DNA of 50,277 bases, counting the filler, from Catajapyx aquilonaris (taxonomy: Eukaryota): NCBI GenBank assembly GCA_000934665.2. It is 2 parts of 2 records of this genome, joined end to end, with 100 filler letters (N's around TTAATTAATTAA, not from the genome) between each part and the next. Parts side by side here need not be neighbours in the genome. Positions count along the whole stretch, not along the records: positions 25,161 to 50,277 come from JYFJ02005427.1; 1 more part is not named here. One strand, given 5' to 3'. The notes beneath the pieces were generated by a model that searched no databases, was not told the DNA's origin, and saw nothing but the letters and a program-made list of their open reading frames with translations. Position numbers and translations under genes: made by a program. Of this stretch, positions 1 to 50,277 are shown piece after piece. The number at the start of each line of letters is the position of its first letter. Position 1 is the first letter of the stretch.

Positions 1-83
1 TACAAACAAACAAACTTCCAAAAATATACCCGTACCTTTAACAGCATCCCAACATACCCGGGCAACGCCGGGTAACCTGCTAG
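1..83 (+). mobile_element. Helitron 3' terminus
   Basis: GC-rich hairpin CCCGGGCAACGCCGGG (57-72) followed 7 nt later by CTAG (80-83) and then T, the canonical Helitron 3' end. Confidence 0.7.
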
Positions 84-99
84 TATATATATATATACG

Positions 100-415
100 T
101 TACCCCGTGATAGGGCTTAGCCTTTTTAGGCGGGTGGGATACCACCATTTTCTCTCCGTTTAACTTCATACACCGGTGCAAGGAGTCTAGGATGTAGGGT
201 AGGGATTTTGGGGAGGGAACATTGGTGCAAGTGCAATGTCGGTAAAGGGGTCATGTGCTGTGCCCCAGGAGGTTAGGTTGCCAGACACCTCCTTGGTGCA
301 GGTTAGAGACCCTCCTGACGCAGGTGGAAGGAAAGTTCCCCAGGCGGGGATCGAACCTGGGGCCTTTCACTCAGCAAGCCGTGACGTTACCATCACGGCC
401 ACCACACCTCCCCCT
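100..415 (-). mobile_element. tRNA-derived SINE, family A copy 1
   Basis: Minus strand has A-box TGGCCGTGATGG and B-box GGTTCGATCCC. Colinear with the copy at 6424-6753. 3' end reads ...CCCTATCACGGGGTAA. Confidence 0.75.
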
Positions 416-1248
416 CGATCCTGTATATCGGCCATGTGCTGAAATTACATTAGAGACTGGGATATGGGGCATGCGTGAACATATGGGATATGACTGAAGT
501 ACCCACATGTGGCCATCTTACAGGCATTTGCGATTGTAATTGGTACGTGATCCTTTCTCTGCATTAAAGAAACAATTCAATATCAGGTAGGCTTAAACAT
601 TCAGGTATTTATATTAGAGAAAGAAGGCTTGGTGTCACACCACTGAAGGTCGAGTCTTAACCCTGGGTTAAACCGTATTAGTGTTAAAACCAATACCCCT
701 CCGTTTCTGGGGCTCGTACCCCCAGACACCAGACTAGGGGCCTTAACAGTTTTCTGCGAGGGTTTGGCCCAACTAATAATTAGGTGGATGTTTTGATTTG
801 AAATCACACATAATCATAAGTAGGCTTCAATGCTTCCAGATGAAAAGTGATCATTCATAATCACAAGTTATTGTAATCAGGTGTACATTTCAACGCTAGA
901 AGTGGCTAACCCCTTGATTTTCTGTTTATATCAAATATTGTCATAGTTGGGGCATAGTGGGCTTTTTTTTTATTTTCACGGGTTTGGATATGGTGTCTAA
1001 AGTGGCATACATTGCACTTACTAAAGTATGGTTGCAAATTGTGGGGGTGGTTGTGAAACTTGTGAAGATATTTTTTAACATCATTAGGTGTAGGCACTTA
1101 ACAGTGACTTGTACCCACTAATAATACAGTAAGTACAGCCCCCCCCCCAGACTTATATAAGTGGATCATTCTGCAACATTATAAGCAAGTTAAAGTTTAA
1201 GAACTTGGAACATTTAAAAAAATTATGGGTATATTTTACTGTACTGTG

Positions 1249-1863
1249 GAGGGTGGCCGAAATTAAACTGACAGTACTCAGAGCCATCTGTAGCTTGTTC
1301 TAACAACCGGAATGGCGCCAAATTTGGTAGGGGGACTAAGGAAGACATGGGAAAAAGGATCCCACAATAAAAAGCAGTAGTTCCATAGGGGGAAATGTGG
1401 TACTGTGCAATATAAAAAAGGGTTATAAAGGAATGGGAGGATTTTTAAAGGACATTCCGATACCCAGTGCCTCTCAACCTGTATATCACAGGCTGTGATG
1501 AACATTCCTTCTTACATGTTATAACGTTTGGCTGTAAAGAATGTTGGTCACAGGATGCAATTCCTGGTCCATATAAGAACTTTGGCCACATTGAAACTGG
1601 TCTACTTCTGCACAAGGGAAGTGAATGTGCTGAATAAAAGGCTATGTTTCAGTTCAGTTTTGTCTTTGTTTTTAATTTGTCTGTCCATTTAACATTGCAC
1701 AGCGCCACATTTCCCCCTATCGGGGACCTTTGAAACCGCTGTTTTTTTATAGTGGAATTCTTCTTCTCATGTCTTCTCCCCCTACCAAATTTGGCGCCAT
1801 TCCAGTTGTTTTAAAGCACTGCAAATGGCTCTGAGTACCGTCAGTTTAATTTTGGCCGCCGTG
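1249..1863. mobile_element. Non-autonomous TIR element (Tc1/mariner-like MITE)
   Basis: About 85-bp imperfect inverted repeats (GGCCGAAATTAAACTGACAGTACTCAGAGCCAT... versus ...ATGGCTCTGAGTACCGTCAGTTTAATTTTGGCC), right end followed by TA. Left boundary approximate. Confidence 0.7.
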
Positions 1864-1865
1864 TA

Positions 1866-2077
1866 CACCCACGAGCATAAAGATGGAGACGGCAGGCCCT
1901 TTTTTGACATTTTTTTTATCCGACTCAAATTAATGAACTCTTTTTGGACCGAGTTAGCTGCTTCAGGCGTGTGTTCGTGTATTTATGACAGTATATTTGA
2001 TACCGTAATAGCTGAGATTGGCAGAGCAGCCTGCCGAAGGTGAGGGCCTGCAGTCTCCATCTTTATGCTCGCGGGTG
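1866..2077. mobile_element. MITE with TA target-site duplication
   Basis: TIRs CACCCACGAGCATAAAGATGGAGAC / GTCTCCATCTTTATGCTCGCGGGTG, with TA on both sides. Confidence 0.8.
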
Positions 2078-2492
2078 TACATTGATACTGGAGTGAGTGT
2101 CATATTCCATGGAGGCTGTTGTGAATGCAGAAGGATTACCCACCAGGTACAGAAGCAGGGTGAAAATGCCTGTCCCATGTAATCTGAGTGAAGGAGTGAG
2201 TTTAGGTGGACTGATCTGAGTTGCCAAATGCCGCAATTTAACTTGTTTTCTTGCAGTAGCCAGCATTATGCATTACCAGTTTGTTACATCGATTTTTTCT
2301 GCACAGTGAAAAATTTTAACAAAATAGCACATCTATGTATGATGGAGCTACATAATTTGGGGACTGCCTGTAGTTGCTAATTTTACAGTCAACTCATTCT
2401 TGTGGCCATTTAAAAACTAGGTCATATTAAAATTTTAATCAATGGCCAAGGCTAGGTGCAGGAAGACATGTAACAAGTGAATGCAATTGCAG

Positions 2493-3786
2493 GTGAGGTT
2501 GACTCCACAAGAGCGCCTTAAGAGGAAGATGCAAACTGCTCTGAACAAGCAGTGTAAGTTAATTTATTATACGATGATCTGGGGATTTGCTAACATCTGA
2601 TTGATTGTAGTTAAAGCTGACAAAAGAGCTGAGAGACTCCGTATGGAAAAGCAGGAACAAGAAAGGCAAGACAGGGAGGAGGAACTGAGAGAGATGGCCA
2701 TCAAACTGAGAAGAAGGTAATGAATAATTTTTTCATGCTATTTGGTTACTATTGGAATTGTAAGGGGGTACAGTAGAACCTCGATTATCCGTCACCCACA
2801 GGACTGGGGCATCGTCGGATAACCAAAAAGGTCAGATTATCCGAGAAGTAAAAAAAACTTCAATAAAACACAACAAAAAACATGAAATAAAGTACAGTGC
2901 TGGCCATATATCGAGGCAACCGCCAGTGACATTTTTCCGAAGCGGCAGAAGAAGGAATCTTGCTCGCCCGGCTTGTAGCATGCTTATCATCGATTCCTTC
3001 TTCTGCCGCTTCGGAAAAATGTTGCTGGCGGTTGCCTCGATATATGGCCAGCACTGTACAATATTATAGTTTTCTAAGAAATAGTGAAGTATTTTTCTTT
3101 TACACACACTACTGTACTGTATTTACAATTTAACTAAGGCAAAACAAACAAATGCGTATAACATTACAGTATTTCATGAGAAAACATATTTATTGCCGGT
3201 GCAGGGCGGCCGATAAACCAAGGAGTCGGATAATCAGGGTTCTACTGTATTTGGTTTCTGAGAGAAGCTAAGGCAACTGAGCCCATGATGCATTGCAAAC
3301 TTAAAAATCTCTTCTCAAACCATACTTCTGCCTTTCCTTTTCCACAGGGAGCGTGAGCGTCGCCATCGAATGCAAGAGCAAGATGGGGGTGACCAGTCAG
3401 ACGATGACTTGAGTCACTCCCCAAGTCTCCATTCCCCACGTTCCCGTTCACCCCCTCACTCCACAACAAGCTCTTCTTCCTCTCCATTTACTCACTCTTC
3501 CCACTCACCTTCCCCTCCTCCACTCTCCCAACACCGTGCCAGGACTCGCTCGAGATCAAGGTCACCTGGCAGGAGGCAAAGAGGTCACCAACGCTCACAA
3601 GGCAAAAGTGATGAAGGCAGATATCAAAGGTACCAGCAGCGTGAAGGGGAGGAAGGATTTTTGTCTAGAAGGTTCGAAAGAAGAGGTGATGAAGGAAAGA
3701 GTGGGGATGTAGGGAGGTACAGAGGAGGAGGAAGGAGGTCAAGGTCACCACAGAAAAGGGGAATCAGGCCATTAGTTGATTACTGA
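2493..3786 (+). CDS. CLASRP: CLK4-associating serine/arginine-rich protein, last three coding exons (2493-2553, 2611-2716, 3348-3786)
   Basis: GT-AG splicing gives VRLTPQERLKRKMQTALNKQFKADKRAERLRMEKQEQERQDREEELREMAIKLRRRERERR followed by an RS-rich tail. This matches the CLASRP C-terminal motif (LTPQEKLKLRMQKALNRQFKADK). Earlier exons were not seen in the window. Confidence 0.9.
2771..3247. mobile_element. pogo/Tigger-like MITE in a CLASRP intron
   Basis: TA|CAGTAGAACCTCGATTATCCG ... CGGATAATCAGGGTTCTACTG|TA; hosts the nested palindromic MITE at 2895-3056. Confidence 0.8.
2895..3056. mobile_element. Palindromic ~160-bp MITE, copy 1 of 3
   Basis: Near-perfect hairpin CAGTGCTGGCCATATATCGAGGCAACC...GGTTGCCTCGATATATGGCCAGCACTG with TA TSD. 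Related copies at 30603-30763 and 43388-43552. Confidence 0.85.
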
Positions 3787-4418
3787 GAGGATCCTTCCGT
3801 AAAAAATATTCATATCATGTTATGTCAGTAAGCGTAATTGTTTGATTATCACGGATGCGAAATTTTGTATTGCGAGGAATTTTAGTTATTTTGTAGGTAT
3901 TTTTTCATTTGCTGCAGAAGACTGTTGATTTAAGCAGCTCTCAGTTTTGATGAGGTATATTATGTTGAATGAAAAATTGAATGATCTTGTGCAAAAAGGT
4001 GGCTGACATTCTTGTCAGATACAAGCTAGTAATAGAAGCTGATGGAGGAAAAGGGAGCATAATTGATTACGAGAATATGCTTAGCCACATTAAGCAATTC
4101 TAGAACTCGTGTGTATATTCAGTGATTTAGGGCTGTACACCCAATATATTGTATAACTTATCTATTTATATATTCAGAATGTTTTACTGCTGAAATTGAT
4201 GATCTGAAAAGGGGCTGGGTTAGGGAAGAGTTGATGAAGTAGTTACTCCTGTGCCACATTTGAAGTCCAGTAGATGCGACAGAAAATTATGGTCTACCCT
4301 TGCCTTCTGCATGCCTCTGACTTTACATTGCCAAGGGTGACTAATCTATGAACTCTTCTTGTCCCCCCCCTCTTTGCATGGTCAACTTGGACAAAATAAT
4401 ACTTGGTGCACATGTATG

Positions 4419-5114
4419 CAGGGTCACCAAAAAAGAATGTCCCAATTTGAAAACCCTATAATTCAGAAACTTGTAGACATATCTGAATGATTTCCGTTTT
4501 GAAATGCTAAGAAGGTCTAAAGTTTGGGTCTCACCTTAGTTTGTTTCGATACGAGCTTCATGTGTCTCTCGGGAGATTAAAAAAGGCAGTAAGCAGTGTT
4601 GTGCCAAGCCCTATCAATCATATCTGGTGTTACCGTTGCAATCCTATCCTGTAGGTGCTGGATATCTTGGGTCTTTTCACCATGCACATTGTTCTTGATG
4701 ATTCACATAAAAAGTAGCCTCATACATGAAACATACCTGTCGTAAGAAAGTTTCATTTGTTCAGCCTCCCAGTGTGCGAAGTCTTCAATGAGAAATTTCG
4801 CCATGCCTAGCCCCTCCAGAAGCCTGGATCTTACCCCAATGGACTTTTTTGTGGTGAAAAGATCCGGCATCACCTGCACCTATGGGATAAGATTGCAATG
4901 GTAACGCCAGACATGCCTGAGCGGGTTTGGCACAACACCAATTACCATATTGAAATTTTTCGAGTGACAAATGGAGCTCATATTGATACAAATTATGGTA
5001 AGGCCAAACCTTGAGACACTTCTGAGCATTTCAAAATGTAAATCATTAAGATATGTCTACAAGTTTTTGAGTGATATAGTTTTCAAATTGGGACATTCTT
5101 TTTCGATGACCCTG
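4419..5114 (+). mobile_element. Internally deleted Tc1/mariner element with long TIRs
   Basis: Long inverted arms CAGGGTCACCAAAAAAGAATGTCCCAATTTG / CAAATTGGGACATTCTTTTTTCGATGACCCTG|TA. A central remnant at about 4805-4855 resembles the [16 protein letters not shown] transposase motif. Confidence 0.75.
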
Positions 5115-5571
5115 TATTTAAATATGTTGTTTATTCTTTGTTCCATGCCTCACTCTCATACTAACCATGAACACAATGAGGGTTTTTCAAGTCCTCCTGC
5201 TAAGTCTGTGCAAATCAGGAGCATCCCATAAGCTTTCTGTAGAGTTATCATAGTTGCTAGTTGACAGCAGTACTACTAATTAGCAATAGAATAAAAAACC
5301 AACTCACTGATACCAACAGCAGGGGACAAGTGTCCTTAATCACTGCTGTGAGAGTAATAAAGGAAGTGACAGAATTTGTCAAGTCACATGGTGGTAAATA
5401 TTTTGATTAGCATTTGAAGTGAGAAAAATATAATCCACAAAATCATGGCGTATGATGCATTTTTCATGTGGTAATATAAACTTTGTGTATTTGTTGCAAA
5501 AGTGGTGTGGCCAGAACAGACATCTGTTATAGCAGACTTTTTTCCACGATTCCTTTAAGTCTTGTATATCC

Positions 5572-5803
5572 GTGCAGAGTTGGGCCATCTCTGGCTTCGT
5601 CTCGGGTGGAAATTTCCGCTAGACTAATCCACCCGGGGGAGTTCACAAAATGACCAATATACGACATTGCACTTTCACTTTGCACATCCCCTCCTACTTA
5701 CCTTGGAACAATTAAACACATCCAGTGTATGGTTCCAAACAAATGGTGGTATCCCACTCCCCTAAAAAGGGCCCAGGGCCCGATAATGGGGTACAGTAAA
5801 AAA

Positions 5804-5843
<40 letters not shown>
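5572..5843 (+). mobile_element. 5'-truncated SINE (family B) with (AAT)n tail
   Basis: 15-bp TSD AAGTCTTGTATATCC at 5557-5571 and 5844-5858. The body matches 30165-30295 and ends in an (AAT)n tail. Confidence 0.85.
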
Positions 5844-5845
<2 letters not shown>

Positions 5846-6423
5846 GTCTTGTATATCCAGAGTCAACTGCAGGGATAAAGCTGTCAAAAATATTTTTGTA
5901 GTGTTTCGGCTAATTTGCACCTACGAGTTCTAGCCGAATCAGAAAAGTTGTAGCCAAAACCTAAACGGACCTGATGATCTGGCTTATGCACCACTTTTGT
6001 CTCAGGGTGCAGCCATCTTTGGAGATACTATCAAATTTCCCTACTTGCCACTAGAGAAATACAGGATTTTGCGATGATATTTTATAAAATCGACTTAGAC
6101 TTGACATTTAAAGCTTGTGGCAGGCTTGTGGTGCATTTTCTGCCACTGACCACATATTTGGAATCCAGAGTCTTTCTTGATCTCGGGAGCCCAATAACAT
6201 GCATAATAGCGGAACCCTCCCTTTCATCATTATTTTTTATTTGGGGCTTTTTTCAGCGAATTTCCCTGGAGTTTTTCCAGCTGAATCTGGGTTATTGTTG
6301 CCTTTCGGCGAAAAGGCAAGTGGCAGCTTAATCCCTGCAACTGTATGTAGCCACGACACATTTTTAGTTCCTTTGTCCTGTGGATTTTTATAAAAGTAAA
6401 TTATTATTTTTTTTTTTTAAATG

Positions 6424-6753
6424 TTACCCCATGATAGGGCCATAGGCCCTTTTAGAGGGGTGGAATACCACCATCCTTCAATTTTTCTGTAATTTTTCTT
6501 CTGACTCTGGTGCAAGGATGAAAGGATATGGGGTAAGGATGGGGATTTCTGAGGAGGAGACACAGGTGCAAGTGCAATGTCTGGAAAGGGGTCATGTGCA
6601 GTCCCCCAGGAGGCTAGGTTGCCAAGACGCCTCCTAGGCGCGGGTCAGAGACCCACTGACGCAGGCGGAAGGGAACTCCCGGGCGGGGATCAAACCCGGT
6701 ACCTTCCGCACAGCAAGCCGAGACGTTACCATCTCGGTCACCACTCCTCCCCC
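6424..6753 (-). mobile_element. tRNA-derived SINE, family A copy 2
   Basis: Colinear with 100-415; A/B-box-like head at about 6685-6745 on the minus strand; A-rich tail. Confidence 0.75.
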
Positions 6754-7163
6754 AAATTAATTCATCAATGTAATGAATCTGGGATGAGGCATTCTTGCAC
6801 TGGGAATTATGTATATTCTCTTATAATATGGCCTGTTAGAACAATAACCCTCTGGTTCTGGTTATGCTCACATATTTGCACAATACATTTTAAATGCTAT
6901 AGTGAGTGAAGTTCCAAGTATTTGTGGGGTATGAAAGGCAAGGGGTTGGTTGGTTGGTGAACAACTCAGTTGGGATGTCTATGAGCATTACATTTGTTCA
7001 TGATATTGTAGCTACAGCTACAAGGACTGTGAAGAAGGTTCTAAGAAATGTGTTGTGATCTTCATGAGAAGTCCACGTGAGCATTTCAGAATTACTGAAC
7101 AAAAATGTCTGAACAGTTTACTTCATCTATATGAACATGAGCCCAAGTTGCCCTCCTTATTAA

Positions 7164-7636
7164 CCCTGGAACCGTGACGTGGGGTCTTTTAGGACCCCAA
7201 AGGAATTAAAATGCATTGCAATGAGTGACCTTGAAATGATAATGACCTGAAACTTGGTGTATTCCTTTAAAAAACTCCATTTCATGGATCAAATCCAGTT
7301 TCATCATTTTCACACCTACGAAAATGTAGATAAGTCGTCATTTTTGGACCCATGCTCTCGTAATTGTAATTATCTAAGTGCTAATATGCTGTAAAAGAAG
7401 CACCTATATTACTTTATTATTGTGAACTGTTGCTATTTAAAAAAAGTATATAACAGGAAGTGCATGTTTATTTTGAATTAGTGATCATTTTAGGCATTGT
7501 TCAAAGAATGATTGCATATCGATAATACATTGAAAAGTATTATATAAAAATTTTAAAAAATTAAAATATGCCATGGGGTCCTGAAGGACCCCATGTCACA
7601 TTTAATGGCACTTTCAGGCACGTCCCGATTCCAGGG
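7164..7636. mobile_element. piggyBac-like MITE
   Basis: TTAA|CCCTGGAA ... TTCCAGGG|TTAA, with subterminal palindromes GGGGTC..GACCCC near both ends. Confidence 0.8.
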
Positions 7637-10605
7637 TTAACTTTTTGAATAAGCTTAAGTCATTATTTTGAGGTATCTGTAACGTGCATCATTAAGGGAG
7701 ATTTTGAACTTGAATGCCATAGCTGGATTACAATGCTTAAAATTGAAAGGTGAAATGTAAGAGTGAATGATTTGTGAAGGTGTTGTGGAAGGCTCAGTTT
7801 CAGCTTTAATTTCTATAAGTGCCACCAATACATTCTCATATATTTACCACTGTGTTACGGCAAAATTAATACCAATGGGGTGAAAGTTTTGGTGTCTGAG
7901 GGTTGCTTTTTTGTCATATAAAGGGGGTCAGTAACTGGAGGATATTCTGAGATAAAAATTTTTATTGATGCTGTAAAATTTTACATAAATACCATATTAA
8001 ACATCTGTATGTAACGAAAATCAGTAACTACAATCAGGATCATTAGACATCTACATCATTTTTGCCTGCAAGGCTTCAGTGCTCTGAGCAGTGTCTATTA
8101 AGTTTTGGCAGCCCACCCGGCAACTCCTAAACTCCCTCTCTTTTTGCTTGCGCTTAGCAAGTCCCCTAACCCCGGATGTGGAGCCCTGTACCAAATCACA
8201 TTCAGGCTGACGACTTCTGAACTGTTCTTAACCTACTTAGTTGTGAGTTCTCATACAGCCCTAGTTTACGGATCCACAGCACCAGCCACCCAAATCACAT
8301 TCGGGTTGCTGGTGCTGTGGATCTGCAAACTGGAACTGAATGGGATTTGACACTTTAGGTAAGTCCAGTACGGTTCGGAATGCGATTTGGTATAGGGCTC
8401 CACATGTGTGCATGAGGGACTCCACCTCCAGGGATATGGGACTTGCTCAGCACCCAGCCTTCCCCATAAGGCTAGATAGGAGTTGGGGGNGGGGGGGGGG
8501 CGAGTTTTGGTTTTGTTAGCATTGGCAGTGTATGAAATATACTGCAGGGCGTCCCACTTTGCAAGCAGTGATGTGGGATGTTTTGTAGAGGATATTCCTA
8601 TGTATACAGTATAAGCAATGTGTGTGGGGTAACATAATCAAGACTTAATTGCTTTTACACACTATAACTATGCCTTGAAGCCTAAAATGATGCAGTCGTA
8701 GAACAGGCACATGGATCACCTTACCTGAGGAAACTCCAGGTATTACTGACCATCTTGTATACTTGCCCAAACACAAATAATTTGGCCACTTTGAATTTTG
8801 GCAGTTCGATATTCATTTGAAGAGTGGAACATCCGCTCCTCAAATGTCATCTAAGGTGCCAATCGATTCCTGCTGGAAAGTGTCAATCGTACGTCAAAAA
8901 CGTGTTTAAAGTTAAAGGTAGGGTAACAGCAATAATCCGATTCAAAAAAATACGTCTGCTCCCGACACGCCAATTTTTTGAATTTCGGGACACGGTTTGC
9001 CACGTTCGACGTAGGAAAAGACGCTTGATTTTTTTCCATTTTGTTTTTTTTTAAACGTTTTTTTGAAGGTCGATGACTGTAGTGCCCCCTTAATACAGTA
9101 CTTGTGAATGCAGTGCCACTTTTAGTGTCCGTCTGGTCCAGGATGGACCCTTTCCAGTAGGAACCTTCCTGGCACCCTAAGTACCCGTTTAGGAGCGTGG
9201 AACATGTCTCTTCAAATAAGACAGCCAGAAATTCAAGATGACCGAATTATTCTGTGTTAGGACCAGTAGTGCCCCTAGTATGTTGTCATCCCATAGCTAT
9301 CTAGTGATCATAGTTTGACTAAGCATTGTACTATGACTGGATGGCCAATTTACTTACAACTGTGTGTTGTCAGTTGCACATAATTAGGCCGTTGTATGAT
9401 TCCACATTACCACATCATTGAGATGAAAAGATTGTTTCCCCAAATGTATCATGTTATTCCAATTGTAGTACCGAATTTGAAATACCGAAGTAAAAAAGAA
9501 ATAAAGAGTGAGATTCTGGATCTTGGTCAAGCTTACATCCTGTAACAGTGTAACCTGTTGTCAGCATACAAGAGAAATTCGCTGTCCAATTTTGTCAGTT
9601 TGAGCTCTCCATACCAAGAAGTACCGTAGCATTTTCTGTGATACATCTGCTGGTGAAGTCAATTTAATTCATAGCCAGCCAGCAACCCAGGATTTTATGT
9701 TGTCACTACCAGGTAAACAAGTGCAAGTCAAATCTTTGCTTGGAATCATCTTGAAACCAGTTGTTGTTGCTGTTATTGTTATTATTTTATTTTATTTTGG
9801 TTGGGGGGAGGGGGGGATTGTGAATTTTCCTTGTATGTCCACAATATATTGACAGTTAGCCTTTCAGATAACAGTCACTCTGGCTGATTGACATTTTCCA
9901 AAACTGCAGCCTCATTTTGCAAAATGCATGGAGCTAATAAGCTTTATTATCGCTTGGAATTGCCACTTCTTGGTAAAAGTAGAACTGTTCCATTACTCAG
10001 CTAACAGGGGAAGTGTCAGAGATGACACTCGTAAAGCACACATTTTATTACATCATTGGAAAGAGCTTATTATTCTGATTACAATGGGTCTTACAAGAAC
10101 TGCTACATCGCAGCCGTTTTAAGAGAAAATCGCTTTCATTGGTGTGGGGCAAGTATGTAAAGAAAATGCCCCTAGACAATAAAAGAATGATCTTGTGGAA
10201 CTCGATGAAGACAGATCCAAGTAGAGTCATCCGCACGTGCCTAACACACACATCCTAGGTGTGGAGGAGCTAGTACCTGACAGGTGGCCGCAATGCGAGG
10301 AATGTTTGGCATCTGCAAAGAAAATGCAAGGAACATTTTAATGTGCAGGTAGATGGAGCCAAAGAGATGAATCACTGCAGGGTTTAATGTTTGATAACAG
10401 ATTTAAGTTAGTTTGCTGGGACTTTTTATGCACAATTTCCTTGGCCATAGTAACACACACTATTACAAAATATATCCCTTCCCAGTTGTAATTAAAAATG
10501 GTTTACACTGGGCATAATGGTAGGTTCATTATTACAATGAAGATAGGACTATCTAACCATAAGAATTAACATTTATAGTATAATAATAATTATATTAATA
10601 ATAAT

Positions 10606-10865
10606 TCATACCCCGTTATCAGCCTTTTCCGGCTCTTTAGGGGGGAAGTTTGCTTTGCCTAGAACTCTTTGCTTTTCGTTTTACTGTGCTCTTTGGGATA
10701 GGATAGGGACGGAAGGAAGCGGCTGTGGCCTATTAATTACGGAAGCAACTCCGGAAGTTTCCTGGAAAGACCCTGGGAAACCACAGAAAACCACAGTCAG
10801 AGTTGCCAGCCCCGGGATTTGATCCCAGGACCTCCCAATTAGCAGTCGGACACCATATCCCCTCC
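10606..10865 (-). mobile_element. tRNA-derived SINE, family C copy 1
   Basis: Homologous to 43695-43870; B-box-like GGATCAAATCCC on the minus strand; 3' end GATAACGGGGTATGAA followed by an AT-rich tail. Confidence 0.7.
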
Positions 10866-11072
10866 TCCAAACTGCTTTGGTACATTTATAGTATAGTGAA
10901 TATCATAAGGTGATACTCTGAGCTGCAAATACATAAATGCAGAACAGTAACGCCCCTAGCACATACAAAGCATAACAGCACACACCTTGCAGTGGGGCAA
11001 CATAGGATCCATTGCAACATGGCAGGGTAGGTGAGCCAGGGGGTTTGGCACCTATACATACCTTCATTAATA

Positions 11073-11240
11073 CTAATGAGGGTGGTGACGATGTGGATGC
11101 GCCAATACTGGCCCCTGCTGGCAGTGTGTACCAGGCTGTGTGAGGGTGTGCTGGGGAGTGCAGTTGGCAGCATCATCTTGGCTGCACAGCTTTGTAGGCT
11201 TGAAGATATTGTATGGAGACACGCAGTGAGGGAGTGTCAC
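11073..11240 (-). pseudogene. Orphaned exon encoding the second half of the A1CF/RBM46-type dsRBD
   Basis: After a CAG acceptor it reads VTLPHCVSPYNIFKPTKLCSQDDAANCTPQHTLTQ, resembling A1CF ITIPAL...FTPPKLSAFVDEAKTYAAEYTLQTL. It lies downstream of the stop at 12344. Confidence 0.55.
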
Positions 11241-11488
11241 CTGGAAGCATCCCGTTATTTGAATTCATGATCATTATTTATTGTTTTGGCCATTATATCA
11301 TGATTGTGATAGTCAAGGAATAGTGTTGTCCACTGAAAGCAGCAGATTGCAAGGTTGAAAGGCATGTAATGGTGATGCATGCCAAAATGTCAACAAAGTT
11401 CTGAGACTATTATACTGCTAGGCCATTTTCCATTTACCACCATCTGTGAACAACTTGCTCAACAAGCATAATGTTAATTATGAGCTTA

Positions 11489-12333
11489 CAAGGGACAGTT
11501 CCCAGGTGATAATGACGGATCTTGATGAAACTTAACATGCTAGTACAGAACAATATATGATAAGCAAAAATGAAATATTTCGGGCTGAGGCCAATATTTG
11601 CAAAAGTTATGACGTCTTAAAGTGCCAAAAATAATACATTTTCATACACAATGGGATTACATTAGCGACCACATAATTATAATGACATTGAAGTGTGTAA
11701 ACAGTTTTTAGATTTTTTCTCATCGGAAAATTAGTACTATAGAACGGCTCTGTCCGTCCGTCCGTCCGTCCGTGGACAGGTATCAAGGCCTAAACAGTAA
11801 GAGATAGCGACAAAAGGTTTTCATATTCAGATTAAGCCTGACCAAAATAGGTTTCATGGTCAACTTCCAGTGACCCGCCACTTCCGGTATTCTGGGTTCA
11901 CTCTATCTGCACAAGTCTACTTTAAGGGCGGTTTAGAAAACCAGAAATGGTAGGTCACCGGAAGTTGACTATGAACCCTATTTTGGTCAGGCTTAATCCG
12001 AATATGAACAGTTCCGTTCGCTATCTCTTACTGTTTGGCCTTGATACCTGTCCACAGACGGGCGGGCAGACGGACAGAGCCATTCTATAATACATTTTTC
12101 TGATGAGAAAAAATCTAAAAACTGTTTACACCCTTCAGTGTCATTACATGTGGTCACTAATGTAATCCCATTGTGTACGAAAATGTATTATTTTTGGCAC
12201 TTTAAGACGTCATAACTTTTGCAAATATGGACCTCAGCCCGAAATATTTCATTTTTGGTTATCATATATTGTCCTGTATTAGCATGTTAAGTTTCATCGA
12301 GATCTGTCATTATCACCCGGGAACTGTCCCTTG
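11489..12333. mobile_element. 845-bp foldback element with TTA TSD
   Basis: About 400-bp inverted arms: TTA|CAAGGGACAGTTCCC ... GGGAACTGTCCCTTG|TTA, with an internal (GTCC)n tract. Confidence 0.9.
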
Positions 12334-12343
12334 TTAGTTTCAT

Positions 12344-15300
12344 TTAAAGAAACAGCTGCATGTTAGTCATTTCCAGACTGATATTCCTGGAATGGGGCAT
12401 GCAGCTTGTAAACGGGACACCCCCCCCCCCCCAAACCCCCCAGTTGTTATTGCACAGCTCCTTCAGTGCCTACAATAATAGGCAAACATTGAAAGCAATG
12501 CATAATGTGGTGGGTTATTAGGTGCAAAAATGCCCATCTGAACAGCAGACGTACATAATTGGCCTGAGTGTGAATGGGTTACGTTAATTACGTAAAAATA
12601 GTTTCATGCCAGAATGGAGATCAAACATGCTGATATACAAGTGAAGGCATGAAAAAGAGTGTAAGTTAAAACTCTAAGAGTATGGTATATATACTTATGT
12701 AAACATACCTGAGAGTGAGGCTTGTTGTTTAGGCTTAGGCGACCCAGATTGGCAGTGATGTCATGCCCACCATAGAGCCCTGCAGCTCCGCAGGTACTCC
12801 TCCAAGTTGGTGAAACAGAGGAAGGTCTAAAATGAATGCAGGAATATGATGACATTTCAATTTGTATATTGTTGAACTGCAATGAAGGCTTTTACTGAAG
12901 TAATTTTACTTGCACAAGAAGAATTTGGCTGCTGCAAATTATGATGATCATGACAACAAAAAACGAAACCCAAATCAGCAGATGATAATGTTATCAGGTA
13001 TGGTAAGTTAAATGATCAGTTTTTCAAAAAGGCAAGGCTGTTTTGTAGCATGGTGTGCAGCCCTTAGTGAATAGGATGAATTCGTGTGGCTGTTGCCTGT
13101 GGAACTTGAGTGAATAACTCTATCACTTATATATGGTACCTTCCTTATGGTCACAAAGTGCATATCATGTTAGGATGTGAGAAGTTACCATTTTTTTGAA
13201 GAAATGTTCAATAATGACTTTGGCTAGTGGTCCTGTGCCCTTTAACAACAAATGAGAACTTAGTAGTGTCTTTTGGATGTAACAGAAATACTTGAACACT
13301 CAAGGTTACATAAGTAGGATATCCAAATTAATGCAAAATATACTTGCAAAATGTTACTAGCTGGCCTGCCCGTAAGAGGAGATCTGAATTTAACTAATGT
13401 TGAATATCAAGGTGCTACACTAGTACCAGCTCTTGCTAGTACTAGTAAGGGAGATTGGGGTCGGTTGTAACACTTTTTAGTCTGGATTTTTGAATTCAGT
13501 TGCATATGCATTTAGTCAAAGGTTTATGATGTGGTGGAAATAAGCCAACATTCCTCTTTGTAAAATTAACATTATAAAATTTTACGATTTAAGATTTATA
13601 GATTTATAAATATTTTTCCAAGGCATGGCAGAGTGTTACAACCTACCCCATCATAGGGGCGGTTGTAACAGTGGGCAGGGTCGATTGTAACACTCTGTCT
13701 TAAATGGTTAATGTAATATGGAAGAACAGTTCACACCCACTCATAATCTCTACAATATATTGTCTTAGAGCCTACTTGATCCACCTAGGTTACTCTTTAT
13801 CTCTCGATACACTGGAATTTATTCAGCAGGTAAGTATTACAAGAGAAATGATTTTTTATTGATATAAAATTTCAACAAACTGGTTATGAGGCTTTATTGC
13901 ACAAAAAAATATTTATTTCTACTCTCAATATTCTGTCAGATATATAGAGCTCTGTAACATCTGTACACAGATTTGACCTTTTCTCATGATTTTACCATGT
14001 TACAACTGACCCCAAGGAAGCTGTTACAACTGTCCCAATTGTGTGTTGTCTTGTAGATATGCTCACTACTTTTTAAACTGTGCACATGATTTGGACATCC
14101 ATATACTGTCAGGGTGACCCCACTAAAGGAACCTTTCACATCATACCAAAAGGGCAATTCAAGGGGACCTCTACCCTCCCCATGTAATCACTTGATCACT
14201 GCCACTCAAAATGTTTGGAACACACCTTGACTGGTGTTTTGCATATAGAAGAACAAAAAACATAAAAGGAGTAGCCTAAGTTTTGCCTGGCTTAGAGGCC
14301 ATGGCCTGTGCAAGTTTCAGCTTCAGCTCAGGACCTTTCAAACGTACGGTATTTATTATTTGCGATGTTACAACCGCACTGTACCCTGTTACAACTGACC
14401 CTGATCTCCCTTACAGTATTTCAAAAGTTTCAAAAAATCAGGATGACATTAAAAATCTCTTGCTGATGGTAAGGAAGCTAACAGATTTTCAATCTATAAC
14501 ATGTTTTCAAATCATTGCATTGCTTGGTTTAAGAATTTTAACCGAGAAAAAATATACATATGAAATGTGCTCTCACTGATACCAGAGAAGCTTGTTTGAA
14601 TAGATTTTCTTTTTGGATTCATCAAAAACATGTGAGAGATTTTATGCCTGTCATTTCAAGTAACCAGAATATCAAGAAAGAAATATAATAACATCCTTAC
14701 CTCTGTACAAAGCCATTTTGCCAGGGGACTGCATTGGCGGGGTTAAAACCAACACTGGGTGTATACCCATGGGGAATCTCCTGAGGATTGCGACTGACAC
14801 TTTGGTTACTACGCTTCTGTAGTCTGCGGTGATCGTACTTGGCAACTGGTTTGGCCCATGCCACCTCAATGCTGACCCCATCTATGATTGCACCTGATTT
14901 TCCCCATTTCCCAAGAAGCAAAAAGAGCAGAAGTGAAGATTATGAAAACTATTTAAACACTCCATAAGAGTAACAATTGATTTCAAATTCAATTTTTGGA
15001 AAAGAAACTTGCCTTTCATCCTCTGCAGGGCTTTTTCAGCTGTCTGTCGACTGACAAAGTGAACATATGCAAAATCACGCACTTTCTTCACCTTCTCAAC
15101 GCATCCAGGCTCCGAGGTAGCTTCAAATGCTTCCTTGAGTGTCTCCTCAGTGGTGGTCAGCATCAGATTGCGAATGTACAGCACTGTCACCTAATTCAAG
15201 TATCAAGATTGCATTGGTATTGGGCCAAACAAGTTAAGTCCAGTGGAAACATGTCTATAACAGACTCTGGTACTGAGAGAACTTTTCATAAGGAAGCTTC

Positions 15301-18046
15301 AGTTAGGTCCAGTTTGGTGCAGGACTTTCAATGTATTTCTTTGGCATTAAGAAAAACACCTTTTCAGTACATAGAAATTTTAGTGGAATGGAGGGATTCT
15401 ATAATTATGAAGGTTTTGCTGTGCATGAAACACATCAGCAAAAGTAGCAAAAGGTACTTTGAGACAAAAACTGTAAAGTATGCTAAATTAAATTATAAGG
15501 ATACATCATGCTAAATTGTTATGATTGACAGAGAGTTCCTGAATATTCATATTGCTGAATATAACGACATGTTAACCATTGTGAACAATAGCAGAAGAGA
15601 ATATATGCATTGTTATTCATAACAAGGATTCAGGGGTCGAAATATTCGGATGCAAAGGTGCAATTTGCAATCCAAAATTGTCATCTACACTCCAAACTGA
15701 GCCTTGGAGTGCAAAGTTTGCACTCCAGTTTATCCTGCTTTTAAACATGGAAATACCCAGTAATAAAAAATTGAGCACGCGATCTAAGTATTTGCACTCC
15801 AGGTAAAAGTCTGGAGTGCAAACTTTGCATCTGGACAAAAATTTTAAAATCCGACCCCTGGGATTGGGACTTACATCATATTATTTACATGTCCTAAGTA
15901 TACAGCAGGGTGATCCAACTTTATAGGCCACACAGTTATTGGAAAAATCGCGTAAGCTGCTACCTTTTAAGCTGCTACTTGCTAAGAGTTACTTTCTCGA
16001 GTGTCTGAAATAGCACCTGGTGATATTAGGTCCAATGCCCATGTACCAATTTATGACCTACTTATTGACACAACTGGGTCTGTCCGGTTCGACGGATTAG
16101 CCCTCTGATTGGCAGCTAGTCACCTCATCTGAATCGAGTGAATCCCTCCAGCGAACACCAAAATGGGCCCTTTTGAAGGCCAACACATGAATCAGTTTGG
16201 AGATGGGGAAATAAAAGAGATTATGACACCTTTCCATTTAAGGGTCGCAACAGTTCGCATCCGATACCCCTCGCGATTGACCCATTTGGCCAGTCACAAC
16301 CCGGCAGACGACCTGTTTCCCACGGTGGGTGACCCTTATTTTTTCCCTCATTAATTGGTACATGGGCATTGGACCTAATATCAGCAGGTGCTATTCCAGA
16401 CACTCGAGAAAGTAACTCTTAGCAAGTAGCTGCTTAAAAAGTAGCAGCTTACGCGATTTTTCCAATAACGGTTGGGGCGATAAAGTTGGATCACCCTGTA
16501 TACAATACATTTTGATCAGGTGTATCCTACTTACGGTAGCAGGATTTACTCGGGCCCACTCAACACCAATATGGTGGCCCCAGAGTGCTCTAGCTCCTGA
16601 CAGTTGATTCTTGGCCACTGCAGCTGCTCGGTGGCTTTCATACTCCACAAATGTAAACCCCTGGTTAATCTCACCTCCAGGTAACATGTATACAATGCAC
16701 CTAACCACTCCTTCTGTCAAGCGGGAAAACTCTTCCAACACTTCTTTCTCCCCCTTGCTCCTCGGGATCCCACATACATACAGCTGACAATTGTCAGTTG
16801 AACGAATCACCTCAAGTTGTATTTTAGGTCTGATCTCGACACCACTGAGGTTCTTGATGGCTTTTATGGCATCGTCACGCGTGGTGTACATGACATAGGC
16901 ATAACCCCTGTTGGCCCCGCTGAAGTCCATCATAAGTCGTAGCTCATAGATGGGTCCGATCGTCTCGAAGTGAGGTACTAGCTCATCTTCGAAACAGTCA
17001 CGAGGAATCTTGCCAACAAACACCTCGCAGCCTTTGGGTGGTGGGGAGCCCTTCCAGTCAGGAGGAGGGCCACCATACCTCCGCTGACCATTCTCCTGCA
17101 GTCATATTAATAATATTTATATTTATATTTATGAATATTATCATAAAAACGAACCCATAAAAAGGTACATGAGTCCATATTGTTGTAGCACATATGTACT
17201 ATCTAATTTATATGTATAACCCCCACACACCCACACACACACACAGCCTTGTCTTCACTAAGGAGTGGGGACGTGAAAATTCAACTTTTCGAAGCTAGTG
17301 TAAACTAACCTAACCTAACCTAACCTACCCTTCCCTAACCTACCCTTCCCTACCCTACCCTAACTAACGTAGGCTGAGAAAAATGGACTTTTGTGAAACC
17401 CTACAAATGAAAATAGTGGGGACATGTCCCCACTGATTTGGGCATGTCCCCACTGTAAGCCTAATAGTACACATCGCGTGTGTGAGACTGTGGGGACAGA
17501 CGTCCCCACAGCTACAGTAAAAGCACAAACTTCCGTCCCCAGACCTTATTGAAGACAAGAACACAAAAAGTGAGGTAATCTCACGAGCAAAAAGATGAGG
17601 ATTCCCTGGAATTCACAGAGGACAGAGATGTCAGTTGTAGGACTTGACTACACAGTAACACACATGAAGACCTTCATGGCCTGCTAGGTAGCCTTGGTGC
17701 CAAACTTAGTGCCTTTTTGCTCACTCCAGTGTTTCTCTCATCATTAATTCATTATCATCACCTAACTAACCTGCACTATGTTGTAGTCGGTCCTCTTCAT
17801 GAGGGCCAGCAGGGCCTCGTCCTTGTTGATCACCCCCTGCTGCTGTTTCTTCTTCACTCCCTGGGCCTTTCCTCCTTTCTTCGTGGCTCCAACCCCGTCG
17901 GACCCCGCTGCAGTCTTCTCATACTCTGCCTTGCTCGCCCTCGCCCATCCGGCGTATCTCTGCGCAGCATCTGCCCATGCCTTGCTCGCCAGGCCGTCGT
18001 CGTATCCCTGAGCATCCTCCTTCTTCTGCCCCACCTCGGCCATCAT
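12344..18046 (-). CDS. RBM46/RBM47/A1CF-family three-RRM RNA-binding protein (exons 18046-17771, 17095-16535, 15190-15013, 14893-14701, 12826-12709, 12469-12344)
   Basis: Family motifs [84 protein letters not shown] and IEVAWAKP are present, and all splice phases are consistent. The paralog cannot be assigned; the start codon and last exon are tentative. Confidence 0.85.
13448..14411. mobile_element. Non-autonomous TIR element with TGTTACAAC subterminal repeats
   Basis: TA|AGGGAGATTGGGGTCGGTTGTAACA ... TGTTACAACTGACCCTGATCTCCCT|TA; the motif recurs several times internally. Confidence 0.75.
15631..15860. mobile_element. MITE with 5-bp TSD
   Basis: GGATT|CAGGGGTCG ... CGACCCCTG|GGATT, with internal TGGAGTGCAAA/TTTGCACTCCA repeats. 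Confidence 0.7.
15906..16498. mobile_element. Tc1/mariner MITE with ~145-bp TIRs
   Basis: CAGGGTGATCCAACTTTAT... / ...ATAAAGTTGGATCACCCTG|TA. The terminal 12 bp are identical to those of the element at 36365-37730. Confidence 0.85.
17246..17561. mobile_element. (CA)n-associated MITE with CCTAA tract, copy 1
   Basis: TIR CTTGTCTTCA.TAAG..TGGGGACG; internal GTGGGGAC/GTCCCCAC palindromes and (CCTAA)n; abuts (CA)n. Confidence 0.75.
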
Positions 18047-19053
18047 CCGATGGGTCCTACCTGACCAAACTGAGCTCAACACAGCGGGGCGACTCCCCTT
18101 GACGATGTCCGGTTGGTCGGCCCTGATGTTCCCGCTGTCTGACAGGCGGATGGAGGCGGATTCAGTTGCACGATGGTCCCACAGGTGTAGAGGGGAGGAG
18201 AGGGGGAGGGTGGAAAGGGACGAAAAGCTGTGTTACCGGTTGCGTTCCTGCCCCCTAGCGACGGTATGCCCATAAAGATACAAAGATAAAAACTTATCTA
18301 TTATTTATTATTTATATGTTTTTATTTATTATTTATATGTTATTTATTTATATCTCAATGGGGATGCCCCCTACATCACTTATCATGGAGCTCTCTCGGC
18401 CCGGCTATTTCAAATCAAAATACATTGGCGCAATGGCGCCAGGTTTAAAATATGCTTTATTAACCTGCATTGTCCCGAGAATACTCTCGATGTGAAAACT
18501 TGCAGGATAGAAAATTACAAAAATTTCTATCACCGAAACACATACATTTACAGCAATAATAAAGCAGGATGTGTAGGCCTATACAGTTGAAGCAGGTAGT
18601 AGGCCTACATGGAAATATATCATTTGAACATAATTTTTAAATCCAAGTGTGCAGAATATGTCTATAGCTGCAATACCGCTAAAAATTATAGAGTAGGGCC
18701 TATAATACAGTGTGTTTCACTAGGGAGTCCCCACATATATATTTCTTAACATTCTACCTAGAAACGTGATGTTTGGTTTAAAAGTTACCTTAGTTCATGA
18801 GAATGTAGCTCTATTTCCAATAAATGCTGGGATTCACCTGCAACGACTTCCATTCGCACTCGAATGCGACTCGACGCGACGCTCCTTATTATCGAATAAG
18901 ATCCTCCGCAGCATAATCTTCATAAATGGTCCGGATTGCTGCACTTATATGTTGCTTTCCGAGTCTTCTAACCTCGAGGCTCACTGTTGTAGGCACAATT
19001 CTTCAAATAATTATGTAGAGGATCTTAGGACTATATGTTCAATATTATTTGTG

Positions 19054-19339
19054 TACTTGTCTTCAATAAGCTGTGGGGACGGAAACAGGTGTTTTACTGT
19101 AACTCTGGGGACTTTGCCACACTTGTGGGGACATTTTCGGTCCCCACAGCTTTACACATGAGAACATTACCGTTATAGTGGGGACATGTCCCCACTATTT
19201 CGTTTTGCAGGGTTTTACAAAACTCAATTTCTATCGGCCTAGGTTAGGTAGGGTAGGATAGGTTAGGTTAGGCGTTAGGTTACACTAGCTTCGAAAAGTT
19301 GAGTTTTCAACGTCCCCATAGCTTATTGAGCGCAAGTCT
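19054..19339. mobile_element. (TG)n-associated MITE, copy 2 (inverted relative to copy 1)
   Basis: Reverse-complement homolog of 17246-17561, with TTAGG-like repeats and flanking TGTG. Confidence 0.75.
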
Positions 19340-19407
19340 TGTGTGTGTGGGGGGGGGAGTGTATTGTTGTGGGATTTGTTATGCGACACTGGCGTCGTCG
19401 TTTTTTT

Positions 19408-19529
19408 CTGTAGCCGAATTAGATTTTTTTCAATTTCCGTCACTGTCATTCCCATAATGGATATAACCTTGATATAACTTATGTGGAGGAACGTGACGGA
19501 AATTGCACAAAAATCTAATTCGGCTACAG
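19408..19529. repeat. Short inverted repeat (MITE-like hairpin)
   Basis: CTGTAGCCGAATTAGATTTTTT..CAATTTCCGTCAC / GTGACGGAAATTG..AAAAATCTAATTCGGCTACAG. Confidence 0.7.
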
Positions 19530-21009
19530 AGTTTTTAAAAAATAAAAATGTTGATTTTTTTCATCGTTCGGTGTATCTTTTATTTAATAAGGATAATAAA
19601 AATTACGTGTCAAATCGTGGCGGTAGCCTTTATTTATTAATATTAAAGTTGAAAATGTAGGTGTTTGCCGATATTTTTTAAAGACAAAACAATTAAAATC
19701 TTCGCTCCTGTGGAAACTATAGGATGATCGTTCCTTTTTGTTTTATAGCGTTTTTGAAGACGCTTTCAACCATGCCTTACATTTTCAATTTGTACCGTAC
19801 CGTAAGTTTAAGCTTGATAAATGAAAAACCTCTGGATGGGGCTGGTCCTAAACTCTCGGGAAAGCCGGTTCTATACTGTAGCCTACCTATATGAAGTTAT
19901 GAGCCTGCCACAGCTTTGCCCTAGGTTGTGTTGTCGAGTCCTGTGTTTCACTGAGCCGAAATCGCATGAGCTAGCTGGAACGGACATGGTATGTGTCAAG
20001 TGGAAACATAATGGGAATCCAATAAGCTTATGTATCAGCGCGCCGCGTATACCACCTTACCTTATTGTCAACTCATACACCCAATCCCCGCACTCATGGC
20101 CGAGTTTCTGACAGGATGTGTGGACTATGTGAACTTGCGGCCTCCATGTGTCACGGAAGGGCAGGGAGACGGTGAGGTATTGTCGGGATCCACTGGGTCA
20201 TGCATGGATCCTTGATGTTAGGTGCGGCGGAAATCTGTGATCATATATCTGTAACATACTATACCATATTTAATGCCCCAACAATTTACATTACCATTTT
20301 CTCCTTGGCACTTAAACACTGTCTTTTCAACCCCTGTTGACGACTTCCGGACCACCTTCCTTCCCCTTTGCACCTGATCATTAACATTTAACCAATCCCT
20401 TTCCAAAATCAAGAAACAAAATCATACGTAACTCAAACAACAGTTGAAATTCCATACTTCTCAAAGGGGCAAAAGCAGATCAATCCCACTTCCGTCTAAC
20501 GTTAATCTCTTCAGCAACAACGCCAATAATGAAGAATGTTCAATGAACGTAACAATGCCCGGAGAAGAGGTCAACAGTCCTATTGAACTTCACACTACAA
20601 AGTGAATACACACATTTCCCCAATCCTTCAACATTAAACACAAACACCTGGTTTAGCACTTCAATATGTGATGGGGACTCCCAAAGAGAGGAAGGATCGC
20701 ACGATAGCCAGACATCCACGGACAGGTGTATAATCCCCCTGGCGCCTTAGAGATTAGCTGATAAGCCCCTAATTAGCGACAGGTGGATAATCCTTTGACA
20801 TGCCGCCCAATTAGTATGTCGCGTGTCGCGTATGAACCTACTCGTAGACGTGTTGCACCGGCGGTATGTCGCGTGCCGTGCACCTGTTATGTCGCACACC
20901 TAACCTATACGTTCCCCCCGCCAGACAGGTGTCGTACGCGTGTCACACCTGTTTCGCACCGCCCGTGCCGCGTTGCCGAGTTGCAGGTGTCGGACGCGTG
21001 TCATGCCGC

Positions 21010-21335
21010 TCCGCCATCTTGGATCCCCGTCTCAGACCCGGGGCAGCCATCTTGGATCCGCTCGCGTTCCGCCATCTTGGATCCCCAGCCTCAGAACCGG
21101 GCCAGGGAGCAGCCATCTTGGAGCCACACACAGTAAGCAGCCATCTTGGATTTTTATATTCCTTAAAAGTATTATTTCGGAAAAATTGTTCCCAGCCGGT
21201 TTCGATCCTTGGACCTTTCGTTTTGGAGGCCGACACCCTAACCATTACGCTAGGGGAGCCCCCGAAGATTTAGAGGGTTGGAAGCTCTACTCATGCCTCT
21301 GGTGCGGGCCACGTGGCCGGTGACTCCACCCCTTC
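21010..21335 (+). repeat. Left GCCATCTTGGA (YY1-type) motif array and adjacent conserved block
   Basis: Five GCCATCTTGGA copies (21013, 21046, 21071, 21112, 21140), then CCCGAAGATTTAGAGGGTTGGAAGCTCT...GGCCACGTGGCCGGT, which has an inverted homolog at about 24390-24455. Confidence 0.8.
21181..21259 (-). ncRNA. Degenerate tRNA-like Pol III unit
   Basis: A-box TAGCGTAATGG (21252-21242), B-box GGATCGAAACC (21208-21198), CTCCAAA loop and an immediate T5 run (21185-21181). Stems are imperfect, so this is not a canonical tRNA. Confidence 0.45.
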
Positions 21336-21829
21336 ACAGCCAACCCCCAAGCCCACCATCCCCTGATCCCCACCCACCACCCCCAGTCCAACTCCCACCC
21401 ATCCCCCTTCAACCCCCCATCCCCCCTCAACCCCCACCCGAATGCTTGCAACTGGATGATGCGTCAGCCCCGCGTCGANCGCCCGAATGCTTGCAACTCG
21501 ATGATGCGTCAACCCTGCGCCAACTTGTCGCCTTTGTAGGGAACCAGTGTCCTCCAAAAAAAGAAGAAGAAGAAGAAGAAAAAAAGAATCATGCCATGCC
21601 TTTTACGTAGCGTGTAATATTCCCTCTGCTTCTCTCACTCTCGAGCTGCCATATTGCATCCACATATGAGGCAACCATCTTGTATCCGCACATATATTAC
21701 TTAAAATTTCTGGTGGAAGGAGAGACGCCATAAAGTCGTAGGACGAGAATACTCGAAGGGAAGCATGTCCCACCTTGTTGGACTTTCTCTTAGAGTGGCT
21801 CATCTGGATTATTGTGATGGGGTGGGGAG

Positions 21830-21990
21830 AAATGGGATGGCCATCACTCCAGGATGACTTGTCTCATTCAAGCAACAACTTGTATGAGCGCGTCATAAGG
21901 CTTAGAAACGTCACTTCCTTGGGGGAGGGGGCTTTTTCACTATAAAAACCAAGAAGGGAAGGGAGGCTCTCTCTCACAATTCCCTGAACT
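21830..21990 (+). promoter_or_regulatory. Repeated promoter module, copy 1
   Basis: TTAGAAACGTCACTTCCTTGGGGGAG followed by TATAAAA; homologous to 23052-23220 and 24933-25040. Confidence 0.65.
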
Positions 21991-22078
21991 ACCAGAATGA
22001 CTCGACTCACCTCAAACCAGCCAGCCAGCCATACAGCAAGACATCCCGGACATATCAGCCCAGCATCTACTCCTAAAC

Positions 22079-22576
22079 ATGTCCGGCTACCTAAACTCAG
22101 CGTGTAAGTACAAAGATTCAGTCGTTGATTAATTTATTTTTTATTTAATAGATTGGTGTACTAATCTCTATCTGTCACATTCAGATGCCATTACTACCTC
22201 CAAGTGGCCCACTTACCTCGTGGATGACAATGCCGTTGAGCCGGAGGAAGGGGTGCAGATTGTGAGGGTGGTGGATAGTGATCGCTACAGGAGCAAGATT
22301 TACTTTCGGGACGACTCGGATGATGAGCCGCAGGAAGAGATGAATAGGTTGGGGGATCGTGCTGATCGCTTCAGACGCAAAATTTACTTGCGGGATGACT
22401 CTGATGACGAGCCGGAGGAAGAGGTTCAGGTGGTGAAGGTGGTGCAGTTCGATCGCCACAATAGTCGAATTGACCCTGTGGAGTATGAAGCAGATGCGCC
22501 AGAGGAAGAGGAGACACCCGTGGTGAAGACTAGGAGCGGAAGAGTGGTCCGCCCACGACAGCTGCTAAATTTGTAA
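22079..22576 (+). CDS. 138-aa acidic repeat protein of unknown family (exons 22079-22103, 22185-22576)
   Basis: ATG plus a 25-nt exon, a GTAAGT...CTAAT...CAG intron and an in-frame second exon; internal repeat DR.R.KIY.RDDSDDEP.EE; C-terminal KTRSGRVVRP; AATAAA at 22597. Confidence 0.65.
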
Positions 22577-23051
22577 ATAGTGTTTTTGGTTGTTCAAATA
22601 AATTATTGTGTCCCTAAAAGAAAAAGAAATGAAGTTTTCGTTCCCCTCCAGCGCACATTAAAAAGCAGCATTGCTAAGTTGGGAGGATTTGGAAGCCATG
22701 AAACCTCCACTTCGTCGACAAGTTCGTATTTTAAAAAAAATTACTACTATTATTTTTTATTTTTAAAATTTTTAGGCAGGGTGATTTATCACAGTGATTT
22801 ACACACGAGCAGACTCATCACGTATACTTTCAGTTGGTTGTTAGCATTTTGTGTCTTGCGGGGTCTTGTTTGGATTTTTGTTTCTTCGCGAGGTAAGTGG
22901 AAACTTTAATATTACACCAAAGAAAGAAAAAAAGCTACCTCTGTTACGTTAAATCATTTCGGAACTCGAGATGCAACTCAGTGTCCCAAGCATGTCTCAC
23001 CTTGATGTATACTTTCGTCTAGAGTGATTCGTAGGGATTCTAATGAGGGTA

Positions 23052-23220
23052 ATGGGATGGCCAAAGAGGATTTAGGGTTATCACGCTCTGATGACCAAGC
23101 CTCATTGCTCAACTCGTGCAAGTTTCAACTGCTACAAAAGGATTAGAAACGTCATTTCCTTAGGGGAGTGGCCTCGCCAAATAAAGGCCAGGATGGGAGG
23201 AGAGACAGTCTCACTATTCC
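23052..23220 (+). promoter_or_regulatory. Repeated promoter module, copy 2
   Basis: TTAGAAACGTCATTTCCTTAGGGGAG followed by AAATAAAGG, upstream of the AlkB-like gene. Confidence 0.65.
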
Positions 23221-23369
23221 TAGTACTACCAGTCGGACTGTACTAGCCACATACCAGCCAACCAGCCAGCCAACTCCCCCTGCTCAACCAGCCAGCTTTC
23301 TACTCTTCTCTGCTCAACCAGTTAGCCACCCTATCATCTAGTCCAGGCCATTCTGCATCTACCCTAAAA

Positions 23370-24186
23370 ATGTTTGGATGCACAGCTTCAGCATGTAAGT
23401 ACAGAGACTTTGTTATTTTTTATTTAGGACCAGTGTGCTAATTTCTCTATGTCATATGCAGATGACATTCCTCCTCCTCCTTCAAAGAGGTGCACTTACT
23501 CTGCTGAGGTGGAGGGCATGGAGGAGTCAGTTAAGCGCGAAGAAGAGGACATTGGGAAAGTGAATTCCCCTCTGTACTGGAGGAAAACTCTCGATCTGGA
23601 CCTGGACGTGTCCAGCTGTAGGCTCTTGACGGGGGAGGCAGCCAGCACCATGTTCACCTTTATGGAAAAGAGCATCAGGTACCTCTCCGACGAGGAGGCC
23701 ATGGTGTATATCCGTGGAGAGTGGCGTAAGATTCCCAGACAAATAGCAGCTTTTGGAGAATCTACCGACCTGGCCATCAAATTCTCTGGAACGATTATCT
23801 CGGCTGAGATCTGGCCTCTCGAAATACAACAACTCGCTCATATCTTGTGGTTGCAGACCACATACCGTTTCAATTTTGTTGTTGTGAATCGCCTGGATGG
23901 TGAGAAGTATAGCATCGGGCTTCACAAAGAGATCCAAGGGAGAGCGTCTGGGGCTTTCGCAGTGGTCACCCTGGGATGGCCCCGCTCAATAATTCTCACA
24001 TCAGAAGATGGGTTAAAATTACAATTGGAACCCTTGCGAATTAAAACCGGTTTAGGCCACTGCATATTGGTCAGACCACCCACCCCCAGCAAATGGCTCG
24101 TCGAGGTACCCAAAGATAGCTATGCTAAGGGCATTTCGATTGTAATGATTTTTCATAAGGTTGGCCTACAATTAAAAAAAATGTAG
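23370..24186 (+). CDS. ALKBH2-like 2OG-Fe(II) oxygenase-fold protein, 249 aa, catalytic residues substituted (exons 23370-23394, 23462-24186)
   Basis: VYIRGEWRKIPRQIAAFG, KFSG, FNFVVVNR, IGLH, VTLG and PPT..W align by eye to ALKBH2 VQVFGKWHSVPRKQATYG, YTFSG, FNFVLINR, IGEH, VSFG and HPTNTHW. Confidence 0.8.
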
Positions 24187-24309
24187 TTTTTGAAAAGGAA
24201 AAAAAGTGTGTGTATATATTTGACTTGACATTTCAGAGCTTGGGGTTGTGCGGGTTCTTATAGCTGGGGTTTTTCCTCACAGGAGATTTATAGGTGGAGA
24301 TCCTAGATA

Positions 24310-24555
24310 TGTAACATGGCTGCTCGGATTCAAGATGGCTCTTCGGATCCAAGATGGACTCTGGGTGGTGTGGTTGGGGTGTGGGGTTTAACCGGTCACG
24401 TGGCCCCCACCCTAGTAAAGGATACAGAGCGTCCAACCCCTCTAAACCTTTCGGGACTCCAAATCGGATCAAAGATGGCTGCAACCTGTGTGGACTCAAG
24501 ATGTCAGCTCGGATCAAAGATGGTTGCCCCCTTGCATGGCTCCAAGATGGAGTCT
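24310..24555 (-). repeat. Right AAGATGG (YY1-type) motif array, inverted homolog of 21010-21335
   Basis: Five AAGATGG copies plus two one-mismatch variants, and ACCGGTCACGTGGCCCCCACC...AGAGCGTCCAACCCCTCTAAACCTTTCGGG. Confidence 0.75.
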
Positions 24556-24932
24556 GGGAATCTTAATCGGAGCGAGGCAGAAGCAGGGGAGGGGGAAATG
24601 AAAGCTTGTACGTGGAGGGTAGAAATAAGTCGAGGATTTTTAGGTGCGACAGGTCGTCACCGGATGACGAATGCTCGAGTCATCCTAAGCTGAGCACTTC
24701 AAAGTCACCACTTCTCCCTTCTTCTTATTCTGGGTGGGGATGATACACAACGGCTACAGAAAAATGATGGCAAAATTCTACAAAGGTTTAAAACCGTTTT
24801 TGGATGCAAGGGAAATGTATGTAAAAAATATGACTGTCGAACCTTGTCAGAGCTGCATACCCCGTCGGAAGTAGAGGCGCCACAAAAGTCACAAGGACAA
24901 AATACCAGAGGGGAAACTTACCTTGAAGGTCT

Positions 24933-25040
24933 AAGAGGATTTAGGGTTATCACCCTCTGATGACCAAGCCTCATTGCTCAACTCGTGCAAGTTTCAACTG
25001 CTACAAAAATGATTAGAAACGTCATTTCCTTAGGGGAGTG
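24933..25040 (+). promoter_or_regulatory. Repeated promoter module, copy 3 (cut by the gap)
   Basis: Nearly identical to 23064-23188 and runs directly into the N spacer. Confidence 0.65.
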
Positions 25041-25160
25041 GCCTCCCCAAATAAAAGGTCNNNNNNNNNNNNNNNNNNNNNNNNNNNNNNNNNNNNNNNN
25101 NNNNTTAATTAATTAANNNNNNNNNNNNNNNNNNNNNNNNNNNNNNNNNNNNNNNNNNNN
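25041..25160. other. Artificial contig-join spacer
   Basis: N runs surrounding TTAATTAATTAA (25105-25116), a six-frame stop linker. Confidence 0.9.
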
Positions 25161-26507
25161 GTGGTGCATGTCGGTCAGTACACACCGGGTAAATCCATAC
25201 CCGAGTTGTTCCCAGATTATTCAACAAATCTCCACGACAGGTTCATAAACGGAACTCTCGCCTTTGATTTGTCTAAATCCGAGCTGCAATTCATGTTGGA
25301 CAATTCGGTGCCAATGTTTGGTTGCCTGATGTTCCTGCTTTTCGTAAGTGACACCCTTAATTTCCACTGGAATCTGGAAGCAACGCAAGTAGATGATGGC
25401 GAGATTCCTGATATGTTGTTGCCTGATGGTAATTATACGGGACAAACCGGTGACATCATCCTAAGGAAAGCGGAGATAGGCTTTATAGTGACAACATTTG
25501 TCAGCCGGGTTGTTCAAGTTGTTTTTCCCGACTATTTTGTGCAGATGACATTTTCCACGCGGACTTCGATGCCTAGTTATTCCTGGAATTCCATTTTGAT
25601 GCCTTACACTCCTGAAATGTGGGTTTTAATATTATTAGCCACTCTAATATGCAGCTTTGTCCTTTTCGCCCTGCTAAGAATAGAGAGCACTTTTCGCAAC
25701 CCTTTTCCAGACAAGGGTCCGTCCTATTCCCTCTTCCTCTACTCGGCCAGATACCTGTTTTCCACCCTGATCGAGGAAAACCCCAACACCATCCCCCGAG
25801 GTGACCCCTCCAGACTCTTCATCTCCTTCTGGTGGATCTATTCCCTGGTCATCATCATCGGGTACGAAGCCTTGTACTTCGGATTCTTAGCGTCTCCAGT
25901 TCAGGAGGATTTGCCTGATTCGTGGCAAGAACTCAGTGGGAAAAGTGATAACTGGCAATGGGGAACCTTCGAAGTAGCTAAGCCTTACTACTCAAATATT
26001 TTCATAGACAACGATTTGGAGTACTTTCAGCCAATTGCTAACAACATGCAGGATCAACCTGATTTCACTGCTTGCGTTCGTAAATCGATAGAGGAAAATT
26101 ACGCTTGCATAGCTCCAGAGGACTTCTTGTTGGCATTTGGGACTCAGTACATAGACCAGGCTGGAAAGATTCCCCTTCTCATTGCTCGAGACGCTGTCAT
26201 CTTCATATTTTGTACCTTTATTTTGGACAAGCAAAGTTTGTTGGGTCCAATCTTCAACAGAATGACAGTTTATTACATAGATTCGGGACTGATGGCCAAA
26301 TTCGACAAGTACTTGGAGTACACCTGTCTGATGATAGGTCTTAGAGAAGCCAGAAAGAAAAAAAGATGGTATCTCCAGTCAATGGCTTTGAATTTTGACC
26401 AGCTGAGAGCAGTCGTGTATTTTCTCGTCATATTCTGCTGGGGCTGTGGGATTTTAATTTTCATCGCAGAGAAACTGTTCTTTAATATTTTTACAACACT
26501 GGTGTAG
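25161..26507 (+). CDS. Divergent ionotropic receptor (IR), intronless, 5' end lost in the gap
   Basis: iGluR/IR layout: S1 (GNYTGQTGDIILRKAEIG), ILMPYTPEMW before M1, RLFISFWW...IIGYEALYFGFLASP (M2/M3), S2 ending DSGLMAK, LNFDQL and M4. The ORF starts at the first base after the gap. Confidence 0.85.
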   Translation: MVHVGQYTPGKSIPELFPDYSTNLHDRFINGTLAFDLSKSELQFMLDNSVPMFGCLMFLLFVSDTLNFHWNLEATQVDDGEIPDMLLPDGNYTGQTGDIILRKAEIGFIVTTFVSRVVQVVFPDYFVQMTFSTRTSMPSYSWNSILMPYTPEMWVLILLATLICSFVLFALLRIESTFRNPFPDKGPSYSLFLYSARYLFSTLIEENPNTIPRGDPSRLFISFWWIYSLVIIIGYEALYFGFLASPVQEDLPDSWQELSGKSDNWQWGTFEVAKPYYSNIFIDNDLEYFQPIANNMQDQPDFTACVRKSIEENYACIAPEDFLLAFGTQYIDQAGKIPLLIARDAVIFIFCTFILDKQSLLGPIFNRMTVYYIDSGLMAKFDKYLEYTCLMIGLREARKKKRWYLQSMALNFDQLRAVVYFLVIFCWGCGILIFIAEKLFFNIFTTLV

Positions 26508-27081
26508 CCTAAATAATATACAATAACAACAAGTGACTTTGTCTGCAACAGGTGATATAATAATTCCAGAGTTCAATAAATCATTTGTGTTGTTGATATC
26601 CGCATAATATTGTATGAAAGGCTGCTCTGGCAAATATATTATTCAAATTATTTTCAAATGCTGTGTACACTTCTAGTTGTATTAGAATCAATGTTTAACA
26701 GTCTGATGTCCCAATGCAATGAGGAAAAAAGGTGTATTAATATCGAGGGAGATAAAGTGAAGTTCTGACACGTTAGTGACCCTACATAATTATGGGCATA
26801 TCTTTTGTGAAATTGTTTGGATTTTATTGTATTATACTACCTTATATCGCATAATAGAAAGTGATGGACGAAAATAAACTACGTGTTCATTCCCGGGAGG
26901 GTGAAAAGGATAAGTATTTACCTTGCAGCAACCAGTTAAAAGACAAGCATCAATCAAAAGTGAATGAGCCCATCAGTGTTGCTGGAATATAAAAGGTCCT
27001 TCCAACATGATTTGTCAAAATCTTTTGACAGTGTGCAAATCGATTCAACAGAGGACACTACATATCTTGGCGCATGATTTC

Positions 27082-27734
27082 TTGATAACATGTATCATAG
27101 AAAAGCCCACTTTTCCTATACAACCGATCATTTGTCTTGTTACATGATTTCCTTTATTTATACCCTCTGAAACCCAATCTTTCCCAGAGTCCCCACATTT
27201 TCAGCCCAAAGACAAGCCTTCGCGAGTCGCCATTATCTGCACGCAATATTGCGTGACTGTGGAGCGAAGAGATTTGCCTGTATTACTCCAAGCACGTGTG
27301 ACTACCTTGTCAACCGAATGGGGTTGATCCCGGGAGTGAATAATATTCAAAAGGACCCATTTCCAACTGTACACATCTGGCCGACAGAGTTCCGAAAATG
27401 TTCTGCCACCTTCTCAGCACAATCGTAACTCTGCAGTCTTGATGTGGACAGTTGGAAATAGGTCCTTTTGAATTATTCACTCCCGGGATCAACCCAGTCC
27501 GGTTGACAAGCTGGTCACACGTGCCTGGAGTAATACGAGCAAATCTCTTCGCTCTACCGTCACGCAATATTGCGTGCGGGTAATGGTGACTCGCGAAGGC
27601 AGCTCGTCTTTAGGGTTAGAATGTGGGGACTCTGGAAAATATCGGTTTTTAGAGTACAAAGGAAATCAGATTACCAGACAAATGATCGGTTGTAGTAAAA
27701 GTAGTAGGGGCTTTTCTATGATGCATGTTATCAA
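27082..27734. mobile_element. Foldback element with ~290-bp diverged arms
   Basis: 27082-27370 is an imperfect reverse complement of 27449-27734. Confidence 0.8.
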
Positions 27735-27927
27735 TCAGGACTGGTAGTATTTTGTTCAGTATCGTATATGTCGAAAGACGTCGCGTCGCATCTAAATCGT
27801 AATTAAGGCAGTTACTGGAGTGTGGTTGCAGTATCCATTCCTTGTGCAAGAAAACTATCGTAGCATACATCGCACAAGACTTAGTGAATTTCTGAATAAT
27901 AAATCCACCAGATATGAGTAATCCGAA

Positions 27928-28080
27928 GTGTATCAACAGTTCAAAAAGAATTGTCCCTCGCGTCGAGCGGGCAGCCACGCGTCAGGATGAAAGCAACCTG
28001 TTAACTCGTTCCTTTCATCCTGACGCGTGGCTGCCCGCTCGACGTGAGGGACAATAATTCTTTTTGGACTGTTGATACAC
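27928..28080. mobile_element. Palindromic MITE
   Basis: GTGTATCAACAGTTCAAAAAGAATTGTCCCTC...GAGGGACAATAATTCTTTTTGGACTGTTGATACAC, a near-perfect hairpin. Confidence 0.8.
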
Positions 28081-28735
28081 ATGTTCTTAACTTTCCCATC
28101 TGGTGCATAAACATAGAGACTGTTAGGGCTTCCCACACGTGATTCTCCAACAAACAACTGTTAGTGAGAGAAGCAGGGCAGGTGAAGCAGCATCGAAGCT
28201 TCAACACAATATCCATCTTGCCATGCTCCTGACCACTAATGATGACAGCAGTCTCATTGCAAGAAGGTTGATTGAATCGACCACAATGCTCACCTTGTGG
28301 TCGCACTCAGATGTGCTTGGTGTTCTTCCTCAGTCTCTTGGTCCCTCCTTTGCCGAACTGTACGTGTAAGTGATGAGCTTCTGCCAATGCTACTTAGTCA
28401 GATATTAACGGGGTTATTCCAGACCATGTAGGTCCCTAAACCCCGGGCCCCACATAGGGCCTATATCATCACTCTAAGTCCCTTTCATCGTGGTCCGCCA
28501 GGGGCGGACCACCCGTTCGCTTCCGAATCGAACCCAAGCCGTCATAGGATCGAGACTCGACCATCGGGACGACACCCAGAGGAGCCGTCCGTCCCACGAT
28601 CGAGTCCCGAACCCGTAAGGTCCGGAGCTCGTCCCAATCTCGTCCGACAGGCCTTTCGACTTTTGCCTGGTCACCCAGGCCTCCGTCGAGTCCCAAAGGG
28701 AAAGGTGCCAATGCTACTCCGTTTTTTGGGCCCAT
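28081..28735 (-). mobile_element. Internally deleted Helitron RepHel remnant
   Basis: After removing the 28395-28705 insert, three in-order fragments remain: N-terminus MGPK(K)RSSIGRSSSLTRTVRQRRDQETEEEHQAHL (one-base frameshift), RPQGEHCGRFNQPSCNETAVIISG..DIVLK, and the Pif1 helicase end CFSH*QLFVGESRVGSPNSLYVYAPDGKVKN. Confidence 0.75.
28395..28705 (-). ncRNA. Retroposed copy of a structured RNA ending in a box C/D motif
   Basis: 13-bp TSD TGCCAATGCTACT (28382-28394, 28706-28718); box C GTGATGA (28472-28466) and box D CTGA (28401-28398); closing stem ACTTAG/CTAAGT; many hairpins whose G-U pairs favour the minus strand. Confidence 0.6.
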
Positions 28736-29254
28736 CTTAAAGTGGGTGGGGAGTTGTCATAGATAATTATGTACACCGGTTGGGTGCAGGGACTGAATGT
28801 AGTAGTGAACAGTTATGGCATGTGAAAATGCATTGAGAATGTGGAGGTACAAACGTTACAAAGTTTTTTTTTAAAAAAGTAACAAATGCAAAAGGATGGG
28901 AAAGTACATGACACAGTACGTAACACAGTTCGGAAAAGGAGAACAACGACAGGTTGCCTGAGCAAACAAACCACAACCGCTATTCTTACATACAGTACAT
29001 GCCGCTGCAAGAAATGTTACTTTTTCAAGGAATTTAAAGCCTCACGCTTCAGTTTCCGAAAATGAGCCTAACTCCCACAACACGCATGTTCCAGAATCTT
29101 TTCACTACTCGGGCATCAACAATTAACATAATATCAACATCAGTAACAATTTATCAACAATTACTCTTTTTCCAAGTTCGCAATCCCTGAAAATTCCCTT
29201 GTGCAACAATACCTAGCAAATTAAATAGATTTCCTGCCACCCAACATTGCATCT

Positions 29255-29465
29255 GGGCAATTCCACGAAAGGCGGCCATATTGTCCGTACGTAACGCAGG
29301 TTTTGCAGACATGTACTAGCGTATTTTATTGTAACAATACCCACACATTACATAAAATGGATTAAGCATGCAGTGCATGCATCCTGGCATTGTTATAATA
29401 AAATACTCTTGTGCACGTAGGCAACACTTGCGTTACGTACGGACGGCTGCGCCATGGAATTGCCC
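29255..29465. mobile_element. MITE with 4-bp TSD (Sola2-like termini)
   Basis: ATCT|GGGCAATTCCA ... TGGAATTGCCC|ATCT, with internal inverted GTCCGTACGTAACGCA. Confidence 0.7.
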
Positions 29466-30073
29466 ATCTATATCTTGCGCCTCTTTTTTTTCTTTTTTTT
29501 CTTTTTTTTTAACACGTCCCATCGATGTAAATTCAACGCTAATTGGCCACCTCACGTGAGTTCGTATCGTGCGGTCATTCCGGGACTTTGTGGGATTTGC
29601 AATTAGACTTCCAGACACAAATAAATGCAAAACATAATAGTATTTACAAAAATACGACTGTCAGTGTTGAAAACAAAATGTCCCACCAGGCACCTGTACG
29701 TACATTTCTCAAGTTATTCGGGGCAAACATATGGAACAAGGTGGGGGTGTGAGGTGGGGTTGGGAGGTCAAGGGGTCAAAATTCTAGGAACTAAACACAT
29801 GGCAGTGCATCAGTCTTTTCCTGGGCCAACTCTATCAGCATTCCTCTTTTTACACATCCAATCAGCATATCTGTGTCAACTTCCGGTATAGGCCTACTCT
29901 AAAAGAGAAGCAGGCCATATTTCACCAATGAAGACCAAAATGTCAGCACACCAGTAGAATACGAACAGAAAATATAATTATAATTCCACTCAACTGGTCG
30001 AACTTTAGGACCATTGACTACACAAACAGCCTGTCTGGCTTCCTTGCCTCCCCGAGTCCTATAAGAAGACAGA

Positions 30074-30297
30074 GGGGAGACGGAGTGGCGCTGCGGTAAC
30101 GTATGCGCCCACGGATGTTAAGGTCCCGGGTTCGATCCCAGCCCGGGGACACCCCCTTCATCTCGTGCAGAGTTCAGGGTCACCTCTGGGTTCGTCTCGG
30201 GTGGTATTTCCAACAGACTAAACCACCCGGGGGGAGTTCACTAAAAATGGCCACATAAAGACATTGCACTGCACCTTGCACATCCCCTCCTGTCATC
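30074..30297 (+). mobile_element. tRNA-derived SINE, family B (head and body)
   Basis: A-box TGGCGCTGCGG and B-box GGTTCGATCCC; the body matches 5572-5697. Confidence 0.75.
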
Positions 30298-30416
30298 CCG
30301 CCCGTGGGCCCGGGCGCTACGTTATCAGGTCCTGTATATATAATAGGCCTACTAATGTATGTGTTATCAAGATCCATGCAATATAACTCGGAATGAGGTT
30401 CGTGCACTACCTGGGT

Positions 30417-30449
30417 AATAATAACAATAACAAGAACAACAACAACAAC

Positions 30450-30486
<37 letters not shown>

Positions 30487-30487
30487 T
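30417..30487 (+). repeat. Compound (AAC)n/(AAT)n microsatellite
   Basis: Directly visible trinucleotide runs. Confidence 0.9.
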
Positions 30488-30499
30488 ATTTATTATTAT

Positions 30500-31115
30500 A
30501 TAAGAAGACCAAGAGTACACCAAGTACTGGTCAAACTTGTCCATCAAGTCCGCATCTCTATATNATATAAAATATAAAACATGAGTTTGTTCAGGATCGG
30601 TACAGTGTTGGTCATATATCGAGGCAACCACCAGCGACATTTTCCGAAGCGGCAGAAGAAGGAATCGAAGACAAGCATACTTACAAGCCGGGCGAGCAAG
30701 TTTCCTTCTTCTGCTGCTTCGGAAAATGTCGCTGGCGGTTGCCTGGATATATGACCAACACTGTACCAACAAACTGTGTTTGTCGGTGATCCAAACCACA
30801 CAAGCAACTCAGCGTTGTTGGACGGAACAACCGGAACTTTTCCAGCTTTATCTATGTACTGGACACCGAAAGTGAGCAGTGTGTCTGCTGGAGCTGTGTA
30901 TGAAAAATTGCTCTCTATTGATATTGTGATATTGTCAGGCTGCTCGACCATGTTGCCTGTGGGCCTGATCCTCATTGGTCATTAAAATGCCTGAAAAATA
31001 AGGCTTGGCTAATTCAAGCGTTCCCCACTGCCTGGCGTTGCGGAGATTGCTGAGATCTTGGTATGTCTTCGGTAAGTCTTCAAGCCTGGGAGATGCTAAA
31101 AACCAGGAGATACTC
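30500..31115 (-). pseudogene. IR pseudogene fragment paralogous to 25161-26507
   Basis: FLASPRLEDLPKTYQDLS..QWGTLELAKPYFS, TFGVQYIDKAGKVP, DKHSLL and DADLMDKFDQYL match the IR at 25161. Contains frameshifts and a MITE insertion. Confidence 0.85.
30603..30763. mobile_element. Palindromic ~160-bp MITE, copy 2
   Basis: TA|CAGTGTTGGTCATATATC...GATATATGACCAACACTG|TA, inside the IR pseudogene. Confidence 0.85.
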
Positions 31116-33446
31116 AGGTCTTGAACCACGGACATCTTCTACAAGGGACTTCACCAGCTCTTCTTCCTCGGACCAGTATGTAGAAGACTAGTGGATCTGA
31201 CCCAATCCAGGCACTGCCAGCAGCATGCACAAGCAGGCTCCAACCAGTAGTCTCTCCATACCGGAATCAGTGGTATTGATTACAAACCTATATTATACAG
31301 TACGGAGAAAAATCGCAGGAAAATTTAGCAACCAAAAATATTCTCCTTCAAAACACAATTTTTTGTAAATTAATTTGTACCAACATTAAGCCTCTTAACT
31401 TGCGATTATAAATCCACCCAAGACATTACCACTACTTGTGACAGTGATGGCATATACTCGTATATTAGCAACCTGTCTCGTAAGGATGGGTTTACTAGGG
31501 TCATGCAAATGAAACCGAGCCAAGGGGTTTCTCGTGGTATCTTCAGCATAAAACGAAGGCAGGTGCAGTGTTACCCCGCATTGACAGATGAAGATTCAAT
31601 AGCATGACACGAGTTGTCACAATTCACCGAAAAACGACAACACGAATTTCAACTTGTCCATACTTCTTTTTTTTTTGTCTGGAACTTTTTTTTTTTGTTA
31701 CACTTTTTTGGTGATTTATTTTCTTTTTTTAAATTTGACAAGACACTCCACATGTCCATCGAACTTATCTCATTTATACCTAAGGGTGTAATTAATTACA
31801 AGTCCCAGAGGGAGTAGGCAAAGGATGGGAGGGAGGCTGAAGGTAAACCTACATTACAATAATTGTAATCATTACAGTTTTTTTTATAAAGACAGCGGAA
31901 ATGAAAGTCACCAAACAAAAACAAAGGAGGCTATTGCTATACGAAATCACTGGAGGGATTGGGTCGAAACCAAGAGATATAAGTCACGGCACTTTACAAA
32001 AAATGAATGGGAAGTAAAACAGATTTGCATCTTAATAGTTAATCTAGGTGGAGTTATGTACAACTTTGTATGCTAAAAGCTAAATGTCATGAGTGGTGTG
32101 TGTTGTGTAGTAATGAAAACTTTTGGGGGGCGTGGAGGAAGGGGGGAAGGAAGGAAGGAAGGGAAGGCAAAGCATGATTTAAAAAATAATAAAAAAACCC
32201 ACAAATTTTGGCTTGCATAAACCAAAAAGGTTGGAATGTAGCTTTCATGGATTTTCACTAGACGCAAAGCAAAATAAGTGGCGATAAATCTCCCTGCAAC
32301 AAGCTTTGCATACATGCTGTTAGATGCCAACTAACAGAAAAGAAATCAGTTGTGCTCATAATCACGTTTGCAACAGACCAAACTGCCGATTGCAAAATTA
32401 GCGAACAGTATTTTTTTGTTTAAACATGAGGGTTGGAAGAGATCTTAAGGCCGGCCGCTGCAGAAAATCCTGCACAAGCCGTCGACTCGTTACGGATAAC
32501 TACTGATGGCATGATAAGCCGACCCAATCGGCGTGCAAGTAACTGCATATTTATTGCCTTCCGAGACCAATTTCAGCTGCCAACTTACACCATCACGCAC
32601 ATTTTTAAAAAGTTGGCTTCTTGCCACTGTACTCACTGTACCATTGCGCAGGTCATGTTTTGCAAAGTAAACGCACCCATTCCGAAACTCCCATTTCGCA
32701 ACCCTCACATTCTGCGGACGACGGACTTGCTATGGGTTGGTCTCTGGGGAAAGGGGGATGTCACGGAAACTCAGGGGGATCTCTTTTCAGTCTTTTGAAA
32801 CAACTATGTACACGTAACACTTCTTGGGGTCACTTGGGGCAAAAAAAAAAAGAGGTAAGACTTGGGAACTAAAGAACGTTTGGTTTTTAAAAAAATCACC
32901 TCCCCCGAAATGTTTCCACTCCCAGTGCATCCGATTAAATAACTAAACAAAAATGATATAAGATGAATGGGGAAAAAAAAATCCACGATACATCCTCCCA
33001 CTTAAAAAAAAAAAAAAACAGAAAAAAAAAATTTCATTGCACTCTCGTTACCTGCACTTCACATCGAGTCTCGGCCCCACTTATAATTACAATACACACT
33101 CTGGTATTTTTTTTTCTTTTCTTCCTTCTTTTTAATAGTGGTGGGATGAAAAGCATGAGAGGAAAGGTGCGATTGGGTGAAAAGGTGTGAGATATCCCAT
33201 CAAACTTCTTTTTTTTTCTCCCTATTCTTTTCAGGTTTTTTTTTAAAATGCTGCAGCATCCTTCATGCTCACTAGGAATCGGGCAATCACTCAAAAGAAA
33301 CCAGAGGAAAAAAAAAAAAATCTTGCTTCCGTCACTTTGTAAATGTTACTGTATAATATATGGGAAAAGTAGATTTGGAGGTAGGAAGGAGAATATTGTA
33401 GAAGAGGAAGGGAGGGAAGGAGGGGGGGTAAAGTATGATATACAAA

Positions 33447-36400
33447 TTAGCCGTCTTCTTTCGGAGGTGTGAACCAACCTGAAAGAGAGCAAATATTAAT
33501 CGCATTTATGGCTTTAAAAATTATTGCTAAGCGTACAGGAAAGCAGTTGCAGTGTCGTAGAAATTTGTCAGAATATTTTGAGTTCACTTCAATTCTAATT
33601 TCATGTGCGACAGTAACCAAAAAAGCAAACACTGCAACATCATTCTCACGACCAGATGATTTGAACGTACCGTTTTTCTCGTGGATCTGAACTAACGACT
33701 TGAATGACTGTTGGGCTCGGGCGAGACTGTACTGACCCTGTACAGTCGGTTGTGCAAGACCCCGTTATGTGAAAGACAATCAGTTGTAAATACATACTAT
33801 ACATACATATAAAATTTAGCCATGGAAACTCTGCATGTAGCGATACTCACGCTGACTTTGGTGGCTCCGAACTGTATCCTGGCCTTGCCTTTGACCAAGG
33901 TAGCAGCAATCTGCATGATGACAGCCTCCACAGTGTATGCGGATGACCAGCCCTGCTTCGTCAGGAGCTCCATGCAGATGGCACCTCCCACCAACACGTA
34001 ACCACCAGATATCATCGGGTGGACCACCCTAAAAAGCAATTTACAATAAATCCGCATTGCTTGGGTACGATCATCATCATTCGCTTCCCCTGAAAATCTT
34101 CACCTTACGAATGGTGGCTCAAAGGGGTATGTTTCTTTGAACAGCATGTTGAGCTGTATGTGGTCCTTCCCCTCCTTCTCCTTCAGTAGGGAGAGGTCAT
34201 GATGCAGTGGTGAGTCAGGATCTACCCCAGTCAGACGCACATTCCATTCGTAGAGGGAGTCATTGACCAACTCAATGGAGTAGGCCCCCTTCTTGAATGA
34301 CTCTGACCGGTAGATGTCCCGAAGCTCCTTCATCAGACGGTCTGTCGCCTGAACTGACCCCGAGACGGACCCTTTCAGGTAGTCTTGTCGTTGGTTCTGT
34401 CGCAGGCGTTCAAGGGTCGCCACGTGCTCACTCGATATCTCTTCATTCTTTGGAAGGGAAGAGAAGGAAAGTTGTCAGAATAAAATAATCAAACACCAAG
34501 AGTTTGAACCAAGGTAGGTCTAAACAACAAACTGCATGCTAATTCATGAAACTACCCACAAATATGCGAAATTAGCTCACCCATAACTTAGGCAGGACCC
34601 CCCAAAACATATGTAATTTTCTTCTACCACCTCGTACTTGCCATCCGCCGCAAAATTAGTACCACGTATCTAGGGCTTTCTCGAAGAAACAGAGCTGGTA
34701 CATGTAATTTGACTGCCAAATTATCACGGGCAGCCCATGTGGTAGCTGCAGTGTTACACAGACTGCACATTTTGTTGAGAGGAGCGGTAGGGCCCGGCAT
34801 GGGGGGCACTTCTTTAGGGCGGCTCAGCAACCCCTCACATGCATGGATATCCAAAAAAGTTCACTCTTGCGCAAACCAGAGTATAGATTCGGAAAATGTG
34901 CCCTTTCGATTGCCTTCAATTTCAGGCAAATATCAAGTGGAAACCTCGCCTCATACTGGCACACCTCGCTTCAACTGGTATACCGGTATAGACACCAGAT
35001 CATGCATTTCTAAATACTGGTCAACCTCGACTACACCGGCATGCCGCATTATGAAGGCAATGATTATGGTAACAGAAAAAGAATGATTTTGACCATTTCA
35101 GCAAGTCGTATATCAGTGACAGGTGGGAAAATCACCACCGCTCGAGTATGCAGTGCTCTCTTTGCGTGGGAAAGGAGGCCGAGTATTCAAAAGTGGCATA
35201 GTGTCCCACCGATGGGCCATGGTCTGTTATACCAGAGGTGGGGTGAAAATGAGTGTTATATCAGGAGTACAACTACACAGTGCCTTATGGTTATTTGCCA
35301 GGACTGGCCCTACGAGTCTGTTATGCTCTCAGATGGTGTTCCAAGGAGTCGCGATAGTACTGGGCATTGACAGTCCTGCCCTCAGGTACAGCATGACACA
35401 ATATGTGAACTACCCTGTCACCGTCACCAGTAGCACAATCTGGTGCAAACTTGACATGAACAAGCCCGTCTGTCTGGATCTCCCTTCTTGCGCAGAAGCC
35501 ACAACCCTATGTCCGTGCACAAGGGGAACAGGGTTACCACTATTTAAAATCCAACCCTCGTAAAAATATGCAACACTTACTTTTGGACTTACCTAGTACC
35601 CTTGAATCCGGATGTAACAGACTTTCATTTATATCAGACTCAAAAGGCAGGTCCCTGCACACTTCCATATATGGCCTGTATAGTTTTACTCCTGATATAA
35701 CAGACTCATTCTCACATCACCTCAGGTGTAACAGACTTATTTTATTTATTTATTTTTACCCTGTGATAGGGCGGAGCCCTTGTAGGGGGGAAGGGGAGGT
35801 TCCCAAAGGAGGGCGCTGTGCAGTAGTCATTTCTGACTTTCTTTAAACACCAGACCTTTTCTCCTGGCCCTGGGCAGAGTAGGGAGTGCAATTCTGCCCT
35901 GGCATGTCGGGTGAAAAGCGGAAAAAGACCCAGCCAAGCAGAGGTGACGGGGACAGGATTTGAACCCCGGCCTCCCGCTTGGCTGGCCAGTGGCGTAACC
36001 AACAGACCACCATGCCTCCCCGTAGTGTGCATTACAGGCATATAGAAAGCATAAAACTTCGTGTATTCGTTGCAAAAGTTACGATTAAGAGATAACAGAC
36101 CTCAGTTATAACAGACTTTTTCCAATGACCCTTGAAGTCTGTTATATCCGGGTTCAACTGTATCATGTAATGGTAGATGCATATTTCTACTACGAAATAT
36201 GATGGTTGGTCTTGATCATGTTTTTTGACGTGGATACGTCTTCAAAATTGGATCAGGGGGCATGCAGGCAAACTCAAGCTTTACAGAAAAGAGTTACAGT
36301 CTATTACAACAGAGTCTGCTATAACCGACAGTATGTTACCTGCTCATTACGTCACACATATATACAGGGTGATCCAGAAGTAGGTATCTATTTTTATTTC

Positions 36401-39400
36401 CTAATAACTTTCAAACGGGTACACCTACCGAAGTGAAACAAGGCTCAAAATGTGCGTGGATTCATTAGAATTTTTATGGGGGACACTTCTTGCCGTTGTG
36501 GCGCTGCTAGCCAGTGCAGCTTGACACTAATTGCTGTAGTGGCGCTGCCAGCAGGAGAGGCTTGGCCAACATGTCGGACCGACTGTCTGTGAGTGACCGT
36601 GTGCGCATCGCTAGCGGTATGGAGGTATGGGACAGTGTCATCAAGGTTCAGCGATGGTGGCGCAGAGAACGAGGTGTCAATGCCACCCTGCAGTCAAGGA
36701 CAGTGAAGTGTATTCATGCCAATTTGCTGGCCACTGGTTCTGTTGCCGACCATCCCAGGTCCGGTCGTCCGAGATCGGTGGTCACTGCAGAGGCGTCGTC
36801 CACTGCTGCCGCGGCTTTTCAAGCCAGTCCTAAAAAGTCATTGCAACAGTATGCAAGGGAAAGTAGTACCTCATACGGTTCAGTGGCCAGGATGATGAAA
36901 ATCATCAAGTGGAAGCCCTGGAAGCCCCATTACGTGCAAGCACTGACTCTCAAAGACTGCGATGTGAGGATGGAGTTTTGTGAAGGAATGATATCGTGGA
37001 TCAGCGATGAACCGGAAATTGTGGACATCATTTTTTCTGCTGAGGCCGTTTTCCATGTGGGTGGTTTCACCAACAGGCCATTACTGGGCACCATCGGCAG
37101 AAAACCCCAATTTTGTCATGGAAAAGCTGCAGTCGCATCCCAGTGTCACTGCCTGGTGTGGTCTTCAAGGGAATGTGCTGATAGGACCGTACATTTTGGA
37201 GGAGACTATGAACGCCGACCGATATGTCATTATGTTGCGTGAGTACGTCATGCCCATAGTCTCAATGTGGCCAGATTTTCAAGAAGTGCATATCATGCAC
37301 GACGGGGCCCAGCCACATTCCGCGTGGGTGAGCAGGAACTTCCTGGCAGAACAGTTTCCTGGACGAGTCATAGGTCGTAGGGGAAACGTCCAGTGGCCAC
37401 CACGAAGTCCTGATTTGACACCTCTGGACTTCTCTATCTGGGGCTATTTGAAGGAGAAAGTGTACGCACAGAAGCCCCGCACCACAGCGCAGCTGCAGGC
37501 AGCCATTAAGAACGAGTGCGCCGCTGTGCCAGCCGACATGATAGCCCGTGCGACATCCGCAGCGAAACATCGGTTTCAAACCTGTGTGGACAATGCTGGG
37601 GCACATGTGGAGGTGGAATTAAAATCCTTATGGATCCACGCACATTTTGAGCCCTGTTTCACTTCGGTAGGTGTACCCATTTGAAAGTTATTAGGAAATA
37701 AAAATAGGCACTTACTTCTGGATCACCCTGTACTTCCCCGCCCTTTGCACATTATGTCACACATACTCCCCTCCCCTCTGCACACAACGTCTCACACACA
37801 CTGCCCCTTGCCCCTCCCTCTATGCACTGACGTCATCTAGGGATCAGGGGGCACGCAGGAAAACTCGAGTGTTACAGAAAAGCGTTACAGCCGGGCCCTT
37901 CCACGCCTTCATGCCCCCGCCATTATAGTCGAGAAAAGTGAAACATAACGTAGGTTGAGCCCGCAAAAGCTGCAGCTCATGTCCCGACACAACATAATGC
38001 AATATTTTTGTGCATGGACAGGCAGTTGTCCGCTACGAATGTAAACCTGGAATGCGCTGTACGGCAATCCATAAGCAGCTGATGGAGGTGTATGGCCTGG
38101 ATGTAATGTCAGGGAAAATGGTGTGGATCTCTGCTCTCTTCCACACTCTTCACACCCATCACAGAGTCATTGACACCATCTCCGCACCAGCTGCTTACGG
38201 ATTACGGCACCACGCATGACATACACACAATTTTAGTTTACAACTTTATCGTTAATCCATGTTTATAACACACGCATCTTTCCTGGAGTAATATGAATGT
38301 GCACGCTCTACATTATGTATGAATGAGAACAATTATCATGTCAGAGATTTGTTGCGAATTGGCAGAACAAACCGCAAAGAAAAGTTGACCCTGACCTTCA
38401 GATGAGGATGGCAGTTTTAAAAACTTCATGCGACAGGAAACCCAAATTCAGGGTAAATAAACAATCACATAATTCATGTAGACAACAACTGTAAGTCCAC
38501 ACTAGTTGACATACAAAATTAGTGTTCGCAACTGTAGTAGCAGTAAATCATTTCATATGGATGTCTGGATAATCAAGATTCTATGCTTCATGTAAATTTG
38601 TATAAATCTGGCATGGTTTTAGCTGAAAACGACTGGCGACTTTGTAGCAAAGTGCTGACATTTTGACGCTGGTTACTTGGCCCACCTTGCTTTTCCCAGA
38701 CGCATCTCCTTCGTCCATGTCGAGATGCAGGTCCTCCTCTGCGTCATCATCGTCATCATCCTCGTCCTCCACCTCCATTTCGTCATGGTCACCTTTGTGA
38801 CGGATGGCTCCACTTCCAGCATGAGACCCAGCCACCGAAGGGCTCCCACCTGCCAGTCCTCTGTCTCCCATGGCCCCGCTTACACCTACTCCGCTGCCTC
38901 CCCATCCTCCAAAGAAAGGGGGCATCAGTGTGAGGTGGTCCACTTCAGGAGGTTCGGACACTGAATGCAGTCGGCACAGCTCCTTCAGGAGGATTTTCAC
39001 TTGGACCAGAACCTGCGGGACATTCACAATTACGACATAGCCTGGACGCAAATTCACTATAACCACTCAGTACAATAAAGGAGTAAACATTTCAACGTGA
39101 AACACTTCCAGCACGATATCACACAATCTGACAGCATTTTCGAGAAAAGTGAAAGAATTTTAGCGCATAATTGATTTCAAATTGGGCGATCAGCAAGCAG
39201 AATTTATCTGGCGTTCCAGTATCCAAGTAGCACAGTATCGATCTTCAAATATCATTAAAGAAGATACGTTCATAGAGCATGTGACACTAATGCAGGCCAA
39301 TCCTTTAAGCCCCACCTCAGCTCAATTGTTGGACTGCAAGGCTGAGTATTGGATTACAATTACTCATGATTATCCGCAATCAATTTACACACGGCAACAT

Positions 39401-42058
39401 CCGAGTAACGAGTGTGATTACACTACAAAGTGGTCATCTGATTTAAGTTTTACATTTCCAAATATTTTTGACGCACAGTTGGCTGAATCTGCGGATAAGG
39501 AAGGCTGACAGTACAACAAAGAAAAAATGCCTTCCCAATCAATATTTGGCAATCTAATCTGTAACAATGTGCCTGATGTCACTTGCTTTACTAATGAAAA
39601 AATCTTATCACCGATAGCTGTTGCCAAGACTGGGAGATTCCCAAGTCATGTTAAACGCGACCTACACAGCTGTATTTGGGGTGAAGGGTCAAATATTATG
39701 AGGACCTATTGACCTTAAGAGCAAAACTTGAGTGTTACGTTAACAATGGGTTGAACCCCAATGTGACACCTGCCGGTGTTTGCCAGTTCAAAGTTCGGCG
39801 TAACATCAGTAAACAAAAATTATGCGTCCAAGCCGAACATTTCACCAAAATAGGGCACAACCACCGCTTTTGTCTACTCCGAGCCGTAAATGGCCTTGTA
39901 AATCTCAACAACAGTCAAGTAATTTTCAAAGATGAGAGAGAGCCCAATGGATCTAAAAATAAACTACTTAGCATCTGAGTGCTCCTAAAATAGCGACATG
40001 ACAGGCCTTCCACCAGATAACATGCAAACTTTGTTTAAAAACTAGGCTGAATTTTCCAGTTATCATGTGCGGAAAAATGCTCCCATTAAACGTGTTTATT
40101 AAAAACAATTCGCTGCTGAAATGAAAAATTATGTAAAACTTATCATTGTTATTAACAAATTGACACTAACATGGTTGTCCCGTCCAGATGTGTTGCTCAG
40201 GATCTGTACGGCGTTGGTGATACTTGTTTCCTCCGACTCGGCGAACCAGACTGGTGGTGTGGATGGATACGTCTCCTGTAAAATGAGATAAATTGTGAGC
40301 CCACTGTGACCAGCCCCGTCTCATTATTGAGACAGTGACACACACACAAAAGTATGCAGCTCTAATCATCCCTCCCGATAAACACAACATGTGATGGCAA
40401 ATGACTACTTAAAAGCTGGTTCAAACAGGTGTGAACCAGTAAAATTCAAAATGTCCGTGATATTTACTTACTGGATACGAATGAGAGGTGCAATATCCTG
40501 CATGAATCATACGTATGGCATCTGCCACACATTCGCCATGTATAATGCACGATTGAAATTGAAGCCACACGTTCCTTTAGCACAAGTACAAAGTACTTGT
40601 ATTTACACTGTTTTGCAAGAGTAATCATTTGTTTTTCGTACCCTCACAGGCAAGCAAATGCAAACGTCATCCAAATTGTCAATACCGCAATAAAGTGGAC
40701 GACTGTTGTCAATCCGTACAGGACAATAGGAATTTAGGGCACAATGTTTCCTTTGTTCCGCGGTAGGGTTGATCACTTTATATGACACTTACTGCATATA
40801 AGTAATTTTAATCATACAAAAAAAAATGCATCAAATGTTTTACGCTACTTGTACATAAATCGGTTCGTAACATTGAAAACTAATAAAAAAACAATCCTAA
40901 CAGTCCCCTCTAAAAAAATATAAAAAAAACAGAAGAGAAAGCTGAAGGTCACTCAACCAACGGAGTAACCTTCATTATTATATTGACAAATAAACGCCCT
41001 TCAACAAAAGGTGAATTTCACTTGTCGTGAGGACACTGCGAGACATAAGTAGCAAACATTGCAAGTTTCCGACAGCAATGTTTACATCAGAAACGAAATT
41101 CCCCCTGGATATTAAAGTACGCAGCATGTTTTTCCGTCGCCTACACTTACTAATCAGCCAATTTCATAACAGGTCACACATTTGGCACGGATCCAACATG
41201 AAAAGGTCCTTCACTCCTGTGCAATACTTGCCCCGATATTTTTTGTTTGTTTTTTTACCCACAAAAATATTTAGCAAGCGCAATCTTGGCACAACTAATC
41301 ACAAACTAATCATTATCACAAGCTCAGAAAATATGGATCCACTCCTGGAACTAAAGTCCAATAAAATCTAGGCTAGGCCTAGGACTGACAAAGCAACATT
41401 TTTTCGGTCACATTTGTCTGATTCACACGACTCAGGCGATAACTCCAATCGCTGTACATAATGCGTAATTACAAGCGCGATTCCTGTAATCCGCCATTGT
41501 CTTACACAAAAGAATGCATTGTTCATTAACCGCAATGTCACTGTTTTTAGGAAGTCGACTTGTTCTTTTGATGGTCGTAAGTTGTAATAGCTGTTACGGA
41601 ACGTTTCGTACATGTACTGAGCGCGAACATTGTTACTATTACGGAATGTCCACATGCTTTTAGGATGAAAGCGAGAACTTGTTGTAAGTTGCGTGATATG
41701 TCAACGGCCGTTCCGCTCTCAGCCCTTTCAAACTCGCTGTAATGTTAGGGTGTATCTCATTACTATTGTTGGTATGTTAATAGAAAGTATGACCTAATAC
41801 GACCCGGTACGACCCAGTACGACCAACTTGTTCTTATTAAATGACGGTCAGTTCAGTGTGACATGACAGAACGTCCTGTACGCTGGTCATACTCACCGTA
41901 ATGTTAGCGTGTATCTCATACTTCTTCCCATGCCTCCCTACAAATCTGCAGTTGAGTTCGTCCACCGAAGCCGACACAATCTGGAACCTCTCGTGATGCT
42001 TCGGAAACGCAGCCTCCAAGGTGCGTATCTCCTGCTTCAGCGTGTTCAAACAAGCCAT
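33447..42058 (-). CDS. UBE2Q: Ubiquitin-conjugating enzyme E2 Q (exons 42058-41897, 40275-40171, 39012-38686, 34447-34104, 34028-33851, 33737-33671, 33478-33447)
   Basis: [12 protein letters not shown]-terminal RWD-like region, [41 protein letters not shown] (catalytic Cys) and C-terminal [15 protein letters not shown]. All introns are GT-AG and phase-consistent. Confidence 0.95.
35757..36021 (-). mobile_element. tRNA-derived SINE (family D) inside a Tigger-like MITE remnant
   Basis: Minus-strand head TGGTCTGTTGG...GGTTCAAATCC, 3' end CCCTATCACAGGGTAAAA and a (TAAA)n tail. Flanks carry repeated TAACAGAC motifs ending in GGTTCAACTG|TA at about 36160. Confidence 0.65.
36365..37730 (+). mobile_element. 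Full-length Tc1/mariner DD41D (rosa-type) transposon, inactive
   Basis: TA TSD, about 100-bp TIRs beginning CAGGGTGATCCAGAAGTA, and a transposase with 41 residues between the D of HDGA and the last D of SPDLTPLD. Confidence 0.9.
36571..37684 (+). pseudogene. DD41D transposase pseudogene
   Basis: HTH region ([13 protein letters not shown]); first catalytic D replaced (FSAEA for FSDEA); frameshift near 37075; then WCGL, HDGAQPH and [20 protein letters not shown]. Confidence 0.9.
38010..38127 (+). mobile_element. Old mariner transposase N-terminal (HTH) fragment
   Basis: AVVRY..KPG....[16 protein letters not shown] resembles the Mos1-type EIHRQLxEVYGxxVMS motif. Confidence 0.55.
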
Positions 42059-43387
42059 AGTCATCTTCGGCACCACACAAAAATTCACACGCACACAGTA
42101 CACTCAAAGCAACACCATCTTCTTATGCAAAAAGAACAGTACTAATTTGTCAACCCTCCCTCACTTGCTCCCCCCTCAAAAAAATAACAATAACGAAAAA
42201 AAAAAAAACTTTCTTGGAAGGTAGAAAATGGCCGTCTGATGCAGCAACTTGCTAGGGGAGATATATTGTTCTGTTGTTCTTCTCCCCCCCCCTCCCCTCC
42301 TCCCAAACCTTCAGAAGAGTGGGCAGCTGGGGGCCACACAACCAAACAAACTCAAAATGTCCTCTCGCCTTACTCCCTCGACGAAACTAAGGTGGAGTCG
42401 CCCAGGGTTCGCCACAATAAACGGGGAGAGAGAGAGACAGAGAAGGGAAGAACTAAAAAAGAACAAGGAGGGCCGGATGAAGCACAGCAGCTGACTGGGA
42501 CCTGCCCCTCGATTGACAGCTGGGCACTGTGAAGAAAGAACGGCTATATTATCCCCCGAAAGAACGGCTACATTGGATCCGCTCGGCGATTTAAAAGCGC
42601 AGCTGTTCTTTGTAAGCTACTAGCCTTTTAGCTGGTTATTAGCTATTATATTAGTTGATGGGGGCAGAGACCTCTCAGGAGAGGATCGCGCAGCGTGGGT
42701 GAGCTTTCAGGCAGAGGAAGATAGATGGCGGGAAGGTGGCCGTTTTGTGCTGGTTGCTTCGATTCGGTAGGGCACGCCCACTTTAGCGGGTGCGTTCAGA
42801 TGGTACTTAGCGGATGATTCAATAATATTGGGATTCAATAAGAGTGATACTCGTACTATATACAGTACTGTGTTGGACAGGGAAATGTCGCTAGAAGTAT
42901 GATGGCAGCATGGTCTTAGAATACTAAGGTCTGGACACTTCCACTTACAGCCTGCCGAGGCGTTTTGCATGAGGTGCCGGCGACCATGTTGGGTCCCCCC
43001 AATGTAGCCCTTCCCTTATTTTGTACCTATAAAGTTCAGCGTCGTCCGCCACGTGATAGCTCCGTGAGAGGTATCATGCAAAACGCCCCGGCAGGCGATA
43101 ATATAAGATTGCAGGGGAATAAAGTGTCCGGGAGCTGGGGATGGCGGTATGTCCAGCCAAAATGGTGAGAATTTCCCGCTAAGTGGCGGCGACACCTATA
43201 TTGGCTCATGTTTCGCAGAAATGACATGAGATAATATTAGGGGTAGGGTAGCTGCCTTTTTATTTAGCGTGATACAGTGAGATAAATAGAGTTAAATGCA
43301 GTATTATATTTGCATATGTGTGCACTTTTATCTCAATCTTCTCCAACAGGAATTTTCCACAAAACACCAGGGTACCTTAGAGTACTA

Positions 43388-43552
43388 CAGCTGGTCATAT
43401 ATCGAGGCAACTGCCAGCGACATTTTCCGAAGCGGCAGAAGAAAGAATCTTGCTCGCCCATGCTTTAAGAATGATTATCTTCGATTCCTCCATCTGCCGC
43501 TTCGGAAAATGTCGCTGGCAGCTGCCTCGATATGCCTATATGACCATAACTG
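43388..43552. mobile_element. Palindromic ~160-bp MITE, copy 3
   Basis: Same family as 2895-3056, TA-flanked; absent from the other copies of the tandem unit. Confidence 0.8.
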
Positions 43553-43694
43553 TACGTAGAACGTAGGTTATACTTCTAATGATCGAAGAAATTTCTGAAT
43601 AACACATTACTCAAGGTACGGCTCTCCTGCGATACAAAATCATTGACAATACGAACTACGGCCTAGAACTAATTAATAATAATTTTTAAAATGA

Positions 43695-43870
43695 TTCATA
43701 CCCCGTTATCAAACGGCGGCTGTGGCCTATTAGTTTAGGAACCAACTCCGGAATTCTCCTGGAGGAACCGTGGGAAACCACAGAAAACCACGAGTAGAGT
43801 TGCCGGCACCGGGATTCGAACCCAGGAATTCCCGATTAGCAGTCGCGCCACCACTGCTTCGGTGGCCGAG
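43695..43870 (-). mobile_element. tRNA-derived SINE, family C copy 2
   Basis: B-box GGTTCGAATCCC on the minus strand; homologous to 10606-10865. Confidence 0.7.
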
Positions 43871-45732
43871 ACCTAATTATTATTGTCCTTCTTACTTTCG
43901 CATGAGCCTATTTTGTAGGTTCATGAAAAGGCCTTTGGTAACACTTTATCCCTAATTATTACACATACTTTGGATAACTTTATACATTTGGTCTCAATTG
44001 ATTAATTAAGGGACACTCCACTCAAAAAACAAGTTTGGCTCTAAAAATCGGGCAAAAAAATCCTGAATATGACGGTGCAATTCGTTTTTCGCTACGCGGA
44101 ACGGTAATCCCAGGGCGATCCCGAGCGATGTGAGTTGTAGCTGTTCTGAAGTCATGACGCAGGCGATAATGCTTAATACATCGCGCGTGTGTTTACCTGC
44201 AGGGGATGTGCATCGCTACGGCATGCCAACTTTTCTATTCTCCTATAATATTCTATGTCCTCGGAGAGGGGCTTCATATACTATTGACTCGCTTTGCTCT
44301 GGGGGTAGGCTTGGCCCCCTGCTCCGCACCGTATGATCCAATATAGAAGTACGACGATTTCAGCAAATTCGTCTCGTACGGTTCTCAAGGCAGATTTTCC
44401 GACTATTTTAACCTATTTCATAATTAAATAAGGCTAATAGTTGTCCAGTAGTACTTGAATTTATAGTTGTCTTAAGGCGATTCCATGAACTTGTAAGTAG
44501 TACTATAGCGGTTATTATGCATAAAATATTTTATCCCGATTTGTAAGTTGAAGAGATGCGAGAATCTAGGCGATGGCAATGTAGCTGGTACTGTACGAGT
44601 ATATATCAAAATCACAGTTATGATAACAAACCACGTCTTTACATGTGGTGTAACTTACTACACGTCGTATTAAACATTACAAAATGTTATTTGTTATCGT
44701 TTTCAATCAGTTACAATATTGCGGCGTATGTGTCACCTTGTTTCGCAAAAATGATGAGATATAATATTTGGGGTACCTTTATATTTTTAGCATGATGCAA
44801 TATGACAAACGGTGATAACTACAGCTACATAATTTGGTACATGTTTGAACTTTTATCCCAATTTTCTTCAACAGTAATCTTCCACAATACACCAGCAGGG
44901 TATACCTCAGATTACGTAGGTTATACTTCCAACGATCGAGGGAATTTCTGAATAATACATTACACAAGCAACGTCTCTCCTGGCGGTACAAAATCATTGA
45001 CTAGTAGGACAGTAGGACTACATTATGAAGTAAGTCCGAGAACTAATTATCCTACTTATTACTTACGCATGAGTCAATTTTGTAAGTTCATGGGAAGGTA
45101 TCGGTACAACAATACAGATACTGTGGATAACTTTATAGATTTTCTCACAATGGAAAGATGTTAACGCTTTTAATATTGTATAATGACGGAAAAATCTCCA
45201 CAGGCGACAGAACGTCGCACATACGCAAAATACTGCCAAAAGGACTCTGCCACTTTGTTTCGCAGAAAAGATATGACATAATATTAGGGGTTGATGCCTT
45301 TTTATTTGGCGTGATACAGTGAAATAACTAGAGGTAAATACAGTATTATATTTCGTACATGTTTGCACTTTTATTTCAATCTTCTCCAACAGGAATTTTC
45401 CACAAAACACCAGAGTACCTTAGAGTACGTAGGACGTAGGATATATACTTCTAACGATCGAGGGAATTTCTGAATAATACATTACACAAGCTACGGCTCT
45501 CCTGGCGATACAAAATCATTGACATTACGAACTACGGACGAGAACTAATTATTGTCCTTCTTACTTTCGCATGAGCAAATTTTGTAGGTTCATGAAAAGA
45601 CGTTTGGTAAAAATTTAACCATAATTACACACACACTTTGGATAACTTTATACATTTCCTCACAATGGATTAATGAAGAAGGGCACCACTTTTAATATTG
45701 TCAAGAGCTGATATTGTATAAGTACGTAAAAA

Positions 45733-47691
45733 TCACCAGAGGCGACAGAGCTTCGCACGTACGCAAATTTCTGCCAAAAAGACACACGAGGCCAACGCAA
45801 TTCCAAAAAATAAAATGAGTAAAGTTCCCTCAACGTGGCGCCTTGTGAAGAGTGTGTCCTTTGTTAGCAAGAAATAATCTAGATTGCCTTTACTTTTTTG
45901 CTCACGGGATTTGTAGAAAAGCAAATGATTCTTCCACATTTCATCCACATGCTTCTCTATTCCAATGGTATTATAAATCTGCATCCACTTATCGAAATTA
46001 TCGGCATACACACTGTCTTTAATCACGATGACTGACACAAACAAAATGGCAAAATTATCAGAGGAGATGAATGTCTTGGTCTCTCCGTAATCTTCTGCTA
46101 TCGGAGAAAGGTTCCTCAACACAGCTTCAGATTCGAAGCATACAGTGTCGGCGGTAAACAGATCCTGAATGCAATCATCTCTTTCCTTTACAGCAGACAT
46201 TTTAGAAATTAAATCGTGGTATTCCTCTAGTCCTGGTGCACTTGAGTCTGCAGCGGAAAGATATGACAAAATCTCTGGAGTAGTTTTAATGGAGAAAGTG
46301 GATCTTCTTAGCTCGTCAATGTTGCGGGGAATTATTTCCTTAGGAGGAGACACTAGTAAATCATAGAGCTTACTTCTGTACCCTGTGCCAATAACAACGC
46401 AGAAGTATATCCACATTAAAACGAAGATTTTGTGAGATGAAAATTTTGGAAATGGCACACCTTGTTCCAGGGCAATTTTCGAGAGATATGAAGATATAGA
46501 TAAGACTGACCTAAAAGGAAGGAAATTATTTTCAGGCTGTCTTGTATTTGTTTTCGAGAGTAATGATAAAAATCCCACGGAAATAATGAAAGAAGCAACT
46601 GAAATACACCAAGCAGTTAGTGTGTAAGGCATGACCATAATTAAAGGCGTGATTATTGGGCGCGGCAGCCGTGCAAGAAATGTGAATCTGAACATGTCAT
46701 GGGGTGACGCGAAAGAAGCTACTTTGTAGAGAATTTTCATTATTGGAGCGTTCGGCATAAATGCTAATACTTCAGTCCTAAAGTCATGAAATAGTTGCAC
46801 CAGTGCCCCTTCATCCTGCAAAATTGCGTCAAAACCAATGTAATCCACCTGCCACTTGAAATTAAGTGCTTTTCCCAAGAAGCACATATGTTGATACTTC
46901 TCTTGAGAGGTGCCGCACATTGTTGAATTGCCCTCCCACCCGAAAATGCCTTTCAGAAACCTTCCATTGAAATTTTGGGCAGTGTCTTTGAACATCAATT
47001 CTTTTGTTTCAGCATCAGGCGTGTCCTCGGACACTGAGAAGAATTCAATTTGTGGGTCCCAATCATCACAATAGAAACAGATCGATTTGCAGAGGACCGT
47101 CCCGTTTTGGGAAGGAACAACTGCGACCTTGAACTTGATTTTGGACCATGGTCTCTGGAGGAGATGGTCCTCCTCATCCTCCTCCTCCTTATCTTATAGC
47201 GAATCCCGAACCCACAACACGAATCTGTCCTTGGCCTTCCTTTCCTCCAGAAGGGGGTGTTCCTCAGGGTCCAGAAGTTGGTTCATCATGTCCTCGTGGT
47301 TTTGGGTGCAGGTCACCACCAGAAACAATGCGCACTTGGCCACTCTGCGGTCCTCCTGGAAAGTGCTGGACACCACGTCATCAGAAGGTGTTGATGGTGC
47401 GTCGCCACAATTCCAGGCACTTCGGGACATGGTCGTGATCAGGAGAGGTCGTCCAGTCGATGACATGTTTGCGAGGAAAGTCTGCAACCCTCTCGGGATG
47501 TGACCGCCAACGTCATGGGCCACCACCACCGGACATTCAATGTCCATAATACTATTGTCTTGCAAGAGTCTAGTCATAAACGTTGGAATTATCCCATCAG
47601 TACCACAGGTGCCGTTGAACAGAATGATGGCTGCAGAAGAAGTATTAACAGACACCAGCAAGAAAAATTTTGTTAGTATTAACTGCTTCAT
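45733..47691 (-). CDS. Divergent intronless IR, 652 codons, with one in-frame TAA at 47196-47194
   Basis: Signal peptide MKQLILTKFFLLVSVNTSSA; the two listed ORFs are in the same frame and linked by 53 sense codons including CKSICFYC; then MVMPYTLTAW, GTGYRSKLYDLLVSP, NTIGI and M4. Confidence 0.8.
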
Positions 47692-49300
47692 TTTGTTGTG
47701 AATTCGCAATTTTTGATTAAAAAGGAATTCAATTTTGATGGGGTGCTATATGTGAAAAGGATGACAAGAAAACTCCGTACTTAACATTTGCAAGCACATT
47801 CACAACTGAATCAATTCCATACAAACAGCAATGGACATGCGTAGTTATCATATATTATGGAAAAAGGTCGGAGAGGTGACGATTAATTTTGCTCTAAACA
47901 AAGGTTGGCCAAGTTCCAGTTTGACAACAAAAGCGGCGACGAAATTTATTACTCATTCACATGAAAACAACCGCGTTGCTAAGGCATCACGCGGGATATT
48001 GCAACTATACGTACCTTTGGGTGGTATAACTGAGGGAAGAAAATGTTGTGGTTTCAGGTTCGATAGTGTTTGTAACTACAGCACACAGGGCAGTAAATTC
48101 AAAGTATTGCATGCAATTCTTTGAGTCTCAATGCTATAGTAGTGTCGTTACTGTGCCAGACCATAACAAAACCAGATAGGAAAATCACGTGAGCGTGATT
48201 ATAGTAGACTTTTCCTCATTCTTTCACCGCGTAGGGGTCGCGGCCACTTCTTTAGAAAATCCATGGCGTTGCATGAAAATGAATTTTACATGAGGTCTTC
48301 AAGTATACGCAGTATGAATTTTGGGAGGCGGCGAAAATCCTTCGCGTCCGCCATGTGCAACCAAACTGGCCCCTGTGCCGCCCCTGTCCACCACAGCACA
48401 CGTATTGTATTTTAAGAAAATATATTTTCTATTACGATTCGTAGAGCTCACCTGATTTCAATTGACCTCCCTTCGCATGGACGGAATATACGAGTATTTC
48501 ATGAACGGGTAAAGTAAAAGCTTTGGTAATTAATTACTACCTTTAAGAGTAATGAGTCAACTTGCTGATCGAGTGCAGTCACAAATTGTGAATTATTCAC
48601 GTGATGATTGAAGAGTGCGACTAATATAATAACAGCTAATATATTTTTGTAGTATATGGTTATGATTAACTAGCAGAGGAGCCCGATCTTCGCACGCGGC
48701 CTGTTTCCATGGTAAAGCCGGGTAAAGCAAGACATAGTCGACGACATGTTTGCGATGAATAAATGATGTGACATAATATTAGGGGTACCTTTTTATTTAT
48801 CGTAATACAGTGTGATAACCAGTGATAACTAGAGACTTTACATATTACATTTGTAGATGTGTGTACTTTTATTTCAATCTTCTCCAACTCAAAAACAGGA
48901 AACTTCCACAAAACACCAGGGTATACGTATGATTACGTAGGTTATCCTTCCAACTAACCAGGGAATTTCGGAATGAACGTTACACAAGTTACCGCTCTCA
49001 TGGCGAAACTACATTATGAAGTACGGCCGAAAACTATAATATTATTCTATACGGTACTTATTTTCGCCTGAGCCAATTTTGTAGGTTCATGTGAAGGTAT
49101 CGTGGCCTTTGAACAATATTGCTGAATTGCACATAGTCTACTTTGGATAATAATTATCCAAAGTATGTTTATTTGTTAAAATGTAATTATTGTTAAAATT
49201 GGGCCCTTATTGCATTGTGGCATTCAATTTCATACATTTGCTCACAATGAATTAATTAAAGAGGTTAACGCTGTTAATATATTGTATAAGGACGTAAAAA

Positions 49301-50178
49301 TCACCACAAGCGACAGAACTTCGCACGTAGGCAAAATAATTCAGCCAAAAAGACAAAGGAGGCCGACGCACTTCCAAAAAATAAAATGAGAAAAGTTCCT
49401 TCAACATGGCGCCATGTGAAGCGTGTGTCCTTTGTTAGCAAGAAATAATCTACATTTCCTTTTATTATTTGCTTCTCCGCATTGTGGTAAAGCAAATCAT
49501 TCTTATCAATTTCCTCCCAGTGTTTCTCTATTCCAATGGTATTATAAATCTGCATCCACTTATCAAAATTATCGGCATACACACTACCTTTAATCACGAC
49601 GACTGACGCATAGAAAATGACGAAATTGTCAGATGAAATGAATGTCTTGGTCTCTCCGTAATCTTCGGCTATCAGAGCAAGATACCTCAACACAACATCA
49701 CCTTCGAAGCATACGGTGTCGGCGGTAAATAGATCATCAGCGCAATCCTCACCTTCCTTTACAGTTATTTTAGATATGAAATTGTGGTATTCCTCTAGTG
49801 CATCCGAATCCGCAGTGCCGAGTAATTCCTTACACCTGGGAGAAGTTGTAATAGAGAAAGTGGATCTTCTTAGCTCATCAATGTTACGTGGAATTATTTC
49901 TTTAGGAGGAGATACTAGCAAATCATAGAGCTTACTTCTGTATCCCGTACCAATGACTATGGAGAAGAAAATCCACATTAAAACGAAGATTCTGTGATAT
50001 GAAACTTTTGGATGTGGTACACATTGTTCCAGGGCGATTTTAGAGAGATATGAAGATATAGATAAGACTGACCTAAAACGAGGGAAATTATCTTCAGACT
50101 GTCCTGTATTTGTTTTAGAGAGTAATGACAAAAATCCCACGGAAATAATGAAAGAAGCAATAGAAATACACCAAGCAC
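49301..50178 (-). pseudogene. IR paralog of 45733-47691 interrupted by an insertion
   Basis: Highly similar to the neighbouring IR from AWCIS to RLW*; homology ends abruptly at TTA 50179-50181. Confidence 0.8.
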
Positions 50179-50181
50179 TTA

Positions 50182-50277
50182 CAAGGGAAGTGTCTGTAGG
50201 GCCATCGGCCAATCGGCCCGAAAATGACACTAGGGGTAAATCGCAGGCCAGAAATTCATTGGTGAAAGTAAAAAGTT
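50182..50277. mobile_element. End of an inserted element (TTA|CAAGGGA terminus)
   Basis: The paralogous empty site reads CCAAGCAG-TTA-GTGTG, while here it is CCAAGCAC-TTA-CAAGGGAAG. Same terminus and target as 11489-12333. Confidence 0.6.

Follow-up and report, generated by a model that had tools for sequence, protein, structure and literature searches.

Genes A and B lie adjacent on the same strand of the window (the whole stretch of DNA that was analysed, 50,277 nucleotides) and have in common a front end that aligns over about 475–530 bp. The window is eukaryotic, from an animal, and has short GT-AG introns. A search for a small RNA in the conserved intron gave no Rfam match at gathering scores over the whole window, and ARAGORN called no tRNAs. 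The features of the two genes up to their second exons, together with one neighbouring gene, are as follows.

16391-17101, minus strand: RBM46/47/A1CF-like RRM gene, a neighbour
21757..22078, plus strand: gene A upstream region and leader, 69–76% identical to copy B by segment
21761-21780, plus strand: gene A distal element, within the upstream region
21902-21927, plus strand: gene A core motif, within the upstream region
21941-21947, plus strand: gene A TATAAAA, a TATA-like box
22079-22576, plus strand: gene A (25-nt exon 1, intron, repeat-unit body)
22079..22103, plus strand: gene A first coding exon, 25 nt, MSGYLNSA plus one base
22104..22184, plus strand: gene A intron 1, 81 nt, phase 1, GTAAGTAC ... 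TACTAAT ... CAG
22185..22229, plus strand: opening part of gene A exon 2, in which homology to B persists as far as CACTTAC
22983..23369, plus strand: gene B upstream region and leader, from alignment, motif and profile searches
22988-23007, plus strand: gene B distal element, within the upstream region
23143-23168, plus strand: gene B core motif, within the upstream region
about 23179-23186, plus strand: gene B AAATAAAG box, a TATA-like box
23370-24186, plus strand: gene B (25-nt exon 1, intron, ALKBH2-like exon 2)
23370..23394, plus strand: gene B first coding exon, 25 nt, MFGCTASA plus one base
23395..23461, plus strand: gene B intron 1, 67 nt, phase 1

The front end common to genes A and B

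An earlier note on this DNA described a two-gene module of promoter, leader, 25-nt first coding exon and phase-1 intron, and reading, alignment and a check of the splice frame all bore this out. The components that A and B have in common are the upstream region, the TATA-like box, the CCAG leader, exon 1 and the phase-1 intron. The 17-mer core motif AGAAACGTCAYTTCCTT occurs at 21904, 23145 and 25015, i.e. three times in the window against 0.01 expected, a count reached by none of 100 shuffles, and CCAG repeats are present in both leaders (22017-22031 in A, 23254-23272 in B). A TCTCAC block is found near the likely start site in the upstream region of gene A, and the leader of this gene has one upstream ATG, at 21997. 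The first coding exons are exactly 25 nt in both genes and both introns are in phase 1, as had been claimed. Both introns open with GTAAGTACA.AGA, which occurs twice in the window compared with 0.10 expected, and the donor string GTAAGTACARAGA likewise occurs twice with an expectation of 0.10. The 3′ parts of both introns carry a CTAAT branch-like site followed by a CAG acceptor, and exon 2 begins with AT in each. Without splicing the frames stop at codon 17 in A and codon 23 in B, and with the predicted splicing they run for 138 and 249 codons, respectively; because the frames are open only when spliced, splicing is needed in both genes. It may fairly be inferred that genes A and B are co-regulated through their common front end.

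Identity between the two copies was 69% in the distal upstream region (90/131), 76% from the core motif to the TATA-like box (42/55), 71% in the leader (85/120) and 82% in the intron (55/67), the highest of any segment, with none of 300 shuffles reaching the score in any of these four. It was lowest in exon 1, at 60% (15/25), where 12 of 300 shuffles reached the score. Summed over all shared segments, 320 of 441 aligned positions were identical (73%), and no segment was strongly above or below this background. That homology stops right after the acceptor, as the earlier note had it, proved incorrect: the first ~45 nt of exon 2 align at 33/43 positions (77%; 1 of 300 shuffles reaches the score), and only in the next two 100-nt blocks of exon 2 was there no signal (z 1.0 and 0.5). 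Homology between A and B ends inside both ORFs, and each copy then has unique coding sequence.

The further claim that the downstream proteins are unrelated agrees with our results, in that the best BLASTP match between them had an E of 9.8 and alignment of an AlkB profile against gene A (hhalign) gave a probability of 0.08%. Past the shared TY codons, protein similarity was not significant in global (z 0.6–1.4) or local (z −0.1 to 0.9) alignments, 105–530 of 1000 shuffles reaching the score in these tests. There is a position-collinear match of SKIYFR.. in A to SPLYWR.. in B, which was not significant. The possibility that the body of gene A is a diverged or frame-shifted AlkB domain was ruled out, there being no AlkB remnant in any frame; the next best E in the six-frame AlkB search was 0.69 among 2166 pieces.

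On the reverse strand the core motif of copy A is GGAAGTGACG, and that of copy B is GGAAATGACG, as it is in copy C, a third promoter copy described below. A promoter motif in which ETS and CRE sites overlap, bound by GABPalpha and CREB, is described in the parts of the published accounts used here (PMC3464117, PMC4555227), and the earlier note had taken the core for a composite site of this type. As a statement about the sequence of copy A this stands, since GGAAGTGACGT on its reverse strand has an ETS core and a CRE half-site overlapping in the same register as in the motif as excerpted. The rest of the comparison is less favourable: copy A has only half a CRE (TGACGTTT) rather than the full element, its 5′ flank is AAGG as opposed to the C/G-CGG given in the excerpted description (PMC4555227), copies B and C carry GGAAAT, unlike the motif as described there, and the core is not kept in L001 and L003, two of the relatives of gene B considered next, an ATTGG box standing in its place.

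Gene B and its ALKBH2-like relatives

The second exon of gene B contains a complete domain with a recognizable relationship.

23462..24186, plus strand: gene B exon 2, an N-terminal tail and then an ALKBH2-like domain that is complete but degenerate in its active site

A word-index homologue search with gene B found nothing, and exhaustive HMMER searching was needed. Against PDB sequences, phmmer matched 12 ALKBH2 sequences at E 4e-14 to 2.3e-12, the best being human ALKBH2 (E 4e-14), over residues 39–234 of 240. The exhaustive HMMER search of a representative library returned 189 proteins at E<=0.001, of which the two best were 43–44% identical to gene B; among the 8 best library matches looked up, 3 were named proteins, and these three were insect ALKBH2-like. 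Folded as a single sequence gene B modelled poorly (pLDDT 35), and an AF2 model built on a 28-sequence alignment reached pLDDT 88.5, with 3rzj_A (ALKBH2) as its top Foldseek match (E 2.2e-19, TM 0.93), a match that is partly expected given that the alignment consisted of ALKBH2 relatives. Gene B, a DNA-repair-like gene, is like human ALKBH2 (ABH2; PDB 3h8o, 3bty, 3rzj) in both sequence and predicted fold across the whole catalytic domain.

The active site is where gene B and ALKBH2 part. Canonical members of the alignment have the motifs H-[KR]-D, W.HSLP and R.N.TFR. Unlike these, gene B has H-K-E, with Glu for the Asp of the iron motif, and Val for the second His in the W.HSLP column, so that the iron triad is not intact, and both 2-oxoglutarate arginines of R.N.TFR are replaced, by S and H. 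In all, 3 of 5 iron- and 2-oxoglutarate-binding residues are lost and a fourth is changed. The iron-triad losses are also present in L001, where the arginines are replaced by A and Q. Two further sequences, P0001 and P0002, reach the first motif only and end before the later ones; P0001 has H-K-E there and P0002 has R-K-E, the first His being lost too. Gene B and L001 matched no Pfam family at E<=1, PF13532 (2OG-FeII_Oxy_2) included, and P0001 scored 18.7 bits against that family's cut-off of 31.2, compared with 110.8 bits for the canonical P0003. Judged from these residues, gene B belongs to a conserved, lineage-restricted ALKBH2-like clade that probably has no working dioxygenase. A literature search found no relevant description of an inactive clade of ALKBH2 paralogs, which is not proof that none is in print.

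Related loci were searched for with an alignment of gene B and its two closest relatives, which identified three metagenome loci, L001, L002 and L003, with proteins 39–45% identical to gene B; L002 is a 98.7% copy of L001. All three have an ATG, a 43-nt first coding exon, a 68–69-nt phase-1 intron and an AlkB-like body in one exon, and their introns carry GTAAGTGT (GTAAGT), TACTAAT and CAG. The frame of L003 is open only if spliced. Since the exon-intron layout of gene B is present in its relatives, the simplest view of the module is as the family's own 5′ end, with gene A as the derived partial duplicate. We infer, with polarity based on layout in distant relatives as opposed to an orthologous outgroup locus, that the B-type gene is parental.

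Likeness to the relatives outside this layout is slight. No synteny was found between the window and L001, a module profile failed to pick up the loci of the relatives (best E 1.6), the core promoter motif matched 0 stretches when metagenomes were scanned for it, and 6 of 8 cross-species DNA comparisons were not significant. A distal upstream element common to the module and L003 had scores reached by 9 and 12 of 300 shuffles. The N-terminal peptide likeness of gene B to the relatives (NSA.., KR.CT) is very short and was not kept by MAFFT.

The reverse polarity, in which the module first belonged to an A-like gene and a copy or retrocopy of ALKBH2, free of introns, landed in the second exon of one duplicate, would make gene B a chimeric retrogene of the jingwei type. 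The whole AlkB-like domain does lie in one exon, and there are short A-rich tracts at and just past the gene B stop codon, as this would lead one to expect. We nevertheless consider such an origin improbable. Relatives in other organisms, at 39–45% identity, already have the short first exon, the phase-1 intron and the single long exon, so the layout is older than this locus; moreover, A-like proteins were found nowhere else in the homologue search and no target-site duplication was seen.

The body of gene A

Past the segment it has in common with gene B, gene A is made up of repeat units.

22205..22576, plus strand: gene A body, four in-phase degenerate tandem units of ~85 nt, including the stop
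22205-22291, plus strand: first unit, 87 nt
22292-22375, plus strand: second unit, 84 nt
22376-22462, plus strand: third unit, 87 nt
22463-22576, plus strand: fourth unit, about 114 nt, with tail and stop

These units were found by a repeat search and aligned by hand, and TRF does not call them. The first starts at 22205, within the segment shared with gene B. The predicted product is acidic and repetitive and ends in a basic, arginine-rich tail, and the exon-2 protein has 129 residues. It matched no Pfam family at E<=1, a homologue search yielded none of 40 candidates at E<=0.1, and no donor or other copy of the body was present in the 50-kb window or among the proteins searched.

Coding evidence for gene A is mixed. 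It may be a dead by-product, i.e. a copy of the 5′ end of gene B that is no gene, in which the open frame merely reflects a stop-poor, purine-rich repeat; the duplication step would be the same as in the explanation we prefer and only the fate of gene A would differ. We regard this as a serious possibility that falls short of being probable. It is consistent with pN/pS of 0.71–0.98 between the units, with an antisense frame over the same DNA (22181-22564) that is open for 127 codons, with the upstream ATG in the leader and with the lack of relatives, the one atlas lead having a best score of 0.84, below its own threshold. It would not account for the observation that each of the four units is in phase, with a length divisible by 3 nt, or that the frame joins exon 1 only via the conserved phase-1 splice. 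Likewise, the codon-usage score, trained on only 684 codons, was highest in the predicted frame of gene A (+0.164) and equal to that in gene B (+0.146), with negative values in all six frames of two intergenic control stretches, and there is an AATAAA at 22597-22602, about 20 nt past the stop. The other fate, in which gene A would be a recently born, expressed protein-coding gene, is one that we put forward only tentatively and hold to be rather doubtful. It would have arisen beside a catalytically dead ALKBH2-like parent, of which the promoter, exon 1, intron and first ~15 codons of exon 2 were copied, by in-phase amplification of a ~85-nt unit seeded at the breakpoint. Promoter activity and splicing at this locus, like any translation or usefulness of gene A, are predictions from sequence.

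The third promoter copy and the origin of the cluster

Downstream of gene B the front end begins again and is cut short.

24925..25060, plus strand: third promoter copy (C), core motif 25015-25031, cut off by the gap
25061..25160, no strand: assembly gap (44 N, 12-base linker, 44 N), hiding the sequence after the third copy
25161-26507, plus strand, the same strand as the third copy: iGluR-like ORF, starting at the gap's edge

The third copy had been pointed out in the earlier note, which took it to predict another gene, and was recovered here at 24925-25056, where 131 nt match B with 95% identity. When copies A and B were combined into a profile and the 50-kb window was searched with it, only three copies of the module came up (21757-22229, 22983-23510 and 24925-25056), all inside 3.3 kb, and the best score after these had an E of 0.76. 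Homology between B and C starts at 23056 and 24925, a spacing that fits simple tandem duplication of an 1869-bp unit. Contigs typically break inside repeats during assembly, and this contig ends 136 nt into the B/C repeat, so the third copy most likely heads a second B-like copy, lying in the gap, that the assembler could not resolve. An alternative is that it heads the iGluR-like ORF at the gap's edge. If so, the view of the module as a cassette would gain ground, and if it heads yet another body, more than one new gene would have sprung from the front end.

The cassette view, as put in the earlier note, was that the module is a reusable unit for capturing cargo ORFs, which in its strongest form would be a mobile or recombinogenic combination of promoter, exon and intron repeatedly acquiring ORFs genome-wide. 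Three copies in 3.3 kb, followed by no fewer than two different sequences, are consistent with such a unit, as is the iGluR-like ORF that comes next past the gap and runs in the direction of the third copy. Set against this, the 50-kb window contains no fourth copy, the module ends (21757/22229 and 22983/23510) lack terminal repeats, whether inverted or direct, no module accompanies the second iGluR-like fragment in the window, and whatever the third copy carries is hidden by the gap. Furthermore, the layout is native to the relatives of gene B, which already have it, so that the module is not an independent unit, and of the two cargoes that can be read, one is the product of internal amplification; made of four units, the first of which starts inside the shared segment, the body of gene A is not a captured gene. 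A genome-wide capturing unit is very improbable, and a plug-in expression cassette as a general mechanism does not hold on present evidence.

It is instead reasonably probable that this is a small tandem cluster in an animal genome which arose by partial gene duplication with recruitment or internal amplification. The starting point would have been gene B, with the promoter, leader, short first exon and short phase-1 intron that form the 5′ end of its own clade. A segment of ~0.5 kb, bounded about 320 bp before the ATG and ~45 nt inside exon 2, may then have been copied about 1.2 kb upstream, and the copied reading frame would have been completed by a ~85-nt unit amplified in phase four times, giving a gene A that inherits the promoter and splice signals of gene B. 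A later duplication, reflected in the 95% identity of B and C, would have produced the third promoter copy, which most likely heads another gene of the B type.

The locus adds an example to a route by which chimeric genes are already known to arise. Partial duplication, whether with recruitment or with internal amplification, is defined in the available portion of Katju 2012 (PMC3449122) and exemplified there by fog-2 from ftr-1, Hun from Ballchen and antifreeze glycoprotein from trypsinogen. As in that class, as far as it is set out in this portion, the presumed derived copy, gene A, retains the 5′ end of its parent, homology breaks inside the ORF, and the remainder, for which no donor came to light in the 50-kb window or among the proteins searched, derives partly from a short unit amplified next to the breakpoint. 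Unlike the examples in the same portion, the presumed parent, gene B, is itself a degenerate enzyme relative, and gene A is known from sequence alone. A family in Schistosoma japonicum offers a second comparison: in the sections of Mbanefo et al. 2012 (PMC3434034) considered here, its genes have a core promoter and signal sequence in common and differ downstream, and their origin is put down to DNA-level duplication near repeats. In those sections, as here, several genes have a common promoter and first coding part followed by different downstream sequence. The family differs, on the same partial account, in being dispersed (34 contigs on 18 scaffolds) and in that the shared part is a signal peptide, whereas there are three local copies at this locus and the shared 8 codons encode no signal peptide.

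Two points of modest interest follow, namely the role of the degenerate ALKBH2-like clade and the possibility that gene A is young and functional. If gene A is expressed, it would be a clean and compact example of a partial duplicate in which a new frame has grown by internal amplification behind inherited regulation and splice signals, and if the young-gene reading is correct, a birth in the style of the antifreeze glycoprotein would have been caught with parent and offspring adjacent; the 1.2 kb between genes B and A makes the locus easy to test. As the gene B clade escapes Pfam, its members are probably missed or mis-annotated in genome annotations. Conservation of the clade at about 40% identity across organisms suggests a non-enzymatic role, possibly DNA binding.

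Neighbouring genes and the assembly gap

The gap between the two joined records (25061-25160) consists of 44 N, a 12-base linker carrying stops in all frames and a further 44 N, and its written length need not be its true size; isolated N bases are also present at 8490, 21479 and 30564. Three coding pieces lie around the pair formed by gene A, an acidic repeat ORF, and gene B, an ALKBH2-like gene:

16391-17101, minus strand: RBM46/RBM47/A1CF-like RNA-binding gene, one exon with two RRM domains
25161-26507, plus strand: iGluR-like ORF, open from the gap edge (Pfam Lig_chan, E 1.4e-09)
30544-30978, minus strand: second fragment related to the iGluR-like ORF by ORF translations, about 5 kb away

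The best named matches of the RBM46/RBM47/A1CF-like exon were approximately 60% identical and came from vertebrates, amphioxus and molluscs. Within the window, the module common to genes A and B (upstream region, leader, 25-nt first exon and phase-1 intron) was not found upstream of either iGluR-like piece.

Repeats and motifs around the gene pair

Several repeated elements and motifs are positioned near the pair:

21007-21150, minus strand: GGATCCAAGATGGC-type motif cluster, on one side of the pair
24326-24558, plus strand: GGATCCAAGATGGC-type motif cluster, on the other side
within 21326-21519: C-rich tract whose translation would give proline-rich repeats, upstream of the module copy of gene A
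21761-21780 (copy A) and 22988-23007 (copy B): distal element (A/G)CATGT..CACCTTG

The two clusters point in opposite directions with at least four copies of the motif in each, and there were 11 matches to the motif in the window against 3.6 expected, a count reached in none of 100 shuffles. Alignment of the two regions was poor except at the motif units and in a few patches; the clusters may represent a family of repeats or elements of promoter type. By eye, 21180-21270 on the minus strand resembles tRNA-derived (SINE-like) sequence; ARAGORN predicted no tRNA there and Rfam gave no match. After the C-rich tract comes a direct repeat of 45 nt (21437-21474 and 21482-21519), its two copies 92% identical with an N in between. 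Farther away, 43200-50140 is a block of repeats with 2-5 copies each and 64-95% identity, among them two 300-nt pairs with a spacing of about 3.56 kb, and probably represents elements or genes duplicated in tandem.

The distal element, which may resemble a p53-type half-site, occurs three times (approximately 101-253) upstream of the gene B relative in metagenome locus L003, and in that comparison was the only promoter similarity across species to come near significance.

The ALKBH2-like clade of gene B

The members of this conserved clade are:

window 23462-24186: gene B
L001 1005-1901: metagenome locus
L003 605-1111: metagenome locus
P0001 and P0002: two further proteins of the clade

Identity to gene B across the members was 34-43% in the multiple alignment, and the clade is not detected by Pfam PF13532. 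In the same alignment canonical members combine H-x-D with a second His and two arginines, whereas in gene B's clade Glu replaces the Asp of H-x-D and, in P0002, the His ahead of this position is Arg. The second His and both arginines are absent from gene B and L001, the only members long enough to show them. The clade resembles a family of pseudo-dioxygenases more than a pseudogene in decay.

Follow-up and report, generated by a model that had tools for sequence, protein, structure and literature searches.

Short retroposons without a Pol III-type head, as well as non-autonomous LINEs, have precedents (Kojima 2015, PMC4494074; Kojima 2020, PMC7245038), among them non-autonomous LINEs such as Bov-A, SINE-like elements with GC-rich heads, and Sadhu. 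The platypus element snoRTE/PlatSINE1, as recounted in PMC7245038, joins a snoRNA-derived head to an RTE tail. Mammalian snoRTs carry a TSD of about 14 bp (7-19) and insert into other mobile elements (Weber 2006, PMC1687206); they start at the mature snoRNA 5' end, have an A-rich tail, and are few copies of known snoRNAs (PMC1687206). In the crocodilian SINEU elements, the heads are derived from U1/U2 snRNAs, and small nuclear RNA modules thus do get built into short retroposons (Kojima 2015).

Here we analyzed a stretch of DNA of 50,277 nucleotides from the genome of Catajapyx aquilonaris, called the window below, and focused on a GC-rich insert within it. We assign a probability of about 0.68 to the reading that this insert is a copy of a multi-copy family of short, non-coding, LINE-dependent, non-autonomous non-LTR retroposons. 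Its RNA strand ends in a box C/D-like arrangement, which places it beside, and in several respects apart from, the systems above.

Results

A true insertion in a decayed repeat

Contigs from four sequencing runs of the same organism (X1-X4; two samples, two studies) were aligned to positions 28150-28950 of the window (801 bp), which gave 243 aligned contigs for X1, 199 for X2, 249 for X3, and 9 for X4. The element lies between two exact copies of a 13-mer (Table 1), and a search of the whole window found this 13-mer at those two places only. By our own estimate, about 0.4 such 13-mer repeats within 500 nt are expected by chance per 50 kb, and the repeat by itself is weak evidence of insertion. 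We take it as a true insertion with a TSD because contigs of paralogs of the interrupted repeat join 28394 to 28722 or 28723, skipping 327-328 bases and holding 3-4 letters between. Two such contigs are present in X1, four in X2, and three in X3, the three runs being one sample. These flank paralogs have a single copy of the 13-mer and no insert.

Table 1 Features of the inserted element and its target, with positions counted along the window.
Feature	Position	Strand	Detail or basis
Inserted element copy, probable retroposon	28395..28705	minus (RNA sense)	311 bp, GC-rich; source Catajapyx aquilonaris
TSD, left copy, 13 bp	28382..28394	none	Exact repeat; empty-site paralogs joining 28394 to 28722
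TSD, right copy, 13 bp	28706..28718	none	Exact repeat; edge of contig pieces
ORF of the interrupted host repeat, Helitron-related, decayed	28001..28306	minus	HMMER relatives
5' domain, 228 nt, closed multibranch fold	28478..28705	minus	Closing helix 28695-28701 with 28478-28484
6-bp hairpin, GUGA tetraloop	28665..28680	minus	In MFE and centroid
Long imperfect rod-like hairpin including GACUCGAUCG/UGGUCGAGUC	28526..28634	minus	In MFE and centroid
Perfect 10-bp hairpin, 3-nt loop	28490..28512	minus	Repeat search and MFE
3' module, 88 nt, terminal 6-bp stem 28474-28479 with 28392-28397	28392..28479	minus	Fold and depth
Box C-like GUGAUGA	28466..28472	minus	Motif scan and simulation
Box D-like CUGA	28398..28401	minus	Motif scan and simulation

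On the minus strand both flanks lie in one frame across the site, reading ...GPKKRSSIG/RSSSLTRT... with the slash at the point of insertion. A sequence-only reading of the locus had proposed an exact 13-bp TSD whose removal restores a Helitron N-terminal reading (RSSIGRSS), together with the lack of a poly(A) tail. The duplication is borne out by the repeat search and the empty-site contigs, the frame is indeed continuous, with Helitron_like_N relatives supporting the label, and neither end of the insert has an A-run. Terminal inverted repeats were also not seen by eye at the ends of the insert. The last 2-3 bases of the left TSD may at the same time be the 3' end of the element's RNA (microhomology). 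Other copies are alike as far as 28392/28393 (two contig records), and for this reason we count the terminal stem described below as part of the element.

A full HMMER search with the flanking ORF returned 27 weak relatives (best E 7.9e-09) that have in common a motif of about 37 residues. Ten of the 27 were scanned, and among these two have Helitron_like_N directly behind the matched motif and one carries PIF1; the ORF itself had no match in Pfam, the protein atlas, or the word-indexed protein search. On the strength of these relatives, a Helitron label for the interrupted repeat is reasonable. Summed contig depth over this Helitron-related flank (28200-28390, 28717-28950) reaches about 85,000 in one bin, which makes its family much more abundant than that of the insert.

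An interspersed, multi-copy family

The insert belongs to a family with many interspersed copies in this organism. A one-off retrocopy does not fit, because contigs of this organism carry the element with other flanks and with both edges in common. One X4 contig, for example, spans 28393-28706, differing at 10 letters and one gap, and is unlike the window on both sides. At the right edge approached from inside, 8 of 8 among the pieces listed stop at 28706 and then run on unlike the window; judged by their lengths, the eight represent about six distinct contigs, from two samples. Where the copy in the window departs from the family majority, the majority letter is present in 10 X1 contigs at 28655, 10 at 28663, and 18 at 28436. 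We also observed a 40-nt 3' piece (28392-28431) between unrelated letters and low-depth variants that skip 28452-28517 or 28474-28519. Within the window, no second copy turned up, either by BLASTN with the insert or in a scan of 15-mers allowing 3 mismatches.

Summed depth in X1 is about 1,000-2,600 over 28501-28716 and about 7,500-18,900 over 28393-28500, with error-free single-copy flank contigs at 16-39; because summed contig depth gives no copy number, we read these values only as indicating that copies are many and that the 3' module is more widespread than the 5' domain. The profile is stepped, being flat from 28501 to about 28690.

Past 28706, two X4 contigs share an identical 30-letter extension. 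About 24 of 31 positions there match, by eye, the opposite strand of element bases 55-85. Part of the element would then stand inverted against the 5' end, in a head-to-head pair or as a habit of the family.

Fold and RNA strand

The minus strand of the insert has an MFE of -152 kcal/mol (z -4.99), a value reached by 0 of 100 shuffles, and the plus strand has an MFE of -117.9 (z -3.36). Of the 111 pairs in the minus-strand MFE, 16 are G-U, versus 2 of 93 in the plus-strand MFE, which identifies the minus strand as the RNA strand. The stronger z of the minus strand and a contig depth that climbs towards the minus-strand 3' end are further signs in the same direction. Folded alone, the 5' domain reaches -117.7 kcal/mol (z -4.71), which none of 200 shuffles equalled.

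A G-U preference for this strand and a multibranch domain of about 225 nt had both been read from the sequence, and they agree with the pair counts and with the closed 228-nt fold, respectively. The individual helices proposed in that reading are recovered in part. The MFE contains the UCCCUUU/AAAGGGA closing helix, the CCUGG-GUGA-CCAGG hairpin, GACUCGAUCG/UGGUCGAGUC, and the 10-bp hairpin, but not GUC-GAAA-GGC or the local UCCGGACC/GGUUCGGG hairpin, whose bases are paired otherwise. Some family variants are without the 10-bp hairpin (joint from 28473 to 28520) or have an extra A after 28498.

The copy differs from the family majority at nine sites, all of them transitions. All nine fit the minus-strand MFE, six being unpaired and three paired as A-U/G-U or C-G/U-G; the rod-like hairpin has three paired sites that are unlike the majority and still pair through G-U. 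Random sets of nine transitions fit the minus-strand MFE equally well in 3.5% of trials, and on the plus-strand MFE six of the nine sites fit, which is reached by 75% of random trials. Given that the comparison covers nine sites only and that the MFE was computed from this same copy, it is a weak hint that the master copies may evolve under structural constraint. At six of the nine sites (28588, 28632, 28640, 28655, 28663, and 28664), the plus strand has T where the majority has C, which is A for G on the minus strand; the pattern is strand-biased, and only 28664 lies in a CpG by eye.

A box C/D-like 3' end

The minus strand of the element ends in ACUUAG-A-GUGAUGA...CUGA-CUAAGU, with four further pairs inside the boxes. 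At the sequence level this is the arrangement of a box C/D snoRNA, with RUGAUGA and CUGA, a terminal stem in the 4-6-bp range, and kink-turn geometry. The copy itself was inserted into a decayed repeat, and Rfam gave no match to a described C/D family. The 3' module that contains the arrangement folds at -35 kcal/mol (z -3.27), with two stems flanking the internal loop in which the boxes lie, and it has the highest summed contig depth of the element.

A motif scan of both strands of the window found this single instance of the arrangement. Loose rules (gaps 0-2, G-U allowed, stem of at least 6) yield 0.44 instances per window by chance, so the bare observation of a C/D motif is not significant. 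When canonical geometry and an outer stem of 6 bp are required, 81 of 1500 simulated windows contain it; a further requirement of at least 4 inner-stem pairs leaves 2 of 1500, under criteria that were picked after the motif had been seen. The limits of the RNA-derived insert were defined independently, and the motif lies precisely at its 3' terminus; for that reason we favor a real kink-turn over a chance match, and the motif probably forms a genuine structural kink in the tail. The last 3 bases of its terminal stem are inside the TSD. C'/D' boxes were not seen by eye in the 3' module, and in the 88-nt fold the stretch leading up to box D is base-paired.

For this end of the element the sequence-only reading had claimed a canonical C/D kink-turn arrangement, which is present and is the only one in the window; an overlap of the last 3 nt of the stem with the TSD, which is there, although the stem is kept in other copies; and two hairpins between C and D in place of a single-stranded guide, as in the 88-nt fold.

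Searches for known relatives

Across the whole window, Rfam gave 0 matches at gathering score. With the limit relaxed to E 10, 28300-28800 gave only sul1, at 19.3 bits versus a gathering score of 36.2, which we take as chance. Neither search returned U3, 7SL, RNase P/MRP, 5S, a ribozyme, or a described C/D family; the earlier reading had also not matched the element to U3, 7SL, or RNase P/MRP.

In its length of 311 bp (<700 bp) and its interspersed, non-tandem occurrence, with other flanks and both edges in common, the element resembles a SINE. No head at least 60% identical to tRNA, 5S, or 7SL over at least 60 nt was found by ARAGORN or Rfam, and at this head criterion the element fails the strict SINE definition (SINEBase, PMC3531059). 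ARAGORN predicted 0 tRNA genes over 28000-29100, and no clear A/B boxes were seen in the element by eye. A tRNA-derived head was rejected: GGUUCGAUUCGG is B box-like but is without a T-arm and without an A box (by eye and ARAGORN). As to retroelements with self-cleaving ribozymes (retrozymes and Penelope-like elements with hammerheads, R2-type elements with HDV-like motifs), Rfam at E up to 10 gave no ribozyme family in 28300-28800. A hammerhead/retrozyme was likewise rejected, having neither a CUGAUGA core nor an Rfam match here, and an R1/R2-type element was rejected on the target, which is not rDNA.

Exact-pattern scans with four probes from the element had no match in viral, metagenome, or prokaryote contig collections, and translations of the element had no relatives among longer or similar-length proteins. 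Pfam searches of the ORFs found no reverse-transcriptase gene or partner LINE in the window. A sequencing-run search pointed to no RNA run as a carrier, with 5 of 5 listed rows at or below one third of the sampled words. In the literature searched, the limited coverage of which falls short of proof, we found no description of a C/D kink-turn on a LINE, SINE, or other retroposon tail.

Other features of the window

Three long, apparently intronless ORFs match Lig_chan, at 25113-26507 (+), 45733-47193 (-), and 49301-50275 (-), with Pfam E values of 1.4e-09, 6.9e-04, and 1.5e-06, and a fragment at 30544-30978 (-) resembles the same family by eye. Together they look like a local cluster of ionotropic-receptor-like paralogs. 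The first is cut by N-runs at 25061-25104 and 25117-25160. An ORF at 16391-17101 (-) with two RRM_1 domains (E 7e-24) is probably an exon of a host RNA-binding protein gene. At 36992-37684 (+) there is a weak DDE_3 match (E 1.2e-04, below the Pfam cut-off), a decayed remnant of Tc1/mariner type, and a trinucleotide microsatellite at about 30180-30530 (-) is translated as stretches of I, V, and L.

Discussion

An RNA-mediated, tailless insertion with the minus strand as the RNA strand is supported by these results, and the retroposon reading given at the outset explains them best. The occurrence with other flanks, the deletion variants, the 40-nt 3' piece, and the stepped depth, highest over the 3' module, speak for a modular element mobilized by a LINE. 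The family is either SINE-like or descended from a LINE by internal deletion, with both ends retained, and it is best called a SINE-like retroposon or non-autonomous LINE; an origin of the element in a LINE UTR is quite possible. The full C/D geometry at the exact 3' end (2/1500) is not predicted by a plain LINE-tail reading.

In the mechanism that we propose, the minus-strand transcript would be a tightly folded RNA of about 314 nt, made up of the 228-nt 5' domain and the 88-nt 3' module. The endonuclease of a partner LINE would nick the plus strand after 28394, and the free ...ACT-3' target end would pair with the terminal AGU of the RNA, a 3-nt microhomology. Reverse transcription from the paired end (target-primed reverse transcription, TPRT) would then give the junction observed here, and a second nick 13 bp away would give the TSD. 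The 3' module, with its terminal stem, kink-turn-like loop, and two hairpins, may be the tail that is recognized by the stringent-type reverse transcriptase of the partner. It would be common to more copies or families than the 5' domain, and a role as the recognized tail fits its wider distribution in the contigs.

The C/D geometry at the exact 3' end, with a terminal stem kept in other copies to 28392/28393, is also what would be expected if the copies were dead retro-pseudogenes of a single gene for an abundant, long, cellular box C/D RNA with a structured 5' domain and a 3' end set by its C/D unit, as in U3, the tailless mature RNA having been repeatedly reverse-transcribed by a LINE. The 88-nt unit is of the usual size for a C/D snoRNA, the lack of an A-tail and the 3-nt microhomology fit priming on a trimmed snoRNA end, and for snoRNA retrocopies a TSD length of about 14 bp has been described (Weber 2006, PMC1687206). 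We nevertheless regard this origin as distinctly unlikely. Rfam holds no C/D, U3, or other family that matches even at E up to 10, neither C'/D' boxes nor a free guide was seen (by eye, the region before box D being paired), and the many diverged copies, the deletion variants, and the excess depth of the 3' module over the 5' domain fit a mobile element better. The sequence-only reading had taken the insert for a tailless retrocopy of just such an abundant, non-guide C/D RNA. What stands of this is the RNA-mediated, tailless insertion and the C/D signature at the exact 3' end; the stray copy of a cellular RNA is not supported, given the interspersed, multi-copy family seen in the contigs, and the Rfam searches gave no parent C/D RNA.

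A 5'-truncated copy of a far longer element is also conceivable, in which case the insert would be the 3' UTR of a LINE and its 5' edge accidental. Stringent LINEs usually have structured 3' UTRs without a tail, depth does climb towards the 3' end, where the 40-nt piece also lies, and two X4 contigs continue past 28706 with identical letters. The 5' edge is too uniform for this to be other than very unlikely: all eight listed pieces end at 28706, and depth from 28501 to about 28690 shows no slope. The X4 letters past the edge resemble, by eye, an inverted part of the element and not new upstream sequence, and the translations of the element are without relatives among longer proteins. That both strands fold better than shuffles could in turn suggest a DNA-level event, either a small DNA transposon or break-repair filler with an incidental RNA-like fold. 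This is the least credible of the readings and can nearly be dismissed, given the strong G-U asymmetry between the strands, the lack of terminal inverted repeats by eye, and the 3'-biased depth and truncated pieces that fit reverse transcription. The duplication is also too long, since, to our knowledge, the TSDs of DNA transposon superfamilies are shorter than 13 bp.

The retroposon reading leaves room for a more specific role of the 3' module. It is possible, if unlikely, that the 88 nt form a working box C/D unit, and hence a candidate assembly site for Snu13, Nop56/58, and fibrillarin. As tentative is the corollary that the snoRNP proteins would set and protect the tailless 3' end a few bases past box D. 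The RNA might further be kept in the nucleus or nucleolus, with the LINE reverse transcriptase priming there via the microhomology, a step that we consider equally doubtful. If true, the family would consist of retroposons with a snoRNA tail, in mirror image to platypus snoRTE, or would have a LINE tail that mimics a snoRNA; the literature searched describes no such class. With a functional C/D kink-turn, a mobile element would be borrowing the snoRNP assembly pathway to obtain a stable, tailless template for reverse transcription, and the family would offer a handle on how stringent LINEs choose tailless RNAs. As it stands, the family is ordinary but useful for repeat annotation: its short, non-autonomous retroposons are undescribed and lie in an arthropod-type genome rich in repeats.

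U3 snoRNA has a 5' functional domain followed by a C'/D kink-turn that closes hairpins. The element is similar in that its terminal C/D-type kink-turn encloses hairpins, with no free guide, and has a 5' domain projecting from it; unlike U3, it has no Rfam U3 match and no visible box A/A', is multi-copy, and was inserted with a TSD. Among the retroposons introduced above, SINEU is likewise short and has a module of small nuclear RNA type in place of tRNA, 7SL, or 5S, whereas the element matches no snRNA in Rfam and has its small-RNA-like module at the 3' end. With the snoRTs it has in common the size of the TSD and insertion into another mobile element; however, a snoRT starts at the snoRNA 5' end and has an A-rich tail inside the TSD, and here the 228-nt domain stands ahead of the C/D-like unit, there is no A-run or other tail, and copies are many. 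Bov-A, the SINE-like elements with GC-rich heads, and Sadhu are, like the element, short, non-coding, interspersed, and multi-copy, with a TSD and no A-tail, and they are modular, with the 3' part more widespread than the 5' part. The 3' module here differs from theirs in its canonical C/D-type kink-turn signature, at the level of sequence. Platypus snoRTE is also a retroposon family with a snoRNA-like unit that is mobilized without an A-tail. In snoRTE the snoRNA is the 5' head and the LINE supplies the 3' tail, whereas in the element a 5' domain that matches nothing is followed by the C/D-like unit at the 3' end.
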